Shown in pieces: positions 1 through 64,000 of a stretch of 64,000 nucleotides of DNA. Source of the stretch: a virus. Position 1 is the first letter of the stretch. Every line of letters starts with the position of its first letter. The position numbers and the translations under genes are program-made. Below the pieces are notes generated by a model. The model saw only the letters and a list, made by a program, of their open reading frames with translations, was not told where the DNA came from and ran no database searches. The DNA is taken from positions 1 through 64,000 of the IMG/VR virus record IMGVR_UViG_3300021138_001972; one strand, given 5' to 3'.

Positions 1-2427
1 GGCTTCATCTCTGGTGCGGCCCTGCTTGATCAGCGTCTTGATCATGCCGTCAATGATGGTCTTGGCCTTGCGCTTCTTGGCCTCTGCGATTGGTTCTGCG
101 ACCTTGGTGCCAAAGCTGTGTATGATCTGCGGCTTATCGCCTTCACCAGGCCTGAACATCATGTGAGGCGTGAGACCCTGCGCAGTCATGTCATCGCGCC
201 ACTGGAAGATATCTACGTAAACGTTTCTAGCGTTCAGTGCTGTCTGGCCCCAGATCCTGTAGGTCTTGCGCAGCGCATCCAGCATGCCTTCCACTGAGAA
301 CGTGCCAGTTCTGGCATTGGTCTGGAACCTCACGAAGCCTGCTAGGAAAGCTTCTGCGATCCTCATGCCATGTTCGCGGCGCAGATGAGCTTCGTGTCCC
401 TGGTCCTCAACATATTCAACCTTGCGATTGGGTGTTATCCATCCACCGTACTCGTTCATATCCAACCAGGCTTCGTCTAGGCTTTCTGTGGTCTTTTGTG
501 TGTAGCTGGGTTGTGTCTTGGCGCCGGTGGCTTTGACTGCTGCTAACAACAGCTTGTTGCCTGCTGCCTCAGCATTGTCCAGCGCTTCTTGCCTGCTTTG
601 CGCCTTGATACCAGCATCCTTGAACAACCGAGGATCGCGCACATCTGACGTAGGATTTGCCAAAGGCTTGCCGTCCACATGGTATTCTGGCTCTTGATAG
701 TGTTGCAGCATCCATTGGTTCACAGCTGCTCTGTCACGCAGGAACTGCAGCTTGGGGTGGTTTGGTATGGCACTCTTCAGCAGCTTGTAAAACGCTGCTT
801 GGCGTTCAGGATGCGCATCCATGTGCTGCACCAACAGCCAAGCTGCGAAAGGAGCAGCTGGGTAATCACCGTTGCCTTTGTCGCCAAGATCGGAGAATAT
901 CTGTGCCTTGTTGGCATCGATGAAACGCCACACACCCTCTTGCCATGGTGCTCGCTGTGTGGCATCAGCATAGGCCTGATCCTCGCTCATCAGCTTGTTC
1001 AACCTGTCTCTGAGTGCTGCGGTGGTCATGCCGGCGGCTTCTTCTAACCCAGCTTGCTTTAGTTGATCATAGTAGTAGAGGTTCTCGCCCAGATGGTCCA
1101 GCGCTATCTCGCGAGCCACAGCACGGTCGGTGGTGTGCTCCAGCTCGACCTTGATGCCTTTTTTCAGCTGGCGCTTGATCTCTGCCACACCCACGGTGTA
1201 CTGCTTGGCCAACACTGCTTCTGTGGGTGTGTGGCTGCCTGGCAACACACTCTCATGCAGGATCCAAGTGTCTGGTATCTCACCATATTGGTCAACCCAG
1301 AGATCATGCATCTTCTGACCGCTTATACCGTGGGCTTTAGCAATGCTGGTCATGAGCCCATTGATGATGTCGTACACAGTATCCTTGTCACCGGCCTTGC
1401 TCTTGATCAAGCGCTTGCGTGCCAGCAGTGCTGCTTTTAGCTCTGGCACTGCTTGTGCATCCTGGCTGTGATCCATGTTTTCAAATGTCTTCTTGTTCTG
1501 CACGGCGCGATACTGTGCCATGCGGGCCATCTTCTCGCGCTGCTCTGGTGTCTTGCCTGCGAACTTGGGATGTGTGCTGGCCTTGAACACTGCTACCCAC
1601 TTTTCCACGGGATCCTTATGGGTCAAACCTTCTTGTAAGTCATCGCGCATCTTGCGAAATTCAGGAGACCTAGCTTTCTTGAACAGCGTCCTGTTGGTGG
1701 TTTTCAAGACATATTTTATGGATCCGTCTGGACGCTCTTGCTTGAGCACGCCTATGGCAAATTCGCTGGGTTCTGGTTCTCTTATGGTAGCCACACTGTC
1801 AACATCCATGTTTTCCAGTTCCTGCTTGTGATCACGAAGCAGAACAACGATCATCTTTCCTACTTCATTGGCATCCATCTCATACTGCCATATTCTTTCT
1901 CTGAGATGCTTGCTGGCCCACACTTCTCCATCCAATGGCATGTTTTTTAGTTTCACAGGAGGTAGATAGAGATTGGGCGGTAGTGGTTTAGGATTCCTGA
2001 GTATTTCATCTAGCTGCTCAGATTGGGGTTTCCATATCAGCGCAGGTAAACCATGTGTAAAGCCCAGCTTCTTGTAGATAGCAGATAGCGTGCGCGGTGG
2101 TATCTTGCCCTGTCCCCATGGTGTCAGCGTCAGCTTCACTCCAGCAGCTTGTGCAAGTTCTTGTAGCTTTAATATGGTTTTGCGACCTATGCCTTCTCTT
2201 TGTGGATAGGCACTGATCCATGCTATCTCTGCCATATCAGGATCTCGGAGATCAGGCTTGAGCTCAACCAATGCCAATTGCTCTGGTCCATATAGGAACG
2301 CTATCTGGTCAGCATTCAATGGATTCTTTGGTAAAGCAGCGTAGACATCATCCACGAACTTCTTTGCTCGGCCATCAGGGCGCTTGCCCAGTTTTATTGC
2401 TTCTGTGGTTACATCATCTATGCGCAT
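1..2427 (-). CDS. Large mosaic putative internal head (poly)protein, 3' end beyond window edge; N-terminal GNAT-like, DUF5661-like and DUF6624-like modules
   Basis: Absent from the ORF track because it has no stop in the window. Hand translation from ATG 2427 is open for 809 codons. Starts MRIDDVTTEA. Motifs: QREGIGR...YKKLGF (GNAT), QLKKGIKVELEHT...EIALDHLGE (DUF5661-like), AAWLLVQHMD (DUF6624-like). TAAATA lies 5 nt upstream. Confidence 0.85.
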   Translation of the reverse strand, partial: MRIDDVTTEAIKLGKRPDGRAKKFVDDVYAALPKNPLNADQIAFLYGPEQLALVELKPDLRDPDMAEIAWISAYPQREGIGRKTILKLQELAQAAGVKLTLTPWGQGKIPPRTLSAIYKKLGFTHGLPALIWKPQSEQLDEILRNPKPLPPNLYLPPVKLKNMPLDGEVWASKHLRERIWQYEMDANEVGKMIVVLLRDHKQELENMDVDSVATIREPEPSEFAIGVLKQERPDGSIKYVLKTTNRTLFKKARSPEFRKMRDDLQEGLTHKDPVEKWVAVFKASTHPKFAGKTPEQREKMARMAQYRAVQNKKTFENMDHSQDAQAVPELKAALLARKRLIKSKAGDKDTVYDIINGLMTSIAKAHGISGQKMHDLWVDQYGEIPDTWILHESVLPGSHTPTEAVLAKQYTVGVAEIKRQLKKGIKVELEHTTDRAVAREIALDHLGENLYYYDQLKQAGLEEAAGMTTAALRDRLNKLMSEDQAYADATQRAPWQEGVWRFIDANKAQIFSDLGDKGNGDYPAAPFAAWLLVQHMDAHPERQAAFYKLLKSAIPNHPKLQFLRDRAAVNQWMLQHYQEPEYHVDGKPLANPTSDVRDPRLFKDAGIKAQSRQEALDNAEAAGNKLLLAAVKATGAKTQPSYTQKTTESLDEAWLDMNEYGGWITPNRKVEYVEDQGHEAHLRREHGMRIAEAFLAGFVRFQTNARTGTFSVEGMLDALRKTYRIWGQTALNARNVYVDIFQWRDDMTAQGLTPHMMFRPGEGDKPQIIHSFGTKVAEPIAEAKKRKAKTIIDGMIKTLIKQGRTRDEA

Positions 2428-2435
2428 GGTGATAT

Positions 2436-3098
2436 TTATTGATAGTATGGTATGTGTTCTAACCTAAAGCCGTTAGAACCAGTACCGGTGAGCTGATGAT
2501 ATATCACGTCAGCTACATGCATGTTCATGCTGACGTTCATGTGGTTTATGTCCTGATCGTCGTAGTGTAAATCAAACTTATTGCAACGACGCAACCACGA
2601 CATCAGAGGTTCGTTGAGACAGGGTCCACTCTTTAATTCAATATCAACTGTTTCAAAATTATACATATGCACCGTGCGGATGCCGCGAGTGCACAGCAGT
2701 TCATCCATGTCCTTTATAATCAAGCGGTGGGATATAACATGAAATTCAGAATCACAGATGTGCGCATAGTATCCCAGTGCAGCCGTCCATACTTCTGGAT
2801 CGTCATAGTCTTTTGATCTGGAAATGGCTTCTTTTCTATTGGATGTATAATATTCTGCATTAACCAAATTTATAGGCCAGTACAGGCGATTAGGCAATCT
2901 AAATGCATCTGTGTGGCAACAGCAGACGTAGTCAACGCTGTTTATGGTAGCCTGCAGTAGCCGCCATGCATCCAAGATGCACCCACCTGCTTTTCCGAGG
3001 CAGGCTATCTCTGCACCTAACCTCTGCGCTACTATGGTTGTCCAACTATCTGGTCCATAGTTGGCGCAAAAACTGTCGCCGATAAATGCTATTTTCAT
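2436..3098 (-). CDS. SGNH/GDSL-hydrolase-like protein (paralog A)
   Basis: IAFIGDSF nucleophile block, GxxG block, C-terminal DINH. Confidence 0.65.
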   Translation of the reverse strand: MKIAFIGDSFCANYGPDSWTTIVAQRLGAEIACLGKAGGCILDAWRLLQATINSVDYVCCCHTDAFRLPNRLYWPINLVNAEYYTSNRKEAISRSKDYDDPEVWTAALGYYAHICDSEFHVISHRLIIKDMDELLCTRGIRTVHMYNFETVDIELKSGPCLNEPLMSWLRRCNKFDLHYDDQDINHMNVSMNMHVADVIYHQLTGTGSNGFRLEHIPYYQ

Positions 3099-3104
3099 GA
3101 TTTT

Positions 3105-3764
3105 TTAGCCAATATATGGTATCACGTCTAACGAAAAACTGCCACAGTGTTGCTGCATGATCTGTTCGTACACTTTTTCTGCCACATGCTGATTCATGCC
3201 ATAGCTCATGTGATTGTAATCATTGTCCATGTCTAGGTTTTGTTTACCGCAGCTGATTAACCAGCTGTTCAAACTGATGTTAAGAGTACTCGAATTAGAA
3301 AACTGCAGGAATGGTTCATCGAAACAAAACATGTGCACAGAATATTTGCTGCGTTCAGCAGCTATCTGTCCCATGTCTTGTATGATCAATCGCTGTGTGA
3401 GAGCATGGTAACCGTCGGCATATATGTGCTGATAGTAGAGATCAGCTGCCTGCCAGACTCGAACGTCAGTGAAAGTCCTGAGGCTATGGCTGGGTTTGGT
3501 ATTGCCTTCCCTGAAATATGTAACTGAGGCTGCATTGATAGGCCAATCATGCTGGTTTGGTAGCCTGTGCCGGTCAGTGTGACAGAAGCACACAACGTCT
3601 GCAGCATCTATATTTTTGATCAGCTGCTTGTGTGCATCCCAGATGTTGCTGCCTGATCGGCCCAAGCTGATGATCTCAGCATCCAAACGGTTACACAATA
3701 TTGATGTCCAACTCTCTGGTTCATCATAGGCACAAAAACTATCGCCTATAAATGCTACCTTCAT
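3105..3764 (-). CDS. SGNH/GDSL-hydrolase-like protein (paralog B)
   Basis: VAFIGDSF, GRSGS, DYNH; colinear with 2436-3098; AGGAG SD. Confidence 0.65.
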   Translation of the reverse strand: MKVAFIGDSFCAYDEPESWTSILCNRLDAEIISLGRSGSNIWDAHKQLIKNIDAADVVCFCHTDRHRLPNQHDWPINAASVTYFREGNTKPSHSLRTFTDVRVWQAADLYYQHIYADGYHALTQRLIIQDMGQIAAERSKYSVHMFCFDEPFLQFSNSSTLNISLNSWLISCGKQNLDMDNDYNHMSYGMNQHVAEKVYEQIMQQHCGSFSLDVIPYIG

Positions 3765-3829
3765 GGTCGATCTCCTTAATAACGGTATTTAATGATACTA
3801 TCATGGTTGTTGATCAGGCAAATTTACCA

Positions 3830-3837
3830 TATAAATA
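3830..3837 (+). promoter_or_regulatory. T4-type late promoter TATAAATA upstream of ODC
   Basis: Exact T4 late consensus in the intergenic region. Confidence 0.7.
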
Positions 3838-3892
3838 GATCCTCGGAGCGCAAGGGTCACAACCCCCATGCACGGTAGCACAGGGGTTGAAC

Positions 3893-5020
3893 ATGAACAA
3901 GCTAGAATCTCACATCCGCGCTCACACCTTTGACGTGCCCACGCTGGTCATAGACATCGACAAGGTAGAGAGCAATTATGTACAGCTCAAATCGGGCATG
4001 CCCACAGCCCACATACACTATGCTGTGAAAGCCAATCCTCATCCTGCCATACTGGCTCGCTTGGTCCAGCTTGGCTGCAGGTTTGATGCTGCCAGTACAC
4101 AAGAGATTGAAATGTGCTTTGCTGCCGGAGCTAAACACACAGACATCAGCTATGGCAACACCATCAAGCGAGCTCAGGACATAGCCTGGGCGCATGCGCA
4201 GGGTATCACGCTGTTCAGCGCCGATAGTGAGGAAGAGCTACACAAGCTGAGCCAGCATGCTCCAGGCTGTGCTGTGTTCATACGCTTGTTGGTCAGCAGC
4301 GCAGAAGCTGAATGGCCATTATCACGCAAGTTTGGCTGCAGCACCAGTTATGCCATCCCACTGTTGGATCACGCACGCGATCTTGGACTGGACCCAGTGG
4401 GTATCAGCTTCCACGTGGGCAGCCAGACCAAACATCCCTACATGTGGTATGACTGCTTGGATACTGTAGCGGCCATATGGCATGATGCCCGTGCTGAAGG
4501 TCACAAGCTGTGGTTGTTGAACATTGGTGGTGGTTTCCCAGCCTACTACGGCGTGGACATCACAGATAACAAAACCTATGGTGCGACCCTAATGGACCAA
4601 GTAGCGCAGAGGTTTGAAGGTGCAGAATACATCATGGCTGAGCCAGGCAGAGGCATGACTGGATCAGCTGGGGCCATCGCTGCTGAATGCGTGTTGGTAT
4701 CGCGCAAGACGCCTGGTGATCCTGTGCGTTGGGTATACCTCAACGTGGGCAGATTCAGCGGTCTAGCAGAAGCAGAAGGCGAGAGCATCAAGTATCAGTT
4801 CACGGTGCTGGACAAGGAATCTGAGGCAACGTCTCCCTGCATAGTGGCAGGACCAACCTGTGACAGCGCCGATGTGCTGTATGAGCGCAACAAGGTAGAG
4901 TTCCCTGTGAGCCTGACCTCAGGTGACAGGGTGATAATACATACCTGTGGTGCCTATACCAGCACCTACAGCACCATTGCCTTCAACGGGTTCCCGCCCC
5001 TACAGGTCGTAGCTATCTAA
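3893..5020 (+). CDS. Ornithine/lysine decarboxylase, PLP-dependent fold type III
   Basis: HYAVKAN (PLP lysine), SFHVGSQ, NIGGGF, EPGR, GPTCDSAD, GAYT; AEWPLSRKFG typical of alphaproteobacterial ODC; ATG 3893 follows AGGGG. Confidence 0.93.
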   Translation: MNKLESHIRAHTFDVPTLVIDIDKVESNYVQLKSGMPTAHIHYAVKANPHPAILARLVQLGCRFDAASTQEIEMCFAAGAKHTDISYGNTIKRAQDIAWAHAQGITLFSADSEEELHKLSQHAPGCAVFIRLLVSSAEAEWPLSRKFGCSTSYAIPLLDHARDLGLDPVGISFHVGSQTKHPYMWYDCLDTVAAIWHDARAEGHKLWLLNIGGGFPAYYGVDITDNKTYGATLMDQVAQRFEGAEYIMAEPGRGMTGSAGAIAAECVLVSRKTPGDPVRWVYLNVGRFSGLAEAEGESIKYQFTVLDKESEATSPCIVAGPTCDSADVLYERNKVEFPVSLTSGDRVIIHTCGAYTSTYSTIAFNGFPPLQVVAI

Positions 5021-5836
5021 GAGGTCCTTAGCCAACAGCTGGTGCACTTCTCTGCGCCAGTGTAGATCTGGGCAGTAGGGTTTGTCTACATCATGTGCCA
5101 GATCCCCCATGCTGCGTGGATGCCATAACTGTCCACAGACTTGCTTGTACATATCGGCTATGGCTGAACTGCCCACATCACTGCGCAGCCTGTTCAAGAT
5201 CCTGTGCTGTTCCAGCACTGCATTCATGTCAGGCATGCCGGCATTGATCAATATCACTCGCACTTTGAGATTTTTCAATGTCGAACACAGGCCCATCACG
5301 CTGATCATCCATCGCGTGAGCAGGCTTTCGTCGTCTTCATTGTTCACGAACCATTCGTGCACTCTAGGATCCATGCTATTGTCATTGCCCAGCTGGAAGC
5401 TGTCCCAGACGCGGTTTTCGATATCGTAGCGCTGCAGCCGCACATGTGTGGGAGGCTGTATCATCACCGTGACGTCAGCAGGTGCATAGGTCTTGAGCAG
5501 ATTGAACACATCTGTGCAGGTCTGGCGTGCTACCCATTCCATGCTCTGACCTATGACTGCACTGTTCTTTACCATCGCAGTGCCCAGAGAGTACAGTTCT
5601 TCAGGCCAGGCATTGAGCCTTTCCAGATGCTGCCATTCCTTGTAGCCTACTGGATCACCTGCACGCAGCTTGCGTTCTCTAAATTCTCGCCACCGTCGCA
5701 TGACCTTGGGATCTCTGAGATCTGTTTCATCCAAGCCCCAGAATCCAGGATGTTGGTCAGACCATAGTGCGTGATCGACCAGCTCTCCGCCGGCTGTGTG
5801 GCTGTCTCCGCAGGTATAGATGATTTTCATGCCCAC
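5000..5836 (-). CDS. SGNH-like hypothetical protein
   Basis: CGDSHTAG N-terminal block and C-terminal DLHW; ends in TAG. Confidence 0.55.
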   Translation of the reverse strand: MGMKIIYTCGDSHTAGGELVDHALWSDQHPGFWGLDETDLRDPKVMRRWREFRERKLRAGDPVGYKEWQHLERLNAWPEELYSLGTAMVKNSAVIGQSMEWVARQTCTDVFNLLKTYAPADVTVMIQPPTHVRLQRYDIENRVWDSFQLGNDNSMDPRVHEWFVNNEDDESLLTRWMISVMGLCSTLKNLKVRVILINAGMPDMNAVLEQHRILNRLRSDVGSSAIADMYKQVCGQLWHPRSMGDLAHDVDKPYCPDLHWRREVHQLLAKDLLDSYDL

Positions 5837-5837
5837 A

Positions 5838-6047
5838 TCAACAATATCTAACCCAAAGATAAAAGAATACCAAGAAATAGTACACTATACATGACATTAT
5901 CCAGTACCCAAATAATGCGCCAGCTGAGACGGGGCTAAAGAAACCCACGACTAAGCAAATCATTAGCACAAACAAGTGTATGTTCACTATGCGGCTCATG
6001 CCTATAGGAGCAGCCAAAAACGCTAGGATTATGATTCCCCAAACCAT
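5838..6047 (-). CDS. Small membrane protein
   Basis: 69 aa almost entirely hydrophobic; GGAGGT SD and a sigma70-like promoter upstream. Confidence 0.7.
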   Translation of the reverse strand: MVWGIIILAFLAAPIGMSRIVNIHLFVLMICLVVGFFSPVSAGALFGYWIMSCIVYYFLVFFYLWVRYC

Positions 6048-6067
6048 GTGATTACCTCCATTACGCT

Positions 6068-6096
6068 AACATAGCACAGGAAGTTTAGTCTGTCAC
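6068..6096 (-). promoter_or_regulatory. Sigma70-type promoter GTGACA-17-TATGTT (TGCTATGTT)
   Basis: Matches the motif shared by several upstream regions in this window. Confidence 0.55.
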
Positions 6097-7398
6097 TGGT
6101 TTTAATGCAAACAGCTCTGGATTTTCTTCGTCAAAACGGCGCATGATCTGCCCAGCCAATGCGTTGGCTTCGTTCTCTATGGGGCTGCCGGTCTTGCCAC
6201 TATCTGGGCCGATCTTGTGCTCAACGTCCTGCTTGTAGTGCACCAGCTCGTGTGCCAGCGTGCGCATGATGTCTATGGGATGGCGATTGCGCATGATGAT
6301 CTTGATAGCCTTGTCATCATTGGTGAAGCGACCAAAGCTGGGGCTGTCTGGAGCTATCTTGTCATCCCAGCTCCAGTTGATCTTGGGCAGCTTGTCCAGC
6401 CCAATCTCTTCCTTGGCGATGACCAGGAACTTGCGCATGGCATCCAGCAGCTGCTCTTGGCTGATGCCCTGGTCTTCTGTGACAGTGATTGATTCACTGA
6501 GATTGTTCTGAGGATCTATGCTCTTGCCTATGGTGTCTAGCTCTGGCCAATCAACTCCATTCTTGCGCAGCAACAGATATCGCAGGGATGCATTTTCCAT
6601 GCGATCCAGTTTGATAGCTGTGAGCAGTCCTTTGATCTGTGCGTCTTTGCTCAGTCTATTGCTCTTTTTGCGCGGATCTTGGTTGTACAGTATCAACGGG
6701 TCGGATTGATCCACGGGATTGCGTTCTGCACTAAGCGCACGCAACGAACCCCACCATGCGCGATTGGCTTGGCCATCTTCCAAATACTGGTTCAACGATT
6801 CAAGAGCTGTGTCGATGTCATCTTCACTGAAATGATCATAGAACGCCTGTATCTCATCTGAGTCAAAGTCGTGATCGTTGAGCACATCGCTCAGCAACCC
6901 CCAATAGCCGTTGGCTGCTTCGGCCAGCGTGTCTTGTGGACCGCCCGGTTGGTGATAGGTCTTGGCAAAGATGTCTGCTTTCACAGCACCGTAATCATTG
7001 GGCCCGTGGCGCACGATGTAATCAGCACCGGTTGTATAAGCTAGATCGCCCCAGCTGGTGTGCAGCACGCCGTCGTGGTCCGCTACCTTGGCCAGCTTTT
7101 CTACACGCTTGGGAGTGGCGGTGCCATTGCCGTTGTCATCATACAGCGACTTGAACTTCTCGGGAGTGATTGGATAGCGTTCGCCCTTGGGACCGGTCAT
7201 GATGTAGTGACCAGCTGCATGCTTCATTGGACCTTCCAGCGTGTCCACAGTGCCTGCTGCGTCTGCTATTTCATACTTCACAGGCATGGGATTCTTCCAA
7301 GTCTTGAAAGCGCCACTCTTGAACCAATCGTCATTGATCCTAGTAGTTTCTTCTACCAAACCACGCAGTCTTGCCATGAATTCTGGTTCGTGGGTCAT
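6085..7398 (-). CDS. Mosaic protein: PGDYG-like domain, WPEL module and C-terminal HExxH zinc metallopeptidase-like domain
   Basis: GPKGERYP and GPNDYG repeats; VDWPELDTIGKS; RTLAHELVHYKQ...ENEANA; ATG 7398 overlaps the upstream TGA (ATGA). Confidence 0.7.
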   Translation of the reverse strand: MTHEPEFMARLRGLVEETTRINDDWFKSGAFKTWKNPMPVKYEIADAAGTVDTLEGPMKHAAGHYIMTGPKGERYPITPEKFKSLYDDNGNGTATPKRVEKLAKVADHDGVLHTSWGDLAYTTGADYIVRHGPNDYGAVKADIFAKTYHQPGGPQDTLAEAANGYWGLLSDVLNDHDFDSDEIQAFYDHFSEDDIDTALESLNQYLEDGQANRAWWGSLRALSAERNPVDQSDPLILYNQDPRKKSNRLSKDAQIKGLLTAIKLDRMENASLRYLLLRKNGVDWPELDTIGKSIDPQNNLSESITVTEDQGISQEQLLDAMRKFLVIAKEEIGLDKLPKINWSWDDKIAPDSPSFGRFTNDDKAIKIIMRNRHPIDIMRTLAHELVHYKQDVEHKIGPDSGKTGSPIENEANALAGQIMRRFDEENPELFALKPVTD

Positions 7399-9755
7399 CG
7401 TCGCGCTGCCCAAATATTATCAACAAGATTTGGATATTTGCGTCCAGCACGCTTGGCACGTGCCTTGGCAACCGCCTTGTCTTTGTCACTGAGATGCTTG
7501 TGTTTTTTCACGGGATTTGGCTTGTCCCAGACATTAACCTCTTCTACGCTAGCCTTTGATGGCTGCAGCGAGAACTTTGGTTTCTTGGCCAACTGTCTGC
7601 CCAGTTTAAGTAGATCAGTTGCCGCAGCACGGGCATTCATGTATTCATTGGTATTACCCTGTTCAGCATGTATCTGGTTAGCTGTACGCACCGCATTGTT
7701 ATAATCCTGCGCTAGCTTGCGTTTTTGTTGCAGCAATTCAATATCTGGAATAACCTCTGGTCGGGAGTCGTTGCGTGGTGCGATGGTGAATTGATTATAA
7801 TTTACTTGCACTATCTTTACATTTGGATCACGCTGAACAAATGGTATCATCTGCAAGAGATTATCACTGACGAACGGGCGTGTGCGACCTGCATATGCAC
7901 TGTTGTAACCATAGAGAGGTCCAATGCGATGCCCGTGAAGCACAGCCAAACCGCCTCTGATTCTTTTAAGGGCTTTTTGCAGCAGTTGGTATGCATATTT
8001 GACATCTATGCCAAGGTCCTTGGCAATATCTGCTAGTTTGTTACCGTCAGCCCAGCGCATGATCAATTCACGTTGCCTAGGAGGTAATAAATTCTGCTGT
8101 TGCCTTACCAACTTGAGCAGCTCTGCGCGATCGCGATCTTCTTCTGGATCAACCGCGATGTCCTGTGCTGTCAGACCCTCGTTCATGTCATCCAGGTGCA
8201 CTGGATCGTCATCATAGGTGAACTGATCGCCAGTCTTGCCAGGACCGTTGGTGTCGCCTTCTGGATCCAGCGGATTCTCCAGATACGTGGGTTGATCCTC
8301 GTCGATCTTGGCACCCAGCTTGTCGTCAAACATACCGCGTATATCGCGATTGGGTTTGCCGTATAGATTGGTAATGATCTGGTCTCGTGTGCTAGGGTCG
8401 GCTGATCTATAAGCCTTGCGTATCTCAGTAGCACTAGTCGCAGGTTCCCCCAGCACTTCAAACTCTTCTGTGGGGGCAGCTATGATGTAGCCATGCTGAT
8501 CCAGAGTCTTTGCTTGATCCATGCCAGGCCACTTCTGAAGATAGCTTAGGCTACCATCTTTTTTGCGGCCCATGCCGTCGCTGTCAAACTTGAAGCGAGG
8601 ATCAGTGTCCATGTCCTTCTCGCCTACAGCAAACAATAACACCGTGTTGTTGGGTACAAACCTGTCGGTAATCTCAGTGGCACTGTAGGGATTCTTGACC
8701 AACTGTATCTTGTCTGCCGGAATGCCTGCTGCTCTGGCCATCCTCAGCTTATCTTCGAAATCAAAAGGGCTCTTGTCTGGATCAGTCTTGTTGCTGGTAG
8801 CTATGTAGACATTTGGACCGAATTCCTTGACAAGCTTGTCATACACAGCCTTGTGACCTCGGTGCAGAGGTTGGAAGCGTCCAGGATATACCACCACTAT
8901 CTGTGGCAATCCGCGGGTGGGTGTCTGCTGATAGGATTTAGCCTTGTCATCTGCTGGTGATAGATTGTCCATGTTAGGACTCTTGGGCTGCACTATCTTG
9001 CCCTGCAGAGGATCATCGTTACCAGCTGCCTCCAGCATCTTGAACTTCATCACTGGGCTGATAGTGTTGACCCAGTCTGGTTCCTGGCTGGGACTGTCAT
9101 TGATCTCGTCTATGGCGAAACCAGCTTCGGCTGCTGCCATCTTGATGGTCTCGATGTCTTGGGGCGTGTAACCTACCACGGCCAAGCTGTTTGACCAAGG
9201 CTGCAGCGCACGATAGGGCACATCACCGTTCTTGATAGCACGTATGCTGGCCATCAGCGTCATGAATCGATACTGCGGATAGTTGTTGCCGCTGTTGAGT
9301 TCTGGTACCACGATCACGGGTGGCAGCGTGGCTTCTATGTTGGGGCTCAGCTTCCTGCTGCCAAATGCTTCCAACAAGCGCCGGCTTTCCAGCATGGGCA
9401 GATGTGCCACTGGACTGACAGTGTTAACCCAGTCTGGTTCGCGACCTTCTGCGTCGTGTATCATATCCACGGTAAAGCCGCTCTGCTTGGCAGCCAGCTT
9501 GACCATCTCTAGCTCTTGAGGAGTGTAGGGAGTGAAGCTGTTCTTGTTGTTCCAAGGCAGCTGTTTGGCATAGGGGTGTTCACCTGCCTCCACGCTGAGA
9601 GCTGCTGCCACTGAGGTCATGAATCTGTAGTTGCCGTAGTAGTTGCTGAAATCCAGTTCAGGTATCACAGCTATGGGAGGCAAGGTATCCCTGGTGCTCC
9701 GGCGCAGCTGACCAATAGGGAAATCCTTGCTCTCGAATAGATCAGCGAGCTTCAT
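7395..9755 (-). CDS. Mosaic protein: two copies of a ~115-aa repeat, cytidylyltransferase-like (HxGH) domain, sigma70 region-4-like HTH and basic C-terminal module
   Basis: MKLADLFE leader; YPGRFQPLHRGH; LPPRQRELI...LADIAKDLGI...QKALKRIR. Confidence 0.75.
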   Translation of the reverse strand: MKLADLFESKDFPIGQLRRSTRDTLPPIAVIPELDFSNYYGNYRFMTSVAAALSVEAGEHPYAKQLPWNNKNSFTPYTPQELEMVKLAAKQSGFTVDMIHDAEGREPDWVNTVSPVAHLPMLESRRLLEAFGSRKLSPNIEATLPPVIVVPELNSGNNYPQYRFMTLMASIRAIKNGDVPYRALQPWSNSLAVVGYTPQDIETIKMAAAEAGFAIDEINDSPSQEPDWVNTISPVMKFKMLEAAGNDDPLQGKIVQPKSPNMDNLSPADDKAKSYQQTPTRGLPQIVVVYPGRFQPLHRGHKAVYDKLVKEFGPNVYIATSNKTDPDKSPFDFEDKLRMARAAGIPADKIQLVKNPYSATEITDRFVPNNTVLLFAVGEKDMDTDPRFKFDSDGMGRKKDGSLSYLQKWPGMDQAKTLDQHGYIIAAPTEEFEVLGEPATSATEIRKAYRSADPSTRDQIITNLYGKPNRDIRGMFDDKLGAKIDEDQPTYLENPLDPEGDTNGPGKTGDQFTYDDDPVHLDDMNEGLTAQDIAVDPEEDRDRAELLKLVRQQQNLLPPRQRELIMRWADGNKLADIAKDLGIDVKYAYQLLQKALKRIRGGLAVLHGHRIGPLYGYNSAYAGRTRPFVSDNLLQMIPFVQRDPNVKIVQVNYNQFTIAPRNDSRPEVIPDIELLQQKRKLAQDYNNAVRTANQIHAEQGNTNEYMNARAAATDLLKLGRQLAKKPKFSLQPSKASVEEVNVWDKPNPVKKHKHLSDKDKAVAKARAKRAGRKYPNLVDNIWAARR

Positions 9756-10203
9756 GCGTCATGGCCTCACTGAGCTTGATCAGACCCTGAAGCTTGCGCT
9801 CGCGACCTTCTGGCATGTGGAACTTCATCACCGGACTGGTAGTGTAGGTGTCAGGAAGCTCGTGACTGCCGTGATAGGCCAGTTCGTCCGGCTTGATGCC
9901 CATGCGCTCTGCTGCAGCATGTATCATGTCGTGCTCTTCTTTGGTGTAGGCCACAGCGATGGGAATGTCGCGCAGTGCTATGTTGTCAACCACTTCATTC
10001 TTCTCAGGCATGCCGGCCATGGCCACCACGAAGCGATAGAAACCATAGCTGTTGTCCATGTCTGGAAAGCTGTGCGTGGCTGGCATGCTGTGCTGGAAGC
10101 TTGGTGGTAGGCCGCGCTTGATCTTGTTGTTGCCAGCAGGGACTTCTGGTCGGCTCCCAGCAGCAGCTTCAAACAGGTCTCCGTATAGATCAGTGATGCG
10201 CAT
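9742..10203 (-). CDS. Stand-alone copy of the ~115-aa repeat domain with a Glu-ending leader
   Basis: MRITDLYGDLFEA; YGFYRF, AYTKEE and ELPD..TTSPVMKF align with the repeats in 7395-9755; TAAATA and GGGAG upstream. Confidence 0.8.
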   Translation of the reverse strand: MRITDLYGDLFEAAAGSRPEVPAGNNKIKRGLPPSFQHSMPATHSFPDMDNSYGFYRFVVAMAGMPEKNEVVDNIALRDIPIAVAYTKEEHDMIHAAAERMGIKPDELAYHGSHELPDTYTTSPVMKFHMPEGRERKLQGLIKLSEAMTHEAR

Positions 10204-10230
10204 GGCAATACTCCCTGGGTATTTATGGCA

Positions 10231-10590
10231 TTATATCATGGAGTCGCCGGCACCGAGGCTGCGCTGGATGGCACTTAGCTCGGGCCAAGGACAACGGTTT
10301 TGCTTTAACCACTGGAATAGATCCTTGGTCTGCGCCCCGAATCTATGCTTGATGTTCACCAGAAGTTGGCGCATGACCCTGGCCTTGACTTCAGGATCTC
10401 TCCAGATTGCGGGATCTGCTCTGCGTATGAGATGGTGTATGTTGGGTTCCGCACGCAGTGCTATGATCTGCAGCTCTGCGCTGGGGTTCTTGATGTCGGC
10501 AATGCTCTCGGGATCCTGCCGGACCGATCGCAGCTGTTCCTCGGGGTCAGTGATCCAGCGTGCTTCTCTTACTATCTCTCTGATCAGCAT
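10231..10590 (-). CDS. Small putative internal head protein with helical repeats and a WPEL module
   Basis: Likely start ATG 10590 (MLIREIVREA), directly after the stop of 10592-13705; PWPELSAIQRSL. Confidence 0.7.
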   Translation of the reverse strand: MLIREIVREARWITDPEEQLRSVRQDPESIADIKNPSAELQIIALRAEPNIHHLIRRADPAIWRDPEVKARVMRQLLVNIKHRFGAQTKDLFQWLKQNRCPWPELSAIQRSLGAGDSMI

Positions 10591-10591
10591 G

Positions 10592-13500
10592 TCATTTGCC
10601 CTTGAGTATCTTGCCCACAGGCTTGCGAGTCCACATCTTACACGACCACCAACGAGCCTTGGTCCTCGGTCCCGGGTTATCGCAATGGTGGCGGGCCCTG
10701 AAGCTCTTGCGACGCTTGGGATCATCGCGCTTGATGCTGAGCCCTGTGGTGTCACCAAAACGCACCATCTTGATGTTGCCAGTCTTTGGATCTCTCACGT
10801 ATACCTTGAACTTGCCACCGCTGCTGGTATTTGTGCGCATGGGTTTGCCAAGCTTGATCTCGCGACCATGGTATTTTGCTTCTGACATGCCTATGGTTGG
10901 AGTTGTCACTGCTGGCGGTACCATGCTGGGATCCTTGGGTGTAGCACCCAGAGTGAATCCGGGTTCATGCAATCTCATCTTGTTAGCTCCTGTGAATCTG
11001 CTGCGAGCTATCAGCGAGAACACCTTGTTACCATCAGCATCATCGTGGACATACTCCAATGCATAGCGCATGTTTGGTATCAATCCCAGTTGCTTGACCT
11101 TGTTTGGACCAATACCGAAGCCATAGGTGTTGCTGTCTACACCCCAGTTCCTGTTGCGTATCATGCGGAATCCCAGATCCTCCATCTCTGCGCCAAAAGC
11201 TTTGAAATATTCCTTGCTGGCCATCACCAACTGTGGCTCACCTCCTGGTCCCAGGTCTAGCTTGAAGTAATTGCCCTGTCGTGGATCCATGTATTGCCTG
11301 GTGAAATCGATGTTGAAATCCACAGCAAAGCTCTTGTAATCGCTGGGATCAGTGCTGGCTCTGCTGAGATCAAACATCTGGTCCTGCACTGCATCTATGG
11401 CACCATGTTGTGTCATGGCATAGGCAATGATCGGATCTTTTTTGCGATCCTTGGTGCTGACCGCTCTGGCAATGTACTTGGGAGCCATGCCAGTTTGTGG
11501 ACTGACCACTGGTTCGTCACTCACAGATATCATCCAGTTACCATGCTTGATGGTTTGCCACGTGGGCATTGCCTCGCCCAGCATGACTTCCTTGACTGCT
11601 GCCTTGGGCCCATCCAAGTAGCTGTCCTTGAGCATGCTCAGTGTGTTGGTATCATTGGCTTCAATGTAGGCATCCAAGTTGGCCAGATACTTGGCAGCGC
11701 TCTTGTCGCCATGCTGTGCTGCCACAGTCAATGCCTGGCCCAGAGGTGTCTTGCTGGGTGCGTTCATGCTGTCCAGCGTGGCATTGATGCCGTAAGCGCC
11801 CAGTCCCAGCAATGCCAGTACCTTCAGCGTGTCCATGAGCCCTTCATCCAGCTCTGGCTGTGGCTCTTGCTTGGGTATCTTGGTGGTGTTGATGGCACGT
11901 ATCTCATAGTCTTGGTGATCAGGCAGCTTGGCTAATTCTTTGCGTGCGGCTGCCATGGTGTGACTGCCTGGCTTGCCTGGTATGGTATTGAGCCCAGCAT
12001 TCTTGCGCACGATGTAATACTTGGTCTGTGGTGAGTATGGGTCGCTGGTGTCTTCGCTGGTAGGCGCTGCGTAATCCAGATTTCCAGCTACTGAGCCAGT
12101 GAGACTAGCAGTTACGCCTGAGATTGTTGCACCTATGTTTATTGGCACTTGACCTGTGCTTATCTCGTCAATCTCACCGTGCAGCTCTATGCCTATCATG
12201 TCAGGTCCGATTGCCACCTTATCTACTGGTATGCCTGCTGCATGCAGTGCTTGTTCTATCTCCAGCTCCTCGTTGCCCTTGAGGCCGCGTGTGACTGCAC
12301 CATGTATCACTATGCCTTTGTCTGTGTGGAAGCTGGTGATGTCTGCGGCATTCTTGCCTGTGTACAGCTTGCGTCCCAGCACACGAGTGATGATAGGCCA
12401 CAGTGCCTCATGCGCATCAGCTTCATCCAGCATCTGCTCATTTACCAGAGGTTCAATCTTCTGCCAGTAATGATCTGCTGGCATTCCAGCTTTCTTTGCC
12501 AGTTCCTGTGCGTATTGCTTGAGCGGAGTGCCTTTGCGGCGCGCATCCATGTAGATCTTGGTCAGCACACGATCCTTGCTGCCCAGAGTCTTGCGTATAA
12601 CATGTTCCTGTTCTTCTAGTCCCGGATCCATCTCTGCTAGCTTAGCAGTAACAGCATCTTCCCAGGCACGCTGATCATCAAGTCCCAGTTCATCACCGAG
12701 ATTCACATGCTGTTGGCGCCATAGCTTGCCCCACTTGCGAGCGCTTTCTTTGTCTTGGCTACGCTTCTTGAACATAGCTGCCCAACCTTCCGGTGTGTCA
12801 TGGTCAAGATCGTCTATCATGCTGTTCCAATTCATAGCCACTGGACTGACCTTGCTACTGCTCTGTATCTTGAGATGTTCATGATCTGGTGCTTCTTCCA
12901 GCCACTGGTATGCTGTCTCGTCTAGAGCCAGCACCATGCTGTTGCCTCTGAGCTCTGCGATAGGAGCGTGTATGGCGCGACCGTCGGCCAGTTCCATGAT
13001 CACGTAATCACCGATAGCGGGTGTATCACTACCAGCAATCTCTGACTCGGTCATGCCTGCCAGTGGTAGCGCACCAGTCTGTACCTTGGCCTTGGTTAAT
13101 TTAGCAGCCTGAGCTGCATCTCTATCGCTGGGCAGCACCGGAGTGGTTTCTTTGGCACCTGCAGCTGCCTGCTGTGCTGCTGCAGTCTTGCCTGCAGCAT
13201 TGCCTGCGATGTTCTGCTGTGCATTGTATGCAGCACCAGCTGTGGTGTTAGCCTGCCCTCCGGGAGTACCTGTGGTAGTAGCCATCTTGCCAGCCTGCGG
13301 TGCATTACCAACCTGTGCAGGATTACCACTCTGAGGTGCCTGTGCGGGATTGGCATTGGCCACACTGGTTTCTGGATGCAACGGATCGTCCTTGGCATCC
13401 TCGTCCATGCCGCGCTTGCGATTTAGCAATTCAAGCTCGCGCTGTAGATTCTTGGCGCCGGGCTGCGTGCGCTGTGCCTTGAGTATGCGCCATAGATGCT

Positions 13501-13705
13501 TGCCTAGCATGCCCTTGAAAATGTCTTTCTGCGCTTGGTCTAGCTGATCATAGCTCTTGTCTGTGTGAGCATCAAGATCATTTGCTGACAATTCGCTGCG
13601 CTTGCCTGGATGCCTGCGAGTAACGTCCCACATCTTGGCCACATCTAGCTGGCTCTGCCAATCATTGGTGCTTTCCAGTGTGCTGAATACTTCATCTATC
13701 TTCAT
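10592..13705 (-). CDS. 1037-aa mosaic putative internal head polyprotein
   Basis: MKIDEVFSTLES leader; about 10 hydrophobic-x-E boundaries; basic C-terminal module with RKSFRARHHC..WSCKMW; TAAATA at 13738-13743. Confidence 0.8.
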   Translation of the reverse strand: MKIDEVFSTLESTNDWQSQLDVAKMWDVTRRHPGKRSELSANDLDAHTDKSYDQLDQAQKDIFKGMLGKHLWRILKAQRTQPGAKNLQRELELLNRKRGMDEDAKDDPLHPETSVANANPAQAPQSGNPAQVGNAPQAGKMATTTGTPGGQANTTAGAAYNAQQNIAGNAAGKTAAAQQAAAGAKETTPVLPSDRDAAQAAKLTKAKVQTGALPLAGMTESEIAGSDTPAIGDYVIMELADGRAIHAPIAELRGNSMVLALDETAYQWLEEAPDHEHLKIQSSSKVSPVAMNWNSMIDDLDHDTPEGWAAMFKKRSQDKESARKWGKLWRQQHVNLGDELGLDDQRAWEDAVTAKLAEMDPGLEEQEHVIRKTLGSKDRVLTKIYMDARRKGTPLKQYAQELAKKAGMPADHYWQKIEPLVNEQMLDEADAHEALWPIITRVLGRKLYTGKNAADITSFHTDKGIVIHGAVTRGLKGNEELEIEQALHAAGIPVDKVAIGPDMIGIELHGEIDEISTGQVPINIGATISGVTASLTGSVAGNLDYAAPTSEDTSDPYSPQTKYYIVRKNAGLNTIPGKPGSHTMAAARKELAKLPDHQDYEIRAINTTKIPKQEPQPELDEGLMDTLKVLALLGLGAYGINATLDSMNAPSKTPLGQALTVAAQHGDKSAAKYLANLDAYIEANDTNTLSMLKDSYLDGPKAAVKEVMLGEAMPTWQTIKHGNWMISVSDEPVVSPQTGMAPKYIARAVSTKDRKKDPIIAYAMTQHGAIDAVQDQMFDLSRASTDPSDYKSFAVDFNIDFTRQYMDPRQGNYFKLDLGPGGEPQLVMASKEYFKAFGAEMEDLGFRMIRNRNWGVDSNTYGFGIGPNKVKQLGLIPNMRYALEYVHDDADGNKVFSLIARSRFTGANKMRLHEPGFTLGATPKDPSMVPPAVTTPTIGMSEAKYHGREIKLGKPMRTNTSSGGKFKVYVRDPKTGNIKMVRFGDTTGLSIKRDDPKRRKSFRARHHCDNPGPRTKARWWSCKMWTRKPVGKILKGK

Positions 13706-13740
13706 GGCAGTGCTGTCCTATCGCGCGATGGTTGCGATAT

Positions 13741-14754
13741 TTAGCGGGACTGTGCTACCTGTTGCTGCTCAAAAAGCGGTATGCTAGCTAGGTTCTTGCA
13801 CTTGCTTTCGCACATGATGTCAAATTGATCGAGGAAGCTCAACGCCCATGAATTCACAGCTGTGTTCCAGTAGTAGTCGCTGTGTGCACGCAGCTTACCC
13901 TTCTTGTAACCCCGTGCGATCAGTGCAGCCATGTCAGGCATCACTGTGGGGCTATGATCTGCGAGACAGTCCTCTCTACTGACTGAATAATGCAGTACAG
14001 GACGGCGGTCTCGCCAGCTATCGCGCACACGAGCCACGCGATCATCGCTAGGTGAGATATACTCCCCCTCGCGTACCCAATGGTGATGGATATCAAGCAC
14101 GACGGGAATGATATCAGCAAGAGCAAGGCAATCATCTAGGCCCCAGGCATTTTCTTCGTTCTCGATGGTGATGGTATTGCGGGCCTCGGGTGAGAGCCGA
14201 GCGTAGGCAGCGCGAATACCGGAGGGACCTTGTCGACCGGCGATGTGGACGTTGATCTTAAAGTCCTGGAAGGTCTTACCATATCCCATCCAGCGGGCGA
14301 TATCCGCATGATACTCAAACTCCTCTATCGAACGATCCACGACATCAGGTCGATCGCTGGCAAGCACAGTGAACTGACCAGGATGCATGCTAAGCCGAAC
14401 ATCAAGATCCCGGGCCAACTGGCCGATGCTGTAGAACTCCCGCTCGCATAGCGCACGTATGCTGCTATCAAGCCAATAATAACCCCAAGTAGGCTCAGTG
14501 TAAACAGGCAGCAGGTCACTGCCAATGCGAACCATACGGAGACCGTGATCAAGACTACCAACACGTTGTACCAACTTTCTCAGAGCACTGATGTTATGTA
14601 GCATTATATCATGCAAACGCTGTTCTGCTATATCTTTGCTTTGCCTGTTTAGCCAGGCCACGGTGGTACTGCGGCAGTTGAGATCGGCTGCAGCTTCTGG
14701 ACCCTTGTCAGTGACATCAGTCCATTTACAGGCAAATCCAATACGTTTAATCAC
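13741..14754 (-). CDS. uvsE: UV damage endonuclease
   Basis: RIGFACK, RLSMHPGQF, INVH, TIENEE, LDIHHHW, RAHSD, MCESK motifs of the UvdE/UvsE family. Confidence 0.93.
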   Translation of the reverse strand: MIKRIGFACKWTDVTDKGPEAAADLNCRSTTVAWLNRQSKDIAEQRLHDIMLHNISALRKLVQRVGSLDHGLRMVRIGSDLLPVYTEPTWGYYWLDSSIRALCEREFYSIGQLARDLDVRLSMHPGQFTVLASDRPDVVDRSIEEFEYHADIARWMGYGKTFQDFKINVHIAGRQGPSGIRAAYARLSPEARNTITIENEENAWGLDDCLALADIIPVVLDIHHHWVREGEYISPSDDRVARVRDSWRDRRPVLHYSVSREDCLADHSPTVMPDMAALIARGYKKGKLRAHSDYYWNTAVNSWALSFLDQFDIMCESKCKNLASIPLFEQQQVAQSR

Positions 14755-15154
14755 TGATCACCTGCGTGTTGTCGGCACTGAACCAATTCAGCGCTTCATG
14801 TATTGTATACGAACTGGTGAGCTCTGTCATCAGTTCTCTGTTGTCTCGGGTCATCCACTTGACCAGATAGCCGTGATAGTCCTCTTGGCTGCGATTGTCT
14901 ATGTACTGGTCCCAGTTAGCCGTGCCAAACGCACCTAACCTATAGGCACGCAGGAATTCTGCATAGGCCATGTATTTCATCCTGGGACTAGGCCACATCA
15001 TGCCCCACTGTGCACTAGCCACTATCAGTGCGCTCTCACGCACCATGCCCACTCCGTTCCAGTAGACTATGGTGCTGTGGCTGCGCGGATGATAGGCCAC
15101 TGCTGGTGTTGTGCTGAGCTTGCTCCACGTTATCAACGCATCATGCGTAGTCAT
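14747..15154 (-). CDS. Hypothetical protein
   Basis: ORF coupled to both neighbours; start taken at MTTHDA. Confidence 0.55.
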   Translation of the reverse strand: MTTHDALITWSKLSTTPAVAYHPRSHSTIVYWNGVGMVRESALIVASAQWGMMWPSPRMKYMAYAEFLRAYRLGAFGTANWDQYIDNRSQEDYHGYLVKWMTRDNRELMTELTSSYTIHEALNWFSADNTQVISD

Positions 15155-15761
15155 CTTCAGTGGCCTTCCAGTTGAGGTCGGGTGCAGCATTGACCATGGC
15201 TATCTCAGCATCACTGGGTTGATACCCATATACCCAGTACTTGACCAGTCGCTTGGCCGAACCTGGGCTAAGCTTGTGGAAGCGCAGGCGACGCTCAGCC
15301 ACGTCTCTGGCAAAGTGTTCTCCAGTCCATACTCGCTTGCCGTCTGTTGCGATCTGGCACACGGTGATGTCAAAGTCGTCCAACACTGCCTGCGCTGTCT
15401 CGTAGAACGCTCGCTTGATCAGCTGTACCTTGTAGTGCCGGCCGGTGTCAGTCTTGCTGACCTGCCTGACCAGAGTGTAGGTAGTGGCGTTAGCCGTGGT
15501 GTGCCGCTCGCTCACAGCCCACCGTTGATTGGGCGTCCATATCCAGCTCTTGTGATTTTCCTCATAGTGCTTGTTGAGAGTGTTGTTGAGCTTGTCGTAC
15601 ACTTTCTCGCCGCGGAAGAACAGATCAATGTCACTGTCACAGGGCCGGCCCAGATACCAGTTTAGAGGTGTGCCTCCACCTATCCAACAGTGATCTGGGT
15701 AGTGAACCAGTCCCTGCAGGTAGTCCACGATGCTGCGATCGTCTGCGTGTACCACGTTCAT
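15141..15761 (-). CDS. Nucleotidyltransferase (poly(A) polymerase/CCA head-domain-like)
   Basis: WIGGG...DSDIDLFF (DxD) and DDFDITVCQ motifs. Confidence 0.7.
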   Translation of the reverse strand: MNVVHADDRSIVDYLQGLVHYPDHCWIGGGTPLNWYLGRPCDSDIDLFFRGEKVYDKLNNTLNKHYEENHKSWIWTPNQRWAVSERHTTANATTYTLVRQVSKTDTGRHYKVQLIKRAFYETAQAVLDDFDITVCQIATDGKRVWTGEHFARDVAERRLRFHKLSPGSAKRLVKYWVYGYQPSDAEIAMVNAAPDLNWKATEDDYA

Positions 15762-15907
15762 AGATAGTGCTCCACCACACGTTCAGCCACCAAGTAGTAG
15801 CTCCAGAACGGTATGATCACAGCAAAGAACGTGCTCCAGAATCCCTTGGCAAGCACGATTCCTGCGATCCAAACGAACAGCAAGATCAGATTGGCTAATT
15901 TGTTCAT
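15758..15907 (-). CDS. 49-aa membrane protein (not in ORF track)
   Basis: MNKLANLILLFVWIAGIVLAKGFWSTFFAVIIPFWSYYLVAERVVEHYL; stop overlaps the next ATG; ATG is 6 nt after a -10 box. Confidence 0.75.
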   Translation of the reverse strand: MNKLANLILLFVWIAGIVLAKGFWSTFFAVIIPFWSYYLVAERVVEHYL

Positions 15908-15913
15908 GTGTAT

Positions 15914-15941
15914 ATCCTAGCATGTTATAACAATCTGTCAA
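15914..15941 (-). promoter_or_regulatory. Sigma70-type promoter TTGACA-16-TAGGAT (TGCTAGGAT)
   Basis: Perfect -35 hexamer and extended -10. Confidence 0.7.
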
Positions 15942-15945
15942 CCAC

Positions 15946-16290
15946 TTATGGCAAGGGCTCTTCCACTCGCACTATCCAGTCTGCCCATTCGTCCCAGACT
16001 GTGTGCGCGTCCTCGGCATTGTCCACGTAGATCACCACAAAGTCGTTATAGCTGTTTTCGCTGGCAAACCTTACCACCACATCTCCGCCCAGTGCACGCT
16101 CAAACCAACGGCGCATGGCTATCATGTTTGACCGCGTGAAGTCTGGATGCTTGGTATCAAACCAGTACGCCCAGGGCCAGAAGCTGTTGGGCCATGGTGG
16201 ATCGCGTTGGTCAAACCTTATGAGGTCCTCGGGCATGATCCACAATGCAATGTCGGCATCTAAACTGTCTAGATCGATCCAGCGTGCCAC
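15946..16290 (-). CDS. Hypothetical protein
   Basis: 114-aa ORF filling the gap; GGAG SD before GTG. Confidence 0.6.
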   Translation of the reverse strand: MARWIDLDSLDADIALWIMPEDLIRFDQRDPPWPNSFWPWAYWFDTKHPDFTRSNMIAMRRWFERALGGDVVVRFASENSYNDFVVIYVDNAEDAHTVWDEWADWIVRVEEPLP

Positions 16291-16294
16291 GATC

Positions 16295-17434
16295 TCACTC
16301 CATCAGCTCAGATAATTGCGGGTAAACATCTGCTAACCTAACCGACCTCAGCTCATCTAGCACAGCAGTTTGATGCTTTAATTTGCTGCGCCACGAGATG
16401 AAATCCATGGTAGCAGACTGTGCCAGATGGCTGATAATTGTGGCATATGCACGTTCAAACTTGGGGGTCAGCTGCATGCTGCTGCGGTAATCCAAGATGA
16501 GACTTTGTTTGAAGCTGTCAGGGAGATTGCGAGCATCATGTATGCTGGGACCGGTAACCAAGCTCACAGATATATCATTGCCGAACTGCGACCACCATGA
16601 TTGGAACTGATCAAATCCCGCTGCATTGAAAACGCTGTATGTAAAGTTAGCACCCTGTACAAGCGTGGGTATTTCTTTCCTAAGCCGGGCTAGGTCACTT
16701 ACGTTTGCTGAGATATCAATCCATTTGCTATCAGACCGCACATACTCATTCATGTCACCGTATCCGTCGATGCTGCAATCGATACGAGATAGTTTAACCT
16801 TGCGCAGTATATCTACCAGTCTGCTGCTCAAAGGCACGGTCATGTTGCTGGTGAAATGCAAACTTAGCTCAGTTAATCTATCAGCAGCAGCTATCTTGTC
16901 TAACTGATCTGCAATATCTTCCTGATGCAACAGAGGTTCGCCACCTAAGAACGCTAACCGTTTCACGGTCTGGGCTTGGCTGTCAGTCAGTTGCCAGCCT
17001 GCGTGTATTAGCCCCACTGGCTGTTCACCCAGACGCACTGCGTCTGATATCCATTTAGTCGATCGCTGTTGATCACAGCTTCTGCAGCGTAGGTTACAGA
17101 GATTGCTGAGATCAACTTCTTGGCTCAGCAACACAGGATCCGAGTTAAGATCTAACTTCAGCTGACGGGCCAACTCAAATCCTTGGTCACGTGTGCTGTT
17201 ACCGCTAAAACCAAATTGGTCGTAATACACGCAACTGGAGCAATTATCGGGCACGCGATGTTGAGAGAAATCCTGGCGCAGAGACTGCATGAACTGGCTA
17301 TTAAAGAACTCCAGGTGATGCTGTGCTGTTGAAATACTGGGATCAACTGCCCAGCTACAACAGGGTACTGCACTGCCATTGGTGTTAACCTTTTGGTGAA
17401 ACCACGGCCAGATGCAGAATGGAGTATCTGTCAT
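16295..17434 (-). CDS. Radical SAM protein with N-terminal SPASM/twitch-like Cys domain
   Basis: FCIWPW..CC..CxxC; CNLRCRSC; GGEP; TAAATA 4 nt before ATG. Confidence 0.9.
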   Translation of the reverse strand: MTDTPFCIWPWFHQKVNTNGSAVPCCSWAVDPSISTAQHHLEFFNSQFMQSLRQDFSQHRVPDNCSSCVYYDQFGFSGNSTRDQGFELARQLKLDLNSDPVLLSQEVDLSNLCNLRCRSCDQQRSTKWISDAVRLGEQPVGLIHAGWQLTDSQAQTVKRLAFLGGEPLLHQEDIADQLDKIAAADRLTELSLHFTSNMTVPLSSRLVDILRKVKLSRIDCSIDGYGDMNEYVRSDSKWIDISANVSDLARLRKEIPTLVQGANFTYSVFNAAGFDQFQSWWSQFGNDISVSLVTGPSIHDARNLPDSFKQSLILDYRSSMQLTPKFERAYATIISHLAQSATMDFISWRSKLKHQTAVLDELRSVRLADVYPQLSELME

Positions 17435-17452
17435 GCTTTATTTACTGCCATG

Positions 17453-17704
17453 TCAATCGCTTAGCAATCTGACCAGTGCCTGCTCGGTTGGCACTCGGAT
17501 GCAGTGTTTGCTGCTGATGTTGGTGTCTTTGACCACGCTTGTACCGCGGCCCCACACCTTCACGGGTGCATGTGATACTGTGACGAATTTGTCAGTGAAT
17601 TTCACTATCCTACCCAGGATCAATCGGTGGCTGCTGGAACCAGGGCTGCGCAGCACCACGTAGTCATCCACTGCCAGCTCGTTGTCAAAGAAATCACACT
17701 TCAT
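17453..17704 (-). CDS. Hypothetical protein (small beta-rich)
   Basis: ATGA-coupled to the ligase stop. Confidence 0.65.
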   Translation of the reverse strand: MKCDFFDNELAVDDYVVLRSPGSSSHRLILGRIVKFTDKFVTVSHAPVKVWGRGTSVVKDTNISSKHCIRVPTEQALVRLLSD

Positions 17705-19050
17705 GCTGCCTCCGTGACCTTGTCATCTCTGAACTGCATAAACACTGGAAAGCGTAGGCTCCAAGTGTTGCCATCCTGCGCCCGGGTCAACGCATCGCCC
17801 TTGATCTCCACAGTGCGACCTATCACGGTATCCTTGTTGTTCCAAATCTCATCTCTGAGCTCTTCTGTGTAGCCGCCTCCAACCATTACTTCAATGTGCT
17901 TGCCCTGATCCACACCGCGGCACAGCAGTCCCCCCAGCGTGTGTTTAAACTTGCTTTCAGGCTTGCCAGGTTCGATGCTAACAACTTCAAGATCCACGGT
18001 GATGAAGGGTTTGATCTTCATCCACGCATCTGTGCGCTTGGTGCGATAGGTTGCCAGCGGGTCCTTGATCATGATGCCCTCGTAACCTGCAGCCACGGTG
18101 TCGTTGTTGAACTCGCGGAACTGTGCCTGTCCTTCATCAGTGTCCAAGTTGACCATCATCTTGGGGATAACGTATACCCTGTCGCCGCATGCTGCTTGGA
18201 TCATTGGCATCATGCCCACCAACACTTCGTGACGGTCAACCTGCTTGAGCAGGCTCTCGCCAGCACGGAAATCGCTCAGTGGGATGATGTCAAACAGTGC
18301 CAGCCTGGCATCCGAAGTGTCCACATCGTCCTTGCGGTTCAGCTGCTTCATCAGATCTTGGAAGCTGCGGCTGATCATCTCACCGTCCAGCACTATGCTC
18401 TGCTTGAGATCAGGGATCAGCTTGGCTAGATCACCGGTGATGTCACCAAACCTGTCATTGCGGCGACCATCACGCGAATACTGCGTCACGGTCTTGTTGT
18501 CCACGTCAATGATGGTGATGATCCTAACACCGTCCAGCTTGACATCCAGGTATTTGTAGCCAACCATCTTCCGGGGATGGTCATCACCGTTTTTGGCCAG
18601 CTGGCAGCTAAACACAGCAATCTGATAGTCTAGCGCTGCACCGCCAATGTCAGCCAGCACCTTGTTGATAGTAGCATCAGTGATGCCACACTTGAGATCT
18701 TTCAGCAGGATTCGGCGATACCAACCGTTCCAATCTGCTGCGCTGGCAGTGTCACTGGCAGCAGTGATAACATCGCGAGCATAGTTTCCTGTGATCTCTC
18801 GGCGCTGCAGTTTGAGCAGCATGTCACGGAACTTGTCCCAGGTTAGCGTGGCTTTAAAACCTTCTGGATCGTTTGCATCTTCGAACAGAGGCGCCTTGTT
18901 AATATTGAAAACAACCATGGCATCATAGGCCAGCTTTGCACCCTCAAAGAACTCGGTACAGCCTGCGGCCCAAGCATCACGTAGGATCCGTTCCTTATCC
19001 AAACGACCCGAGTTTGCTTCTAGCTGTGCGACCACTTCATTGGGCTTCAT
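17701..19050 (-). CDS. ATP-dependent DNA ligase
   Basis: KLDGVR (motif I), LDGE, FDI, EGIMIK, WMKIK, LRFPVF. Confidence 0.95.
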   Translation of the reverse strand: MKPNEVVAQLEANSGRLDKERILRDAWAAGCTEFFEGAKLAYDAMVVFNINKAPLFEDANDPEGFKATLTWDKFRDMLLKLQRREITGNYARDVITAASDTASAADWNGWYRRILLKDLKCGITDATINKVLADIGGAALDYQIAVFSCQLAKNGDDHPRKMVGYKYLDVKLDGVRIITIIDVDNKTVTQYSRDGRRNDRFGDITGDLAKLIPDLKQSIVLDGEMISRSFQDLMKQLNRKDDVDTSDARLALFDIIPLSDFRAGESLLKQVDRHEVLVGMMPMIQAACGDRVYVIPKMMVNLDTDEGQAQFREFNNDTVAAGYEGIMIKDPLATYRTKRTDAWMKIKPFITVDLEVVSIEPGKPESKFKHTLGGLLCRGVDQGKHIEVMVGGGYTEELRDEIWNNKDTVIGRTVEIKGDALTRAQDGNTWSLRFPVFMQFRDDKVTEAA

Positions 19051-19076
19051 GCTGATCTCCTAATGTTTTCTCACAT

Positions 19077-19104
19077 ACAGTAGCACAAATAGCAGGGCTG
19101 TCAA
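19077..19104 (-). promoter_or_regulatory. Sigma70-type promoter TTGACA-16-TACTGT (TGCTACTGT)
   Basis: Upstream of the ligase AGGAG SD. Confidence 0.65.
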
Positions 19105-19156
19105 CCAGTAAATTCAGCCAATATCCTGCTGAAATCGCTGATAAATTTTTGCGAAA

Positions 19157-20248
19157 TTAGAAGAGATCCACGATCTCCCAGGGCAGTCCGGCCTTGCCAA
19201 AATGTCCATAGTTGGTTGTGCTGCTGTAGATCGGGCGGAACAGATTGAATCGGTTGATGATGCCCAGTGGTGTGAGATCAACATTGTCCTTGATCCATGC
19301 TGTGAGTGCACGGCTGTCACCATTGCTCTCCACATAGAAACTCATGGGCTGAGCCAGACCGATGGCATAGCTGATTTGCACGGTGGCCCAATCGGCACGC
19401 CCGCTGGCCACGATGTTCTTGGCGAGATAACGCATCATATATGCAGCAGACCTATCAACCTTGGTTGGGTCTTTGCCACTAAATGCACCGCCACCGTGCG
19501 GCGCACTACCGCCGTAGGTATCAACAATGATCTTGCGACCAGTCAGACCAGTATCGCCATCTGGACCACCAATAACAAAACGTCCAGTGGGATTGATATG
19601 GAATTCTGTGCCTGTGTCAACCAAACGATCAGGCAGCACACTGCGTATAAGTTGTTCTACTCGTGTACGAACGGTGTAAATGTCTGTGCCTTCACTGTGT
19701 TGGGTAGAGCAAACTACCTTGTCAATACGAAATGGTTTGCTATCATCGTTGTACTCGACAGTGATCTGACTCTTGGCATCTGGTCCAAGCCAATCACTAC
19801 CACTCTTGCGATGTTCCGTCAGTTTTTTGACAACTTCGTGACTGTAATGGATAGCACTGGGCATGAAATTATCTGTCTCATTGGTAGCATAACCAAACAT
19901 CAAGCCTTGATCGCCAGCGCCAAACGTATCGGTACCTAGCGCAATGTCAGCACTTTGTCCATGCATTAGATTGAGGATTTCCACTGTGCGCCAACTAAAA
20001 CCACTTTGTTCGTAGCCAATATCACGAATGGTATTGATCACAGTTGCCTCAACCACATGGCGGTCAAGTTCACCTTTATATTCACCTGCAACAACTACCT
20101 TATTGGTAGTGACAAGTGTCTCGCAAGCACAGCGATAGGATTTATCTTGCGGTGCCATCATCAAATCCAGAACCGCATCACTGATTGCATCTGCTACCTT
20201 GTCTGGATGACCTTCTGATACGGATTCGCTGGTGAATAGATAGGACAT
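19157..20248 (-). CDS. metK: S-adenosylmethionine synthetase
   Basis: FTSESVSEGHPDK, GAGDQG, GLTGRKI, GGGAFSGKDPTKVDRS; real start ATG 20248 after AGGAG. Confidence 0.97.
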   Translation of the reverse strand: MSYLFTSESVSEGHPDKVADAISDAVLDLMMAPQDKSYRCACETLVTTNKVVVAGEYKGELDRHVVEATVINTIRDIGYEQSGFSWRTVEILNLMHGQSADIALGTDTFGAGDQGLMFGYATNETDNFMPSAIHYSHEVVKKLTEHRKSGSDWLGPDAKSQITVEYNDDSKPFRIDKVVCSTQHSEGTDIYTVRTRVEQLIRSVLPDRLVDTGTEFHINPTGRFVIGGPDGDTGLTGRKIIVDTYGGSAPHGGGAFSGKDPTKVDRSAAYMMRYLAKNIVASGRADWATVQISYAIGLAQPMSFYVESNGDSRALTAWIKDNVDLTPLGIINRFNLFRPIYSSTTNYGHFGKAGLPWEIVDLF

Positions 20249-20393
20249 GCTGTATAGCTCCTGTTGTGTGTCACAAGTATTATGTGACATGCCAACTAAA
20301 GCAATTACCATGTAAAACTTTGCAAGAATTCTTTATTCATGGATGGCACCACGAGTAAATTTACAAAAATATGCTGTTGAAATAATTGATTTT

Positions 20394-21392
20394 TTATGGC
20401 TTGATCACGTACCATATATTGGCTCGCAGGAATAATGTGACACCCAGCTGCTCTGCCAATCTATCTGCTTCGCCCTTAACATCTATCCAGGTATTGCTGG
20501 TGTAGTCATGTCCTGCGATGATGCCTCCGCTCTTGACTTTGGGCACCCAGAATGCTAGATTATCTCTGAGCTGTGGATTTTCATGTGCGCTGTCCTCAAA
20601 AATAAAGTCCACGGGTTCAGTCCACCAGCCCAGATCGTATGGGCTATCAAACGCCAGCAATCTTGCTGCCGGATAGGGTTTCAAAATCTGGCTCGCATAG
20701 TCAAAGGTGCGAGCATGTTCATCTATACCATGCTGCTGCCTTATCCAGCTCAGTGCCCATTCGCTGCAATCATCTCCGTATTTCCAACCATTGTCAATGC
20801 AGTACAATCGCTTGATTCTGGGAGCATTCTGCATGATGCTGAGTGCGCTGCCGCCCAGCCGCGAGCCGATCTCTACTGCTATAGCATTCGCTGGCAGCTG
20901 CTGTGCCAAGCTGATCAGAGCATCTTGATCGTTATCCCAGAGCATGCTGGGATATCGCGAGTTGCCAACTGGTTTTCTTTCATAGCTTATTGGTTCTGGC
21001 ATGGGAGGAACACCGCTGACGCAGTGCTGCAGATCTAGCCTGCCTTCCAGCACGTCCACAGCCACAGCATACGGGATCTCTAGCTGCGAAATGCTGGGAT
21101 CGTATGATGTATCTATGCGAGCAAATCCAACTTCTAACACAGTGCCATTGGTGTGCAAGGTAGCCCAGGCTGTTGATCCGCCTGGTAGCTGAGGTTGCAC
21201 GGGTGCTGCTGCAGGCAGCGTGTTAATGGCCACACTGAGGCAGTGCTGCAGATCTATGTTGCCATTGCGCACAGCAAACGCTATATCGTCAGGTATCTCT
21301 ACCTGTGTGATGTTCTTGCTTACTAGATGTTCTGTCTTGTTAAATCCAACTGCCAGCACAGTACCGTCAGTGAGCAATGTCACCCATGCCAT
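20394..21392 (-). CDS. Class I SAM-dependent methyltransferase (Methyltransf_24-like) with duplicated N-terminal domain
   Basis: VEIGSRLGGS, DFIFEDSAH, GGIIAGHDY. Confidence 0.85.
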   Translation of the reverse strand: MAWVTLLTDGTVLAVGFNKTEHLVSKNITQVEIPDDIAFAVRNGNIDLQHCLSVAINTLPAAAPVQPQLPGGSTAWATLHTNGTVLEVGFARIDTSYDPSISQLEIPYAVAVDVLEGRLDLQHCVSGVPPMPEPISYERKPVGNSRYPSMLWDNDQDALISLAQQLPANAIAVEIGSRLGGSALSIMQNAPRIKRLYCIDNGWKYGDDCSEWALSWIRQQHGIDEHARTFDYASQILKPYPAARLLAFDSPYDLGWWTEPVDFIFEDSAHENPQLRDNLAFWVPKVKSGGIIAGHDYTSNTWIDVKGEADRLAEQLGVTLFLRANIWYVIKP

Positions 21393-22042
21393 GGTAATAT
21401 CCCCTGTTTATCAATGTCGGCTGCAGTAGGGAACAGCACCGTGGTCACGAACTGCTCGGCTAATTCATCGCCCAGGAGGTTCTTTATTGCTCGCAGGGTG
21501 TGTTCATTCTTGCGCTGTTGCATGCAGTAATTATCCTGCGCTGCTACTATAGATTCCTGCTGTGGGCCACTGTCAAATCTCATCAATCCTTGCAGATAGC
21601 CAGCTAGGCATCTCACAGCAGCATCACCAATCTCTGGCAGCTGCTCTGGCGTGGGTCGACAGGCAACCCAGTGCTCGCTGAATATATCGCCCCACTCTGG
21701 ACGATCTCTGTTAACCAAGCCAGCAATGGTGTTGAAAGGTACTGTGGGCTGCACCGTGGGGCTGAGGTCCCAGAACAACCCGGTTATCTTGCTTTCTCCC
21801 GCTATGGCATCGAATCCAAATATTGGACTGGGATCGTTGTATGCAGGAAAGACACAGCAGTGGACTACCATGAACCGATCACGGTTGAATATCTCTACAT
21901 GCGCCATGCGGAACGTGGAATGCGACCAACGATGGTTAAGCCATCCGTAATCTTTGGTTGGAATGGGCACACATTGTTTTAATTCTGTTATGGTTGCACA
22001 GAAGCGCTGTGCAAGTTCATCCAAATAGGTTATACAGTTCAT
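21380..22042 (-). CDS. Ferredoxin-dependent bilin reductase (PcyA/PcyX-like)
   Basis: FRMAHVE, HCCVFP, PIFGFD, DLSP, PEWGDIFS, QQRKNEHT; lies downstream of heme oxygenase; start taken at ATG 22042. Confidence 0.85.
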   Translation of the reverse strand: MNCITYLDELAQRFCATITELKQCVPIPTKDYGWLNHRWSHSTFRMAHVEIFNRDRFMVVHCCVFPAYNDPSPIFGFDAIAGESKITGLFWDLSPTVQPTVPFNTIAGLVNRDRPEWGDIFSEHWVACRPTPEQLPEIGDAAVRCLAGYLQGLMRFDSGPQQESIVAAQDNYCMQQRKNEHTLRAIKNLLGDELAEQFVTTVLFPTAADIDKQGILPWHG

Positions 22043-22526
22043 CGTATACCCGTATGGTCCATTCAAACGCTGTGTTGGCTTCTGCGGCACTGACATTGCC
22101 AAGGTTGGCTCTCACGTAGTCTATGCAGCCCTTGAGGTCATTGAACAGCAGATGCGTGTGCTGTCCAGGCAGTCGCCTGCCAATCAGCTGCCCGCCATGC
22201 ATGTTGCCTAGATAGTGCACATAGATGTGAGCCCAGCGAGCATCATCATCCAGTGTCTCGAGGTAGCGTGTGTAGTACACTGTGCTCAGCGTGAGACCGT
22301 GTGTGGTGCCACCTAGCGCATCCAGATCAGCCTGTACCAAGCTGGCACGCAGCACTTCTGGTTTGGCGATCAAACCTGTGCGTTCCAGTTCAGTGTAGAT
22401 TGGCAGCATGTTGTACAGCATGGCAGCATATTGTTCGATGCGCATGTCGCCGCCGATCATCATCTGTGACCAGCGAGTCTTTTCTGCAGCTTGGTGATTG
22501 TCTCTGACTGCTTCTCTGAGATCCAT
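22017..22526 (-). CDS. Heme oxygenase (HemO-like)
   Basis: LRE...HQAAE proximal His; AHIYVHYLGNMHGGQ distal helix. Confidence 0.9.
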   Translation of the reverse strand: MDLREAVRDNHQAAEKTRWSQMMIGGDMRIEQYAAMLYNMLPIYTELERTGLIAKPEVLRASLVQADLDALGGTTHGLTLSTVYYTRYLETLDDDARWAHIYVHYLGNMHGGQLIGRRLPGQHTHLLFNDLKGCIDYVRANLGNVSAAEANTAFEWTIRVYDELYNLFG

Positions 22527-22528
22527 GA

Positions 22529-23104
22529 TTACCTCCGTGTGATCTGGAGGTCCAATCCTTCCAGCACATTCATCAGTGTATGGAATCTTTCACGTTCTGT
22601 CACTCTGTATGATTCTGGGAGGTTCTCCCAGGGCTGCAGCATGGGATGCTTGCGGTTCTTGCCGTCCAGCTTGTGAGCAAAGCTCCAGCCCTCGTTGACC
22701 TTGGTAGCATGCCATGTGTTGTGGTACTGCTTGGCAGCTGCTTCTGCGATCTCAGCCAGCAAATCTGCCTGCTGTGTTTCAACTCTGCTCTCTGCCACAG
22801 CTCGCTGTGTCCAGTTGATCACAAAGTCGCCATCTGGGTAAGCATCGCTCCAACCCTGTGCTATGGCATCTGCTTCTGATTCTTCCAGATCGCGTCCCAG
22901 TGGCACTATGTAGTGATAACCAGTGCTGCCGTGCTCACACCATAGCTTGCTGTACATACTCTCACGTCCATTCATCAGCTGAGCTGCAGTTGTTATGCCA
23001 GGCGGGCCGTGATCGCGAACCGTGCGTGCCCAGAGTCCTGCTGTGCCCTTGGGCAAGCGTGCTGCGGTCTTGACTTCTATGCTGTGTTTGGCTGTGTGAC
23101 GCAT
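22529..23104 (-). CDS. RyR-repeat domain protein
   Basis: HNTW..K..EGWS....KHPMLQPWENLPE matches the RyR repeat; TAAATA 4 nt before ATG 23104. Confidence 0.75.
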   Translation of the reverse strand: MRHTAKHSIEVKTAARLPKGTAGLWARTVRDHGPPGITTAAQLMNGRESMYSKLWCEHGSTGYHYIVPLGRDLEESEADAIAQGWSDAYPDGDFVINWTQRAVAESRVETQQADLLAEIAEAAAKQYHNTWHATKVNEGWSFAHKLDGKNRKHPMLQPWENLPESYRVTERERFHTLMNVLEGLDLQITRR

Positions 23105-23183
23105 GTGATATTTATGGTCTGCGGTACCACATATTGGCAAGGTAAATATTTGTTCATATACTGTTCATATAAGGGAGGCAAGA

Positions 23184-23405
23184 ATGCAGCATAAGATATC
23201 AGATCTCACACGCAAGATCAGTGTGATGTACGACCTCAGCCTCAGACTGCACAGGCTCAAGTACGACACGCCTGCGCATGCGCAGGATCACATATTGATC
23301 AATAATCTGGTGGCTGACATACAGGCTATAGCTGGTGACATCTATAATGATCGCAGTCCTTACCCGCGCCACATAGACGTTGATTTTGAAACGTCTGCAG
23401 TCTGA
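23184..23405 (+). CDS. Hypothetical protein
   Basis: 73 aa; GGGAGG SD. Confidence 0.7.
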   Translation: MQHKISDLTRKISVMYDLSLRLHRLKYDTPAHAQDHILINNLVADIQAIAGDIYNDRSPYPRHIDVDFETSAV

Positions 23406-23461
23406 GTGCGCCTTGGTAATTTTGTTATGATTTTGTCATGGTTGAGCAATTAAATAGTCAC

Positions 23462-23575
23462 ATGAACGACAGTAATGCCAACGTAGCCGTGTCAAGTGTA
23501 TCTGTGGACGTGGAACAGATGACAGCCGCTGACCAAACCAGGTTGATGTTGCTGTTGCTTGATGACCTGCTGTGA
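23462..23575 (+). CDS. 37-aa acidic peptide (not in ORF track)
   Basis: TAAATA-5 nt-ATG; MNDSNANVAVSSVSVDVEQMTAADQTRLMLLLLDDLL. Confidence 0.55.
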   Translation: MNDSNANVAVSSVSVDVEQMTAADQTRLMLLLLDDLL

Positions 23576-23593
23576 TGGAGAATAAATATCGCC

Positions 23594-24085
23594 ATGGGAT
23601 TCGGATTTAGGATAGCACTGCTCAACCTCATACTGCTGCTGTGTAGCCTTGGTGCCTTCTATTGGTATTACAACGATGTACAAGCCAGGGTACAGGGACT
23701 GATGGATGAGAAAGCCAGGCTTACCGTACAGGTAGCCGAGCAGAAGCAGGCCATAGACACCCTGCAGGCACATGCAGCTGCACAAGCACAGCAGGTAACT
23801 GAACTACAGCAAGGTCTCAACGAAGCCACGCAGGCACGCAGGGATCTGGAGAACAAGTTCAACAACCGCGACATTGCACAGTGGGGTAGACAGGATGCCC
23901 AGCAGCTGGAAGATCACATGAACACAGCCACTCAGCGAGTGTTCCAAGATCTCGAGACTACCACTGGTGCCAAGCCTAGTAATAAACCGCTGCCTGCACC
24001 CAGCAAGGCGCAGGTCAAGAACGCACCAAAGAAACCGGGCACAGTAGAGCCCTTCAAGCAATTGGATGGAGTCAATGCTCAATAA
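23594..24085 (+). CDS. Inner-membrane spanin (Rz-like)
   Basis: N-terminal TM segment then a long coiled coil; followed by a lipoprotein gene. Confidence 0.75.
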   Translation: MGFGFRIALLNLILLLCSLGAFYWYYNDVQARVQGLMDEKARLTVQVAEQKQAIDTLQAHAAAQAQQVTELQQGLNEATQARRDLENKFNNRDIAQWGRQDAQQLEDHMNTATQRVFQDLETTTGAKPSNKPLPAPSKAQVKNAPKKPGTVEPFKQLDGVNAQ

Positions 24086-24428
24086 GCTATCATTACTGAT
24101 ACTCGCAGCTCTGCCACTGGCTGCTTGCCAAACAACCACAGTGGAAACCAAACCCGTGCAGCTGACCATCATACAGCCTGTAGATCCTCAGCCAGTTGAT
24201 CTGCTCAACGTGCATGTGAACGTGGTTACCAAGGGCAATGTCAATGATTTCATTGCCAAGGCCGCCACGGATCAAGGCACAGATAATCCAGTGTTCGTGG
24301 TGTTGGGTACCAAGGATTATCAAGCGCTTAGCTTGAACATTGCTGAACTCAAACGTTACATAGAGCAGGAACAAAAAATCATAGCGTACTACCGCAAGGC
24401 TACTGCCCAGGCTGCACCTGCTAATTAA
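24075..24428 (+). CDS. Outer-membrane spanin lipoprotein (Rz1-like)
   Basis: Signal peptide with lipobox LAAC; Pro-rich; overlaps the i-spanin end; GGAG before ATG 24075. Confidence 0.75.
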   Translation: MLNKLSLLILAALPLAACQTTTVETKPVQLTIIQPVDPQPVDLLNVHVNVVTKGNVNDFIAKAATDQGTDNPVFVVLGTKDYQALSLNIAELKRYIEQEQKIIAYYRKATAQAAPAN

Positions 24429-24435
24429 ACGAAAA

Positions 24436-24443
24436 TATAAATA
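24436..24443 (+). promoter_or_regulatory. T4-type late promoter TATAAATA
   Basis: Exact consensus upstream of the holin-like gene. Confidence 0.7.
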
Positions 24444-24466
24444 TCTCCGTAATAGCACGGAGCAAC

Positions 24467-25405
24467 TTGATGATCAAGAGACTGGGTCCAGATGATGAGG
24501 CCACGGCTGCCAAACAACCCAAGGCTATAGATGGCCTGCAGTTTGATAGCGATGACGATGGTAGCGATGATAACTTTGCTAACATCGGAGGCACAACTGC
24601 GCCGTCTGCTGCACCGTCTAGTAACACTGCAACCACAACCAATACCAGCACTAACATAACCATCAACACTGCCCCAGCCACAGCAGCACCAGGTATGGTC
24701 CCAGGCATGTCTCAACCCGGAATGGTCGGCGGCACTGCGCAACCAGGCATGGTAGGTGGCATGACCCCTGGTATCAGCGGAATGGCTCAGCCTGGCATGA
24801 TGGGCAGTATGAGCATGACAGCTGCACCTCCTCCGCCCCTGGCGCCGGCGGCTGCTCCTGGTACGCAAGCATTCGGTGGTGCGACAGCAGCAGGTGGGTC
24901 AGTCACAGCCAGCACAGAGTACGAGATAGCAGGACCGATCACCAATGCCATTGGCGCCAGTGATCTCGGTGCTATAGCAGATGTTGACAAGCAGATAGTG
25001 CATCGCAAGATGCTGCTGGAAGAAGCCCGCTTCCAGTTAGAAGAAGAACGTGAACGCCATCGCATGAAGATGGAGCTGCGCAAGGAACAGTTCCGCGAGG
25101 ATGAATTGCGCAGGGATGAGGAAAAGGAAGACAACAAGGAAGGTGAGCATTGGATGAAAGCCTATTGGCGTCCTGCCATGGGCTGGCTGTATATGGTCAT
25201 CTGCATGTTTGATTTCATCATAGCACCCATGCTCAGCATGGCTATGCCATTGTTTCTCAAATATCTAGGTGCTGCTACCGTTGCCTACACGCAGTGGCAA
25301 AGCCTTACGCTCAGCAATGGTGGATTGATCCACTTGGCATTTGGTGCTATCCTTGGCGTGACTGCCTGGACCCGAGGTCAGGAAAAGATAGCCAAGATGG
25401 GTTAA
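24467..25405 (+). CDS. Holin-like protein (GTA 3TM holin family) with long low-complexity N-terminus
   Basis: WRPAMGWLY..ICMFDFIIAP and LIHLAFGAILGVTAWTRGQEK; adjacent to the spanins. Confidence 0.75.
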   Translation: MMIKRLGPDDEATAAKQPKAIDGLQFDSDDDGSDDNFANIGGTTAPSAAPSSNTATTTNTSTNITINTAPATAAPGMVPGMSQPGMVGGTAQPGMVGGMTPGISGMAQPGMMGSMSMTAAPPPPLAPAAAPGTQAFGGATAAGGSVTASTEYEIAGPITNAIGASDLGAIADVDKQIVHRKMLLEEARFQLEEERERHRMKMELRKEQFREDELRRDEEKEDNKEGEHWMKAYWRPAMGWLYMVICMFDFIIAPMLSMAMPLFLKYLGAATVAYTQWQSLTLSNGGLIHLAFGAILGVTAWTRGQEKIAKMG

Positions 25406-26877
25406 TCCCTGCAGAATACAGGGATACCGTACTCACTGGTAAATGCTTCTGCATCTGACTCTGAGTTGACCAGGGGCTGACCTTTTATGTTCAAGCTGGT
25501 ATTGACCAGCATGGGACATTCAGTCATGTTGTACCAACGCACCAACAGCTCCCAGAGTTTGGGATGCTGATGCCGGCCCACTGTCTGCAGCCTGCTGGTA
25601 CCATCCACATGCACGATGCCAGGAAACTGCTCAGGACTCTTGCAGCGCACGGTGTACTGCATGTAGCTATGATCCTGTCCCAGAATATCAAAGTAGCTGC
25701 CTGCCAGTTCTTCCAGTATCACTGGTGCGAACGGTCTGAAGCTCTCGCGCTTCTTGGCAGCATTCATCTTGTGCTTGATGTCTGGATCTCTGGGATCTCC
25801 CAGCAGGCTGCGGTTACCCAGCGCACGCGGGCCGAACTCTGCACGACCGTTGGCTATGCCGACCAGCTGTCCCATGCCCAGCACTGACAGCGCACGCTGC
25901 ACAGGATAGTCACCCGTGATGTTGTGGCCAAGATAGGGTCCGGTCCATTTGGTGTGCTCGCCATGGTAGGCCAGTGCTGCACCGAGGCTGTTGCCAGCAT
26001 CGCCGGGATTTGGCATGATCCACACGCGGTCCCAGATATTGCTGTATACCAGCATGCTGTTGGTCACGCAGTTCAACGCACAGCCGCCGCTGAGCACCAA
26101 GTTGTTGCTGCCCACGAGGTCGCGAGCATAGGCACAGATGCTGACCATGATGGTGGTGAATATCTGCTGTGCCGCAGCAGCGATGTCTGCTGCATTGGTC
26201 TCTTCAGGCAGCCACCATGCGCAGCCTCTGTGCAGGTTGTGCCGCAGCTTGAAGAAAGGCCAGCTGGCTGTGACTTCTATGAGGTCATCGCGCATCTGCT
26301 GCGCCAGCCGCTGCGGATCTCCCAGTGCTGCCAGGCCCATCATGATGTATTCTTCTTCGTTAGGTTTGAAACCGCAGCGCTGTGTCATAGCACTGTAGAA
26401 CAGCCCGAGGCTGTTGGGATAGCTGATGCTGGCACGCTTGTAGATCTCACTGTCACGACCTTCCCAGATGCTGAGCGTGTCCCATTCGCCTATGGCATCA
26501 ACTACCACGATGGCAGCGTCCCCGAAGCCACTGGTATAGAAACCACCGGCTGCATGGCTGTGATGATGGCTCACGGTCTTGATAGGAATGTGCTCGAGAA
26601 AGTTACCCTTGAGCTGTTTGCGTATGCTGGGTCCAAATGCGTCATCCCACTGCCCAGTATAGGCAGCGCGAGTCCTCAGCAGCCATGGTTTCTCATGCCA
26701 TATCAACAGATCTGGTTCGCCGTGTGTGAATGCTTCTCTGATCAGAGGCCAGCAGAGATTGGGATCGTTCTTGGATCTGCTGTAGCGCTCGGCATGTGCA
26801 GCAAACGCTATCTCGCCATTGCGTAACACGCTAACTGCTGCATCGTGCCCGCCTGCTGATATGCCCCAGATTATCAT
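25402..26877 (-). CDS. Carbamoyltransferase (NodU/CmcH/TobZ family)
   Basis: HDAA, ERYSRSKND, HHHSHAA, DAIGE, GGCALNC, EFGPRALGNRS, RPFAP, NTSLN. Confidence 0.95.
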   Translation of the reverse strand: MIIWGISAGGHDAAVSVLRNGEIAFAAHAERYSRSKNDPNLCWPLIREAFTHGEPDLLIWHEKPWLLRTRAAYTGQWDDAFGPSIRKQLKGNFLEHIPIKTVSHHHSHAAGGFYTSGFGDAAIVVVDAIGEWDTLSIWEGRDSEIYKRASISYPNSLGLFYSAMTQRCGFKPNEEEYIMMGLAALGDPQRLAQQMRDDLIEVTASWPFFKLRHNLHRGCAWWLPEETNAADIAAAAQQIFTTIMVSICAYARDLVGSNNLVLSGGCALNCVTNSMLVYSNIWDRVWIMPNPGDAGNSLGAALAYHGEHTKWTGPYLGHNITGDYPVQRALSVLGMGQLVGIANGRAEFGPRALGNRSLLGDPRDPDIKHKMNAAKKRESFRPFAPVILEELAGSYFDILGQDHSYMQYTVRCKSPEQFPGIVHVDGTSRLQTVGRHQHPKLWELLVRWYNMTECPMLVNTSLNIKGQPLVNSESDAEAFTSEYGIPVFCRD

Positions 26878-26916
26878 TTTTCTCTCACTGCGTTTTTTAT
26901 TATGTAAGTATACTGC

Positions 26917-28119
26917 ATGAACAAGATATATCTACTATACCATAGCCTATTTCAAGGCGTGCCAAGTTTAAACTGGCTACCCGCTCATATCGAGATGGAT
27001 GGTACTGAATTACACGAGGGACTCTGTCACGATCCTCTGTTTGAGTTCAAGGACATATCTAAAGTCGCTTCGCAAGATAACTGGTTATATGAGCTAAACT
27101 ATTTTTTCACACCTCAGGATTTTACAGATGACTGTACCATACTAGATAGAATAGTACATGATCAAAAATTAATGGAAGGTTTGCATCAAGGCAAGGGCAA
27201 AGTCTTGGTCAATCTCATGCATGAAGGATATTTTCCAGAACTCGTTGAACAGATGATTGGATTCTTACGCAGCAAAAACATACCGGATAATGCAGTGATA
27301 TGCGCGTCTGGCGCTGCCAATGCGGCAGACATATTCCCTGCACGAGGTATGATATACCAGACTATTTCAACTAGATATTTTGAAAGCAGAAGCACTAGAT
27401 GGATAAAGTGGGGAAATTTCTCTAGACAGCTTCGATCAAATGTTTCACGTAGATTTATCTGTTTCAATCGGCGTTTTCGATCACACAGATTACAGTTATT
27501 GGCATATCTACATGAAGCAGATGTGTTAGACCAATTCTATATAAGTTTTGGTCGCAGCGTGGAGGGTCTGGATGCCAAGCAGAGCGCAAGAGATTTTTGT
27601 AGAGATTTACCAGATGTGGAAAAAGTGATTAAGAACATTGATGCACTGTATGATAGATTGCCTTTCATCTTGGACAACAGTGTGTTAGATTACAATCTAG
27701 TAGATGAACACTTCAACAAAAACGTATTGCAGCTATATGCAGATAGCGGTATCAGTGTCATTTCAGAGACTCTGTTCCACACAGATTCCATCTTCCACTC
27801 AGAAAAAACCTATCATCCCATGCGCTATTGCCAACCTTTCATAATGGTCAATGCATCAGGCAGCTTAGCAACATTGCGCAGGGACGGTTATCGCACGTTT
27901 GGCGATTTCTGGGATGAAAGCTACGACGATATCAAGGATCACCATGCACGCATGCAGGCTATCATACAGCTGATTAAAGAAATAGCAGCTTGGTCAGATT
28001 CAAAATTTAAACAGTTTTTGATAGATAGCAGAGAGATCTGTTTGCACAATCTTCGCCTGCTTGAATCATGCCACGATCGCCTTGATTATATTGCTGATAT
28101 TTCTAAGATATTTGATTAA
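26917..28119 (+). CDS. Uncharacterised GT-like family protein, paralog 1 (antisense to its neighbours)
   Basis: C-terminal SVISET..SEKT..P...PF..TF..FWDESYD block shared with 31246-32457 and 34471-35730. Confidence 0.7.
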   Translation: MNKIYLLYHSLFQGVPSLNWLPAHIEMDGTELHEGLCHDPLFEFKDISKVASQDNWLYELNYFFTPQDFTDDCTILDRIVHDQKLMEGLHQGKGKVLVNLMHEGYFPELVEQMIGFLRSKNIPDNAVICASGAANAADIFPARGMIYQTISTRYFESRSTRWIKWGNFSRQLRSNVSRRFICFNRRFRSHRLQLLAYLHEADVLDQFYISFGRSVEGLDAKQSARDFCRDLPDVEKVIKNIDALYDRLPFILDNSVLDYNLVDEHFNKNVLQLYADSGISVISETLFHTDSIFHSEKTYHPMRYCQPFIMVNASGSLATLRRDGYRTFGDFWDESYDDIKDHHARMQAIIQLIKEIAAWSDSKFKQFLIDSREICLHNLRLLESCHDRLDYIADISKIFD

Positions 28120-30059
28120 ACTAATTTCAGCTGCGCTTTGCCAAAGTTTCGGCGCCTTGCGTAGTATATGTTCTGCAGAAACACCTGCAGAGACATGGTA
28201 CGATCTTCTGGAAAATCCACCACGTATGCATCATATCTATTAGACAGCGGTTGATCTGATATGACATGATCCAAGAGATTGCTGTCAGTATGCAACTGCA
28301 TAGGGTACAGTGTGATACGGTCATATCGCACCACATAGGCCTCGGTAATCTTTCTCAGATCCAGCAAGGGCCTGATCATGTTTCCAGTGGGCAGAGCAGG
28401 CTCAAGCAGGTGTCCATATGTTTCTTCAACGTACATCTCCACAGCTGAGCAATACCTATGGTAGCTGCGGTCAGCATGCATGCGTAGATTGCTAAGATGT
28501 ATGAGATTCCATCCATGTATCCTAACCCCAGCTATTGGATCAACTGAGATGCTGCCAGTGGTCATCCAGCTGCGATATGCGTCCATAACAAGATCTCGTT
28601 CACTGCGCCACCAGGCTGCATTCTGTTCAAGCCATGTTTGGAATCCAATGTAGAATTCCTCGTAGCTTACAGCGCATGCCTTGCGCAAGAACCTACTATA
28701 CCATTGGCTGATGCCATTGATGTGCCAGGTGTTGATGAACCAGCTGAACTCTTGGCAAGACAGCATGTTGTCAAGAGGCAGGTCTCGAGTGCTGGTCACT
28801 ACTTCCACACCTTCTAATATAGCATCGCCCTCATCGTTGCCACTAAGATAATCATATACGGTAATGCTTGTGATGCTATTGGACTCACGCTGTGTGAGAT
28901 TCATCTCAGCATTCTCCAACAGCTGTGCTTGGAAGAATTCTATGCCGCTGTGTTGATTGATCTCCAACAGGCCCCAGACATTTCTACGCCAACTGTCTAC
29001 AGTCTCACCAGGTAAGCCCAGTATCAGTTCGGTGTTGACCGTGATGCCTTCGCGTTGGCACAGATCAAACACCTCGTTCAGCCGATTGATCTCTAGGTTC
29101 TTGCGCTTTATCTCACCGAGCACATGGTCGTCTAGGCTCTGCACGCTCAGAGTTAACCCATTGTTGAACCCGCGAGCAGTCAGCTTCTTGGCCAGCTTGA
29201 CCACATCTGCCTTTTGGTTCTTGGCCCAACTGAGCCCCATGCGACGCGGATAGCCGAATCGATCCTGCGTCCCTATGACTTTCTCCACTATTAGATTATC
29301 GCGTTCGATGAACATGCCAAAGTTGGCATCTGTGATGCTCATCCAATCGCACTCATGCTCGCCCATCCACTCTATCTCTGCAAACACCCGCTTGAGATCA
29401 AACTGCTTGACCTTGTTGTAGGTGAGGCTGCCCCAGTCACAGAAGGTGCACTGATAAGGGCAACCTCTGTTGGTCTCCAACGTGGCATTCCAAGTTACCG
29501 TGGGATTGTCAGCCATGATGCCATCAAACACGCCTGTGGTATAGGGGCTGGGGATCTGATCCAATCGGTCTATGCGCACTGCTGTGCCAGTGTCTACCAC
29601 ACGACCTTGGTCGTTCAGCAGCAGGCCTCTGACCGTGGGCAAAGCACCATGGTGCAGCAGATCAGCAAACGCTACCTCACCCTCCTTCTTGACCACTGCG
29701 TCAATGAAAGGATAGTGTTGGAATATGTCTGTGCTTTCCACGGGAGGTTCTGGTCCACCAAACACGATCTGGCAACGAGGATTATAGTCCTTGATCCTGC
29801 GAGCCAACTGGTAGTTGTAGCTTTTGTTCCAGATGTAGGTGCTGAAACCTATTGTATCACAGTCTGCCAGCTGCTTGTACACAGATTCTATGGGATCGCG
29901 TCGCCACACCAGCTGGTCCAGATGCCAGCGTTCGGTGATCAGGCTCATCCGGCTGGCGTAGGCCCACAGCACGCCTGCGCTGTAAGGTAGGTAGTAGGCA
30001 TTTAACTCGCGCGGACCCTGTGCGAAATTTGGCTGCACAAGGTTGAGCCTGCGTGTCAT
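28116..30059 (-). CDS. Cobalamin-binding radical SAM protein
   Basis: N-terminal B12-binding domain (LPYSAG, GFSTYIWN, VFGGPE); RGCPYQCTFC. Confidence 0.92.
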   Translation of the reverse strand: MTRRLNLVQPNFAQGPRELNAYYLPYSAGVLWAYASRMSLITERWHLDQLVWRRDPIESVYKQLADCDTIGFSTYIWNKSYNYQLARRIKDYNPRCQIVFGGPEPPVESTDIFQHYPFIDAVVKKEGEVAFADLLHHGALPTVRGLLLNDQGRVVDTGTAVRIDRLDQIPSPYTTGVFDGIMADNPTVTWNATLETNRGCPYQCTFCDWGSLTYNKVKQFDLKRVFAEIEWMGEHECDWMSITDANFGMFIERDNLIVEKVIGTQDRFGYPRRMGLSWAKNQKADVVKLAKKLTARGFNNGLTLSVQSLDDHVLGEIKRKNLEINRLNEVFDLCQREGITVNTELILGLPGETVDSWRRNVWGLLEINQHSGIEFFQAQLLENAEMNLTQRESNSITSITVYDYLSGNDEGDAILEGVEVVTSTRDLPLDNMLSCQEFSWFINTWHINGISQWYSRFLRKACAVSYEEFYIGFQTWLEQNAAWWRSERDLVMDAYRSWMTTGSISVDPIAGVRIHGWNLIHLSNLRMHADRSYHRYCSAVEMYVEETYGHLLEPALPTGNMIRPLLDLRKITEAYVVRYDRITLYPMQLHTDSNLLDHVISDQPLSNRYDAYVVDFPEDRTMSLQVFLQNIYYARRRNFGKAQLKLV

Positions 30060-31222
30060 GCGCTGGGAATTTCTCTGGTGTTGCCATATGGTATGTAGTC
30101 AATGCCCTCGGGCACCTTGGAGCTCCGCCACGGATCTACTACCACGCTGCCCTGTGCCATCTGAGATAGCTGAGCTGTGTAATATCCCTGATGCGCCAGC
30201 AGATAGGCTGATGGTTCTGACGCTATCTCATCATACGCAACCGTTGCTCCCAGCTGTTCACAGTAGTATCCTACCAGCAGGCTGTAGCTGCCATCCGTAT
30301 ATGATACTCCGGGTTTGAAGCTCTTGCCCAGTATGATCACTGGCAGCTTATGGCTGGCCAATTCTCGAGCCAGATTCTCTGCTTGCACTTCGCGGGCACG
30401 CATGATGCTGTCAAACAGATCATAACCTAACTTGAGCTTTTCAGCCATGTGGCGCAGTGCTATGTTGTCTCTGGGATGGCAGGGGCCGCCGTCTCCCATG
30501 CCTGGTTTCATGTAGGCAGGTCCTGTGATGCGATAGCTGCTCTCGCTCAGTGCCCTGGCTACCACGTCCACATCCATGTTGCCGATGCGCTCTGCCACGT
30601 CCTGTATCATGTTGACCAAGCTCAGCTTGGCTGAGATGAAGGTGTTGTAGAATATCTTGGTGCTTTCCATCTCTTCCCAGGTACCCGTGACCATGCGAGG
30701 TGAGTTCTGCATCAGTGGTTTGTAGAACTGCATCAGCTGTTCCACTGCCATGTCGACACGCCCAGTAGCGTTGCCTATCATCACCATCTCGGGATTGACC
30801 ATGTCGTGGGCCACAGTGCCCATGGCTATGAGATAGGGATTATAGATCAAGCTGGCCTTGGTCAGATGCTTGGCCAGCTGTCGTCGAACCGTGCCGGGCA
30901 GCACCGTGCTGATCAGCACCACCGTCTTGCCATCAGCGTCCAGCTTATCCAGCTGATCCAACACACTAATAACCGTGCTGTAATCGAAATCCTTGTTGGG
31001 CAAGTGGCTGGTTGGTGCGCTGCCGTCGTACTGTGGATCATGCGGTGTCTGCACTGCTATGAATATTATGTCACCGTGTGCGACTATCTGTTCCAGCGTG
31101 CCCTGCCTTACCATCTGCGTGCTCACTGGTCGCACATCCATGCCCATGACATCATGTACCCGTGCCATGGCCTCTGCCACCGGCAAGCCCAGCTTGCCTA
31201 AACCTATAACGCTTGCTTTCAT
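30056..31222 (-). CDS. UDP-glucose/GDP-mannose dehydrogenase family protein
   Basis: GLGKLG, STVLPG, K.FYNTF, GDGGPCHPRD (catalytic Cys), LGKSFK. Confidence 0.92.
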   Translation of the reverse strand: MKASVIGLGKLGLPVAEAMARVHDVMGMDVRPVSTQMVRQGTLEQIVAHGDIIFIAVQTPHDPQYDGSAPTSHLPNKDFDYSTVISVLDQLDKLDADGKTVVLISTVLPGTVRRQLAKHLTKASLIYNPYLIAMGTVAHDMVNPEMVMIGNATGRVDMAVEQLMQFYKPLMQNSPRMVTGTWEEMESTKIFYNTFISAKLSLVNMIQDVAERIGNMDVDVVARALSESSYRITGPAYMKPGMGDGGPCHPRDNIALRHMAEKLKLGYDLFDSIMRAREVQAENLARELASHKLPVIILGKSFKPGVSYTDGSYSLLVGYYCEQLGATVAYDEIASEPSAYLLAHQGYYTAQLSQMAQGSVVVDPWRSSKVPEGIDYIPYGNTREIPSA

Positions 31223-31245
31223 ATGATGGTCCTCTTGATTTTATA

Positions 31246-32457
31246 TTATGCCACGAATTCTTGCCAGATCGCAAGTAGTCGTTGATAGTCCTTGCTGTTT
31301 TCCCAGTGCTGCCATGCTAATCTATGGTTGTGTCGCAGCGCAGGTTCTGCGCGGGCAAACCATGCAGGCAGGTCCTGTATCTCATTGAGCTTGGCTATCT
31401 GCTCTACGATGGCATCGATTCTCGCCACAGTGTCCAAATGGTCATAGCTCTCATCCCAGAGCATGGGAAAAGTCTGGAAGCCCAGCTCGCGCAATCTGTG
31501 CAGAGTGCCAGGGTTGCCCAGGACCATGAATGGGCTGCTGCACAGCATGGGTTTGAACACCTTCTCGCCTATCAGCAGCTGATCATTGCCCACATAGGTC
31601 TCGGTTATCACGCTAAACCAGCTGCGCAGATAGATATCTTCGTTGAGATCATTGAAATGGTTAACGGTGAAATCAGTCTTGTCTACTGTCATGGGCAGCA
31701 CACTCTGCACGCGGCGCACTAGGCTATCGTCCAACAGCGTGCCATCTGGCAGCGCAGGCACGTCAGTGAAGCTGTCCATGCTGATCAAGCCCTGCGGCAC
31801 CAAACCCTGCTCAAACAGCTTGAGGAACAGCCAACGGCGATGCGGATGCAGCACCCTGTTAAGACAGTTGTAGAGCTTGGTATCGCTGTGTTTGGCCTGC
31901 AGCCATTGATCATAGCTCAGGGGTACCGTGCCACGGCGTCCAAGCATGTCAGTGATAGCATGCAGATTGAACAGGGTACTGAGCACCTGCATCTGTGGTT
32001 CTACGCCATTGAAATCACACCAAGAAATATGAGATTTTTCCGCTAAATGATCGCTGGTCATGTATATGATATTCTTGGCTGCTACGGCCCAGCGTGACGC
32101 TGTAGCATAGAACCAACTCCACAGATCAGGATCAGCGTTGCCTTCCTGGCTCTGATCAAATATCAGCAGCACCCTGCCGCGCTGTGCATCCCGCAGCACT
32201 GCCTCGGGCAGATAGCTCAGCGGGTCTTGGGCCCACTGAGCAGGTCTATGGAAGCAGCCAATGGGAAACACATAGTGCCTTGGCCGATTGGCCACGCTGT
32301 AAGCGGGCCAGTCTGTGGTAAGCTGTGCATGCACCCAAGAATCATGCAAGGGCCTAATGCCTTCGGTGGCCCACTGGTTACAGGCCAGCAGATTGCGACG
32401 ATTGTCAAGGTCTTCATAGACCATGCTGGGTGCTCTCATCTGCAGCAGCTGTGGCAT
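31246..32457 (-). CDS. Uncharacterised GT-like family protein, paralog 2
   Basis: NCLNR..HR; FSVITET..GEKVFKP..PF..WDESYD. Confidence 0.7.
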   Translation of the reverse strand: MPQLLQMRAPSMVYEDLDNRRNLLACNQWATEGIRPLHDSWVHAQLTTDWPAYSVANRPRHYVFPIGCFHRPAQWAQDPLSYLPEAVLRDAQRGRVLLIFDQSQEGNADPDLWSWFYATASRWAVAAKNIIYMTSDHLAEKSHISWCDFNGVEPQMQVLSTLFNLHAITDMLGRRGTVPLSYDQWLQAKHSDTKLYNCLNRVLHPHRRWLFLKLFEQGLVPQGLISMDSFTDVPALPDGTLLDDSLVRRVQSVLPMTVDKTDFTVNHFNDLNEDIYLRSWFSVITETYVGNDQLLIGEKVFKPMLCSSPFMVLGNPGTLHRLRELGFQTFPMLWDESYDHLDTVARIDAIVEQIAKLNEIQDLPAWFARAEPALRHNHRLAWQHWENSKDYQRLLAIWQEFVA

Positions 32458-32460
32458 GTA

Positions 32461-32571
32461 TTACCTATAGATGAACGGATCGCGCGATCGCAATGCTGCC
32501 AAACGCTTCTTATAGGCACGGCGTTGCTTAAAACGATGCCAAGGTGTTAACAGCCAATTAATCAACCACAT
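32461..32571 (-). CDS. 36-aa basic peptide ending DPFIYR (not in ORF track)
   Basis: MWLINWLLTPWHRFKQRRAYKKRLAALRSRDPFIYR fills the gap between two operon genes exactly. Confidence 0.75.
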   Translation of the reverse strand: MWLINWLLTPWHRFKQRRAYKKRLAALRSRDPFIYR

Positions 32572-34474
32572 GTGTAATCTTCCTCTTGTGTAATACCTGT
32601 TTCCTACCATACCAAACTATCTGCCGCGCCCAGGTTTCAGCGCTGCCGGGATACTCTGCCGCTGTAAATGCCACGGTTACCGGCCTGTGGATCACTGGAC
32701 CTGATCTGCACTGCAGCGCAGCAGCTATCATGCTGGGTATGTCGTGGCTGTAGCTGCTGCTATCATCTGCAGCATGCGCGGGCCCTAGTATCCACTGCTG
32801 TTGGAAATCAATGGCATCTGCGATGTGAGCATCTGTCATCCAATCTCGCAGGAACGGGACCAGCTCAGCGTAGAACTGCTCTGCCTGGGCTCTGAGTTGC
32901 AGGAACGTGAGCTCTTCCACTGGCCAATTGATGTCGCCAAACTGTGGATCGCTCTGCCCCAGATCCTCAGCGCCAGTCAGCATGAGATCCAGCGTTTGAT
33001 CAATCCTTGCGATCTGTGCGCCCAGCAGCGTAGGCTGTCCCTGATGAGCTCGCAGCAAGCGCAGATAGAATTCCACGTAGCTGTGATTAACCCGCCAGTA
33101 GTCCATGGCCAGATACTGGGTGAGGCCCAGGCAGTGCAGGCTCTGCACAATCCAGCTGATCATGTAGGCCTGTCGCCAATCTGCATGAGGCATGGACTCA
33201 GTGGCTATGACTATGTCGTTGTACTCGGCAATCTCATCAGGACGTGTGCTGCTGTGATTGTCCATCAGAGGCACGCGCTGCTTGACGATGCCCTGCGCGG
33301 CCATGTGAGCAGCGTCAGCCATTTCTGAGTTGCGCAGTACCATGCAGGTGTAGATCACTAGATTGTCATGCTGCCCCCCCTGCAGCAGAGTCTCTATGCC
33401 TGCTGTGTAGCTGGCCAGTGTCTCGCCAGGCAGGCCTATGATCAGCTCTGTGTAGGTAGGTATACCCTGCTCGCGATAGCGTTCAACCAAGGGACGGAAG
33501 TCGTCGATGGCTATGTTCTTGCGCTTGATGGTTTCCAGCGTGTGCGGATCCATGCTCTGCATGCTCAGCGTCACACCCTTGCTCATGCCAGCGTCATTCA
33601 GCATGCGGCTGATCTCAAACACCTTGTGATCGCTCTTCTTGGCATAGCTCGCTCTAAACTTCTGAGGATAGCCCAGGCGCTGCTTGGTATCAACCATGGC
33701 TGTGGTGAGCTCTATGTCGCGAGCATAGATGCCATAGTTGGCGTCGCAGTTGTAGAGCAGATCTATGTGATTGTGGCCAAACCAATCCAGCTCTTCTATC
33801 AATCGCGGCTGATCAAACTGCCGTATCTTGGTATACACAGCCGATCCCCAATCACAGAAGGTACAGCTGTAGGGACATCCTCTGTGGGTCTCCTGGCTGG
33901 CGTGCCAACTGATGCTGGGATTTGCTGCGATCAGCTGGTCAAACACCCCAGTCATGTAAGGGCTGGGTATCACTGATAGATCTGTTAGACGTGGCCGCGA
34001 TTCTGTCTTGATGGTGCGGCCTTTGCGCCTATAGCTTATGCCTTGAACCTTGGCAGGGTCTGAGCGATCTCGGATGCAGCGCAGCAGTTCCGCGAAAGTG
34101 ACTTCACCCTCGTCGTGTACCAAGAAATCTATGTCTGGGTTGTCTTCGAAAAACCCTGTGCTGTCACTGGGCACCTCGGGACCTCCACATATCACGCGGC
34201 AACCAGGATAGCGCATCTTGATCAGTGCTATGAGATCCATGTTGTAGTTCCAGTTCCACAGATAGCAGCTGACTGCCAGCACGTCTGGATCTTGTATCCT
34301 GTTGAATGCCGTGCTCAGAGACTCTCGTAGAAACAGTAGATCACACAGCTCGTAGGACTCTGCGATGTCGGCCTGGCTGTGGGCATAGCTCCACAGCATG
34401 CCTGCACTGTAAGGCAAGAACGCCTGACCACCGAAGCTGTTGTTGATCTGCGCTAGGTAAACACGTTTTATCAA
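32558..34474 (-). CDS. Cobalamin-binding radical SAM protein (paralog of 28116-30059)
   Basis: LPYSAG, SCYLWN, GGPE, RGCPYSCTFC; start taken at the TTG overlapping the upstream TGA. Confidence 0.92.
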   Translation of the reverse strand: MIKRVYLAQINNSFGGQAFLPYSAGMLWSYAHSQADIAESYELCDLLFLRESLSTAFNRIQDPDVLAVSCYLWNWNYNMDLIALIKMRYPGCRVICGGPEVPSDSTGFFEDNPDIDFLVHDEGEVTFAELLRCIRDRSDPAKVQGISYRRKGRTIKTESRPRLTDLSVIPSPYMTGVFDQLIAANPSISWHASQETHRGCPYSCTFCDWGSAVYTKIRQFDQPRLIEELDWFGHNHIDLLYNCDANYGIYARDIELTTAMVDTKQRLGYPQKFRASYAKKSDHKVFEISRMLNDAGMSKGVTLSMQSMDPHTLETIKRKNIAIDDFRPLVERYREQGIPTYTELIIGLPGETLASYTAGIETLLQGGQHDNLVIYTCMVLRNSEMADAAHMAAQGIVKQRVPLMDNHSSTRPDEIAEYNDIVIATESMPHADWRQAYMISWIVQSLHCLGLTQYLAMDYWRVNHSYVEFYLRLLRAHQGQPTLLGAQIARIDQTLDLMLTGAEDLGQSDPQFGDINWPVEELTFLQLRAQAEQFYAELVPFLRDWMTDAHIADAIDFQQQWILGPAHAADDSSSYSHDIPSMIAAALQCRSGPVIHRPVTVAFTAAEYPGSAETWARQIVWYGRKQVLHKRKITHVVD

Positions 34475-35730
34475 CTGTTTAGTCCATTGTACGCAGTCAT
34501 GAACTGCTGATAGTAGTTGCTGTTGAACCAATCTCTGCTCATGAAATGCCGTTGGTTGTGTTCACAGATCTCACGTGCCTGCGCCAGCCATCCTGATTTG
34601 TCTTTGATCACTGACAGTCCCTGCAGGTTATCCAACACTGAGTGCATGCGCTGGAGGTCAGGTAGGATATCATAGCTCTCGTCCCAGAGGCAATCAAAAG
34701 TCTGGTAGCCCCAGCTGCGCAGCTGTGCCATGGTTCCATGTTGTCCCCAGACTATGAATGGTTGCAGCGCAAACATGGGTTTCCACAGCTTTTCTGATAT
34801 GAACAGATTGTGTGCTTCGTCAAATGCATGAGTCTCGGTGATCACGCTGCACCAGCTGTTGAGATATATCTCTGTGTTGATATGCATGGCCTTGTTGTTG
34901 CCAAAGTCACTGTCATCTACCACCAATGGCAGCACAGTGCGGGCACGATCTATCACAGCCTGTGGTACACCGTGTTCTGTCCACGCATGATAGGCCAACT
35001 CATTGTGGCTGACCATGCCCTGTGTGTGTAGATCTCGGTCTATGAGATGCATCACCAAAAGTTCGCGATGGTTCCTGCTGATGCGATTGAGGCAGTTATA
35101 GTTAGCGATGCCGCGCGAGCGTGCCTTGGCTCGTTCGTGATCAGTCCAGGTCAGCAGCGGGCTGTTGCGCAGGTTCAGCTGCTGCATGTACATGAGATGT
35201 GGCATGCCTATCACCGTGATGCGATCCAGCACACCATTGGTTGTGCACCACTCAGCATAGCCTCGGGGATCCAGCTCGTTGTTGGTCATGAAGCAGATGG
35301 CACGAGGCGGCAGATTAAACCGTGCGCAGCAGTGGTGCAGGAACTCATAGAGGCGGGAATCGTAGAAACCTTCGTTGAGATTGTCAATAACCAGCAGCAC
35401 GCGACCATCTCTGGCATCAGCCATGACCTCAGTAGGCACGTAACTGAGAAAGTTTTCAAAACCATGGGCATTGCCCGGCCAGCCAGTCCAATAACCAGAA
35501 TTGTTCCATGTGCCTATGTTGTAGGCATATCGCTGCGGCCTATCATGCAGTCCGCTGTGTTGCCAGCTGTGACCCGCACGGTTCCACCAATTGTTCTTGA
35601 AATAGTGAAACAGGTTGGCCATGGGAAAGCGGCCAGCAATCAGCTGAGTCTTGTCACCATATATGGTGTGTGGACAGGCTGTCATTGTCAGCAGCCGTTC
35701 AGCATCATCAAACACCCAGTGCACAGTCAT
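34471..35730 (-). CDS. Uncharacterised GT-like family protein, paralog 3
   Basis: NCLNR..HR; SVITET..ISEKLWKP..PF..WDESYD. Confidence 0.7.
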   Translation of the reverse strand: MTVHWVFDDAERLLTMTACPHTIYGDKTQLIAGRFPMANLFHYFKNNWWNRAGHSWQHSGLHDRPQRYAYNIGTWNNSGYWTGWPGNAHGFENFLSYVPTEVMADARDGRVLLVIDNLNEGFYDSRLYEFLHHCCARFNLPPRAICFMTNNELDPRGYAEWCTTNGVLDRITVIGMPHLMYMQQLNLRNSPLLTWTDHERAKARSRGIANYNCLNRISRNHRELLVMHLIDRDLHTQGMVSHNELAYHAWTEHGVPQAVIDRARTVLPLVVDDSDFGNNKAMHINTEIYLNSWCSVITETHAFDEAHNLFISEKLWKPMFALQPFIVWGQHGTMAQLRSWGYQTFDCLWDESYDILPDLQRMHSVLDNLQGLSVIKDKSGWLAQAREICEHNQRHFMSRDWFNSNYYQQFMTAYNGLNS

Positions 35731-36890
35731 GGTCGATAGCTCGCGAGTTCTGGTAGGCTTTGTGCGATGCTAGTTTGCTTGTAAGCATCCAATTGATCAA
35801 CCTCTGTCCAAAAATTAGTCCACTGATCTGGATCACCCTGTTCATCTAGATGAGCACGCGCTGATATCCAACTGCTGTAATTGCTGTCTTGCTCTCTGTT
35901 GAGCATGACAGAGTCCATGTTATATTTTACAGCAGATTTGACATCATCTGGTAGATGTTTGACATCTTGATTGGCAGGATAGGTTATCACGTTTAACCAC
36001 GGCAGCCGGTCTCCAAACACTGCCGACGATGCCAGTGTGCTTGCCATGCTGCTCACCGTGAGGCAATTCAGTATTCCAAACGTAGCATGCACAGACATGC
36101 GCACGTTATCGCACCCTGCATGTATGAGATCAATGTTGCGCATGATCACATCCCAGCTGCTGTTTTGCCGTATGTAATCATTGACAATGCCTGTGCCTTC
36201 CAAGCTAACACTGAGATCAACTTGCTTGAATTCTCGCCACAGGTCCAGCTGACCTGGCAGCAGTGTGGTCATGTTGGTATTATAACTGAGATTGATGCTG
36301 TCTGCCGTGCCTAGATCTATGCAGCGTTGCAATATATCCAGTTGTTCTCTGACTATCAGTGGCTCTCCGCCTAGGAAATTAATGTGGGTGACCGTGTGCA
36401 GGCTCTGGTTTATCAGCTCTCTGGCAGCAGGTGCAGTGAACCAATCAGTGTTGCTGAGGTCAGCGTCGCTGGTACGTCCTAATCTGACATTGTCTATCTG
36501 CCACAGATGGCTGTTCCATTCATTGCACATCCTGCAGGTGAGATTGCACTTGTTGCCAAGAGTGATGTCCAGATAGCGCACTTCTGTGTGCAGAGGTTGT
36601 GCATCATGTTGCAGTATATCATTCCATATCTGCCTGAAGCTACGCCCACCAGAATCCTCTATGTCCCAGCATTTCTTGCAGCTGGGATGGCGTTGTTCTC
36701 GCATTTGTGCTTGCCGCACTTCGTTGTGATATGGGGTTCCCATGGCCTCTGACAGGCTGCTCATGTCATTGATCTGCTCGCGATAAGGTCCTCGGTAATG
36801 TGCATCATTGTTGCAGCAGATCCTCGATCGTCCTTGATTATCGACGCTGAGGCTTGACCATGGTAAAACACAAAAGCTATCTTTATGCAC
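35727..36890 (-). CDS. Radical SAM protein with N-terminal SPASM/twitch-like domain
   Basis: FCVLPW..CC..CKKC; CNLTCRMC; GGEP; probable GTG start at 36890. Confidence 0.9.
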   Translation of the reverse strand: MHKDSFCVLPWSSLSVDNQGRSRICCNNDAHYRGPYREQINDMSSLSEAMGTPYHNEVRQAQMREQRHPSCKKCWDIEDSGGRSFRQIWNDILQHDAQPLHTEVRYLDITLGNKCNLTCRMCNEWNSHLWQIDNVRLGRTSDADLSNTDWFTAPAARELINQSLHTVTHINFLGGEPLIVREQLDILQRCIDLGTADSINLSYNTNMTTLLPGQLDLWREFKQVDLSVSLEGTGIVNDYIRQNSSWDVIMRNIDLIHAGCDNVRMSVHATFGILNCLTVSSMASTLASSAVFGDRLPWLNVITYPANQDVKHLPDDVKSAVKYNMDSVMLNREQDSNYSSWISARAHLDEQGDPDQWTNFWTEVDQLDAYKQTSIAQSLPELASYRP

Positions 36891-37857
36891 TGATCGTTCT
36901 CTTGGGTATGCAGATGTCTGTGCCACAATGGCAGTGATGCTTGTTGCATGTGATGGATAATGGTAGATCGTCAAGCACCAGTTGGTCATTGATGTTGCCT
37001 ATCACGCCGCTTACGCCACAGCTGGCCAGCGTTATACTGCCATCTATGCCTATGTTGATGCTGCTGCCAATGTCACACTGCCAACCCTCAAAGAAGTTGC
37101 GATGCTCTGCTGCCAGTCTATTGCTGTTCACAGGTTGTACCATGCCGTCGCTGTAGCGTTCCATAGTATGTGTACCGCCAACCCTGTTGTGTGGTTTGTC
37201 TGCAGTCTGCTTGATCTTTAGATTGTTGCGTTCTAACCAAGCCACCTTGCGCGGATCACTGTAGCTGTAGGGTTCAGCAGCCCTGCTCATCTCAGTCAGT
37301 ATGGGCACATATTCCAGATGCACATTGGGCAGAGCTGCATATATCTGATCTGCTGCGGCCAGCTGACTGTCCCAGTGCTGCTCTGTCATCATCATGCGCA
37401 CTGCCAAGTAGTTCACGTTGGTGCTGAGCAGCTGTGCATTAGCCATGAACAGATCGTGCTTGACCCACTCAGGATGATAGCTGGCTACCACGTCGTCAAA
37501 GTGATGACAGAAGCGTTCCCACCATACGGTAGGCTTGCTGAGATTGGTATTGACTGCTGTAGTAACCTTCCAGCCTGGCCTACCAGTGAACCATCGCAGC
37601 ATGGGTATCAAACCCTGCCAGTGCGTGGGTTCACCGCCGCTGAGAAACAGCTTGATCTTGCGATAGCCCTGCTGCCACATCTTATCCAGCGTCAATCCCA
37701 GATTGCGCTGATAGGTTTCCACGTCCTCGTTGGGTTGATCGCCGCCCCAGTTGCCTTCGTTGCAATAACTGCAACGGAAATTGCAGACGTCACTGGTCTG
37801 CCAGGTTATAAACAACACTGGATCTTCGCTCCATGCGATTTCCACTAGATCATCCAT
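36883..37857 (-). CDS. Radical SAM protein with C-terminal Cys-rich auxiliary cluster domain
   Basis: CNFRCSYC; SGGEP; C-terminal WQC..SC..CNKHHCHC. Confidence 0.9.
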   Translation of the reverse strand: MDDLVEIAWSEDPVLFITWQTSDVCNFRCSYCNEGNWGGDQPNEDVETYQRNLGLTLDKMWQQGYRKIKLFLSGGEPTHWQGLIPMLRWFTGRPGWKVTTAVNTNLSKPTVWWERFCHHFDDVVASYHPEWVKHDLFMANAQLLSTNVNYLAVRMMMTEQHWDSQLAAADQIYAALPNVHLEYVPILTEMSRAAEPYSYSDPRKVAWLERNNLKIKQTADKPHNRVGGTHTMERYSDGMVQPVNSNRLAAEHRNFFEGWQCDIGSSINIGIDGSITLASCGVSGVIGNINDQLVLDDLPLSITCNKHHCHCGTDICIPKRTISA

Positions 37858-40381
37858 GGTTTTTCCAATCTTCTTCGGTCCATTCGAGTACGTTTGCTAG
37901 TGTAGGCAACACGCTGTTCCAATATTGGCTTGGTTTAACATGATCACGCTGCCGCCGCAGATGCCAATCGTAAAACAGCCATTCGCGAAGCTTGTAGATG
38001 CCTTCTTCTTTGGGCAACACATCACTATCGCGCAATGCACGCAAGCAATGGGCTAAACCATCTCGATAGTCGCAGGTGTGCTGCGGCCAATCATGCTCGT
38101 TGAAACGCTGGTCTAAGACATCAGCTGCTGCTAATCTCGCTGCTAGTGGCAATGTAGTGAGCCTCTGATAGCTAGGACTCTCTAATATGATTGGAAACCA
38201 TATGACTTTACGACCATGCAGATTGACCGTATTGATCACCCATTCGATGAATGGTTCTAACTCCAAGCAATTAAAGGCGCTGATCACGGTATATATTTTG
38301 ATGTTGCTTGCAGCTGACATAGTAAGATATCTCTGCACATTAGCAGTGATCTCATGCCAGTGGCTGCCTTGCCGTATGAAATCATTGGCAGCACCATGTG
38401 CATCTATGCTTAGCTGTATCTCTGTGTTAGAGAATTGGCCTAGCTTATCTATCAGCTTTTGATTCCATAGCGTGCAGTTAGTAGTGAAGCTCACATGGCA
38501 ATCATGGTTACCTGCTGTTAGCAGAGCATCCAGATATCGCGGTATGTTGGCATCCATGGTAGGTTCGCCGCCTGTGATGTACAAGCGTTTCAATCCAGCA
38601 GCAAGCTTTCCAAAGCTTTCAAAGCTATGTTGTTCTTGAGCATATCCGTTCGATTCCGTGCCAACATGATCTAGCTCCTCATTCCAACTTTCTGCTAACC
38701 AACCAGGTAGTGCCAGGTGCTGTGGATCATTCTCAGGCAGATTGGCCCATCCAAGGCTCAGCTTTCGCTGTTCTGCAATGAGATTGCTGCTGCCACTCCA
38801 GCAGGTCTTGCACTGCAGATTGCACCTAGTGCTGGTACGCAGTTCGAAGCTAACGGGCAAGCTGGCTACAGTATCTAACCTGCTGCTGTCCTGTGCGAAT
38901 GCAACATTAGCAGTCAATCTGGGACTGCTGTTGTTGAGCTGTTCTTGCCTGTAGCATACCTGGCAATCTCGCACTGGTTTGCCCTGCAACATCTGCGATC
39001 TGACCTGCTGCAGGTATTCGCCGTTCCATATCTGTTCTAGATCGTCTCGCGACCAGTCGGCAGGCCTTTCTCCGATGGTCACATGTTGATTATCAGAGAT
39101 ATTGCAGCAAAGCTTGACGCGACCCTGAGGTGTGGTGTTGATGTTTACCCAGGGCAATCGGCACATTGTAGCTGTGTCATTTGCAGTATTCATCAGGGTT
39201 AGTTCAGGGAATGTGTCCCAGAAGGATTCTTTCCTCAGCTGATCAAGTTTGGAGGTATCATTGTAGAAATCCTTGAGATGATGGCTGTCGTCACTGCTGT
39301 CCATGACGTTCACTATGCTCTGCCAGGCCGCCAAGCTGTCCTGCTTGGCCTGTAGCGATCGCAGCCAGTCCGTGTGCTGATGCAACCGCGATCTCGCTGC
39401 GTCCTTGAGCACTGCAGGCAGTGCCTTGACGCTGCTGTGTTCTGGATGATCGAGGATGTTTATGCGCACGTTGTCTGGTTCCAGCAGCCCTAGCTCTACC
39501 CATTCGCGGTGGAAGTCTGGCAGATGCAGCACGTTCATCAGGCTCACTGTTGGCGTGATATGGAACTGTACCTGCGGGATCTCCCTGATCATGCGCTCTC
39601 GATTGGCTACCACGTCTGCCCACACCATGTTCTTGCGCAGATACTCGCCGCGAGCATGGCTAGCATCCAAGCTGGCAGCAACGTGTATGTTGGGAAAATG
39701 CCGCCACAGCTCAAAGAGGTCTCGCTGCTTGTAGTCTAACACTGTGAAGTTAGTGGTATAGCGTATCCTCACCTGGGTATGGCCTGTGGCTATCCAGTGA
39801 TCCAATATGTGATAGTGTTCTTCAGTGAGCAGGCTCTCGCCACCCGCGAAGTAGACTTCTTCGGTCTGGTCTAGATAGGGTAACAGCTGCGCCCAAAACT
39901 CTCCGCTGCGGTTGATGTTTATGATGCGCGGCTGATCGTATGTGGGTTGCTGCGCCACAGCATCATCATACCATCCGCTGCTCAGCTCAGGGCCACAGGT
40001 CCTGCAGCGCAGGTTGCAGATGTTGCTGAACCGCACGTCAAGGTATGCCATGTTTACCTCAGGCACCGTACCATCTGCCAGCGTGGATGACACGCTGCGG
40101 TGATGATGCGAATAGTCAGCTAAGCTCTGCTGTCTCAGAGTTTGGACACCTGCTGTTTCCAGCTCATAGCAGCGAGCACAGGCAGTGCTGGGTTGATCTG
40201 CAAGCATGTTGCGCCTTAGCTCTCGCATGGGCGCAGCGTTCCAGATCTCTGAGATGCTGGTTTGATTGGTGTTACCCAGTGCGTATCTGCTGTCGCTGAC
40301 ACAGCAGGGATAGGCGTTGCCGTTTGGCCAGAAATGCATGTGTACCCAGGGCAACATGCAGAACACGCCATTGTTGCTCAT
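37850..40381 (-). CDS. Tandem double radical SAM protein
   Basis: Two complete units, CNLRCRTC/AGGE and CNLQCKTC/TGGEP, each preceded by a C.LPW..CC domain. Confidence 0.9.
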   Translation of the reverse strand: MSNNGVFCMLPWVHMHFWPNGNAYPCCVSDSRYALGNTNQTSISEIWNAAPMRELRRNMLADQPSTACARCYELETAGVQTLRQQSLADYSHHHRSVSSTLADGTVPEVNMAYLDVRFSNICNLRCRTCGPELSSGWYDDAVAQQPTYDQPRIININRSGEFWAQLLPYLDQTEEVYFAGGESLLTEEHYHILDHWIATGHTQVRIRYTTNFTVLDYKQRDLFELWRHFPNIHVAASLDASHARGEYLRKNMVWADVVANRERMIREIPQVQFHITPTVSLMNVLHLPDFHREWVELGLLEPDNVRINILDHPEHSSVKALPAVLKDAARSRLHQHTDWLRSLQAKQDSLAAWQSIVNVMDSSDDSHHLKDFYNDTSKLDQLRKESFWDTFPELTLMNTANDTATMCRLPWVNINTTPQGRVKLCCNISDNQHVTIGERPADWSRDDLEQIWNGEYLQQVRSQMLQGKPVRDCQVCYRQEQLNNSSPRLTANVAFAQDSSRLDTVASLPVSFELRTSTRCNLQCKTCWSGSSNLIAEQRKLSLGWANLPENDPQHLALPGWLAESWNEELDHVGTESNGYAQEQHSFESFGKLAAGLKRLYITGGEPTMDANIPRYLDALLTAGNHDCHVSFTTNCTLWNQKLIDKLGQFSNTEIQLSIDAHGAANDFIRQGSHWHEITANVQRYLTMSAASNIKIYTVISAFNCLELEPFIEWVINTVNLHGRKVIWFPIILESPSYQRLTTLPLAARLAAADVLDQRFNEHDWPQHTCDYRDGLAHCLRALRDSDVLPKEEGIYKLREWLFYDWHLRRQRDHVKPSQYWNSVLPTLANVLEWTEEDWKNHG

Positions 40382-41751
40382 AACAGCGCACAGGCCTCAT
40401 AGAACGCAACTAATTCTGGGAAGGTTGCACGGAAATCAGTGCTGCGCCTGCGATCATACTCGGTGAACCAAGCGTGGAAATCCCGCCGTCCTTCCAGCAG
40501 CTTTTCAGCACTGTATTCAGTGGTTTCCATGTACTTGACCACTCGCCGGAACTTGTCCACTTCCAAGCTGCCAAATGCCTGCTTGTCCTCGTCTGCTTCG
40601 TGTGCTTCCATGAATGACAGCGCTACTCGCATTGCGGGCATGAATTCTGCCTTGGGCAATATGTTGATGTCATACTGCAGAGGTTCTCTGAGATAGGGCG
40701 TGTCAAACCTGACATTGCGTATCTTGGGCCGGGGATCATCTGTGGGAGCATAACGCGCACGCCATTCCAGCAGCTTGGCCAACAGTGACTGGAAGCGGGG
40801 CACGCTCAGCGCATTGAAGGTTATCATGAAGCTGACGATCTGCCCGCTTAATCTCATGTAGGTGTCTAGGTTCTGCTCCCAGATCGTGAGATCTAATCCA
40901 GTACGTATGTATTCTGCCTGTGGGCCCCAGGTGTCTAAACTGGTAAACAAGCTGAAACTCTTGATACACTTGCGATCAATCAGCTCGCGCACCTTGCGGC
41001 TCATGCGCTCCACTAGTATGGGTTTTACACCAAGGTTGCTGTTGATGTTGAGCTCCAAGTTGGGCATGGGATTCTCTAATAGATCGTCTAGCAGTTTCCA
41101 TGTGCTCTTGTGCAGCAGAGGTTCGCCGCCTGTGACACGCATGATGTTAACTGTGTCGCGGATCTGCGGCCACCACTGCCACCAGGCATCCACGAACGGA
41201 TTGGCATCTTCCTCGTAGATGGTCATCCAATCTATGTCGCAGCGATGGTTCTTGACTTTTAGATAAGGACCATGATCTCTGATCTCGTTGTAGAACTTGC
41301 TGCTGCTCTTGGGATGGCAATAACCACATTTGAAGTTGCACTCATTGCCAAAGCTGATCTCGATGTATTCTGGCTTGACGTCAAAGCTAGCACCGCGCTG
41401 CTTGATCTCTTCCAAGCGTTCTGGACGATAGATGGTGCTGTTGCGTATGTGCCTATCGCTGACATAATCCTTGCCCATGTCCTCGATCTTCCAGCAGTAG
41501 TTGCAACCGTCTGGCTTACCACCTGCCATCATCTGCCTGCGCTCGCTCTTCTTCTGCGCAGTGTTGTGCAGTGCAGATGGGTTCATGCCTATACGCTTGA
41601 TATCTATAGCATGCGGCGCCGGATGATAACAGCTGTGTGTCTCACCAGTATGTAGATATATTGTGGTATGATGCCACTTGGCCATGCAGAAAGTTGGACT
41701 GATTGCGTCCATTAATGGTGCTAGCTCATCTATGCGCTGTCTGTCTGCCAT
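40378..41751 (-). CDS. Radical SAM protein
   Basis: FCMAKW..SC..CNYC; CNFKCGYC; TGGEP. Confidence 0.9.
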   Translation of the reverse strand: MADRQRIDELAPLMDAISPTFCMAKWHHTTIYLHTGETHSCYHPAPHAIDIKRIGMNPSALHNTAQKKSERRQMMAGGKPDGCNYCWKIEDMGKDYVSDRHIRNSTIYRPERLEEIKQRGASFDVKPEYIEISFGNECNFKCGYCHPKSSSKFYNEIRDHGPYLKVKNHRCDIDWMTIYEEDANPFVDAWWQWWPQIRDTVNIMRVTGGEPLLHKSTWKLLDDLLENPMPNLELNINSNLGVKPILVERMSRKVRELIDRKCIKSFSLFTSLDTWGPQAEYIRTGLDLTIWEQNLDTYMRLSGQIVSFMITFNALSVPRFQSLLAKLLEWRARYAPTDDPRPKIRNVRFDTPYLREPLQYDINILPKAEFMPAMRVALSFMEAHEADEDKQAFGSLEVDKFRRVVKYMETTEYSAEKLLEGRRDFHAWFTEYDRRRSTDFRATFPELVAFYEACALL

Positions 41752-41869
41752 GCTATATTATATAACGTCGATCACAGATATCGCTACCTAAGATTATTTC
41801 TCGGATACACTTGAAAGTCGCGACCTGCGCACACATATATATTAATGAAAACCAGCGTGGGAGCATTCA

Positions 41870-42028
41870 ATGACGGACGGTGTAAAACCCAAGACCACCA
41901 TCATATTACCCAAGATAACCAAGCCAGATCCCAAGAATTTACGTAACGATTTCAAAAACTCGCCCAAGCAAAATCGCTATAAAGCACCCAAGAACACCAT
42001 CCGCAAAGCAGGACCCAGAGGGGGCTGA
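41870..42028 (+). CDS. 52-aa Lys/Pro-rich basic peptide (not in ORF track)
   Basis: GGGAG SD; MTDGVKPKTTIILPKITKPDPKNLRNDFKNSPKQNRYKAPKNTIRKAGPRGG. Confidence 0.6.
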   Translation: MTDGVKPKTTIILPKITKPDPKNLRNDFKNSPKQNRYKAPKNTIRKAGPRGG

Positions 42029-42041
42029 ACCAAAATTCCAC

Positions 42042-42070
42042 TTGACAGCACTAGATCCACGTGCTAGTTT
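42042..42070 (+). promoter_or_regulatory. Sigma70-type promoter TTGACA-17-TAGTTT (TGCTAGTTT)
   Basis: Upstream of the phage rpoD; the TTG called as start in the ORF track is the -35 box. Confidence 0.7.
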
Positions 42071-42131
42071 ACCGCTAGCTGAGGTATATCACATCAGGTT
42101 TGGTATGAGTATGACAAGGGACAACACACAT

Positions 42132-43613
42132 ATGGCAAAAGCAACAACCAAAGCAAAAGCTCCAAAAGACACCAAGGTCAAGGTCACTGCAGACAGTGGA
42201 TCGCAGGATCCTGTACGCTTGTATCTCAGGGAAGTGGGCAAGACTCCACTGCTGAACCATGCCAAAGAGATTGAGATCAGCAAAAGCATCGAGAGCAGCA
42301 AGCAGACCATCATGGACACGCTGTTTGCAGTGCCCATGACTGTGCAGACCATCGATGCTTGGATTGGAGAGATCCAACGGGGCGATAAAGCAGTTGACAC
42401 TGTGTTTGATCTGGAAGGCGACGAGGATGGCAATCTCAGCAGCGAGCTGGATGCACAGCTATCACATGTGCGAGAATTGTGTGCACAGTATCTGTCAGAC
42501 ACCAGCAAGAAAGCAGCCAAGGACGAACTGATTGCTGCTTTTAATGAACTGCATCTGCTGCCCGCCAGCATTGGTACCATCATGGAACGGCTACAAGAGA
42601 CCAACAGGCGATTGTTGGAAGGCGACGGCGCTCTCATGCGCTTGGCCATGGACGCAGGAGTTGACCGCAGCGAGTTCCTGGACAAGTATGTGGGACATGA
42701 GCATATGTCGTGGCTGCAAGGTACCAAAGGCAAGGGCTGGGACAAGCTTAAACACAAAGCCAACGAGATTGGCAACTGGGTTGGCATGATGCAGGAACAG
42801 GCTGATTCAGCTGGACTGCCGGTGGGCGAGCTGCGCACAGCTGTGCGTGTGTTGCGCCATCAGAGCAAGGTCAAGGATGAAGCCATAGCTGCTATGACCA
42901 AGGCCAATCTGCGCTTGGTGATCTCAGTGGCCAAGAAGTATAACCAAAACAGCAATAACGGCGGGCAGCTGCTGGATCTGATCCAAGAGGGCAACATTGG
43001 CCTGCTCAAAGCAGTGGAGAAGTTCAAGTGGCAGCTGGGCTATCGTTTCTCTACCTATGCCACCTGGTGGATCAGACAGGCCATCATCAAGGCAGCCACA
43101 GAATCCAACAGAACAATCAGAATCCCGTCGCATGTGTTGGACACGCTCAAGAAGATACAGAAGGCCACCAAGGAGCATGTGTTCGTCACTGGGCATGAGC
43201 CCAGCGTGGAAGAGCTAGCCAAGATGCTGAGCTGTGATGTGGACAAGATCAATCGCACGCTGCGAGTGGCCAAGGATCCCATCTCCCTGGAGACGCCCGT
43301 GGGTGACGAGGAAGAAGGCAAGCTAGGCAATCTCATCGAAGACACTGAAAGCGAGAATGCCTTTGAACAGATTGCCAAGGCAGAGATCACTGAGGTCATA
43401 GGTGATGTGCTGGAAGGGCTGAGCAGCAGAGAAGAGCGTGTGCTGCGCATGCGCTTTGGCATTGGCACCATGCGAGAGTACACCCTGGAAGAGATCGGCA
43501 ATCGCTTCAATGTCACTCGCGAGCGCGTGCGGCAGATCGAAAACAAGGCATTGGAGAGATTGAAGAATCCTCAGCGGGCTCGCGACCTGCTCAGTGCTAT
43601 CACCGACCAATGA
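42132..43613 (+). CDS. rpoD: Group 1-like RNA polymerase sigma factor lacking region 1.1
   Basis: DPVRLYLRE (1.2), non-conserved region, ANLRLVISVAKKY, DLIQEGNIGL, FSTYATWWIRQAI, TLEEIG..FNVTRERVRQIE. Confidence 0.93.
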   Translation: MAKATTKAKAPKDTKVKVTADSGSQDPVRLYLREVGKTPLLNHAKEIEISKSIESSKQTIMDTLFAVPMTVQTIDAWIGEIQRGDKAVDTVFDLEGDEDGNLSSELDAQLSHVRELCAQYLSDTSKKAAKDELIAAFNELHLLPASIGTIMERLQETNRRLLEGDGALMRLAMDAGVDRSEFLDKYVGHEHMSWLQGTKGKGWDKLKHKANEIGNWVGMMQEQADSAGLPVGELRTAVRVLRHQSKVKDEAIAAMTKANLRLVISVAKKYNQNSNNGGQLLDLIQEGNIGLLKAVEKFKWQLGYRFSTYATWWIRQAIIKAATESNRTIRIPSHVLDTLKKIQKATKEHVFVTGHEPSVEELAKMLSCDVDKINRTLRVAKDPISLETPVGDEEEGKLGNLIEDTESENAFEQIAKAEITEVIGDVLEGLSSREERVLRMRFGIGTMREYTLEEIGNRFNVTRERVRQIENKALERLKNPQRARDLLSAITDQ

Positions 43614-44125
43614 CGGGAGCAAGTGACATGGAACATGCGGCAGCTGAACGCTATCTCATTGAGTGGATAGTCAAGGATCTCAGCCTGCCGCATGAGCAGT
43701 TGGCTGGGCTCAGCAAGTGTCCATTCGCACGCAAGGCACATCTTGATGGCAAGGTTGAGTTCATCACAGTTCTTGGCGATGCGCTATCGGTGATCATGGC
43801 AGCTGCTGATGCCTGGGATGACAGCAGAGATGTCGTGGTGTTCATCATGCCAGACAGCATGCCATCCAGCGCATTATGGGCTTTGATGGATGCGCTGAAC
43901 CAGGAATACATGCCGCGCGATCTAGTGGTCTTAGATGATCACAAGGCAGAGCCAGAACAGCAGCTGGGTCTCAGTTTCAACAATGGCAGGTACAATCTGT
44001 TGATGATGCAGAGATTGAGCAAATTGGATCTAGCCAGCAGGAAGCTGAAGATGCTGGGCTACTACAAAAACTGGACCAAAGAGTACCTTGACCAGGTGGT
44101 AACTTGGAGATCAAGCAGGGCCTAG
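43610..44125 (+). CDS. Hypothetical protein (DUF1415-like CPFA motif)
   Basis: KCPFARKA; coupled to the rpoD stop. Confidence 0.6.
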   Translation: MTGASDMEHAAAERYLIEWIVKDLSLPHEQLAGLSKCPFARKAHLDGKVEFITVLGDALSVIMAAADAWDDSRDVVVFIMPDSMPSSALWALMDALNQEYMPRDLVVLDDHKAEPEQQLGLSFNNGRYNLLMMQRLSKLDLASRKLKMLGYYKNWTKEYLDQVVTWRSSRA

Positions 44126-44533
44126 CAGCTCAAACCCTGCTATCTTGCTCTTGTACTCATCCGCATCGCCTAGATAGAGATAGCTGTAGCCCAGTGATTT
44201 ATAATAGGCACATTCATGCTCTAGGCTGCGTATGCCCAAGCGTAGTTTTGGTTCTGCATAGTCCCAGGCAAACTGTATGGCTTCCACGTTGCGATCATCA
44301 TATCTGCGCAGCAAGCTGAATGCTATCACAGATTGCTGATTGTAATACACTATCACGTCGTTACGGGCATCTGTGTATTCGCTATCAAAGATGGGCATCA
44401 CGCTGCGAAACTTCTTGTGTTTGCAGTATTGAACATAGATCTGCTGCAGCTGATCTATGTTTGGATCATTGACGAGCTTGGCATTGGGTCTCAGCTGGTA
44501 ATCTGTGTGACACAGGTTTATTCGAGCGTACAT
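44111..44533 (-). CDS. Arginyl/leucyl-tRNA-protein transferase C-terminal domain-like protein
   Basis: FAWDY..P.LRLG..SL.HE....K..GY.YLYLG resembles the ATE/Bpt C-terminal domain. Confidence 0.65.
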   Translation of the reverse strand: MYARINLCHTDYQLRPNAKLVNDPNIDQLQQIYVQYCKHKKFRSVMPIFDSEYTDARNDVIVYYNQQSVIAFSLLRRYDDRNVEAIQFAWDYAEPKLRLGIRSLEHECAYYKSLGYSYLYLGDADEYKSKIAGFELLGPA

Positions 44534-45774
44534 CAGTAGCCGTTGTCAAATACCGGTCCTTGCCTGTCAGGAAAATAATCTTCCTGCGTGCCCTCCCGAT
44601 TGAGATCCAGCGTGATGCAGTGCAGCCCACCGTCCCAGAACCATCGGTGGCGCCAAGGCACTATGATGGGCTCTATGTTATGCTTCTTGAAGAACTGAAA
44701 TGCAGTCTCGTTGTAGTTGCTCACGCACACATGTCTTTCGTCCAACATCAACACATTAACGTCAAACACAGATTCCTCTGCATAGCCAACCCAGTCCTGA
44801 AGCCAAGTTTCCACGAATTCTGTGAATTCGTCATTGTCTTCTTCTCCTGGTACCCACCATTTGCCCTGCACCTTGCGCTTCATCTTGAGGAATCCGCGCA
44901 TCTTGTTCCAGCTTTGGTTTTCCAAATAGCAAACGTCCCAGCCAGGGAAGGTCTCTGCGTAGTTCTGTATTTCTCTGAGGCTGATGATGGCGCCAGGTTT
45001 GAGAGTGTGAAATACGCCATCGTTATGCCCACCAATGGTCAGACCATTTATGCGCACATCGCTGTGTGAGTTTATCAGATCGGTTTGCAGCGTATCCAAC
45101 GGCGGCCTGGTATAATCTAGCATGTAATCTATGTAAAGGTCCCTACCAACCAGAGTCATGCTGGCAGCATCTATGGATGGCCTAAGCGTGTTGTGGTGTC
45201 TGAGGATGTCAGCTGCGATCTGTGCATCAACGGTGTTAAAATAATCTGGTTTGACATAATCTTCATAGTTACCCCAGCCCTGACCTGCTATCTCATGCCA
45301 TAGCCATCTAGGAATGCTACGGGTTCTGCGTTTGATATCTTCGCTGCTATTTGCTATGCCTATCACCAGATTCACATACGAATCTATGTGGCTCTCATAT
45401 CTGTAGAGTTCCTGCATGATTGAACCATGATCGGTGTTGGTCATGTAAAGCTTATCTCCGATCACCAGCTGAGTATCTCTGGGTTGCAACGGTGCGCGAG
45501 GTACACCCTGACCTCCGTTTATCTGGCCGCGGGCGTTAATATTATCCATTATGCTGATGTGCGGGTTCAATCTGGGACGCAGAACCGTAGCACCATAATC
45601 TTTGAGCACTTTTTGGAAACCTTCTAGGTCTTCTTGTGTGTCGTCGGCTATGCGTTGCAAGGCTGACCGTATCCGTGTATTCTTGATATCTTTGAAAAAG
45701 CTGCTGCTGTAACATTCACCTAATAGCACCACTTTCAACGGATGCCACTTGCACCAAACATTGTATCCAGACAT
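44533..45774 (-). CDS. Amidinotransferase (glycine amidinotransferase-like, pentein fold)
   Basis: WHPLKVVLLG, PRD, GHNDG, FDVNVL, DGGLHCITLD (catalytic Cys). Confidence 0.88.
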   Translation of the reverse strand: MSGYNVWCKWHPLKVVLLGECYSSSFFKDIKNTRIRSALQRIADDTQEDLEGFQKVLKDYGATVLRPRLNPHISIMDNINARGQINGGQGVPRAPLQPRDTQLVIGDKLYMTNTDHGSIMQELYRYESHIDSYVNLVIGIANSSEDIKRRTRSIPRWLWHEIAGQGWGNYEDYVKPDYFNTVDAQIAADILRHHNTLRPSIDAASMTLVGRDLYIDYMLDYTRPPLDTLQTDLINSHSDVRINGLTIGGHNDGVFHTLKPGAIISLREIQNYAETFPGWDVCYLENQSWNKMRGFLKMKRKVQGKWWVPGEEDNDEFTEFVETWLQDWVGYAEESVFDVNVLMLDERHVCVSNYNETAFQFFKKHNIEPIIVPWRHRWFWDGGLHCITLDLNREGTQEDYFPDRQGPVFDNGY

Positions 45775-45854
45775 TGTCGCACTCCACAGTTGATTGAGTA
45801 ATTATGTGTCGCGGAACTGGCAGAATCTATCTATGACTATCTGCGAGAGTGTCT

Positions 45855-46394
45855 TTATGCACCACTCAAACGGTGATTTATCACATCCCAGTCCACGCAG
45901 CGCCAGATCTTGCTGAGGAATGCATCCTTATCCCATTCATAATCCAACGCATAGGTATGTTCCCAGAAGTCTATAGCAATCAGGATGTCGCGCCGTATCT
46001 TGTGGTTTGGTATGGTCTTGATCTCGCCGCGCTTGCTGAGGTATACCCAACCAGATCCCTGTATGCTTTTGGCAGCCTTGGCTATCTCCAGCTTGAAGTT
46101 ATCGTAGCTGCGGAAGTTATCTTCTATCAGCTTGAGCGCAGCACCCACGGGACGGTTAGGTACCTTGGGTGTTCGGAACTGAGCCCAAAATATGGCATGC
46201 AGGAAAGCACCAGCTTCGTTGAAATCCGGATCGCCCTCGCCAGAATTAAACCTATCCACATAGCCTTTGGTGAGGTGATCATAGTGATATATCACGGTGG
46301 CTTTGCTCATCACTGGTTCCAGCGCATCGCGAGCATATGGCAAGGGTTCAAGGGTTAGTTTTTCTTTGGTTTCGTTGAGCTGGGTGAGTTTCAT
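45855..46394 (-). CDS. sod: Fe/Mn superoxide dismutase with an N-terminal Glu-ending leader
   Basis: LPYARDALEP, YHYDH, FLHAIFW, GSGW, DFWEHTY; start ATG 46394 lies 5 nt after TAAATA. Confidence 0.9.
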   Translation of the reverse strand: MKLTQLNETKEKLTLEPLPYARDALEPVMSKATVIYHYDHLTKGYVDRFNSGEGDPDFNEAGAFLHAIFWAQFRTPKVPNRPVGAALKLIEDNFRSYDNFKLEIAKAAKSIQGSGWVYLSKRGEIKTIPNHKIRRDILIAIDFWEHTYALDYEWDKDAFLSKIWRCVDWDVINHRLSGA

Positions 46395-46470
46395 GCGGAT
46401 ATTTATCGCAGAGATTTCGCTTGTGCTCTGCGAAATCTGTGCTAATATAACAGGGTAATCGGAGAGAAAC

Positions 46471-48516
46471 ATGCGTAATTTCATTGCCATTATGTTGCTT
46501 TTGCTAGCTGGTCCGGCCGCTGCACAGACATTTACACAGGGCTATTACGTGCCCATCGGTCAATATTATGTGAGTTGGGCGTTGCCCACTATAAATCTCA
46601 GCGCAGCGCAGTCTCGAGGATTGACTGGAAAGGGTATCACGGTTGCTGTATTTGATACTGGGCTTACCAACAGTTACAAGTTCCTGGGCAACACAGCGGG
46701 TCCCAGTTACAACATCTACACGGGCGGCGCTGTAAACAGCGACGGCAACGGGCACGGTACTTTCGTTAGCAGCATCATCGCTGCTAACACGCAGACACAG
46801 CCTGGACAGATGACCATGTACGGCGTGGCATCAAGTGCTAAGATCATGCCCATCCAGGTCATGGATAGCACAGGGTCTGGCACATGGACTGATCAACAGT
46901 TGGCCAACGGTATCACCTTTGCTACCAACAATGGTGCCAAGGTTTTTAACAATAGCTGGGGCAGCAACCTCATGCAGAGCCAGGTCAACACTGCCACGGT
47001 ATTGAGCCAGAACGCTCGGACTATCGCAGCCTATGAGAACGCTGCTGCACACGGTGCGGTCACGGTGTTCGCTGCAGGCAATTACAGCACGACCAGTCCC
47101 GATTATTATGCAACCTTGCCCAGCATTGACAGCAAGCTAGCTGGCACGTGGTTGGTGGCTGTGGCAACTGATACCAATGGTGCTATCGCCAGCTACAGCA
47201 ACCAATGCGGCATAGCCAAGGCCTATTGTCTGGCAGCACCCGGCAGCAACATACTGGGAATATACGGCACACAGCTGGCTATCGGTAGTGGCACCAGCTT
47301 TGCTGCACCAATGGTAGCAGGCGGCGTGGCACTGCTGGAACAGGAATGGCCCTATCTCACAGGCAGCCAGATCACCAGCATCCTCTTGCGCACAGCTACC
47401 AAGACAGGTATCTATGCCAACTCCAACATCTACGGCCAAGGCATGATGAACTTGGCCGCGGCAACTGCACCACAGGGCACTGTCGTGGTCCCAACCGGAG
47501 CAACTGTGGCAAGCGGTGCAGTGCCTCTGAACCAGAGTGGCCTCAGCCTTCCTGCGGGATTTGGCAAGATAGCCGCAGCTGGCAACAGCATGATGGTGCT
47601 GGATGATTACGGTCGTGCCTACAGCGTGAGCATGAGCAGCATGGTCGGTGGCACACAAAGCTGGGTCAACATGGACACACAGATGGCACGCTTTGGTGCT
47701 GATCAAACTATCACTGAGCTACCGGGTGGGTGGAAGCTTGGATTAGTAGATGATGCTAATCTCGCCGAGCACGCAACTGTGCCAACGGCTATAGCAGGAC
47801 TGGGTAACCCATATCTCAGCATGGGCATGGATCAGAAGATGGTGGCGAGCACACCTAGTATGACCACTTGGTTCAGCACACATACCTATGCAGCAGGAGA
47901 TGATCAATCACTGATGGGCACTGCTACCCAACCCAGCATTGCAGGCGCACTCTATCGCTGGGGCGATCTACAGCTAGGCTTGGTACACGAATCTAATAGC
48001 ATCTACGGGCAGCAGGTTGCAGCAGGATCAAGCATGGCGACCAGTGCAGACACTGCATTCGTTGCACTAGATCGTGGACTATCTCTGGGCAGTGGTTTCA
48101 GCCTGGATCTCAGTGCCAGCATCGGTTACAGCAAACTGGGTGGTACTAACCAACTGGTAGATAACATGAGCCAGATCGTGTTGGCCAGTGCAGCTGTGGG
48201 ATTCAGCAAGAGCGCAGTGTTCAGTGACAGCGATCGCCTAGGCGTGGTTGCGAGCATGCCAAACCATACAGTCAGTGGTAGCGCAGTGCTAAATGTGCCC
48301 GCGAGTCGCGACATGGACGGTAACATCACTTATCAGTCACAGACACTGGATTTGGTTGGTACTGGTACCGAAACTGACCTGCAAGCATACTGGACCAATA
48401 GCTTCCGCCAAGGCAACAAGCTCAGCCTAGCAGCTGGCGTGCGCTTGCAACCAGACGGCAATGCTGATGCTGCACCAGATGGCATTGCTATGCTGCGTTG
48501 GAATTTACAGTTTTGA
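46471..48516 (+). CDS. Subtilisin (S8) serine protease with signal peptide and beta-rich C-terminal domain (autotransporter-like)
   Basis: VAVFDTG, HGTFV, AAGN, GTSFAAP triad motifs; ends in alternating MLRWNLQF. Confidence 0.88.
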   Translation: MRNFIAIMLLLLAGPAAAQTFTQGYYVPIGQYYVSWALPTINLSAAQSRGLTGKGITVAVFDTGLTNSYKFLGNTAGPSYNIYTGGAVNSDGNGHGTFVSSIIAANTQTQPGQMTMYGVASSAKIMPIQVMDSTGSGTWTDQQLANGITFATNNGAKVFNNSWGSNLMQSQVNTATVLSQNARTIAAYENAAAHGAVTVFAAGNYSTTSPDYYATLPSIDSKLAGTWLVAVATDTNGAIASYSNQCGIAKAYCLAAPGSNILGIYGTQLAIGSGTSFAAPMVAGGVALLEQEWPYLTGSQITSILLRTATKTGIYANSNIYGQGMMNLAAATAPQGTVVVPTGATVASGAVPLNQSGLSLPAGFGKIAAAGNSMMVLDDYGRAYSVSMSSMVGGTQSWVNMDTQMARFGADQTITELPGGWKLGLVDDANLAEHATVPTAIAGLGNPYLSMGMDQKMVASTPSMTTWFSTHTYAAGDDQSLMGTATQPSIAGALYRWGDLQLGLVHESNSIYGQQVAAGSSMATSADTAFVALDRGLSLGSGFSLDLSASIGYSKLGGTNQLVDNMSQIVLASAAVGFSKSAVFSDSDRLGVVASMPNHTVSGSAVLNVPASRDMDGNITYQSQTLDLVGTGTETDLQAYWTNSFRQGNKLSLAAGVRLQPDGNADAAPDGIAMLRWNLQF

Positions 48517-48552
48517 ATCAAGCTGATCGTACACTGCGATCAAGGAGATCCA

Positions 48553-48774
48553 GTGATGATCAATGAAAAGGCACCAAAGAACCGCGTTTACATAGAATGC
48601 AGTGACACTGCACGGCGAGTCAAAGGTACCATAATACGCAAGGAACTGGCAGAGCTGGAGGTAGAGATGCCCACTGGATTTGTGATGAAAATGAAGCGCA
48701 AGAACAAGCGTAGCCCATTCATCATGCGTTTAGGCTTATTAGAATTCTACAGTGATGGCAAGGAAATCAGTTAA
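48553..48774 (+). CDS. Hypothetical protein
   Basis: 73 aa; AGGAG SD. Confidence 0.7.
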   Translation: MMINEKAPKNRVYIECSDTARRVKGTIIRKELAELEVEMPTGFVMKMKRKNKRSPFIMRLGLLEFYSDGKEIS

Positions 48775-49136
48775 ACGGTTACTGTAGAACCAGTGAACAC
48801 GAAACTGGTATAACCTTTCTGGCTATAGATGAACAGGCTCTCACCGCTAGCTAGATTTATATCCTGTAGCTGTGCTACTTGATTAGGCGGTACCTGCGTG
48901 TCATACATCACGTATCCAGTCTGATACAGTATTAGATTTGAACTCAGTCCTACTCTGATATAATCAGTGTCCCGTCCTAGATCAATAGGTATGCTACCAT
49001 TGTCAACCTGAGGATTGCCTTGGTTGACTATCAGCAGCTGGCCTTGCACACCTAGATTGCTGCCATAAGGGGCAGTGTACATCCTTACGGTGTCGTATTG
49101 CGATGGCTTTAGCTCTTGGAATATCTGGAACGTCAT
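48771..49136 (-). CDS. Hypothetical late (probably structural) beta-rich protein
   Basis: TAAATA at 49152-49157 and GAGGT SD. Confidence 0.65.
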   Translation of the reverse strand: MTFQIFQELKPSQYDTVRMYTAPYGSNLGVQGQLLIVNQGNPQVDNGSIPIDLGRDTDYIRVGLSSNLILYQTGYVMYDTQVPPNQVAQLQDINLASGESLFIYSQKGYTSFVFTGSTVTV

Positions 49137-49161
49137 TGATACCTCTGGCAGTATTTAACTG

Positions 49162-49824
49162 CTATACCAGTCCGGCTTTGACCATACCGTGGTTGAAACT
49201 TACCGTACCCAGATGCTGCAGCTCACGGCTGAGCGCATCGTCGATCAGTATCTCGTAGCCTAGCTTGATTGCCTGCTGGCAGAAATAGAAATCTTCGCCC
49301 ATGTGATCCTGTGTCTCGGGTATCCATGTGGTTTGGAAACGAGGTCTGGCCATCTGCTGTATCACGTCTGTCTTGACTAACATGCAGCCCATGCCCACTG
49401 CTGCTACGCTGATGAGGTCTTGCTTGCCGTCATTGATCACATAGCTGCGCCAGTCATGCATCTCACGGTATGCCACTGTCTTGTGCGGATATTGCCGTGT
49501 GACATAGTTTCCTGCTACCACGGCTGCATCATGCGCTAGCAATCTCTGTATAGTATCAGGCGGGAACATCATATCACTGTCTAACCACATGATGTGAGTG
49601 CTGCCTGCTTCAATAGCCATCTCAGCAAGCTGATCGCGCTGGTTTACGATCAGAGTTCCTATGCAGAAATGTGGTGTAACTTCTGTGCCAATCATCTGGC
49701 AATGCTGCATGAGCTTGGCTAGATCAAAAGCAAATGCTGCGTGCACTGTATCGCGGCAGGGCACACAGATGCTGATCTTGGCAGGTTGGATGCGTCCTAG
49801 CGCACGCTTCATCATGCCTGACAT
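49162..49824 (-). CDS. GT-A/GT2-like glycosyltransferase
   Basis: WLDSDM (DxD), GMGCMLV, GEDFYFC. Confidence 0.78.
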   Translation of the reverse strand: MSGMMKRALGRIQPAKISICVPCRDTVHAAFAFDLAKLMQHCQMIGTEVTPHFCIGTLIVNQRDQLAEMAIEAGSTHIMWLDSDMMFPPDTIQRLLAHDAAVVAGNYVTRQYPHKTVAYREMHDWRSYVINDGKQDLISVAAVGMGCMLVKTDVIQQMARPRFQTTWIPETQDHMGEDFYFCQQAIKLGYEILIDDALSRELQHLGTVSFNHGMVKAGLV

Positions 49825-49827
49825 GTG

Positions 49828-50547
49828 TTACTTTTTCTTCTTTTTCTTCTTTTTCTCTTTGCTGTCAGCGTCCGATGCAGCTTCCACCGCTTCAAACATC
49901 TTATCGCGTAGCTCGGCCATCTCAGCTACTGCATCTGGCAACACTTCCGGAGCCTGGGTCGGCATGCTAGGAGGTCTATTCACAGCAACGCTGTTCTCAG
50001 CCTGTTCTGCAGTCTTCTTGAGGAATCCAGCGAATTGATTGGTGATGATCACGCTCTTCTTGTAGTCAGCCAATGGCAGCATACTGGCCTGCATGAGGCT
50101 GGACTTACTGGCTTGCTTGTCCGTGAGCACTTCTACACCTATTTCGCGTCCCAGCGTCTCGCTCCAGCTATCACCTTCGTTGAGCTCCAGCCCGCGTATG
50201 ACATCTTCAAATTCACTGTCGTCGTAGACATCTAACCATGCATCGACCTGCGCCATCTGCTGCACCAGATCGCTGCGGTCGCGATTTAGCTGATTGTTAT
50301 TGGCTGCTACTATACGAGCCTGTATGGCCTGTTCGTTGGTATCGACTATTCGGGACACTGCATATTCTGCCAGCTCTATCTCTGCGGCGATCTTGTCAAT
50401 AGCGTCTGCTAGGCTTTCCTTCTGCCTCAGCGCATAGCGCATCTGTCGATGCCAGCTACCCTGTGATTCTATCTCGAAATTGCGGAATTCATAATCAGTC
50501 CTGCTGGGAATCTTATCCAACAGCTCTCGAGTCTTTGCGATATCCAT
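49828..50547 (-). CDS. Coiled-coil hypothetical protein with poly-Lys tail
   Basis: Start MDIAK after GGAG; ends KEKKKKKKK. Confidence 0.7.
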   Translation of the reverse strand: MDIAKTRELLDKIPSRTDYEFRNFEIESQGSWHRQMRYALRQKESLADAIDKIAAEIELAEYAVSRIVDTNEQAIQARIVAANNNQLNRDRSDLVQQMAQVDAWLDVYDDSEFEDVIRGLELNEGDSWSETLGREIGVEVLTDKQASKSSLMQASMLPLADYKKSVIITNQFAGFLKKTAEQAENSVAVNRPPSMPTQAPEVLPDAVAEMAELRDKMFEAVEAASDADSKEKKKKKKKK

Positions 50548-50606
50548 GTCAGTCTCCGGTGTGAACTCACTAGAGTTTAGGCACCGTTGCACATAAGGTC
50601 AAGTTA

Positions 50607-50816
50607 TCAAACGTAATTGAAAGGTCCAACCCTGCCGCCAAAGGTAGCGCTCAATGGCGTTATCTGGCCTGCAGTACGCAGGCCTGATTTGGTAACACCT
50701 AGCACAGCATTGAGGCTTACATTGGTGCTGGCTGCCGGTAATGCACCAGCTGTGTAAGCCGCCCATACGCCACCCATCCTGATTGCAGTGCCTGTAGCTG
50801 GGATTGCGGTTACCAT
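50607..50816 (-). CDS. Small Gly/Ala-rich protein, probably tail-fibre associated
   Basis: GAGGT SD; lies downstream of a tail fibre gene. Confidence 0.6.
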   Translation of the reverse strand: MVTAIPATGTAIRMGGVWAAYTAGALPAASTNVSLNAVLGVTKSGLRTAGQITPLSATFGGRVGPFNYV

Positions 50817-50901
50817 TGATACCTCATGCCGTGATCACAGATTATATCAGTTATGTAGCCTGAAAGTCTATCTACCTGCTGCTTTTTCATCGCTCGAGTT
50901 C

Positions 50902-52357
50902 TCACGGATGTGTATCTTTGTAAGCAGAAAAATCAGCTGCGAGCGCATCGTGCTTGGCATTCAGCTCCTGTAGAGCCTTGACCAACAGAGGTATCAGTGC
51001 TGTTTCACCAAGACCCAAGAATGGTTCTGCTGTGCCATCTAACAGCGTAGTACTGTTCTCATACACGATGCTATCAATGTAAGCGGTGTCTTTCAACACT
51101 GTCTGTACATCTTGTGCTATAAAACCAACCTTGGTACCTTGGGTGAAGTTGTGCACCGGATGCGGCTTCCAATCAAAGGTCACAGGATTGAGGCTCATCA
51201 CCATGTCCAGAGTCGATCCCAGAGGCGTGATGTTATCTTTATACTGTTGGTCAGATGTAGCTATAGTTGCACTTGTAGCAAAGATTTGGCTGTTAACCTG
51301 CAATCGATAATTGCCGTTGGATGCAGTGTATCCTATCAATAGGTTACCAGCATTGCCAGTGGCAGGGAATGCTTGTACCAATCGCATCTGTTCAGTGTAG
51401 ACTTCTGCACCAACAGTGCCACTGTAAGTACTGAACACTAATGCATTGCCGAATCCAATACCAATGTTGCTGCCGCCCGATGCGCTGTTAGCAAATTGTA
51501 TGCCGCCTGCATTGGTTCCAGCACCATCTACAACTATAGTAGCTGTGCTGCCAGATGGCAGTGTTGTTGGTCCAACTAGTAGATTGCCTTGCCCACTGAG
51601 CTGCATGATATTAGTGGTTCCGGCGTACCATTTGAACTGACGTGTGGTAACAGTGCTTGGTATGCTGTACCATAGCGTGCCGCTTTCTATGCCCAGGGCA
51701 AAGTCAGTGGCTGCTGGGCCAATAGCTGGATATAACAGCAGTTTGGTTCCCGCTGACCGTGTGGTAAACGTTGGAGCAGCTATACCGTTGACGTTCCATG
51801 CAATGCTGTTCTGCACAGCATTGGTCAGTGATATGTTGCTACCGGCCACTATTACGTTGCTGCCAACGAATAAGTTGCCTGCTATGCCGGCACCGCCTGT
51901 GGTCTGTATCGCACCACTCACAGTCGATGTAGCTGCTGCAGTGTTGAATACTATGACAGCATTGGTTACGGTGCCGCCGTTCCAAGTAGGACCTGTTTCA
52001 CCGATAGGACCAGTAGGACCTATGTAACCTGTTGGACCAGTGATACTTGGACCAGTTGGACCTGTGTATCCGATTGGTCCGGGTACCGTGCTGGTAGCAC
52101 CAGTTGGGCCAGTTGCACCTGTGTTAGCTGCTGTACCTGCTGCACCAGTAGCACCTCTGAGGCCAGTAGGACCAGTTGCACCAGTGTTCACTGCCGTACC
52201 AGCGATGCCTTGCGGGCCCTGCACGCCTGTGGGGCCAGTTGCACCAGTGTTTACTGCTGTACCTGGGGTGCCGCTTGGACCCGTAGGCCCTCCTAGCGGG
52301 CCGGTTGGGCCAGTAGGTCCTTGTATGTCTACCACGGGATAAGAATAAACGCTCATG
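50902..52357 (-). CDS. Collagen-like tail fibre with C-terminal intramolecular chaperone (peptidase S74)
   Basis: G-P-T/G-A-T triplets; [34 protein letters not shown]; start taken at MSVYSYP. Confidence 0.88.
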
Positions 52358-52403
52358 AGCACTCGCAGGATTGATCTTGGATATTTAGCCCATAAATATC
52401 TGC

Positions 52404-52880
52404 ATGGTCTACTATCCTTTACCTCTGACACCGCCGGGCGTGAACATCCGACAGGACTACAGTCCTACCAATCAATACACCATACCGCAATCTCAGACGG
52501 ATTGCTGGCCCATGCGCTTGGCGCCAGACTGGCAGCAGTGTGTGATAGCTGCAAATCAAAGCACATTTTGGAGCCAGCAACAGGGTACCATGCTGCTGTG
52601 GCTCAGCATAGACCCCAATGGCATCAACGTGATCCCGCCAGGATTTGCTGGCAATCGCATCAATCTCAACGGTCTGGGCAACACTGTGTGCTACTATGCT
52701 GACACTCTCAGCGCCGATCAGATAAAACCTGCGCAGGCTGCATGGCCTCTGAACGTGAACCAGCTGGGCACTGGATCAATTCCCGCATACTGGTTGAATA
52801 TACAGAACATCGACAACACTCAGAACGCCTACTATCTGCAGTTCCACTACTACAACCAGTACACCTTCTTCATACAATAA
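52404..52880 (+). CDS. Hypothetical late protein
   Basis: TAAATA-5 nt-ATG; rich in N, Q and Y. Confidence 0.7.
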
Positions 52881-52883
52881 CGG

Positions 52884-52912
52884 TAGACAGTGTGTCATAA
52901 TCATGCTATATT
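52884..52912 (+). promoter_or_regulatory. Sigma70-type promoter TAGACA-17-TATATT (TGCTATATT), leaderless
   Basis: ATG 52919 is 6 nt after the -10 box; no SD. Confidence 0.65.
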
Positions 52913-52918
52913 TCTAGC

Positions 52919-53737
52919 ATGAGCACACGCAAATTCCTCCGAGAAGTCACGGTACTTGACACCGAAACCACTAACTTAATCGCCGATCAAGCTGAGATCG
53001 TGGAGCTGGCTGCTGCTCGCTTCAACGATCGAGACGGTTGGGTGATCAGAGATAGGTTGTTCAACGCCCGCAATGGCATACCACCAGCTGCCAGCGCCAA
53101 GAACAACATTGGCCCAAGGATGATCCGAGATCAGCCCTATTGGGATCAATGTGTCAGTGAAATCAAACACATGCTGAACTGGGATAGTGCTAGATACTTC
53201 GTAGCACACAACTGCAGTTATGATCAATCTGTGCTGGCTGTGGCCTGGGATCGCTGTGGTAGCGCAGCAGACGTTGCTAGCTCGCGCAACCAGTCAGAAT
53301 GGATCTGTACCTGGCGGCTAAGCAAGCACATACTAGCGCATGATTTTGGAGATATCGAGTATGGACTCAATTACCTCAGATATCTGCTTGATCTACCTGT
53401 ACCTGATGATCACGTTAGCCATAGGGCGGGTGCTGACACTCTAATCTGTGCGCTGCTGTTGGAACGGCTGATTGGCATCGCTGTGGAGAAAGACCTGATC
53501 AGCCTTGGCACAGATGTGGGCGCACAGCTGCATGCACTGTGCTGGAGCACAATTCCCATCGTGTCATGGCCTTTTGGCAAGTATCGAGGCGTGGCACTCT
53601 CAGAGATACCGGATGACTATTGGGTCTGGGCACTCAAGAATCTGCCAGCACTGAATGACACAGACGCAGGCTACGACCGCGATCTAGCAGAAAATATTAG
53701 GCTGCTACTGGAAGCACGGCTGGCCGACGCAGTCTGA
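52919..53737 (+). CDS. DEDDh 3'-5' exonuclease (ExoX/DnaQ-like)
   Basis: LDTETT, VAHNCSYD, HRAGAD; C-terminal PFGKYRG module. Confidence 0.9.
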   Translation: MSTRKFLREVTVLDTETTNLIADQAEIVELAAARFNDRDGWVIRDRLFNARNGIPPAASAKNNIGPRMIRDQPYWDQCVSEIKHMLNWDSARYFVAHNCSYDQSVLAVAWDRCGSAADVASSRNQSEWICTWRLSKHILAHDFGDIEYGLNYLRYLLDLPVPDDHVSHRAGADTLICALLLERLIGIAVEKDLISLGTDVGAQLHALCWSTIPIVSWPFGKYRGVALSEIPDDYWVWALKNLPALNDTDAGYDRDLAENIRLLLEARLADAV

Positions 53738-54227
53738 TCAGCTTCGCAGCCTTGAGCAGCTTGCGCATGTGCACACGCTTGCCCCAATCATAGCTTTCGC
53801 GATGAGTCTCGCGGAAGCCCCACTGCCTATAAATCTTGAGGTTGCGCGACATCTTGCTGTTGGTGTATAACCTAACTTCGTCATAGCCCAGCTCACGTGC
53901 CTTGCTCTCAGCAAAAGCCAGTGCTTGCTGTCCCAGTCCCTGACCTTGATGATCAGGATTCACACACAGCGCTTGTATCATCAGGTGATCATCGGCAGGA
54001 GTTAGCACTACCATGGCATTCACACCTGCTGTGCTGTCCAGCAACCAGAGGTTCTTGGCTGCTATGTGGTGATCAAAGTTTTCAAGGAAAGTAGGCGGTG
54101 TGCGTCCTAGCAGCGGTATGTAGGCTGCGTAGGCATGGTACACGATGTGCCAAACATGGTGCATGTCAACGAAGGTGGCACGTCGGAATGGAGCTGGCTC
54201 TGTGCCAGACTGAGGTAGGTTGTACAC
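53697..54227 (-). CDS. GNAT acetyltransferase
   Basis: VNPDHQGQGLG; LYTNSKM.RN..IY..WGF. Confidence 0.88.
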   Translation of the reverse strand: MYNLPQSGTEPAPFRRATFVDMHHVWHIVYHAYAAYIPLLGRTPPTFLENFDHHIAAKNLWLLDSTAGVNAMVVLTPADDHLMIQALCVNPDHQGQGLGQQALAFAESKARELGYDEVRLYTNSKMSRNLKIYRQWGFRETHRESYDWGKRVHMRKLLKAAKLIRLRRPAVLPVAA

Positions 54228-54343
54228 TGCATGTAACCTCCTGCTCCTGGATCACTTGTATACCCAGGTCCTAAAGTGAATCTATTTAGTGATCTCGGTG
54301 TATCACTGGCAATATAATTGCGATTATCGGAGATAACATTCAC

Positions 54344-55042
54344 ATGGACGACAAGGTCAAGATAGCAGTACTTTTCAGAGGACCTGTGCGTCCAACAGTG
54401 CAGAGCACCGTGGCTCGCTGTAGTGAATTCATGGCCCAGATGTCTAACATACAAAATGCCACAGTAACTACCTATCTAGCCACATGGCGAGGATGGAAGA
54501 ACAACACCGCAGCCGAGCTGCTGGCCACAGATATGTTCGACAATGTTATCATGCAGACTGAGCCAACAGATGCACAGATTGAACGTGCAACCAAGATCAA
54601 GAACCTTCCTAACGGTGCTGAGATACGTCCTGTTTTCAACATGTACTATCAGAGCAAGACTGCGTTGGACATGATAGCACAAGCAGACGATTACCATTAC
54701 ATCGTGCACACTCGCACTGATATTGCCATGCAACTTGGGCAGTTCCTGCCACAATGGTTCGATAATAATGCTTATACTGCCCCGCACGTACCAGGTGTGT
54801 TAGCACCGCACGCACCTCATGTGCCAGCAGAAGAACAATGGATGTGCGATCAGTTCGGAGTTGCTACAACACCGATGATGCATGCCGCGTGGAATTACGG
54901 CAGCATCGCAGAGCTTGGACAGAGGATAGAAGCAGCAGATAAACCAGAAGCAGTGCTGCAAAACATGATCACCGAGCGTAACATACCAACAAAAGCGCCA
55001 CAGTATCTGGTTTGGCAGCTTGACCCGCAGCGCAATAGCTGA
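54344..55042 (+). CDS. Hypothetical protein, possibly glycan-related
   Basis: KIAVLFRG, YIVHTRTD and CDQF pattern reminiscent of GT-like proteins; assignment uncertain. Confidence 0.55.
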   Translation: MDDKVKIAVLFRGPVRPTVQSTVARCSEFMAQMSNIQNATVTTYLATWRGWKNNTAAELLATDMFDNVIMQTEPTDAQIERATKIKNLPNGAEIRPVFNMYYQSKTALDMIAQADDYHYIVHTRTDIAMQLGQFLPQWFDNNAYTAPHVPGVLAPHAPHVPAEEQWMCDQFGVATTPMMHAAWNYGSIAELGQRIEAADKPEAVLQNMITERNIPTKAPQYLVWQLDPQRNS

Positions 55043-55155
55043 TATAATTAGATACATAACGGATGGGGACAGTGCTTGCGAGATCCCGTCAGCATCCGAG
55101 ACAGCAAGAGCCACAGGCCTTTGGATAAAGGTATCAAGGAGGAAAAGTGCGGACA

Positions 55156-55506
55156 ATGACATACGTAGTTACAGATAATTGCATCAAGTGCAAATACATG
55201 GATTGTGTCTCTGTCTGCCCTTAGCTAGTAGATTGTTTCTACGAGGGCGACAACATGCTGGTGATCAATCCCAGCGAGTGCATAGATTGCGGTGTTTGCG
55301 AACCAGAATGCCCTGCTGATGCCATATTTCCTGACACCAACAAGAAGCAGGATCTCACGTCATGGTTGAAGTTAAATGATGACTACAGCAAGGCTTGGCC
55401 GCGAGTTACCAGGGCACGCCCACACGATCCGCTAGCCAAGGAATATGACGGCGAACCAGACAAGTTTTGGAAATACTTTTCCAAGGCCCCTGGACAGGGT
55501 GGTTGA
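55156..55506 (+). CDS. fdxA: 7Fe/8Fe ferredoxin interrupted by an in-frame TAG at 55222-55224 (recoded gene or pseudogene)
   Basis: [52 protein letters not shown]; AAGGAGG upstream. Confidence 0.85.
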
Positions 55507-55510
55507 TACC

Positions 55511-60919
<5,409 letters not shown>

Positions 60920-60955
60920 TTAGGCTGTCAACCTTAAACCAACATCCGAGATGTG

Positions 60956-61336
60956 TCAGGTATTCAATACTGTCCAGGCCATCGCAGCATACCACAGCGT
61001 GTGAGCTATTTGATCCATGCCCTGTAAGTGCCAGAATGCCCTGTCCTTGAGAGTCCATTCCATGCCAAAACGTATGCGGCTTTTGATATGATCTATGGCA
61101 TAATGGCACGCAAATTCTGCCAGTGCCAACAGTGCAGCTAGCTCTAACCCAGCAAATAGCACAGTGACCACAAAGCCTAGACCCGCATGATCGCAGCTGT
61201 GTATGAAGTTCTTGTAGCTGAACACGGGCAGCTTAGCAGTATCTCCGCCTGGTATGCGGCCCTGCAGCATGAGATCAGCGATGCTGTGTTTGATCAATAG
61301 CAGCGTTAGGTAAAGCAGTGCTGTGTTAGTGGTCAT
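60956..61336 (-). CDS. DUF3307-like membrane protein
   Basis: KHSIADLMLQ, HSCDH, HYAIDHIK, DQIAH. Confidence 0.8.
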   Translation of the reverse strand: MTTNTALLYLTLLLIKHSIADLMLQGRIPGGDTAKLPVFSYKNFIHSCDHAGLGFVVTVLFAGLELAALLALAEFACHYAIDHIKSRIRFGMEWTLKDRAFWHLQGMDQIAHTLWYAAMAWTVLNT

Positions 61337-61565
61337 GTGAGTCAGTGGCCAGTGCCACAGCCATCTTGTAACTATCATAAGCCAGCTTGACGTTGGGGTC
61401 TGATTCGCGCAGCTGTTTCTCCAGCTTGGCATCAGCCAAGTGTGCTCGAAGGTCTTCTAACATCTGCGTGAGCATGTAGCCAGCACTTACTGAGATGTCT
61501 ACACCACCGTAGCTGTCCATCTTTTGGATTTGTATCCAACCATCACCACTCACGTTCTTGATCAT
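61326..61565 (-). CDS. Hypothetical protein
   Basis: 79 aa; GGGAG SD. Confidence 0.7.
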   Translation of the reverse strand: MIKNVSGDGWIQIQKMDSYGGVDISVSAGYMLTQMLEDLRAHLADAKLEKQLRESDPNVKLAYDSYKMAVALATDSHDH

Positions 61566-61685
61566 GATTCGTCTCCCACAGCTGATTATGCCACAACAGC
61601 GGTATTATCGCAACTAGCTTATCATTATTTGCACATGCACAGATCTCATCTTAAATATAAACTAGGGTAAACAGCAGGAAACACT

Positions 61686-62924
61686 ATGAAAAGCATGGCA
61701 TGCGATAAGATGTGGACTATGATGAACGTTAAATCTAACAAACGTCAGATAACCACATGCTGCCTCAGATATTCAGATGCGATACCATTGGAAACGCTGC
61801 AGGATCTTGGACCCAAAATTTTCACTGACGCATTACCTACTGTGCGACAGGACAGAGACCAGTTCATAGATGATAATATCATACCAGATGCCTGCAAAGT
61901 GTGCAAGGACACGTGGCCCAATTCGCTGTGGCACAGCTGGAACGAATGGAAAGAACGAGATTGGACTGACAACGAGCTAGAACATCTGAGATCAGCAGAA
62001 ATGTTGAATCTCATCGAGATAAGTCTTTCCAACGTTTGCAACCAAACCTGCATGTACTGTGGTCCGGAAAACAGCAGCGATTGGGCCAAGATACTGGGTA
62101 TCCAACAAGAAGATACGTCTGACTGGGAGCTTACCATGCTGCAATCTCTGTATGCGTTCATAGAGCAGACTGTGAATCTGCGGCCAGGTAGGATGACCTA
62201 CAATTTCCTAGGTGGCGAACCTCTGCTTAACCTCAACATGTATGATGTCATAGACGGCATAATATCAAGCCATGCCAATGATCATTATCCAAACCGCAAG
62301 AAGGAGATAATGATCACGTCCAATCTCAACGTCAAACCCATATTGATTGACAGGTTGCTGGCCGTGATAGACGCTAATGAAGGCTGGCGCTGGATGATCA
62401 AGGGCAGCATAGACGCTGTTGGTACCACTGGCGAAACTGTGCGAGACGGGCTTAGCGTGGATCTCTTCCAAGAAAACCTAGAGAAGCTGCTGAAAAATCC
62501 AAAGGTCAGCATCGAGATCCTACCCAGTGTCAGCGTGCTTAGCTTGCCAGAGTTCTCAGATTTGATCAAGTGGGTCAAGGACATTATGAAGCGCAATAAT
62601 CTCATGGACCAGTATGGTACCAGATGGCGCATGGGCATCAACGTGGTGCACTATCCCGAGGCCCTGCATCCGGGCAATCTCTCAGAAGATTTCCGTGACT
62701 GCATAACTCGATGTTTGGAGGAAGCTGCTGAAATTCCTGACACTGGCAACAGGAATTCGTTCCTGCTGCACATCAACAACATGGGTGGGATCATAGGCAC
62801 CAAGCGTTCTGAATCAGACCGCGCAGAGATGCGACGTTGGTTCAAGCAGCAGGGACAGATCAAGAGCAAGGACTATTGGTCCCTGTTTCCCCTGCTAAAT
62901 CAGCTCTGCGGTCCTGCTGATTGA
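61686..62924 (+). CDS. Radical SAM protein
   Basis: ACDKMW..CC..CKVC; CNQTCMYC; LGGEP. Confidence 0.9.
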   Translation: MKSMACDKMWTMMNVKSNKRQITTCCLRYSDAIPLETLQDLGPKIFTDALPTVRQDRDQFIDDNIIPDACKVCKDTWPNSLWHSWNEWKERDWTDNELEHLRSAEMLNLIEISLSNVCNQTCMYCGPENSSDWAKILGIQQEDTSDWELTMLQSLYAFIEQTVNLRPGRMTYNFLGGEPLLNLNMYDVIDGIISSHANDHYPNRKKEIMITSNLNVKPILIDRLLAVIDANEGWRWMIKGSIDAVGTTGETVRDGLSVDLFQENLEKLLKNPKVSIEILPSVSVLSLPEFSDLIKWVKDIMKRNNLMDQYGTRWRMGINVVHYPEALHPGNLSEDFRDCITRCLEEAAEIPDTGNRNSFLLHINNMGGIIGTKRSESDRAEMRRWFKQQGQIKSKDYWSLFPLLNQLCGPAD

Positions 62925-62929
62925 CGTGT

Positions 62930-63478
62930 TTAGATAAACCAACCCCAGATAGCGTCGCTGAGCAGCAGAGCTCCGATCAGACCGCAGGCAATGCTGGCCC
63001 ACAGCATTTCCATGCTCACTGCAAGTATCGCAGTTGAGCTGAGCACTATGGCAATCTGTAGCGCAGCACTGCTGAAGCTGAAGTAAGGTCCGTGTGCCTT
63101 GGCAGCATCGCGCTCTTCTTCTAGCACTTTGGCCTTGGCCAGCAGTTCGCGCTTGCCCTCACCAGTCTTGGGATCGCTCTCATAGCTAGATATCTTAGCC
63201 CTGATCTCAGCAGCCTTGGCATCGTCCTTGCGTGCCAGCGCGTCATCTAGGGCATATTCAGCTAGATTCTGTTTGATGCTCTTGGCCTGATAGAAGTTGT
63301 AGACATCGTTGATCTTCAGCGTGTTGGTCAGCACCCGGCTGCTGACACCGTTGGCGATCAGAGTTCCAATAGCCAATAGTGCCGCCAGTATGCTGATGGT
63401 TATGGCCCCACGGCCCTTCATCACTGCTTCGCCTTCGCTGCGACTTAATACCTTACCAGTCTTGTCCTTTAGTGCCAT
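62930..63478 (-). CDS. DUF4337-like membrane protein
   Basis: YNFYQAKSIKQ, LQIAIVLSS and TM segments; start MALKD after GGAG. Confidence 0.8.
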   Translation of the reverse strand: MALKDKTGKVLSRSEGEAVMKGRGAITISILAALLAIGTLIANGVSSRVLTNTLKINDVYNFYQAKSIKQNLAEYALDDALARKDDAKAAEIRAKISSYESDPKTGEGKRELLAKAKVLEEERDAAKAHGPYFSFSSAALQIAIVLSSTAILAVSMEMLWASIACGLIGALLLSDAIWGWFI

Positions 63479-63529
63479 GTGAGATCTCCATAAATGCACA
63501 CATGCTAATTTATCTGATCAGGGACAAAT

Positions 63530-64000
63530 TTACTCTTGCACCATAGCTGCTATAGCTGCTGTCTTTGGATAGATCGCGCGCCAATCTCCTCCGCCCCAGC
63601 GGGCCTGGCTGTCATCTAAGAACCCAGTCAACAATCTGGTTTGTTTGATGCTAGGCTGATCTGATGGTAGCGCAAGCCATGTGGATATCTGCTCACTGAT
63701 CACGTTAGCATGCGAGAGGTCTGACGTTGCAAACGCAGACAACAGAGATTGAAAGTGCTGTAGCTCATCTCGGAACGATCCAAACCATTCTGCAGGATCC
63801 AACGCTGGAGGATCAACTACCGGATTGATCTCGTCCCAGATCGGAGCATTACAGAGGCTGGATCTGCTATCAAAAACAAACTGTGCCAGTGCAGGCATGG
63901 ATTCTAACGTCAGTGGTGTTAGTGTTAATGCTGGACGCATGATCACGGGTTTTGATCCCAGTCGTAACCAATTGTCTCGCCACCGTTCCCAGTTACAGTT
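63530..64000 (-). CDS. C-terminal part of a probable further radical SAM protein, 5' end beyond window edge
   Basis: Frame is open to base 64000 (NCNWERWRDNWLRL...); the tail FLDD..RW....WRAIYP resembles the C-termini of the other rSAM paralogs. Confidence 0.6.
   Translation of the reverse strand, partial: NCNWERWRDNWLRLGSKPVIMRPALTLTPLTLESMPALAQFVFDSRSSLCNAPIWDEINPVVDPPALDPAEWFGSFRDELQHFQSLLSAFATSDLSHANVISEQISTWLALPSDQPSIKQTRLLTGFLDDSQARWGGGDWRAIYPKTAAIAAMVQE

Follow-up and report, generated by a model that had tools for sequence, protein, structure and literature searches.

Programmed bypassing has so far been documented mainly for gene 60 of bacteriophage T4 and for one yeast mitochondrion. 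In T4, the homing endonuclease MobA is copied together with a 50-nt gap, which protects the topoisomerase gene against nicking and which ribosomes bypass (10.1101/2022.08.31.505936). Pairing of the mRNA that leaves the ribosome has been proposed to drive this bypassing (10.1101/2024.12.09.627546). In the mitochondria of Magnusiomyces capitatus, short inserts termed byps are found at 81 sites in many genes, where an unused sense codon occupies the A site (PMC5009743). The stop-hops of Weiss, Dunn, Atkins and Gesteland (1987), as summarised in PMC5009743, were engineered in E. coli: when decoding is slow at a stop codon in the A site, the tRNA in the P site re-pairs one codon further on, such that a single amino acid is encoded by nine nucleotides (a codon, the stop and a second codon that is cognate or near-cognate). 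The same summary describes these synthetic events as non-programmed and of low efficiency, and the 2016 review lists natural stop-hops as ‘not known’ (PMC5009743). In addition, some phages equipped with suppressor tRNAs read TAG as sense (10.1101/2021.08.26.457843). Here, we describe a gapped ferredoxin gene, fdxA, of large phages that is probably a small-scale counterpart of the T4 gene 60/MobA pair, as an analogue and not as a member of the MobA element family. Full-text literature searches returned no description of a gapped phage fdxA.

The window analysed here covers positions 1 to 64,000 of an IMG/VR virus record of 87,334 bp. CheckV estimates the completeness of the record at about 17%, which makes its source a very large freshwater phage. 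The fdxA gene and its signals lie on the plus strand. A near-consensus promoter of the sigma-70 type at 55020–55048 (TTGACC, 17 nt, TG-n-TATAAT; 11 of 12 positions match and the TG is there) overlaps the end of the preceding ORF and, according to the alignment, is common to L002 and L003, two relatives without the insert. It is followed by a leader (55060–55145), within which the strong Shine-Dalgarno sequence of fdxA, AAGGAGG (55136–55142), can be seen directly in the sequence. The first part of the gene, codons 1–22, extends from the ATG at 55156 to 55221, as defined by reading frame, translation, Pfam and alignment to PDB entries, and ends with CCT (Pro22, 55219–55221), the proposed take-off codon. 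The coding gap of six nucleotides consists of an in-frame TAG (55222–55224), supported by the sequence, the alignment and contigs from other runs, and of CTA (55225–55227), which, judging from the family-wide form C-(C/T)-N, we propose as the landing triplet for the peptidyl-tRNA-Pro. The second part (55228–55506) resumes with the codon GTA and continues as VDCFYEG... to a DUF3470 tail and the stop codon TGA at 55504–55506; it is defined by Pfam, PDB alignment and pN/pS.

How does this gene compare with an ordinary ferredoxin gene? Relative to its closest relatives, L002 (82% amino acid identity) and L003 (77%), the window fdxA contains a single, exact insertion of six nucleotides, TAG CTA, just as the earlier note had proposed from the sequence. 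Its statement that both halves are intact, with all cysteines and a strong Shine-Dalgarno sequence, is likewise borne out: all cysteines of a 7Fe FdxA are kept in the translation, which matches the Fer4 families of Pfam and DUF3470 (E 4e-11). The best solved relative is Azotobacter vinelandii ferredoxin I (1frh, E 6e-35, residues 3–103), and the alignment to it places a two-residue gap exactly at TAG-CTA. The phage protein resembles this 7Fe ferredoxin (1frh, 1axq) in its cysteine pattern, which holds one [3Fe-4S] and one [4Fe-4S] cluster, and in its DUF3470 tail. In the solved ferredoxins, however, CP-VDC is contiguous, whereas the phage gene carries the 6-nt gap; the 7Fe ferredoxin motif CxxCxxxxCxxxCP ... 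CxxCxxCxxxCP is present and becomes contiguous only with the six nucleotides skipped. Elsewhere in the record, TAG is an ordinary stop, including at positions 5000, 44125 and 49162, which the earlier note had named. The whole window is made up of long ORFs under table 11, and TAG terminates 9 of the 77 long ORFs of the 87-kb record, so the window has no TAG-sense code. TAG is also an ordinary stop in the relatives, G001 and G006 among them. The features of an amber-recoded or suppressor-dependent gene are not found in the 87-kb record, about 17% of the genome, and the coding map requires no other interrupted gene. When the record was scanned generically for further junctions of a stop and a short gap, hundreds of uninformative candidates came up, and a megablast search of the locus against GenBank phages gave no match.

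The gap is not confined to this phage. At the same fdxA codon, CC(T/G) TAG followed by two or three nucleotides is present in 61 loci, which represent 37 distinct phage genes; this recurrence at one codon is far beyond chance. The 6-nt form, CC(T/G) TAG C(C/T)N, accounts for 34 distinct genes and the 5-nt form, CCG TAG CG, for the other three (L173, L174 and L191), where GTA follows the gap and read-through would run into a second TAG out of frame. The take-off codon is CCT in 31 of the 37 genes, combined with the gaps TAG CCA (13 genes), TAG CTA (nine), TAG CTT (seven), TAG CTG (one) and TAG CCG (one), and CCG in six, combined with TAG CG (three), TAG CTG (two) and TAG CCG (one). The landing triplets of the distinct 6-nt genes are thus CCA (13), CTA (9), CTT (7), CTG (3) and CCG (2). 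The insert is scattered on the fdxA tree, and well-supported branches force at least four gains or losses.

The searches behind these numbers left the bases of the gap increasingly free. A degenerate pattern of Cys-Pro, TAG, any codon and Val-Asp-Cys-Phe-Tyr matched 16 other IMG/VR contigs, and swapping TAG plus NNN for six free bases returned the identical 16 contigs and no more. Over 241 million metagenome records (JGI), the free 6-nt pattern gave 45 matches: 40 are fdxA genes, all with TAG, and the remaining five are unrelated chance matches. Finally, any insert of 1–15 nt was allowed. The Cys-Pro codons required before it were TGC-CCN or TGT-CCN for IMG/VR and TGC-CCN for genomes of 185,579 species (one genome per species). 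These scans added only the three fdxA genes with a 5-nt gap and three 1-nt indels in cellular assemblies, which look like errors. No TAA, TGA or sense codon takes the position of TAG in a gapped fdxA in any collection scanned, and none of IMG/VR, the 241 million metagenome records and the 185,579 genomes yielded an fdxA lengthened by sense codons at this site. Pattern matches outside fdxA (L098, L112, L114, L116, L134, L175–L180, most of L181–L221, and L222–L230) were set aside as chance matches or canonical genes.

Purifying selection acts strongly on the codons 3' of the stop. For the 37 codons 3' of the gap in 33 TAG-bearing genes, pS is 0.83 and pN 0.11, giving a pN/pS of 0.135, and for the 22 codons inside the cassette pN/pS is 0.26, with the proviso that the divergence behind both ratios may largely predate the spread of the cassette. 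The gapped genes keep all cysteine ligands and contain zero further stops, frameshifts or second lesions. Taken with the recurrence of the gap, the in-frame stop of the window fdxA is almost certainly a real and conserved feature under selection. Reinitiation after the stop was considered and rejected. The TAG-bearing genes have no conserved internal start, the gap and its surroundings lack a start codon, and the sole downstream Met (NMLV) is Phe in many carriers, so separate initiation of the second part is unavailable to them.

A clue to the origin of the gap comes from the gene upstream. In T4-like contexts, the gene order is clamp loader gp44, a variable position, fdxA, frd and td. In TAG-bearing loci, the variable position is taken by an ORF of 264–268 amino acids with DUF723 repeats and a T5orf172/MUG113 nuclease domain, which matches phrog_681 ‘endonuclease’ (E 1e-37) and phrog_559. 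By tblastn, a free-standing endonuclease gene or its 3' remnant lies directly upstream of fdxA in all 47 main-class TAG loci that have upstream sequence, and in each of the 47 it ends 7 nt before the fdxA ATG. The gene is full-length in L089/L107, L102/L141, L104, L120, L124, L126, L139 and L131, the last being cut by the contig end; the other main-class loci retain an endonuclease piece of 94–141 residues or a 3' remnant of 12–68 residues. In insert-less loci, fdxA directly abuts gp44, and none of 68 such loci has an endonuclease match upstream of fdxA below E = 1. We are thus highly confident that the gap is linked to a homing-endonuclease cassette. As the insert moves together with an endonuclease gene or what is left of one, its origin is best seen as selfish or protective.

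But what about the window itself, which belongs to a lineage featuring no endonuclease gene? This lineage (the window, L101, L105, L106, L110, L111, L123, L128 and L140) shares a leader of about 100 nt that is absent from the insert-less L002 and L003. An nhmmer profile of the main-class leaders found nothing significant in the window, Rfam returned no family for the leader when applied to the window locus and four relatives, and the 87-kb record contains neither an intact endonuclease gene nor a detectable homologue. The connection is provided by L174, a relative of the window phage that is syntenic with it (the same exonuclease, a GNAT gene and a 221-aa ORF with 66% identity) and has the 5-nt gap. 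The window leader is identical to the remnant in L174 at 72 of 85 nt (85%, E 2e-16), and the L174 remnant in turn matches residues 201–250 of the intact L089 endonuclease (E 1.5e-10). Through these two steps, the window leader at 55060–55145 is recognized as the decayed 3' end of a homing-endonuclease gene of the T5orf172/DUF723 type. The lineage also retains a trace of mobility: the mean pairwise identity over the window lineage (eight relatives) is 77% in the last 150 nt of the upstream ORF, rises to 92% in the leader and 97.6% in fdxA nucleotides 1–105, and falls back to 76% in nucleotides 106–351. A conserved leader and fdxA 5' end between diverged flanks is characteristic of a tract that has been converted or is mobile.

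The cassette also brings an RNA helix of its own. In 26 main-class TAG-bearing genes, the third-base entropy of codons 2–3 and 16–22 is 0–0.5 bit, as opposed to 0.8–1.6 bit in 59 insert-less genes, whereas codons 5–15 and everything 3' of the gap vary freely at third positions in both gene sets. Hitch-hiking with the upstream endonuclease would not have left codons 5–15 free to vary. In the window, the frozen synonymous block of codons 17–21 (55204–55218) ends immediately 5' of the take-off codon and comprises UGUGU (55204–55208) and UGUCUGC (55212–55218). The latter is the partner of a long-range helix in which the 7–8 nt just 5' of the AUG pair with codons 19–22, in the window as GCGGACA (55149–55155) with UGUCUGC; the main-class version of the strands is GGCAGACU. 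A candidate second helix strand, suggested by frozen synonymous sites, is ACAUA in codons 2–3 (55159–55163), whose pairing with UGUGU in codons 17–18 can lengthen the helix. RNAalifold found the helix independently, with pair counts taken on 28 distinct sequences, and two pairs co-vary: G-C is replaced by A-U in L083 and L137, and the two cassette classes differ by U-A versus A-U. The mean duplex energy is -12.2 kcal/mol in TAG-bearers versus -4.0 kcal/mol in insert-less genes, from which the helix is missing, and the minimum-free-energy fold of the window includes it (z = -2.1). The frozen synonymous block is accounted for by this predicted base pairing. As for its function, the helix probably aids the hop; one possibility, modelled on gene 60, is that it re-forms on the mRNA leaving the ribosome and drives forward movement. 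Alternatively, it could control initiation and be unrelated to hopping. A complementarity between GGCUAGG in the leader and CCUUAGCC of the gap was discounted as a side effect of the near-palindromic CTAG at two TAG codons.

Which rules do the bases in and around the gap obey? The patterns point to rules of pairing and not to rules of protein sequence. Insert-less fdxA genes use all four Pro codons at the take-off position, whereas gapped genes use two of them. In the 6-nt genes, the triplet after TAG is always C-Y-N, which as amino acids would be Leu or Pro and whose first two bases are able to pair with a Pro anticodon at G36 and G35. The landing triplet ends in G after two of 31 CCT take-offs as opposed to six of six CCG take-offs, a covariation of the third bases that is suggestive only, given the few independent lineages. 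An ordinary tRNA-Pro(UGG) is encoded by the window phage and also by G002 and G006. On CUA, the anticodon UGG would form C:G, U.G and A:U, and this bears on the worry in the earlier note that CUA is a poor match for tRNA-Pro: a central G.U pair does remain in the window, but the worry is eased, since base 2 of the landing triplet is C or U throughout the family and both pair with G35. The GCG landing triplet of the 5-nt variants mismatches the Pro anticodon at the first base. That TAG is never replaced by a sense codon is expected if the cluster-binding loop does not tolerate two additional residues and if stalling of the A site depends on the stop. The stop-hop geometry put forward in the earlier note is thus, from sequence comparison, the best-supported decoding, considering the CCU or CCG take-off, the C-Y-N landing, the 5-nt variants, the lack of a sense version in the collections scanned and an RNA constraint exclusively on the 5' side.

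We propose the following scheme. TAG CTA would be a coding gap that belongs to a mobile cassette with a homing endonuclease, and this cassette would have invaded phage fdxA genes. By analogy with T4 MobA and gene 60, the endonuclease would cut fdxA alleles without the cassette, and a gap placed in the most conserved stretch of the gene (VCP/VDCF) would break the endonuclease target and render the carrier genome immune. A sense insertion at this position would disturb the Fe-S loop, for which reason the gap may have been built to be invisible to translation. When the ribosome has reached CCU (Pro22) and its A site holds UAG-C, a context that terminates poorly, the peptidyl-tRNA-Pro would unpair, the mRNA would slip by six bases, and the anticodon would re-pair with CUA, or with CCA, CUU, CUG or CCG in the same step in relatives. 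Decoding would then restart at GUA and yield the canonical CPVDC ferredoxin. The cassette-specific helix, predicted between the 8 nt before the AUG plus codons 2–3 and codons 17–22, would end at the take-off codon, and the endonuclease gene of the window has itself decayed to the leader of about 100 nt. We consider it probable that the gap is decoded by a tRNA-Pro stop-hop that gives the canonical ferredoxin. The wider account, that this is a natural programmed one-codon stop-hop by which homing endonucleases immunise their own target, an essential Fe-S motif, through a skipped gap of 5–6 nt, helped by pairing of the start region with the take-off region on the exiting mRNA, is the one we favour on balance. 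Nuclease activity, target immunity and the hop itself are what we infer from the conserved patterns of the locus.

The rival explanations differ widely in how well they fit these observations. An error of sequencing or assembly in this record alone would be conceivable for a window that is a metagenome assembly, but Logan contigs assembled independently from four runs in four studies, one of which may be the source sample, span 55222–55227 without an indel, and the insert occurs in 60 other loci from many samples; this explanation, which the earlier note had also raised, is already refuted. A dead gene is a more serious proposal: a stop-containing scar left by the cassette or its repair would inactivate fdxA in all carriers, and the apparent selection would predate a recent horizontal spread. 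Such a spread did take place in the window lineage, where the cassette region is near-identical and the flanks are at about 77%, and fdxA is an auxiliary gene. However, the 37 distinct carriers are without a second lesion, while most of the endonuclease genes have already been lost or reduced to remnants of 12–141 residues. Codons 5–15 have had time to diverge synonymously, while TAG, CCK, CYN and the helix strands have remained fixed and co-varying, the 22 codons of the cassette itself still show the pN/pS of 0.26, and promoter, Shine-Dalgarno sequence and start codon are intact. We regard a dead gene as very improbable.

Read-through deserves more weight, but we still consider it unlikely. 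Here, a near-cognate tRNA or a phage tRNA with a CUA anticodon would read or suppress the amber codon to give CP-X-L-VDC, and the stop may act as a regulatory gate; the 5-nt relatives would be served by a -1 slip giving CP-VA-VDC. Pro-UAG-C is a poor context for termination, and as suppression and -1 slip each add exactly two residues, a protein extended by two residues is possible on paper. With synonymous sites nearby at saturation (pS 0.83), a functional protein of this kind should have left some carriers in which TAG has mutated to sense, yet fdxA genes with two sense codons at the site are missing from IMG/VR, the 241 million metagenome records and the 185,579 genomes alike. G002 (81922–81992) and G006 (66003–66074), the latter a relative of the window phage, encode a tRNA with a CUA anticodon within large tRNA arrays. 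G006, however, has a 5-nt gap, in which suppression meets TAG CGG TAG out of frame, so tRNA-CUA cannot be the solution of this phage, and G001 (289 kb, 80% complete) has only four tRNAs, none of them CUA. None of the 28 tRNAs and six tRNA-like hits of the 87-kb record is a tRNA-CUA, a count that leaves room for read-through as the record covers about 17% of the window phage genome. The composition of the gap also argues against a translated insert: as residues, Leu and Pro cannot stand in for each other, whereas C or U opposite G is a natural pairing, and the take-off and landing triplets show covariation in their third bases. Stimulators of read-through normally lie 3' of the stop, whereas the sequence constraint here sits 5' of it. 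The suggestion of the earlier note that the stop is a regulatory gate on an electron donor, dependent for example on a phage suppressor tRNA, finds no support in an insert that travels with a homing endonuclease, in 87 kb without a tRNA-CUA, or in a relative that has this tRNA and a gap it cannot rescue. The 5-nt variants could themselves use a -1 slip (C-CCG to CCC, CP-VA-VDC), so gap length excludes suppression as the general mechanism and not every alternative. Frameshifting by -1 or +1 was rejected for the 6-nt form, since neither restores the frame, and general considerations spoke against pyrrolysine, RNA editing and a micro-intron. What probability remains belongs to something else again.

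Finally, we would like to place the proposed stop-hop into the context of the described systems. The comparison with T4 gene 60 and MobA relies on Huang 1988 and Bonocora 2011 as summarised in 10.1101/2022.08.31.505936. As in that summary, a free-standing homing-endonuclease gene adjoins a conserved gene, and the latter contains an extra stretch, here presumably untranslated, that is absent from endonuclease-free alleles; both halves of the fdxA gene are under selection. The take-off codon is directly followed by UAG, with CCK-TAG in 37 of 37 genes, and take-off and landing triplets form a pair that one tRNA may read. To these the fdxA cassette adds a helix of its own, which, unlike the structure in gene 60, is a long-range one that reaches to the translation start region. 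The gap is 5–6 nt and not 50, the landing match is often imperfect (CUA), and the target is fdxA instead of a topoisomerase subunit gene. The endonuclease is of the T5orf172/DUF723 type, whereas MobA is of the HNH type, and neither homology to MobA nor the 50-nt gap of gene 60 is found in the fdxA loci. No cassette-specific nascent peptide is evident: the 22 residues before the gap are an ordinary FdxA N-terminus that insert-less genes share.

The likeness to the synthetic stop-hops lies in the arrangement of codon, stop and cognate or near-cognate codon, and in the A-site stop as the trigger, as summarised in PMC5009743. Their low efficiency and non-programmed nature, again as summarised there (PMC5009743), speak against a hop at fdxA; unlike them, the fdxA case is natural, spans about 37 genes, has flanking RNA signals of its own and travels with a mobile element. 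The byps of M. capitatus are likewise short, seemingly mobile inserts that are corrected at translation, and two-out-of-three pairing suffices for them, but they lack a homing-endonuclease partner and reside in yeast mitochondria (PMC5009743). With the TAG-recoded phages (10.1101/2021.08.26.457843), the fdxA loci share an in-frame TAG in a phage gene and a tRNA-CUA in some relatives; the difference is that TAG is an ordinary stop here, that one site is affected, and that the 5-nt versions are unreadable by a suppressor.

If the proposed decoding is true, fdxA would offer a 6-nt, sequence-simple and phylogenetically rich case of bypassing. It could easily be moved into reporters, as 37 natural variants are at hand that include 5-nt forms, matched and mismatched landing codons and helix covariants. 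The minimal signals that let a ribosome slide, the question whether pairing of the exiting mRNA drives sliding, and the way in which a homing endonuclease shields its own genome within an indispensable motif would thereby become testable. Beyond decoding, gapped genes of this kind are annotated as pseudogenes or split ORFs, and the auxiliary metabolic genes of large phages are therefore undercounted.

At the locus L173 (9269-10051 and 10080-10197), one site upstream of fdxA has taken nested invasions: a 260-aa HNH-type endonuclease ORF lies between gp44 and a T5orf172-type endonuclease remnant, and fdxA with a 5-nt gap follows downstream of both. A further 5-nt-gapped locus, L191, is a 3.8-kb contig (PUKE01000014.1) filed under a Nitriliruptoria MAG. 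Its order of gp44, an Nth-like gene, gapped fdxA, frd and td is T4-like phage synteny, and the contig is probably a phage fragment wrongly placed in the bacterial MAG by binning. In three cellular fdxA genes, L188 (529-552), L192 (4280-4303; Mesorhizobium sp. NFR06) and L217 (2268-2291), this CCN|GTN junction is one nucleotide longer (e.g. CCCC); these are likely homopolymer sequencing errors or fresh frameshifts, distinct from the phage gap.

In the window, a small hairpin (GUAGA-UUGUU-UCUAC, 55228-55242) opens with the resume codon, immediately 3' of the landing triplet. This is a feature of the window's lineage, and it is not conserved in the main class of carriers, whose loci all have an endonuclease gene or its 3' remnant directly upstream. 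Two minus-strand genes with collagen repeats converge on fdxA, encoding a 1796-aa protein of mostly Gly-X-Thr collagen-like repeats (55511-60901) and a 509-aa protein with a Peptidase_S74 chaperone domain (50902-52431); both products are probably fibres.

Two large phages, G002 (the record of the TAG-bearing L085) and G006 (that of the 5-nt-gapped L174), each encode within a tRNA array a tRNA-like gene with a CUA, i.e. amber-suppressor, anticodon: L146 1745-1815, equivalent to G002 81922-81992 (Rfam tRNA, 44.8 bits), and L231 504-578, equivalent to G006 66003-66074 (41.1 bits). ARAGORN called both at a relaxed threshold only, and TAG still serves as a stop in both phages. Odd or intron-bearing tRNA-like genes also occur in the arrays of G002 (L149 1099-1176), G006 (L232 2965-3091) and the window's own record past the window's end (71912-71986, 76730-76801 and 82096-82211). 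The anticodon loop is 8 nt long (ttgt) in one of them and 6 nt in some others; an Arg(ccg)-like gene and an Asn gene are interrupted by introns of 42 and 55 nt, respectively.
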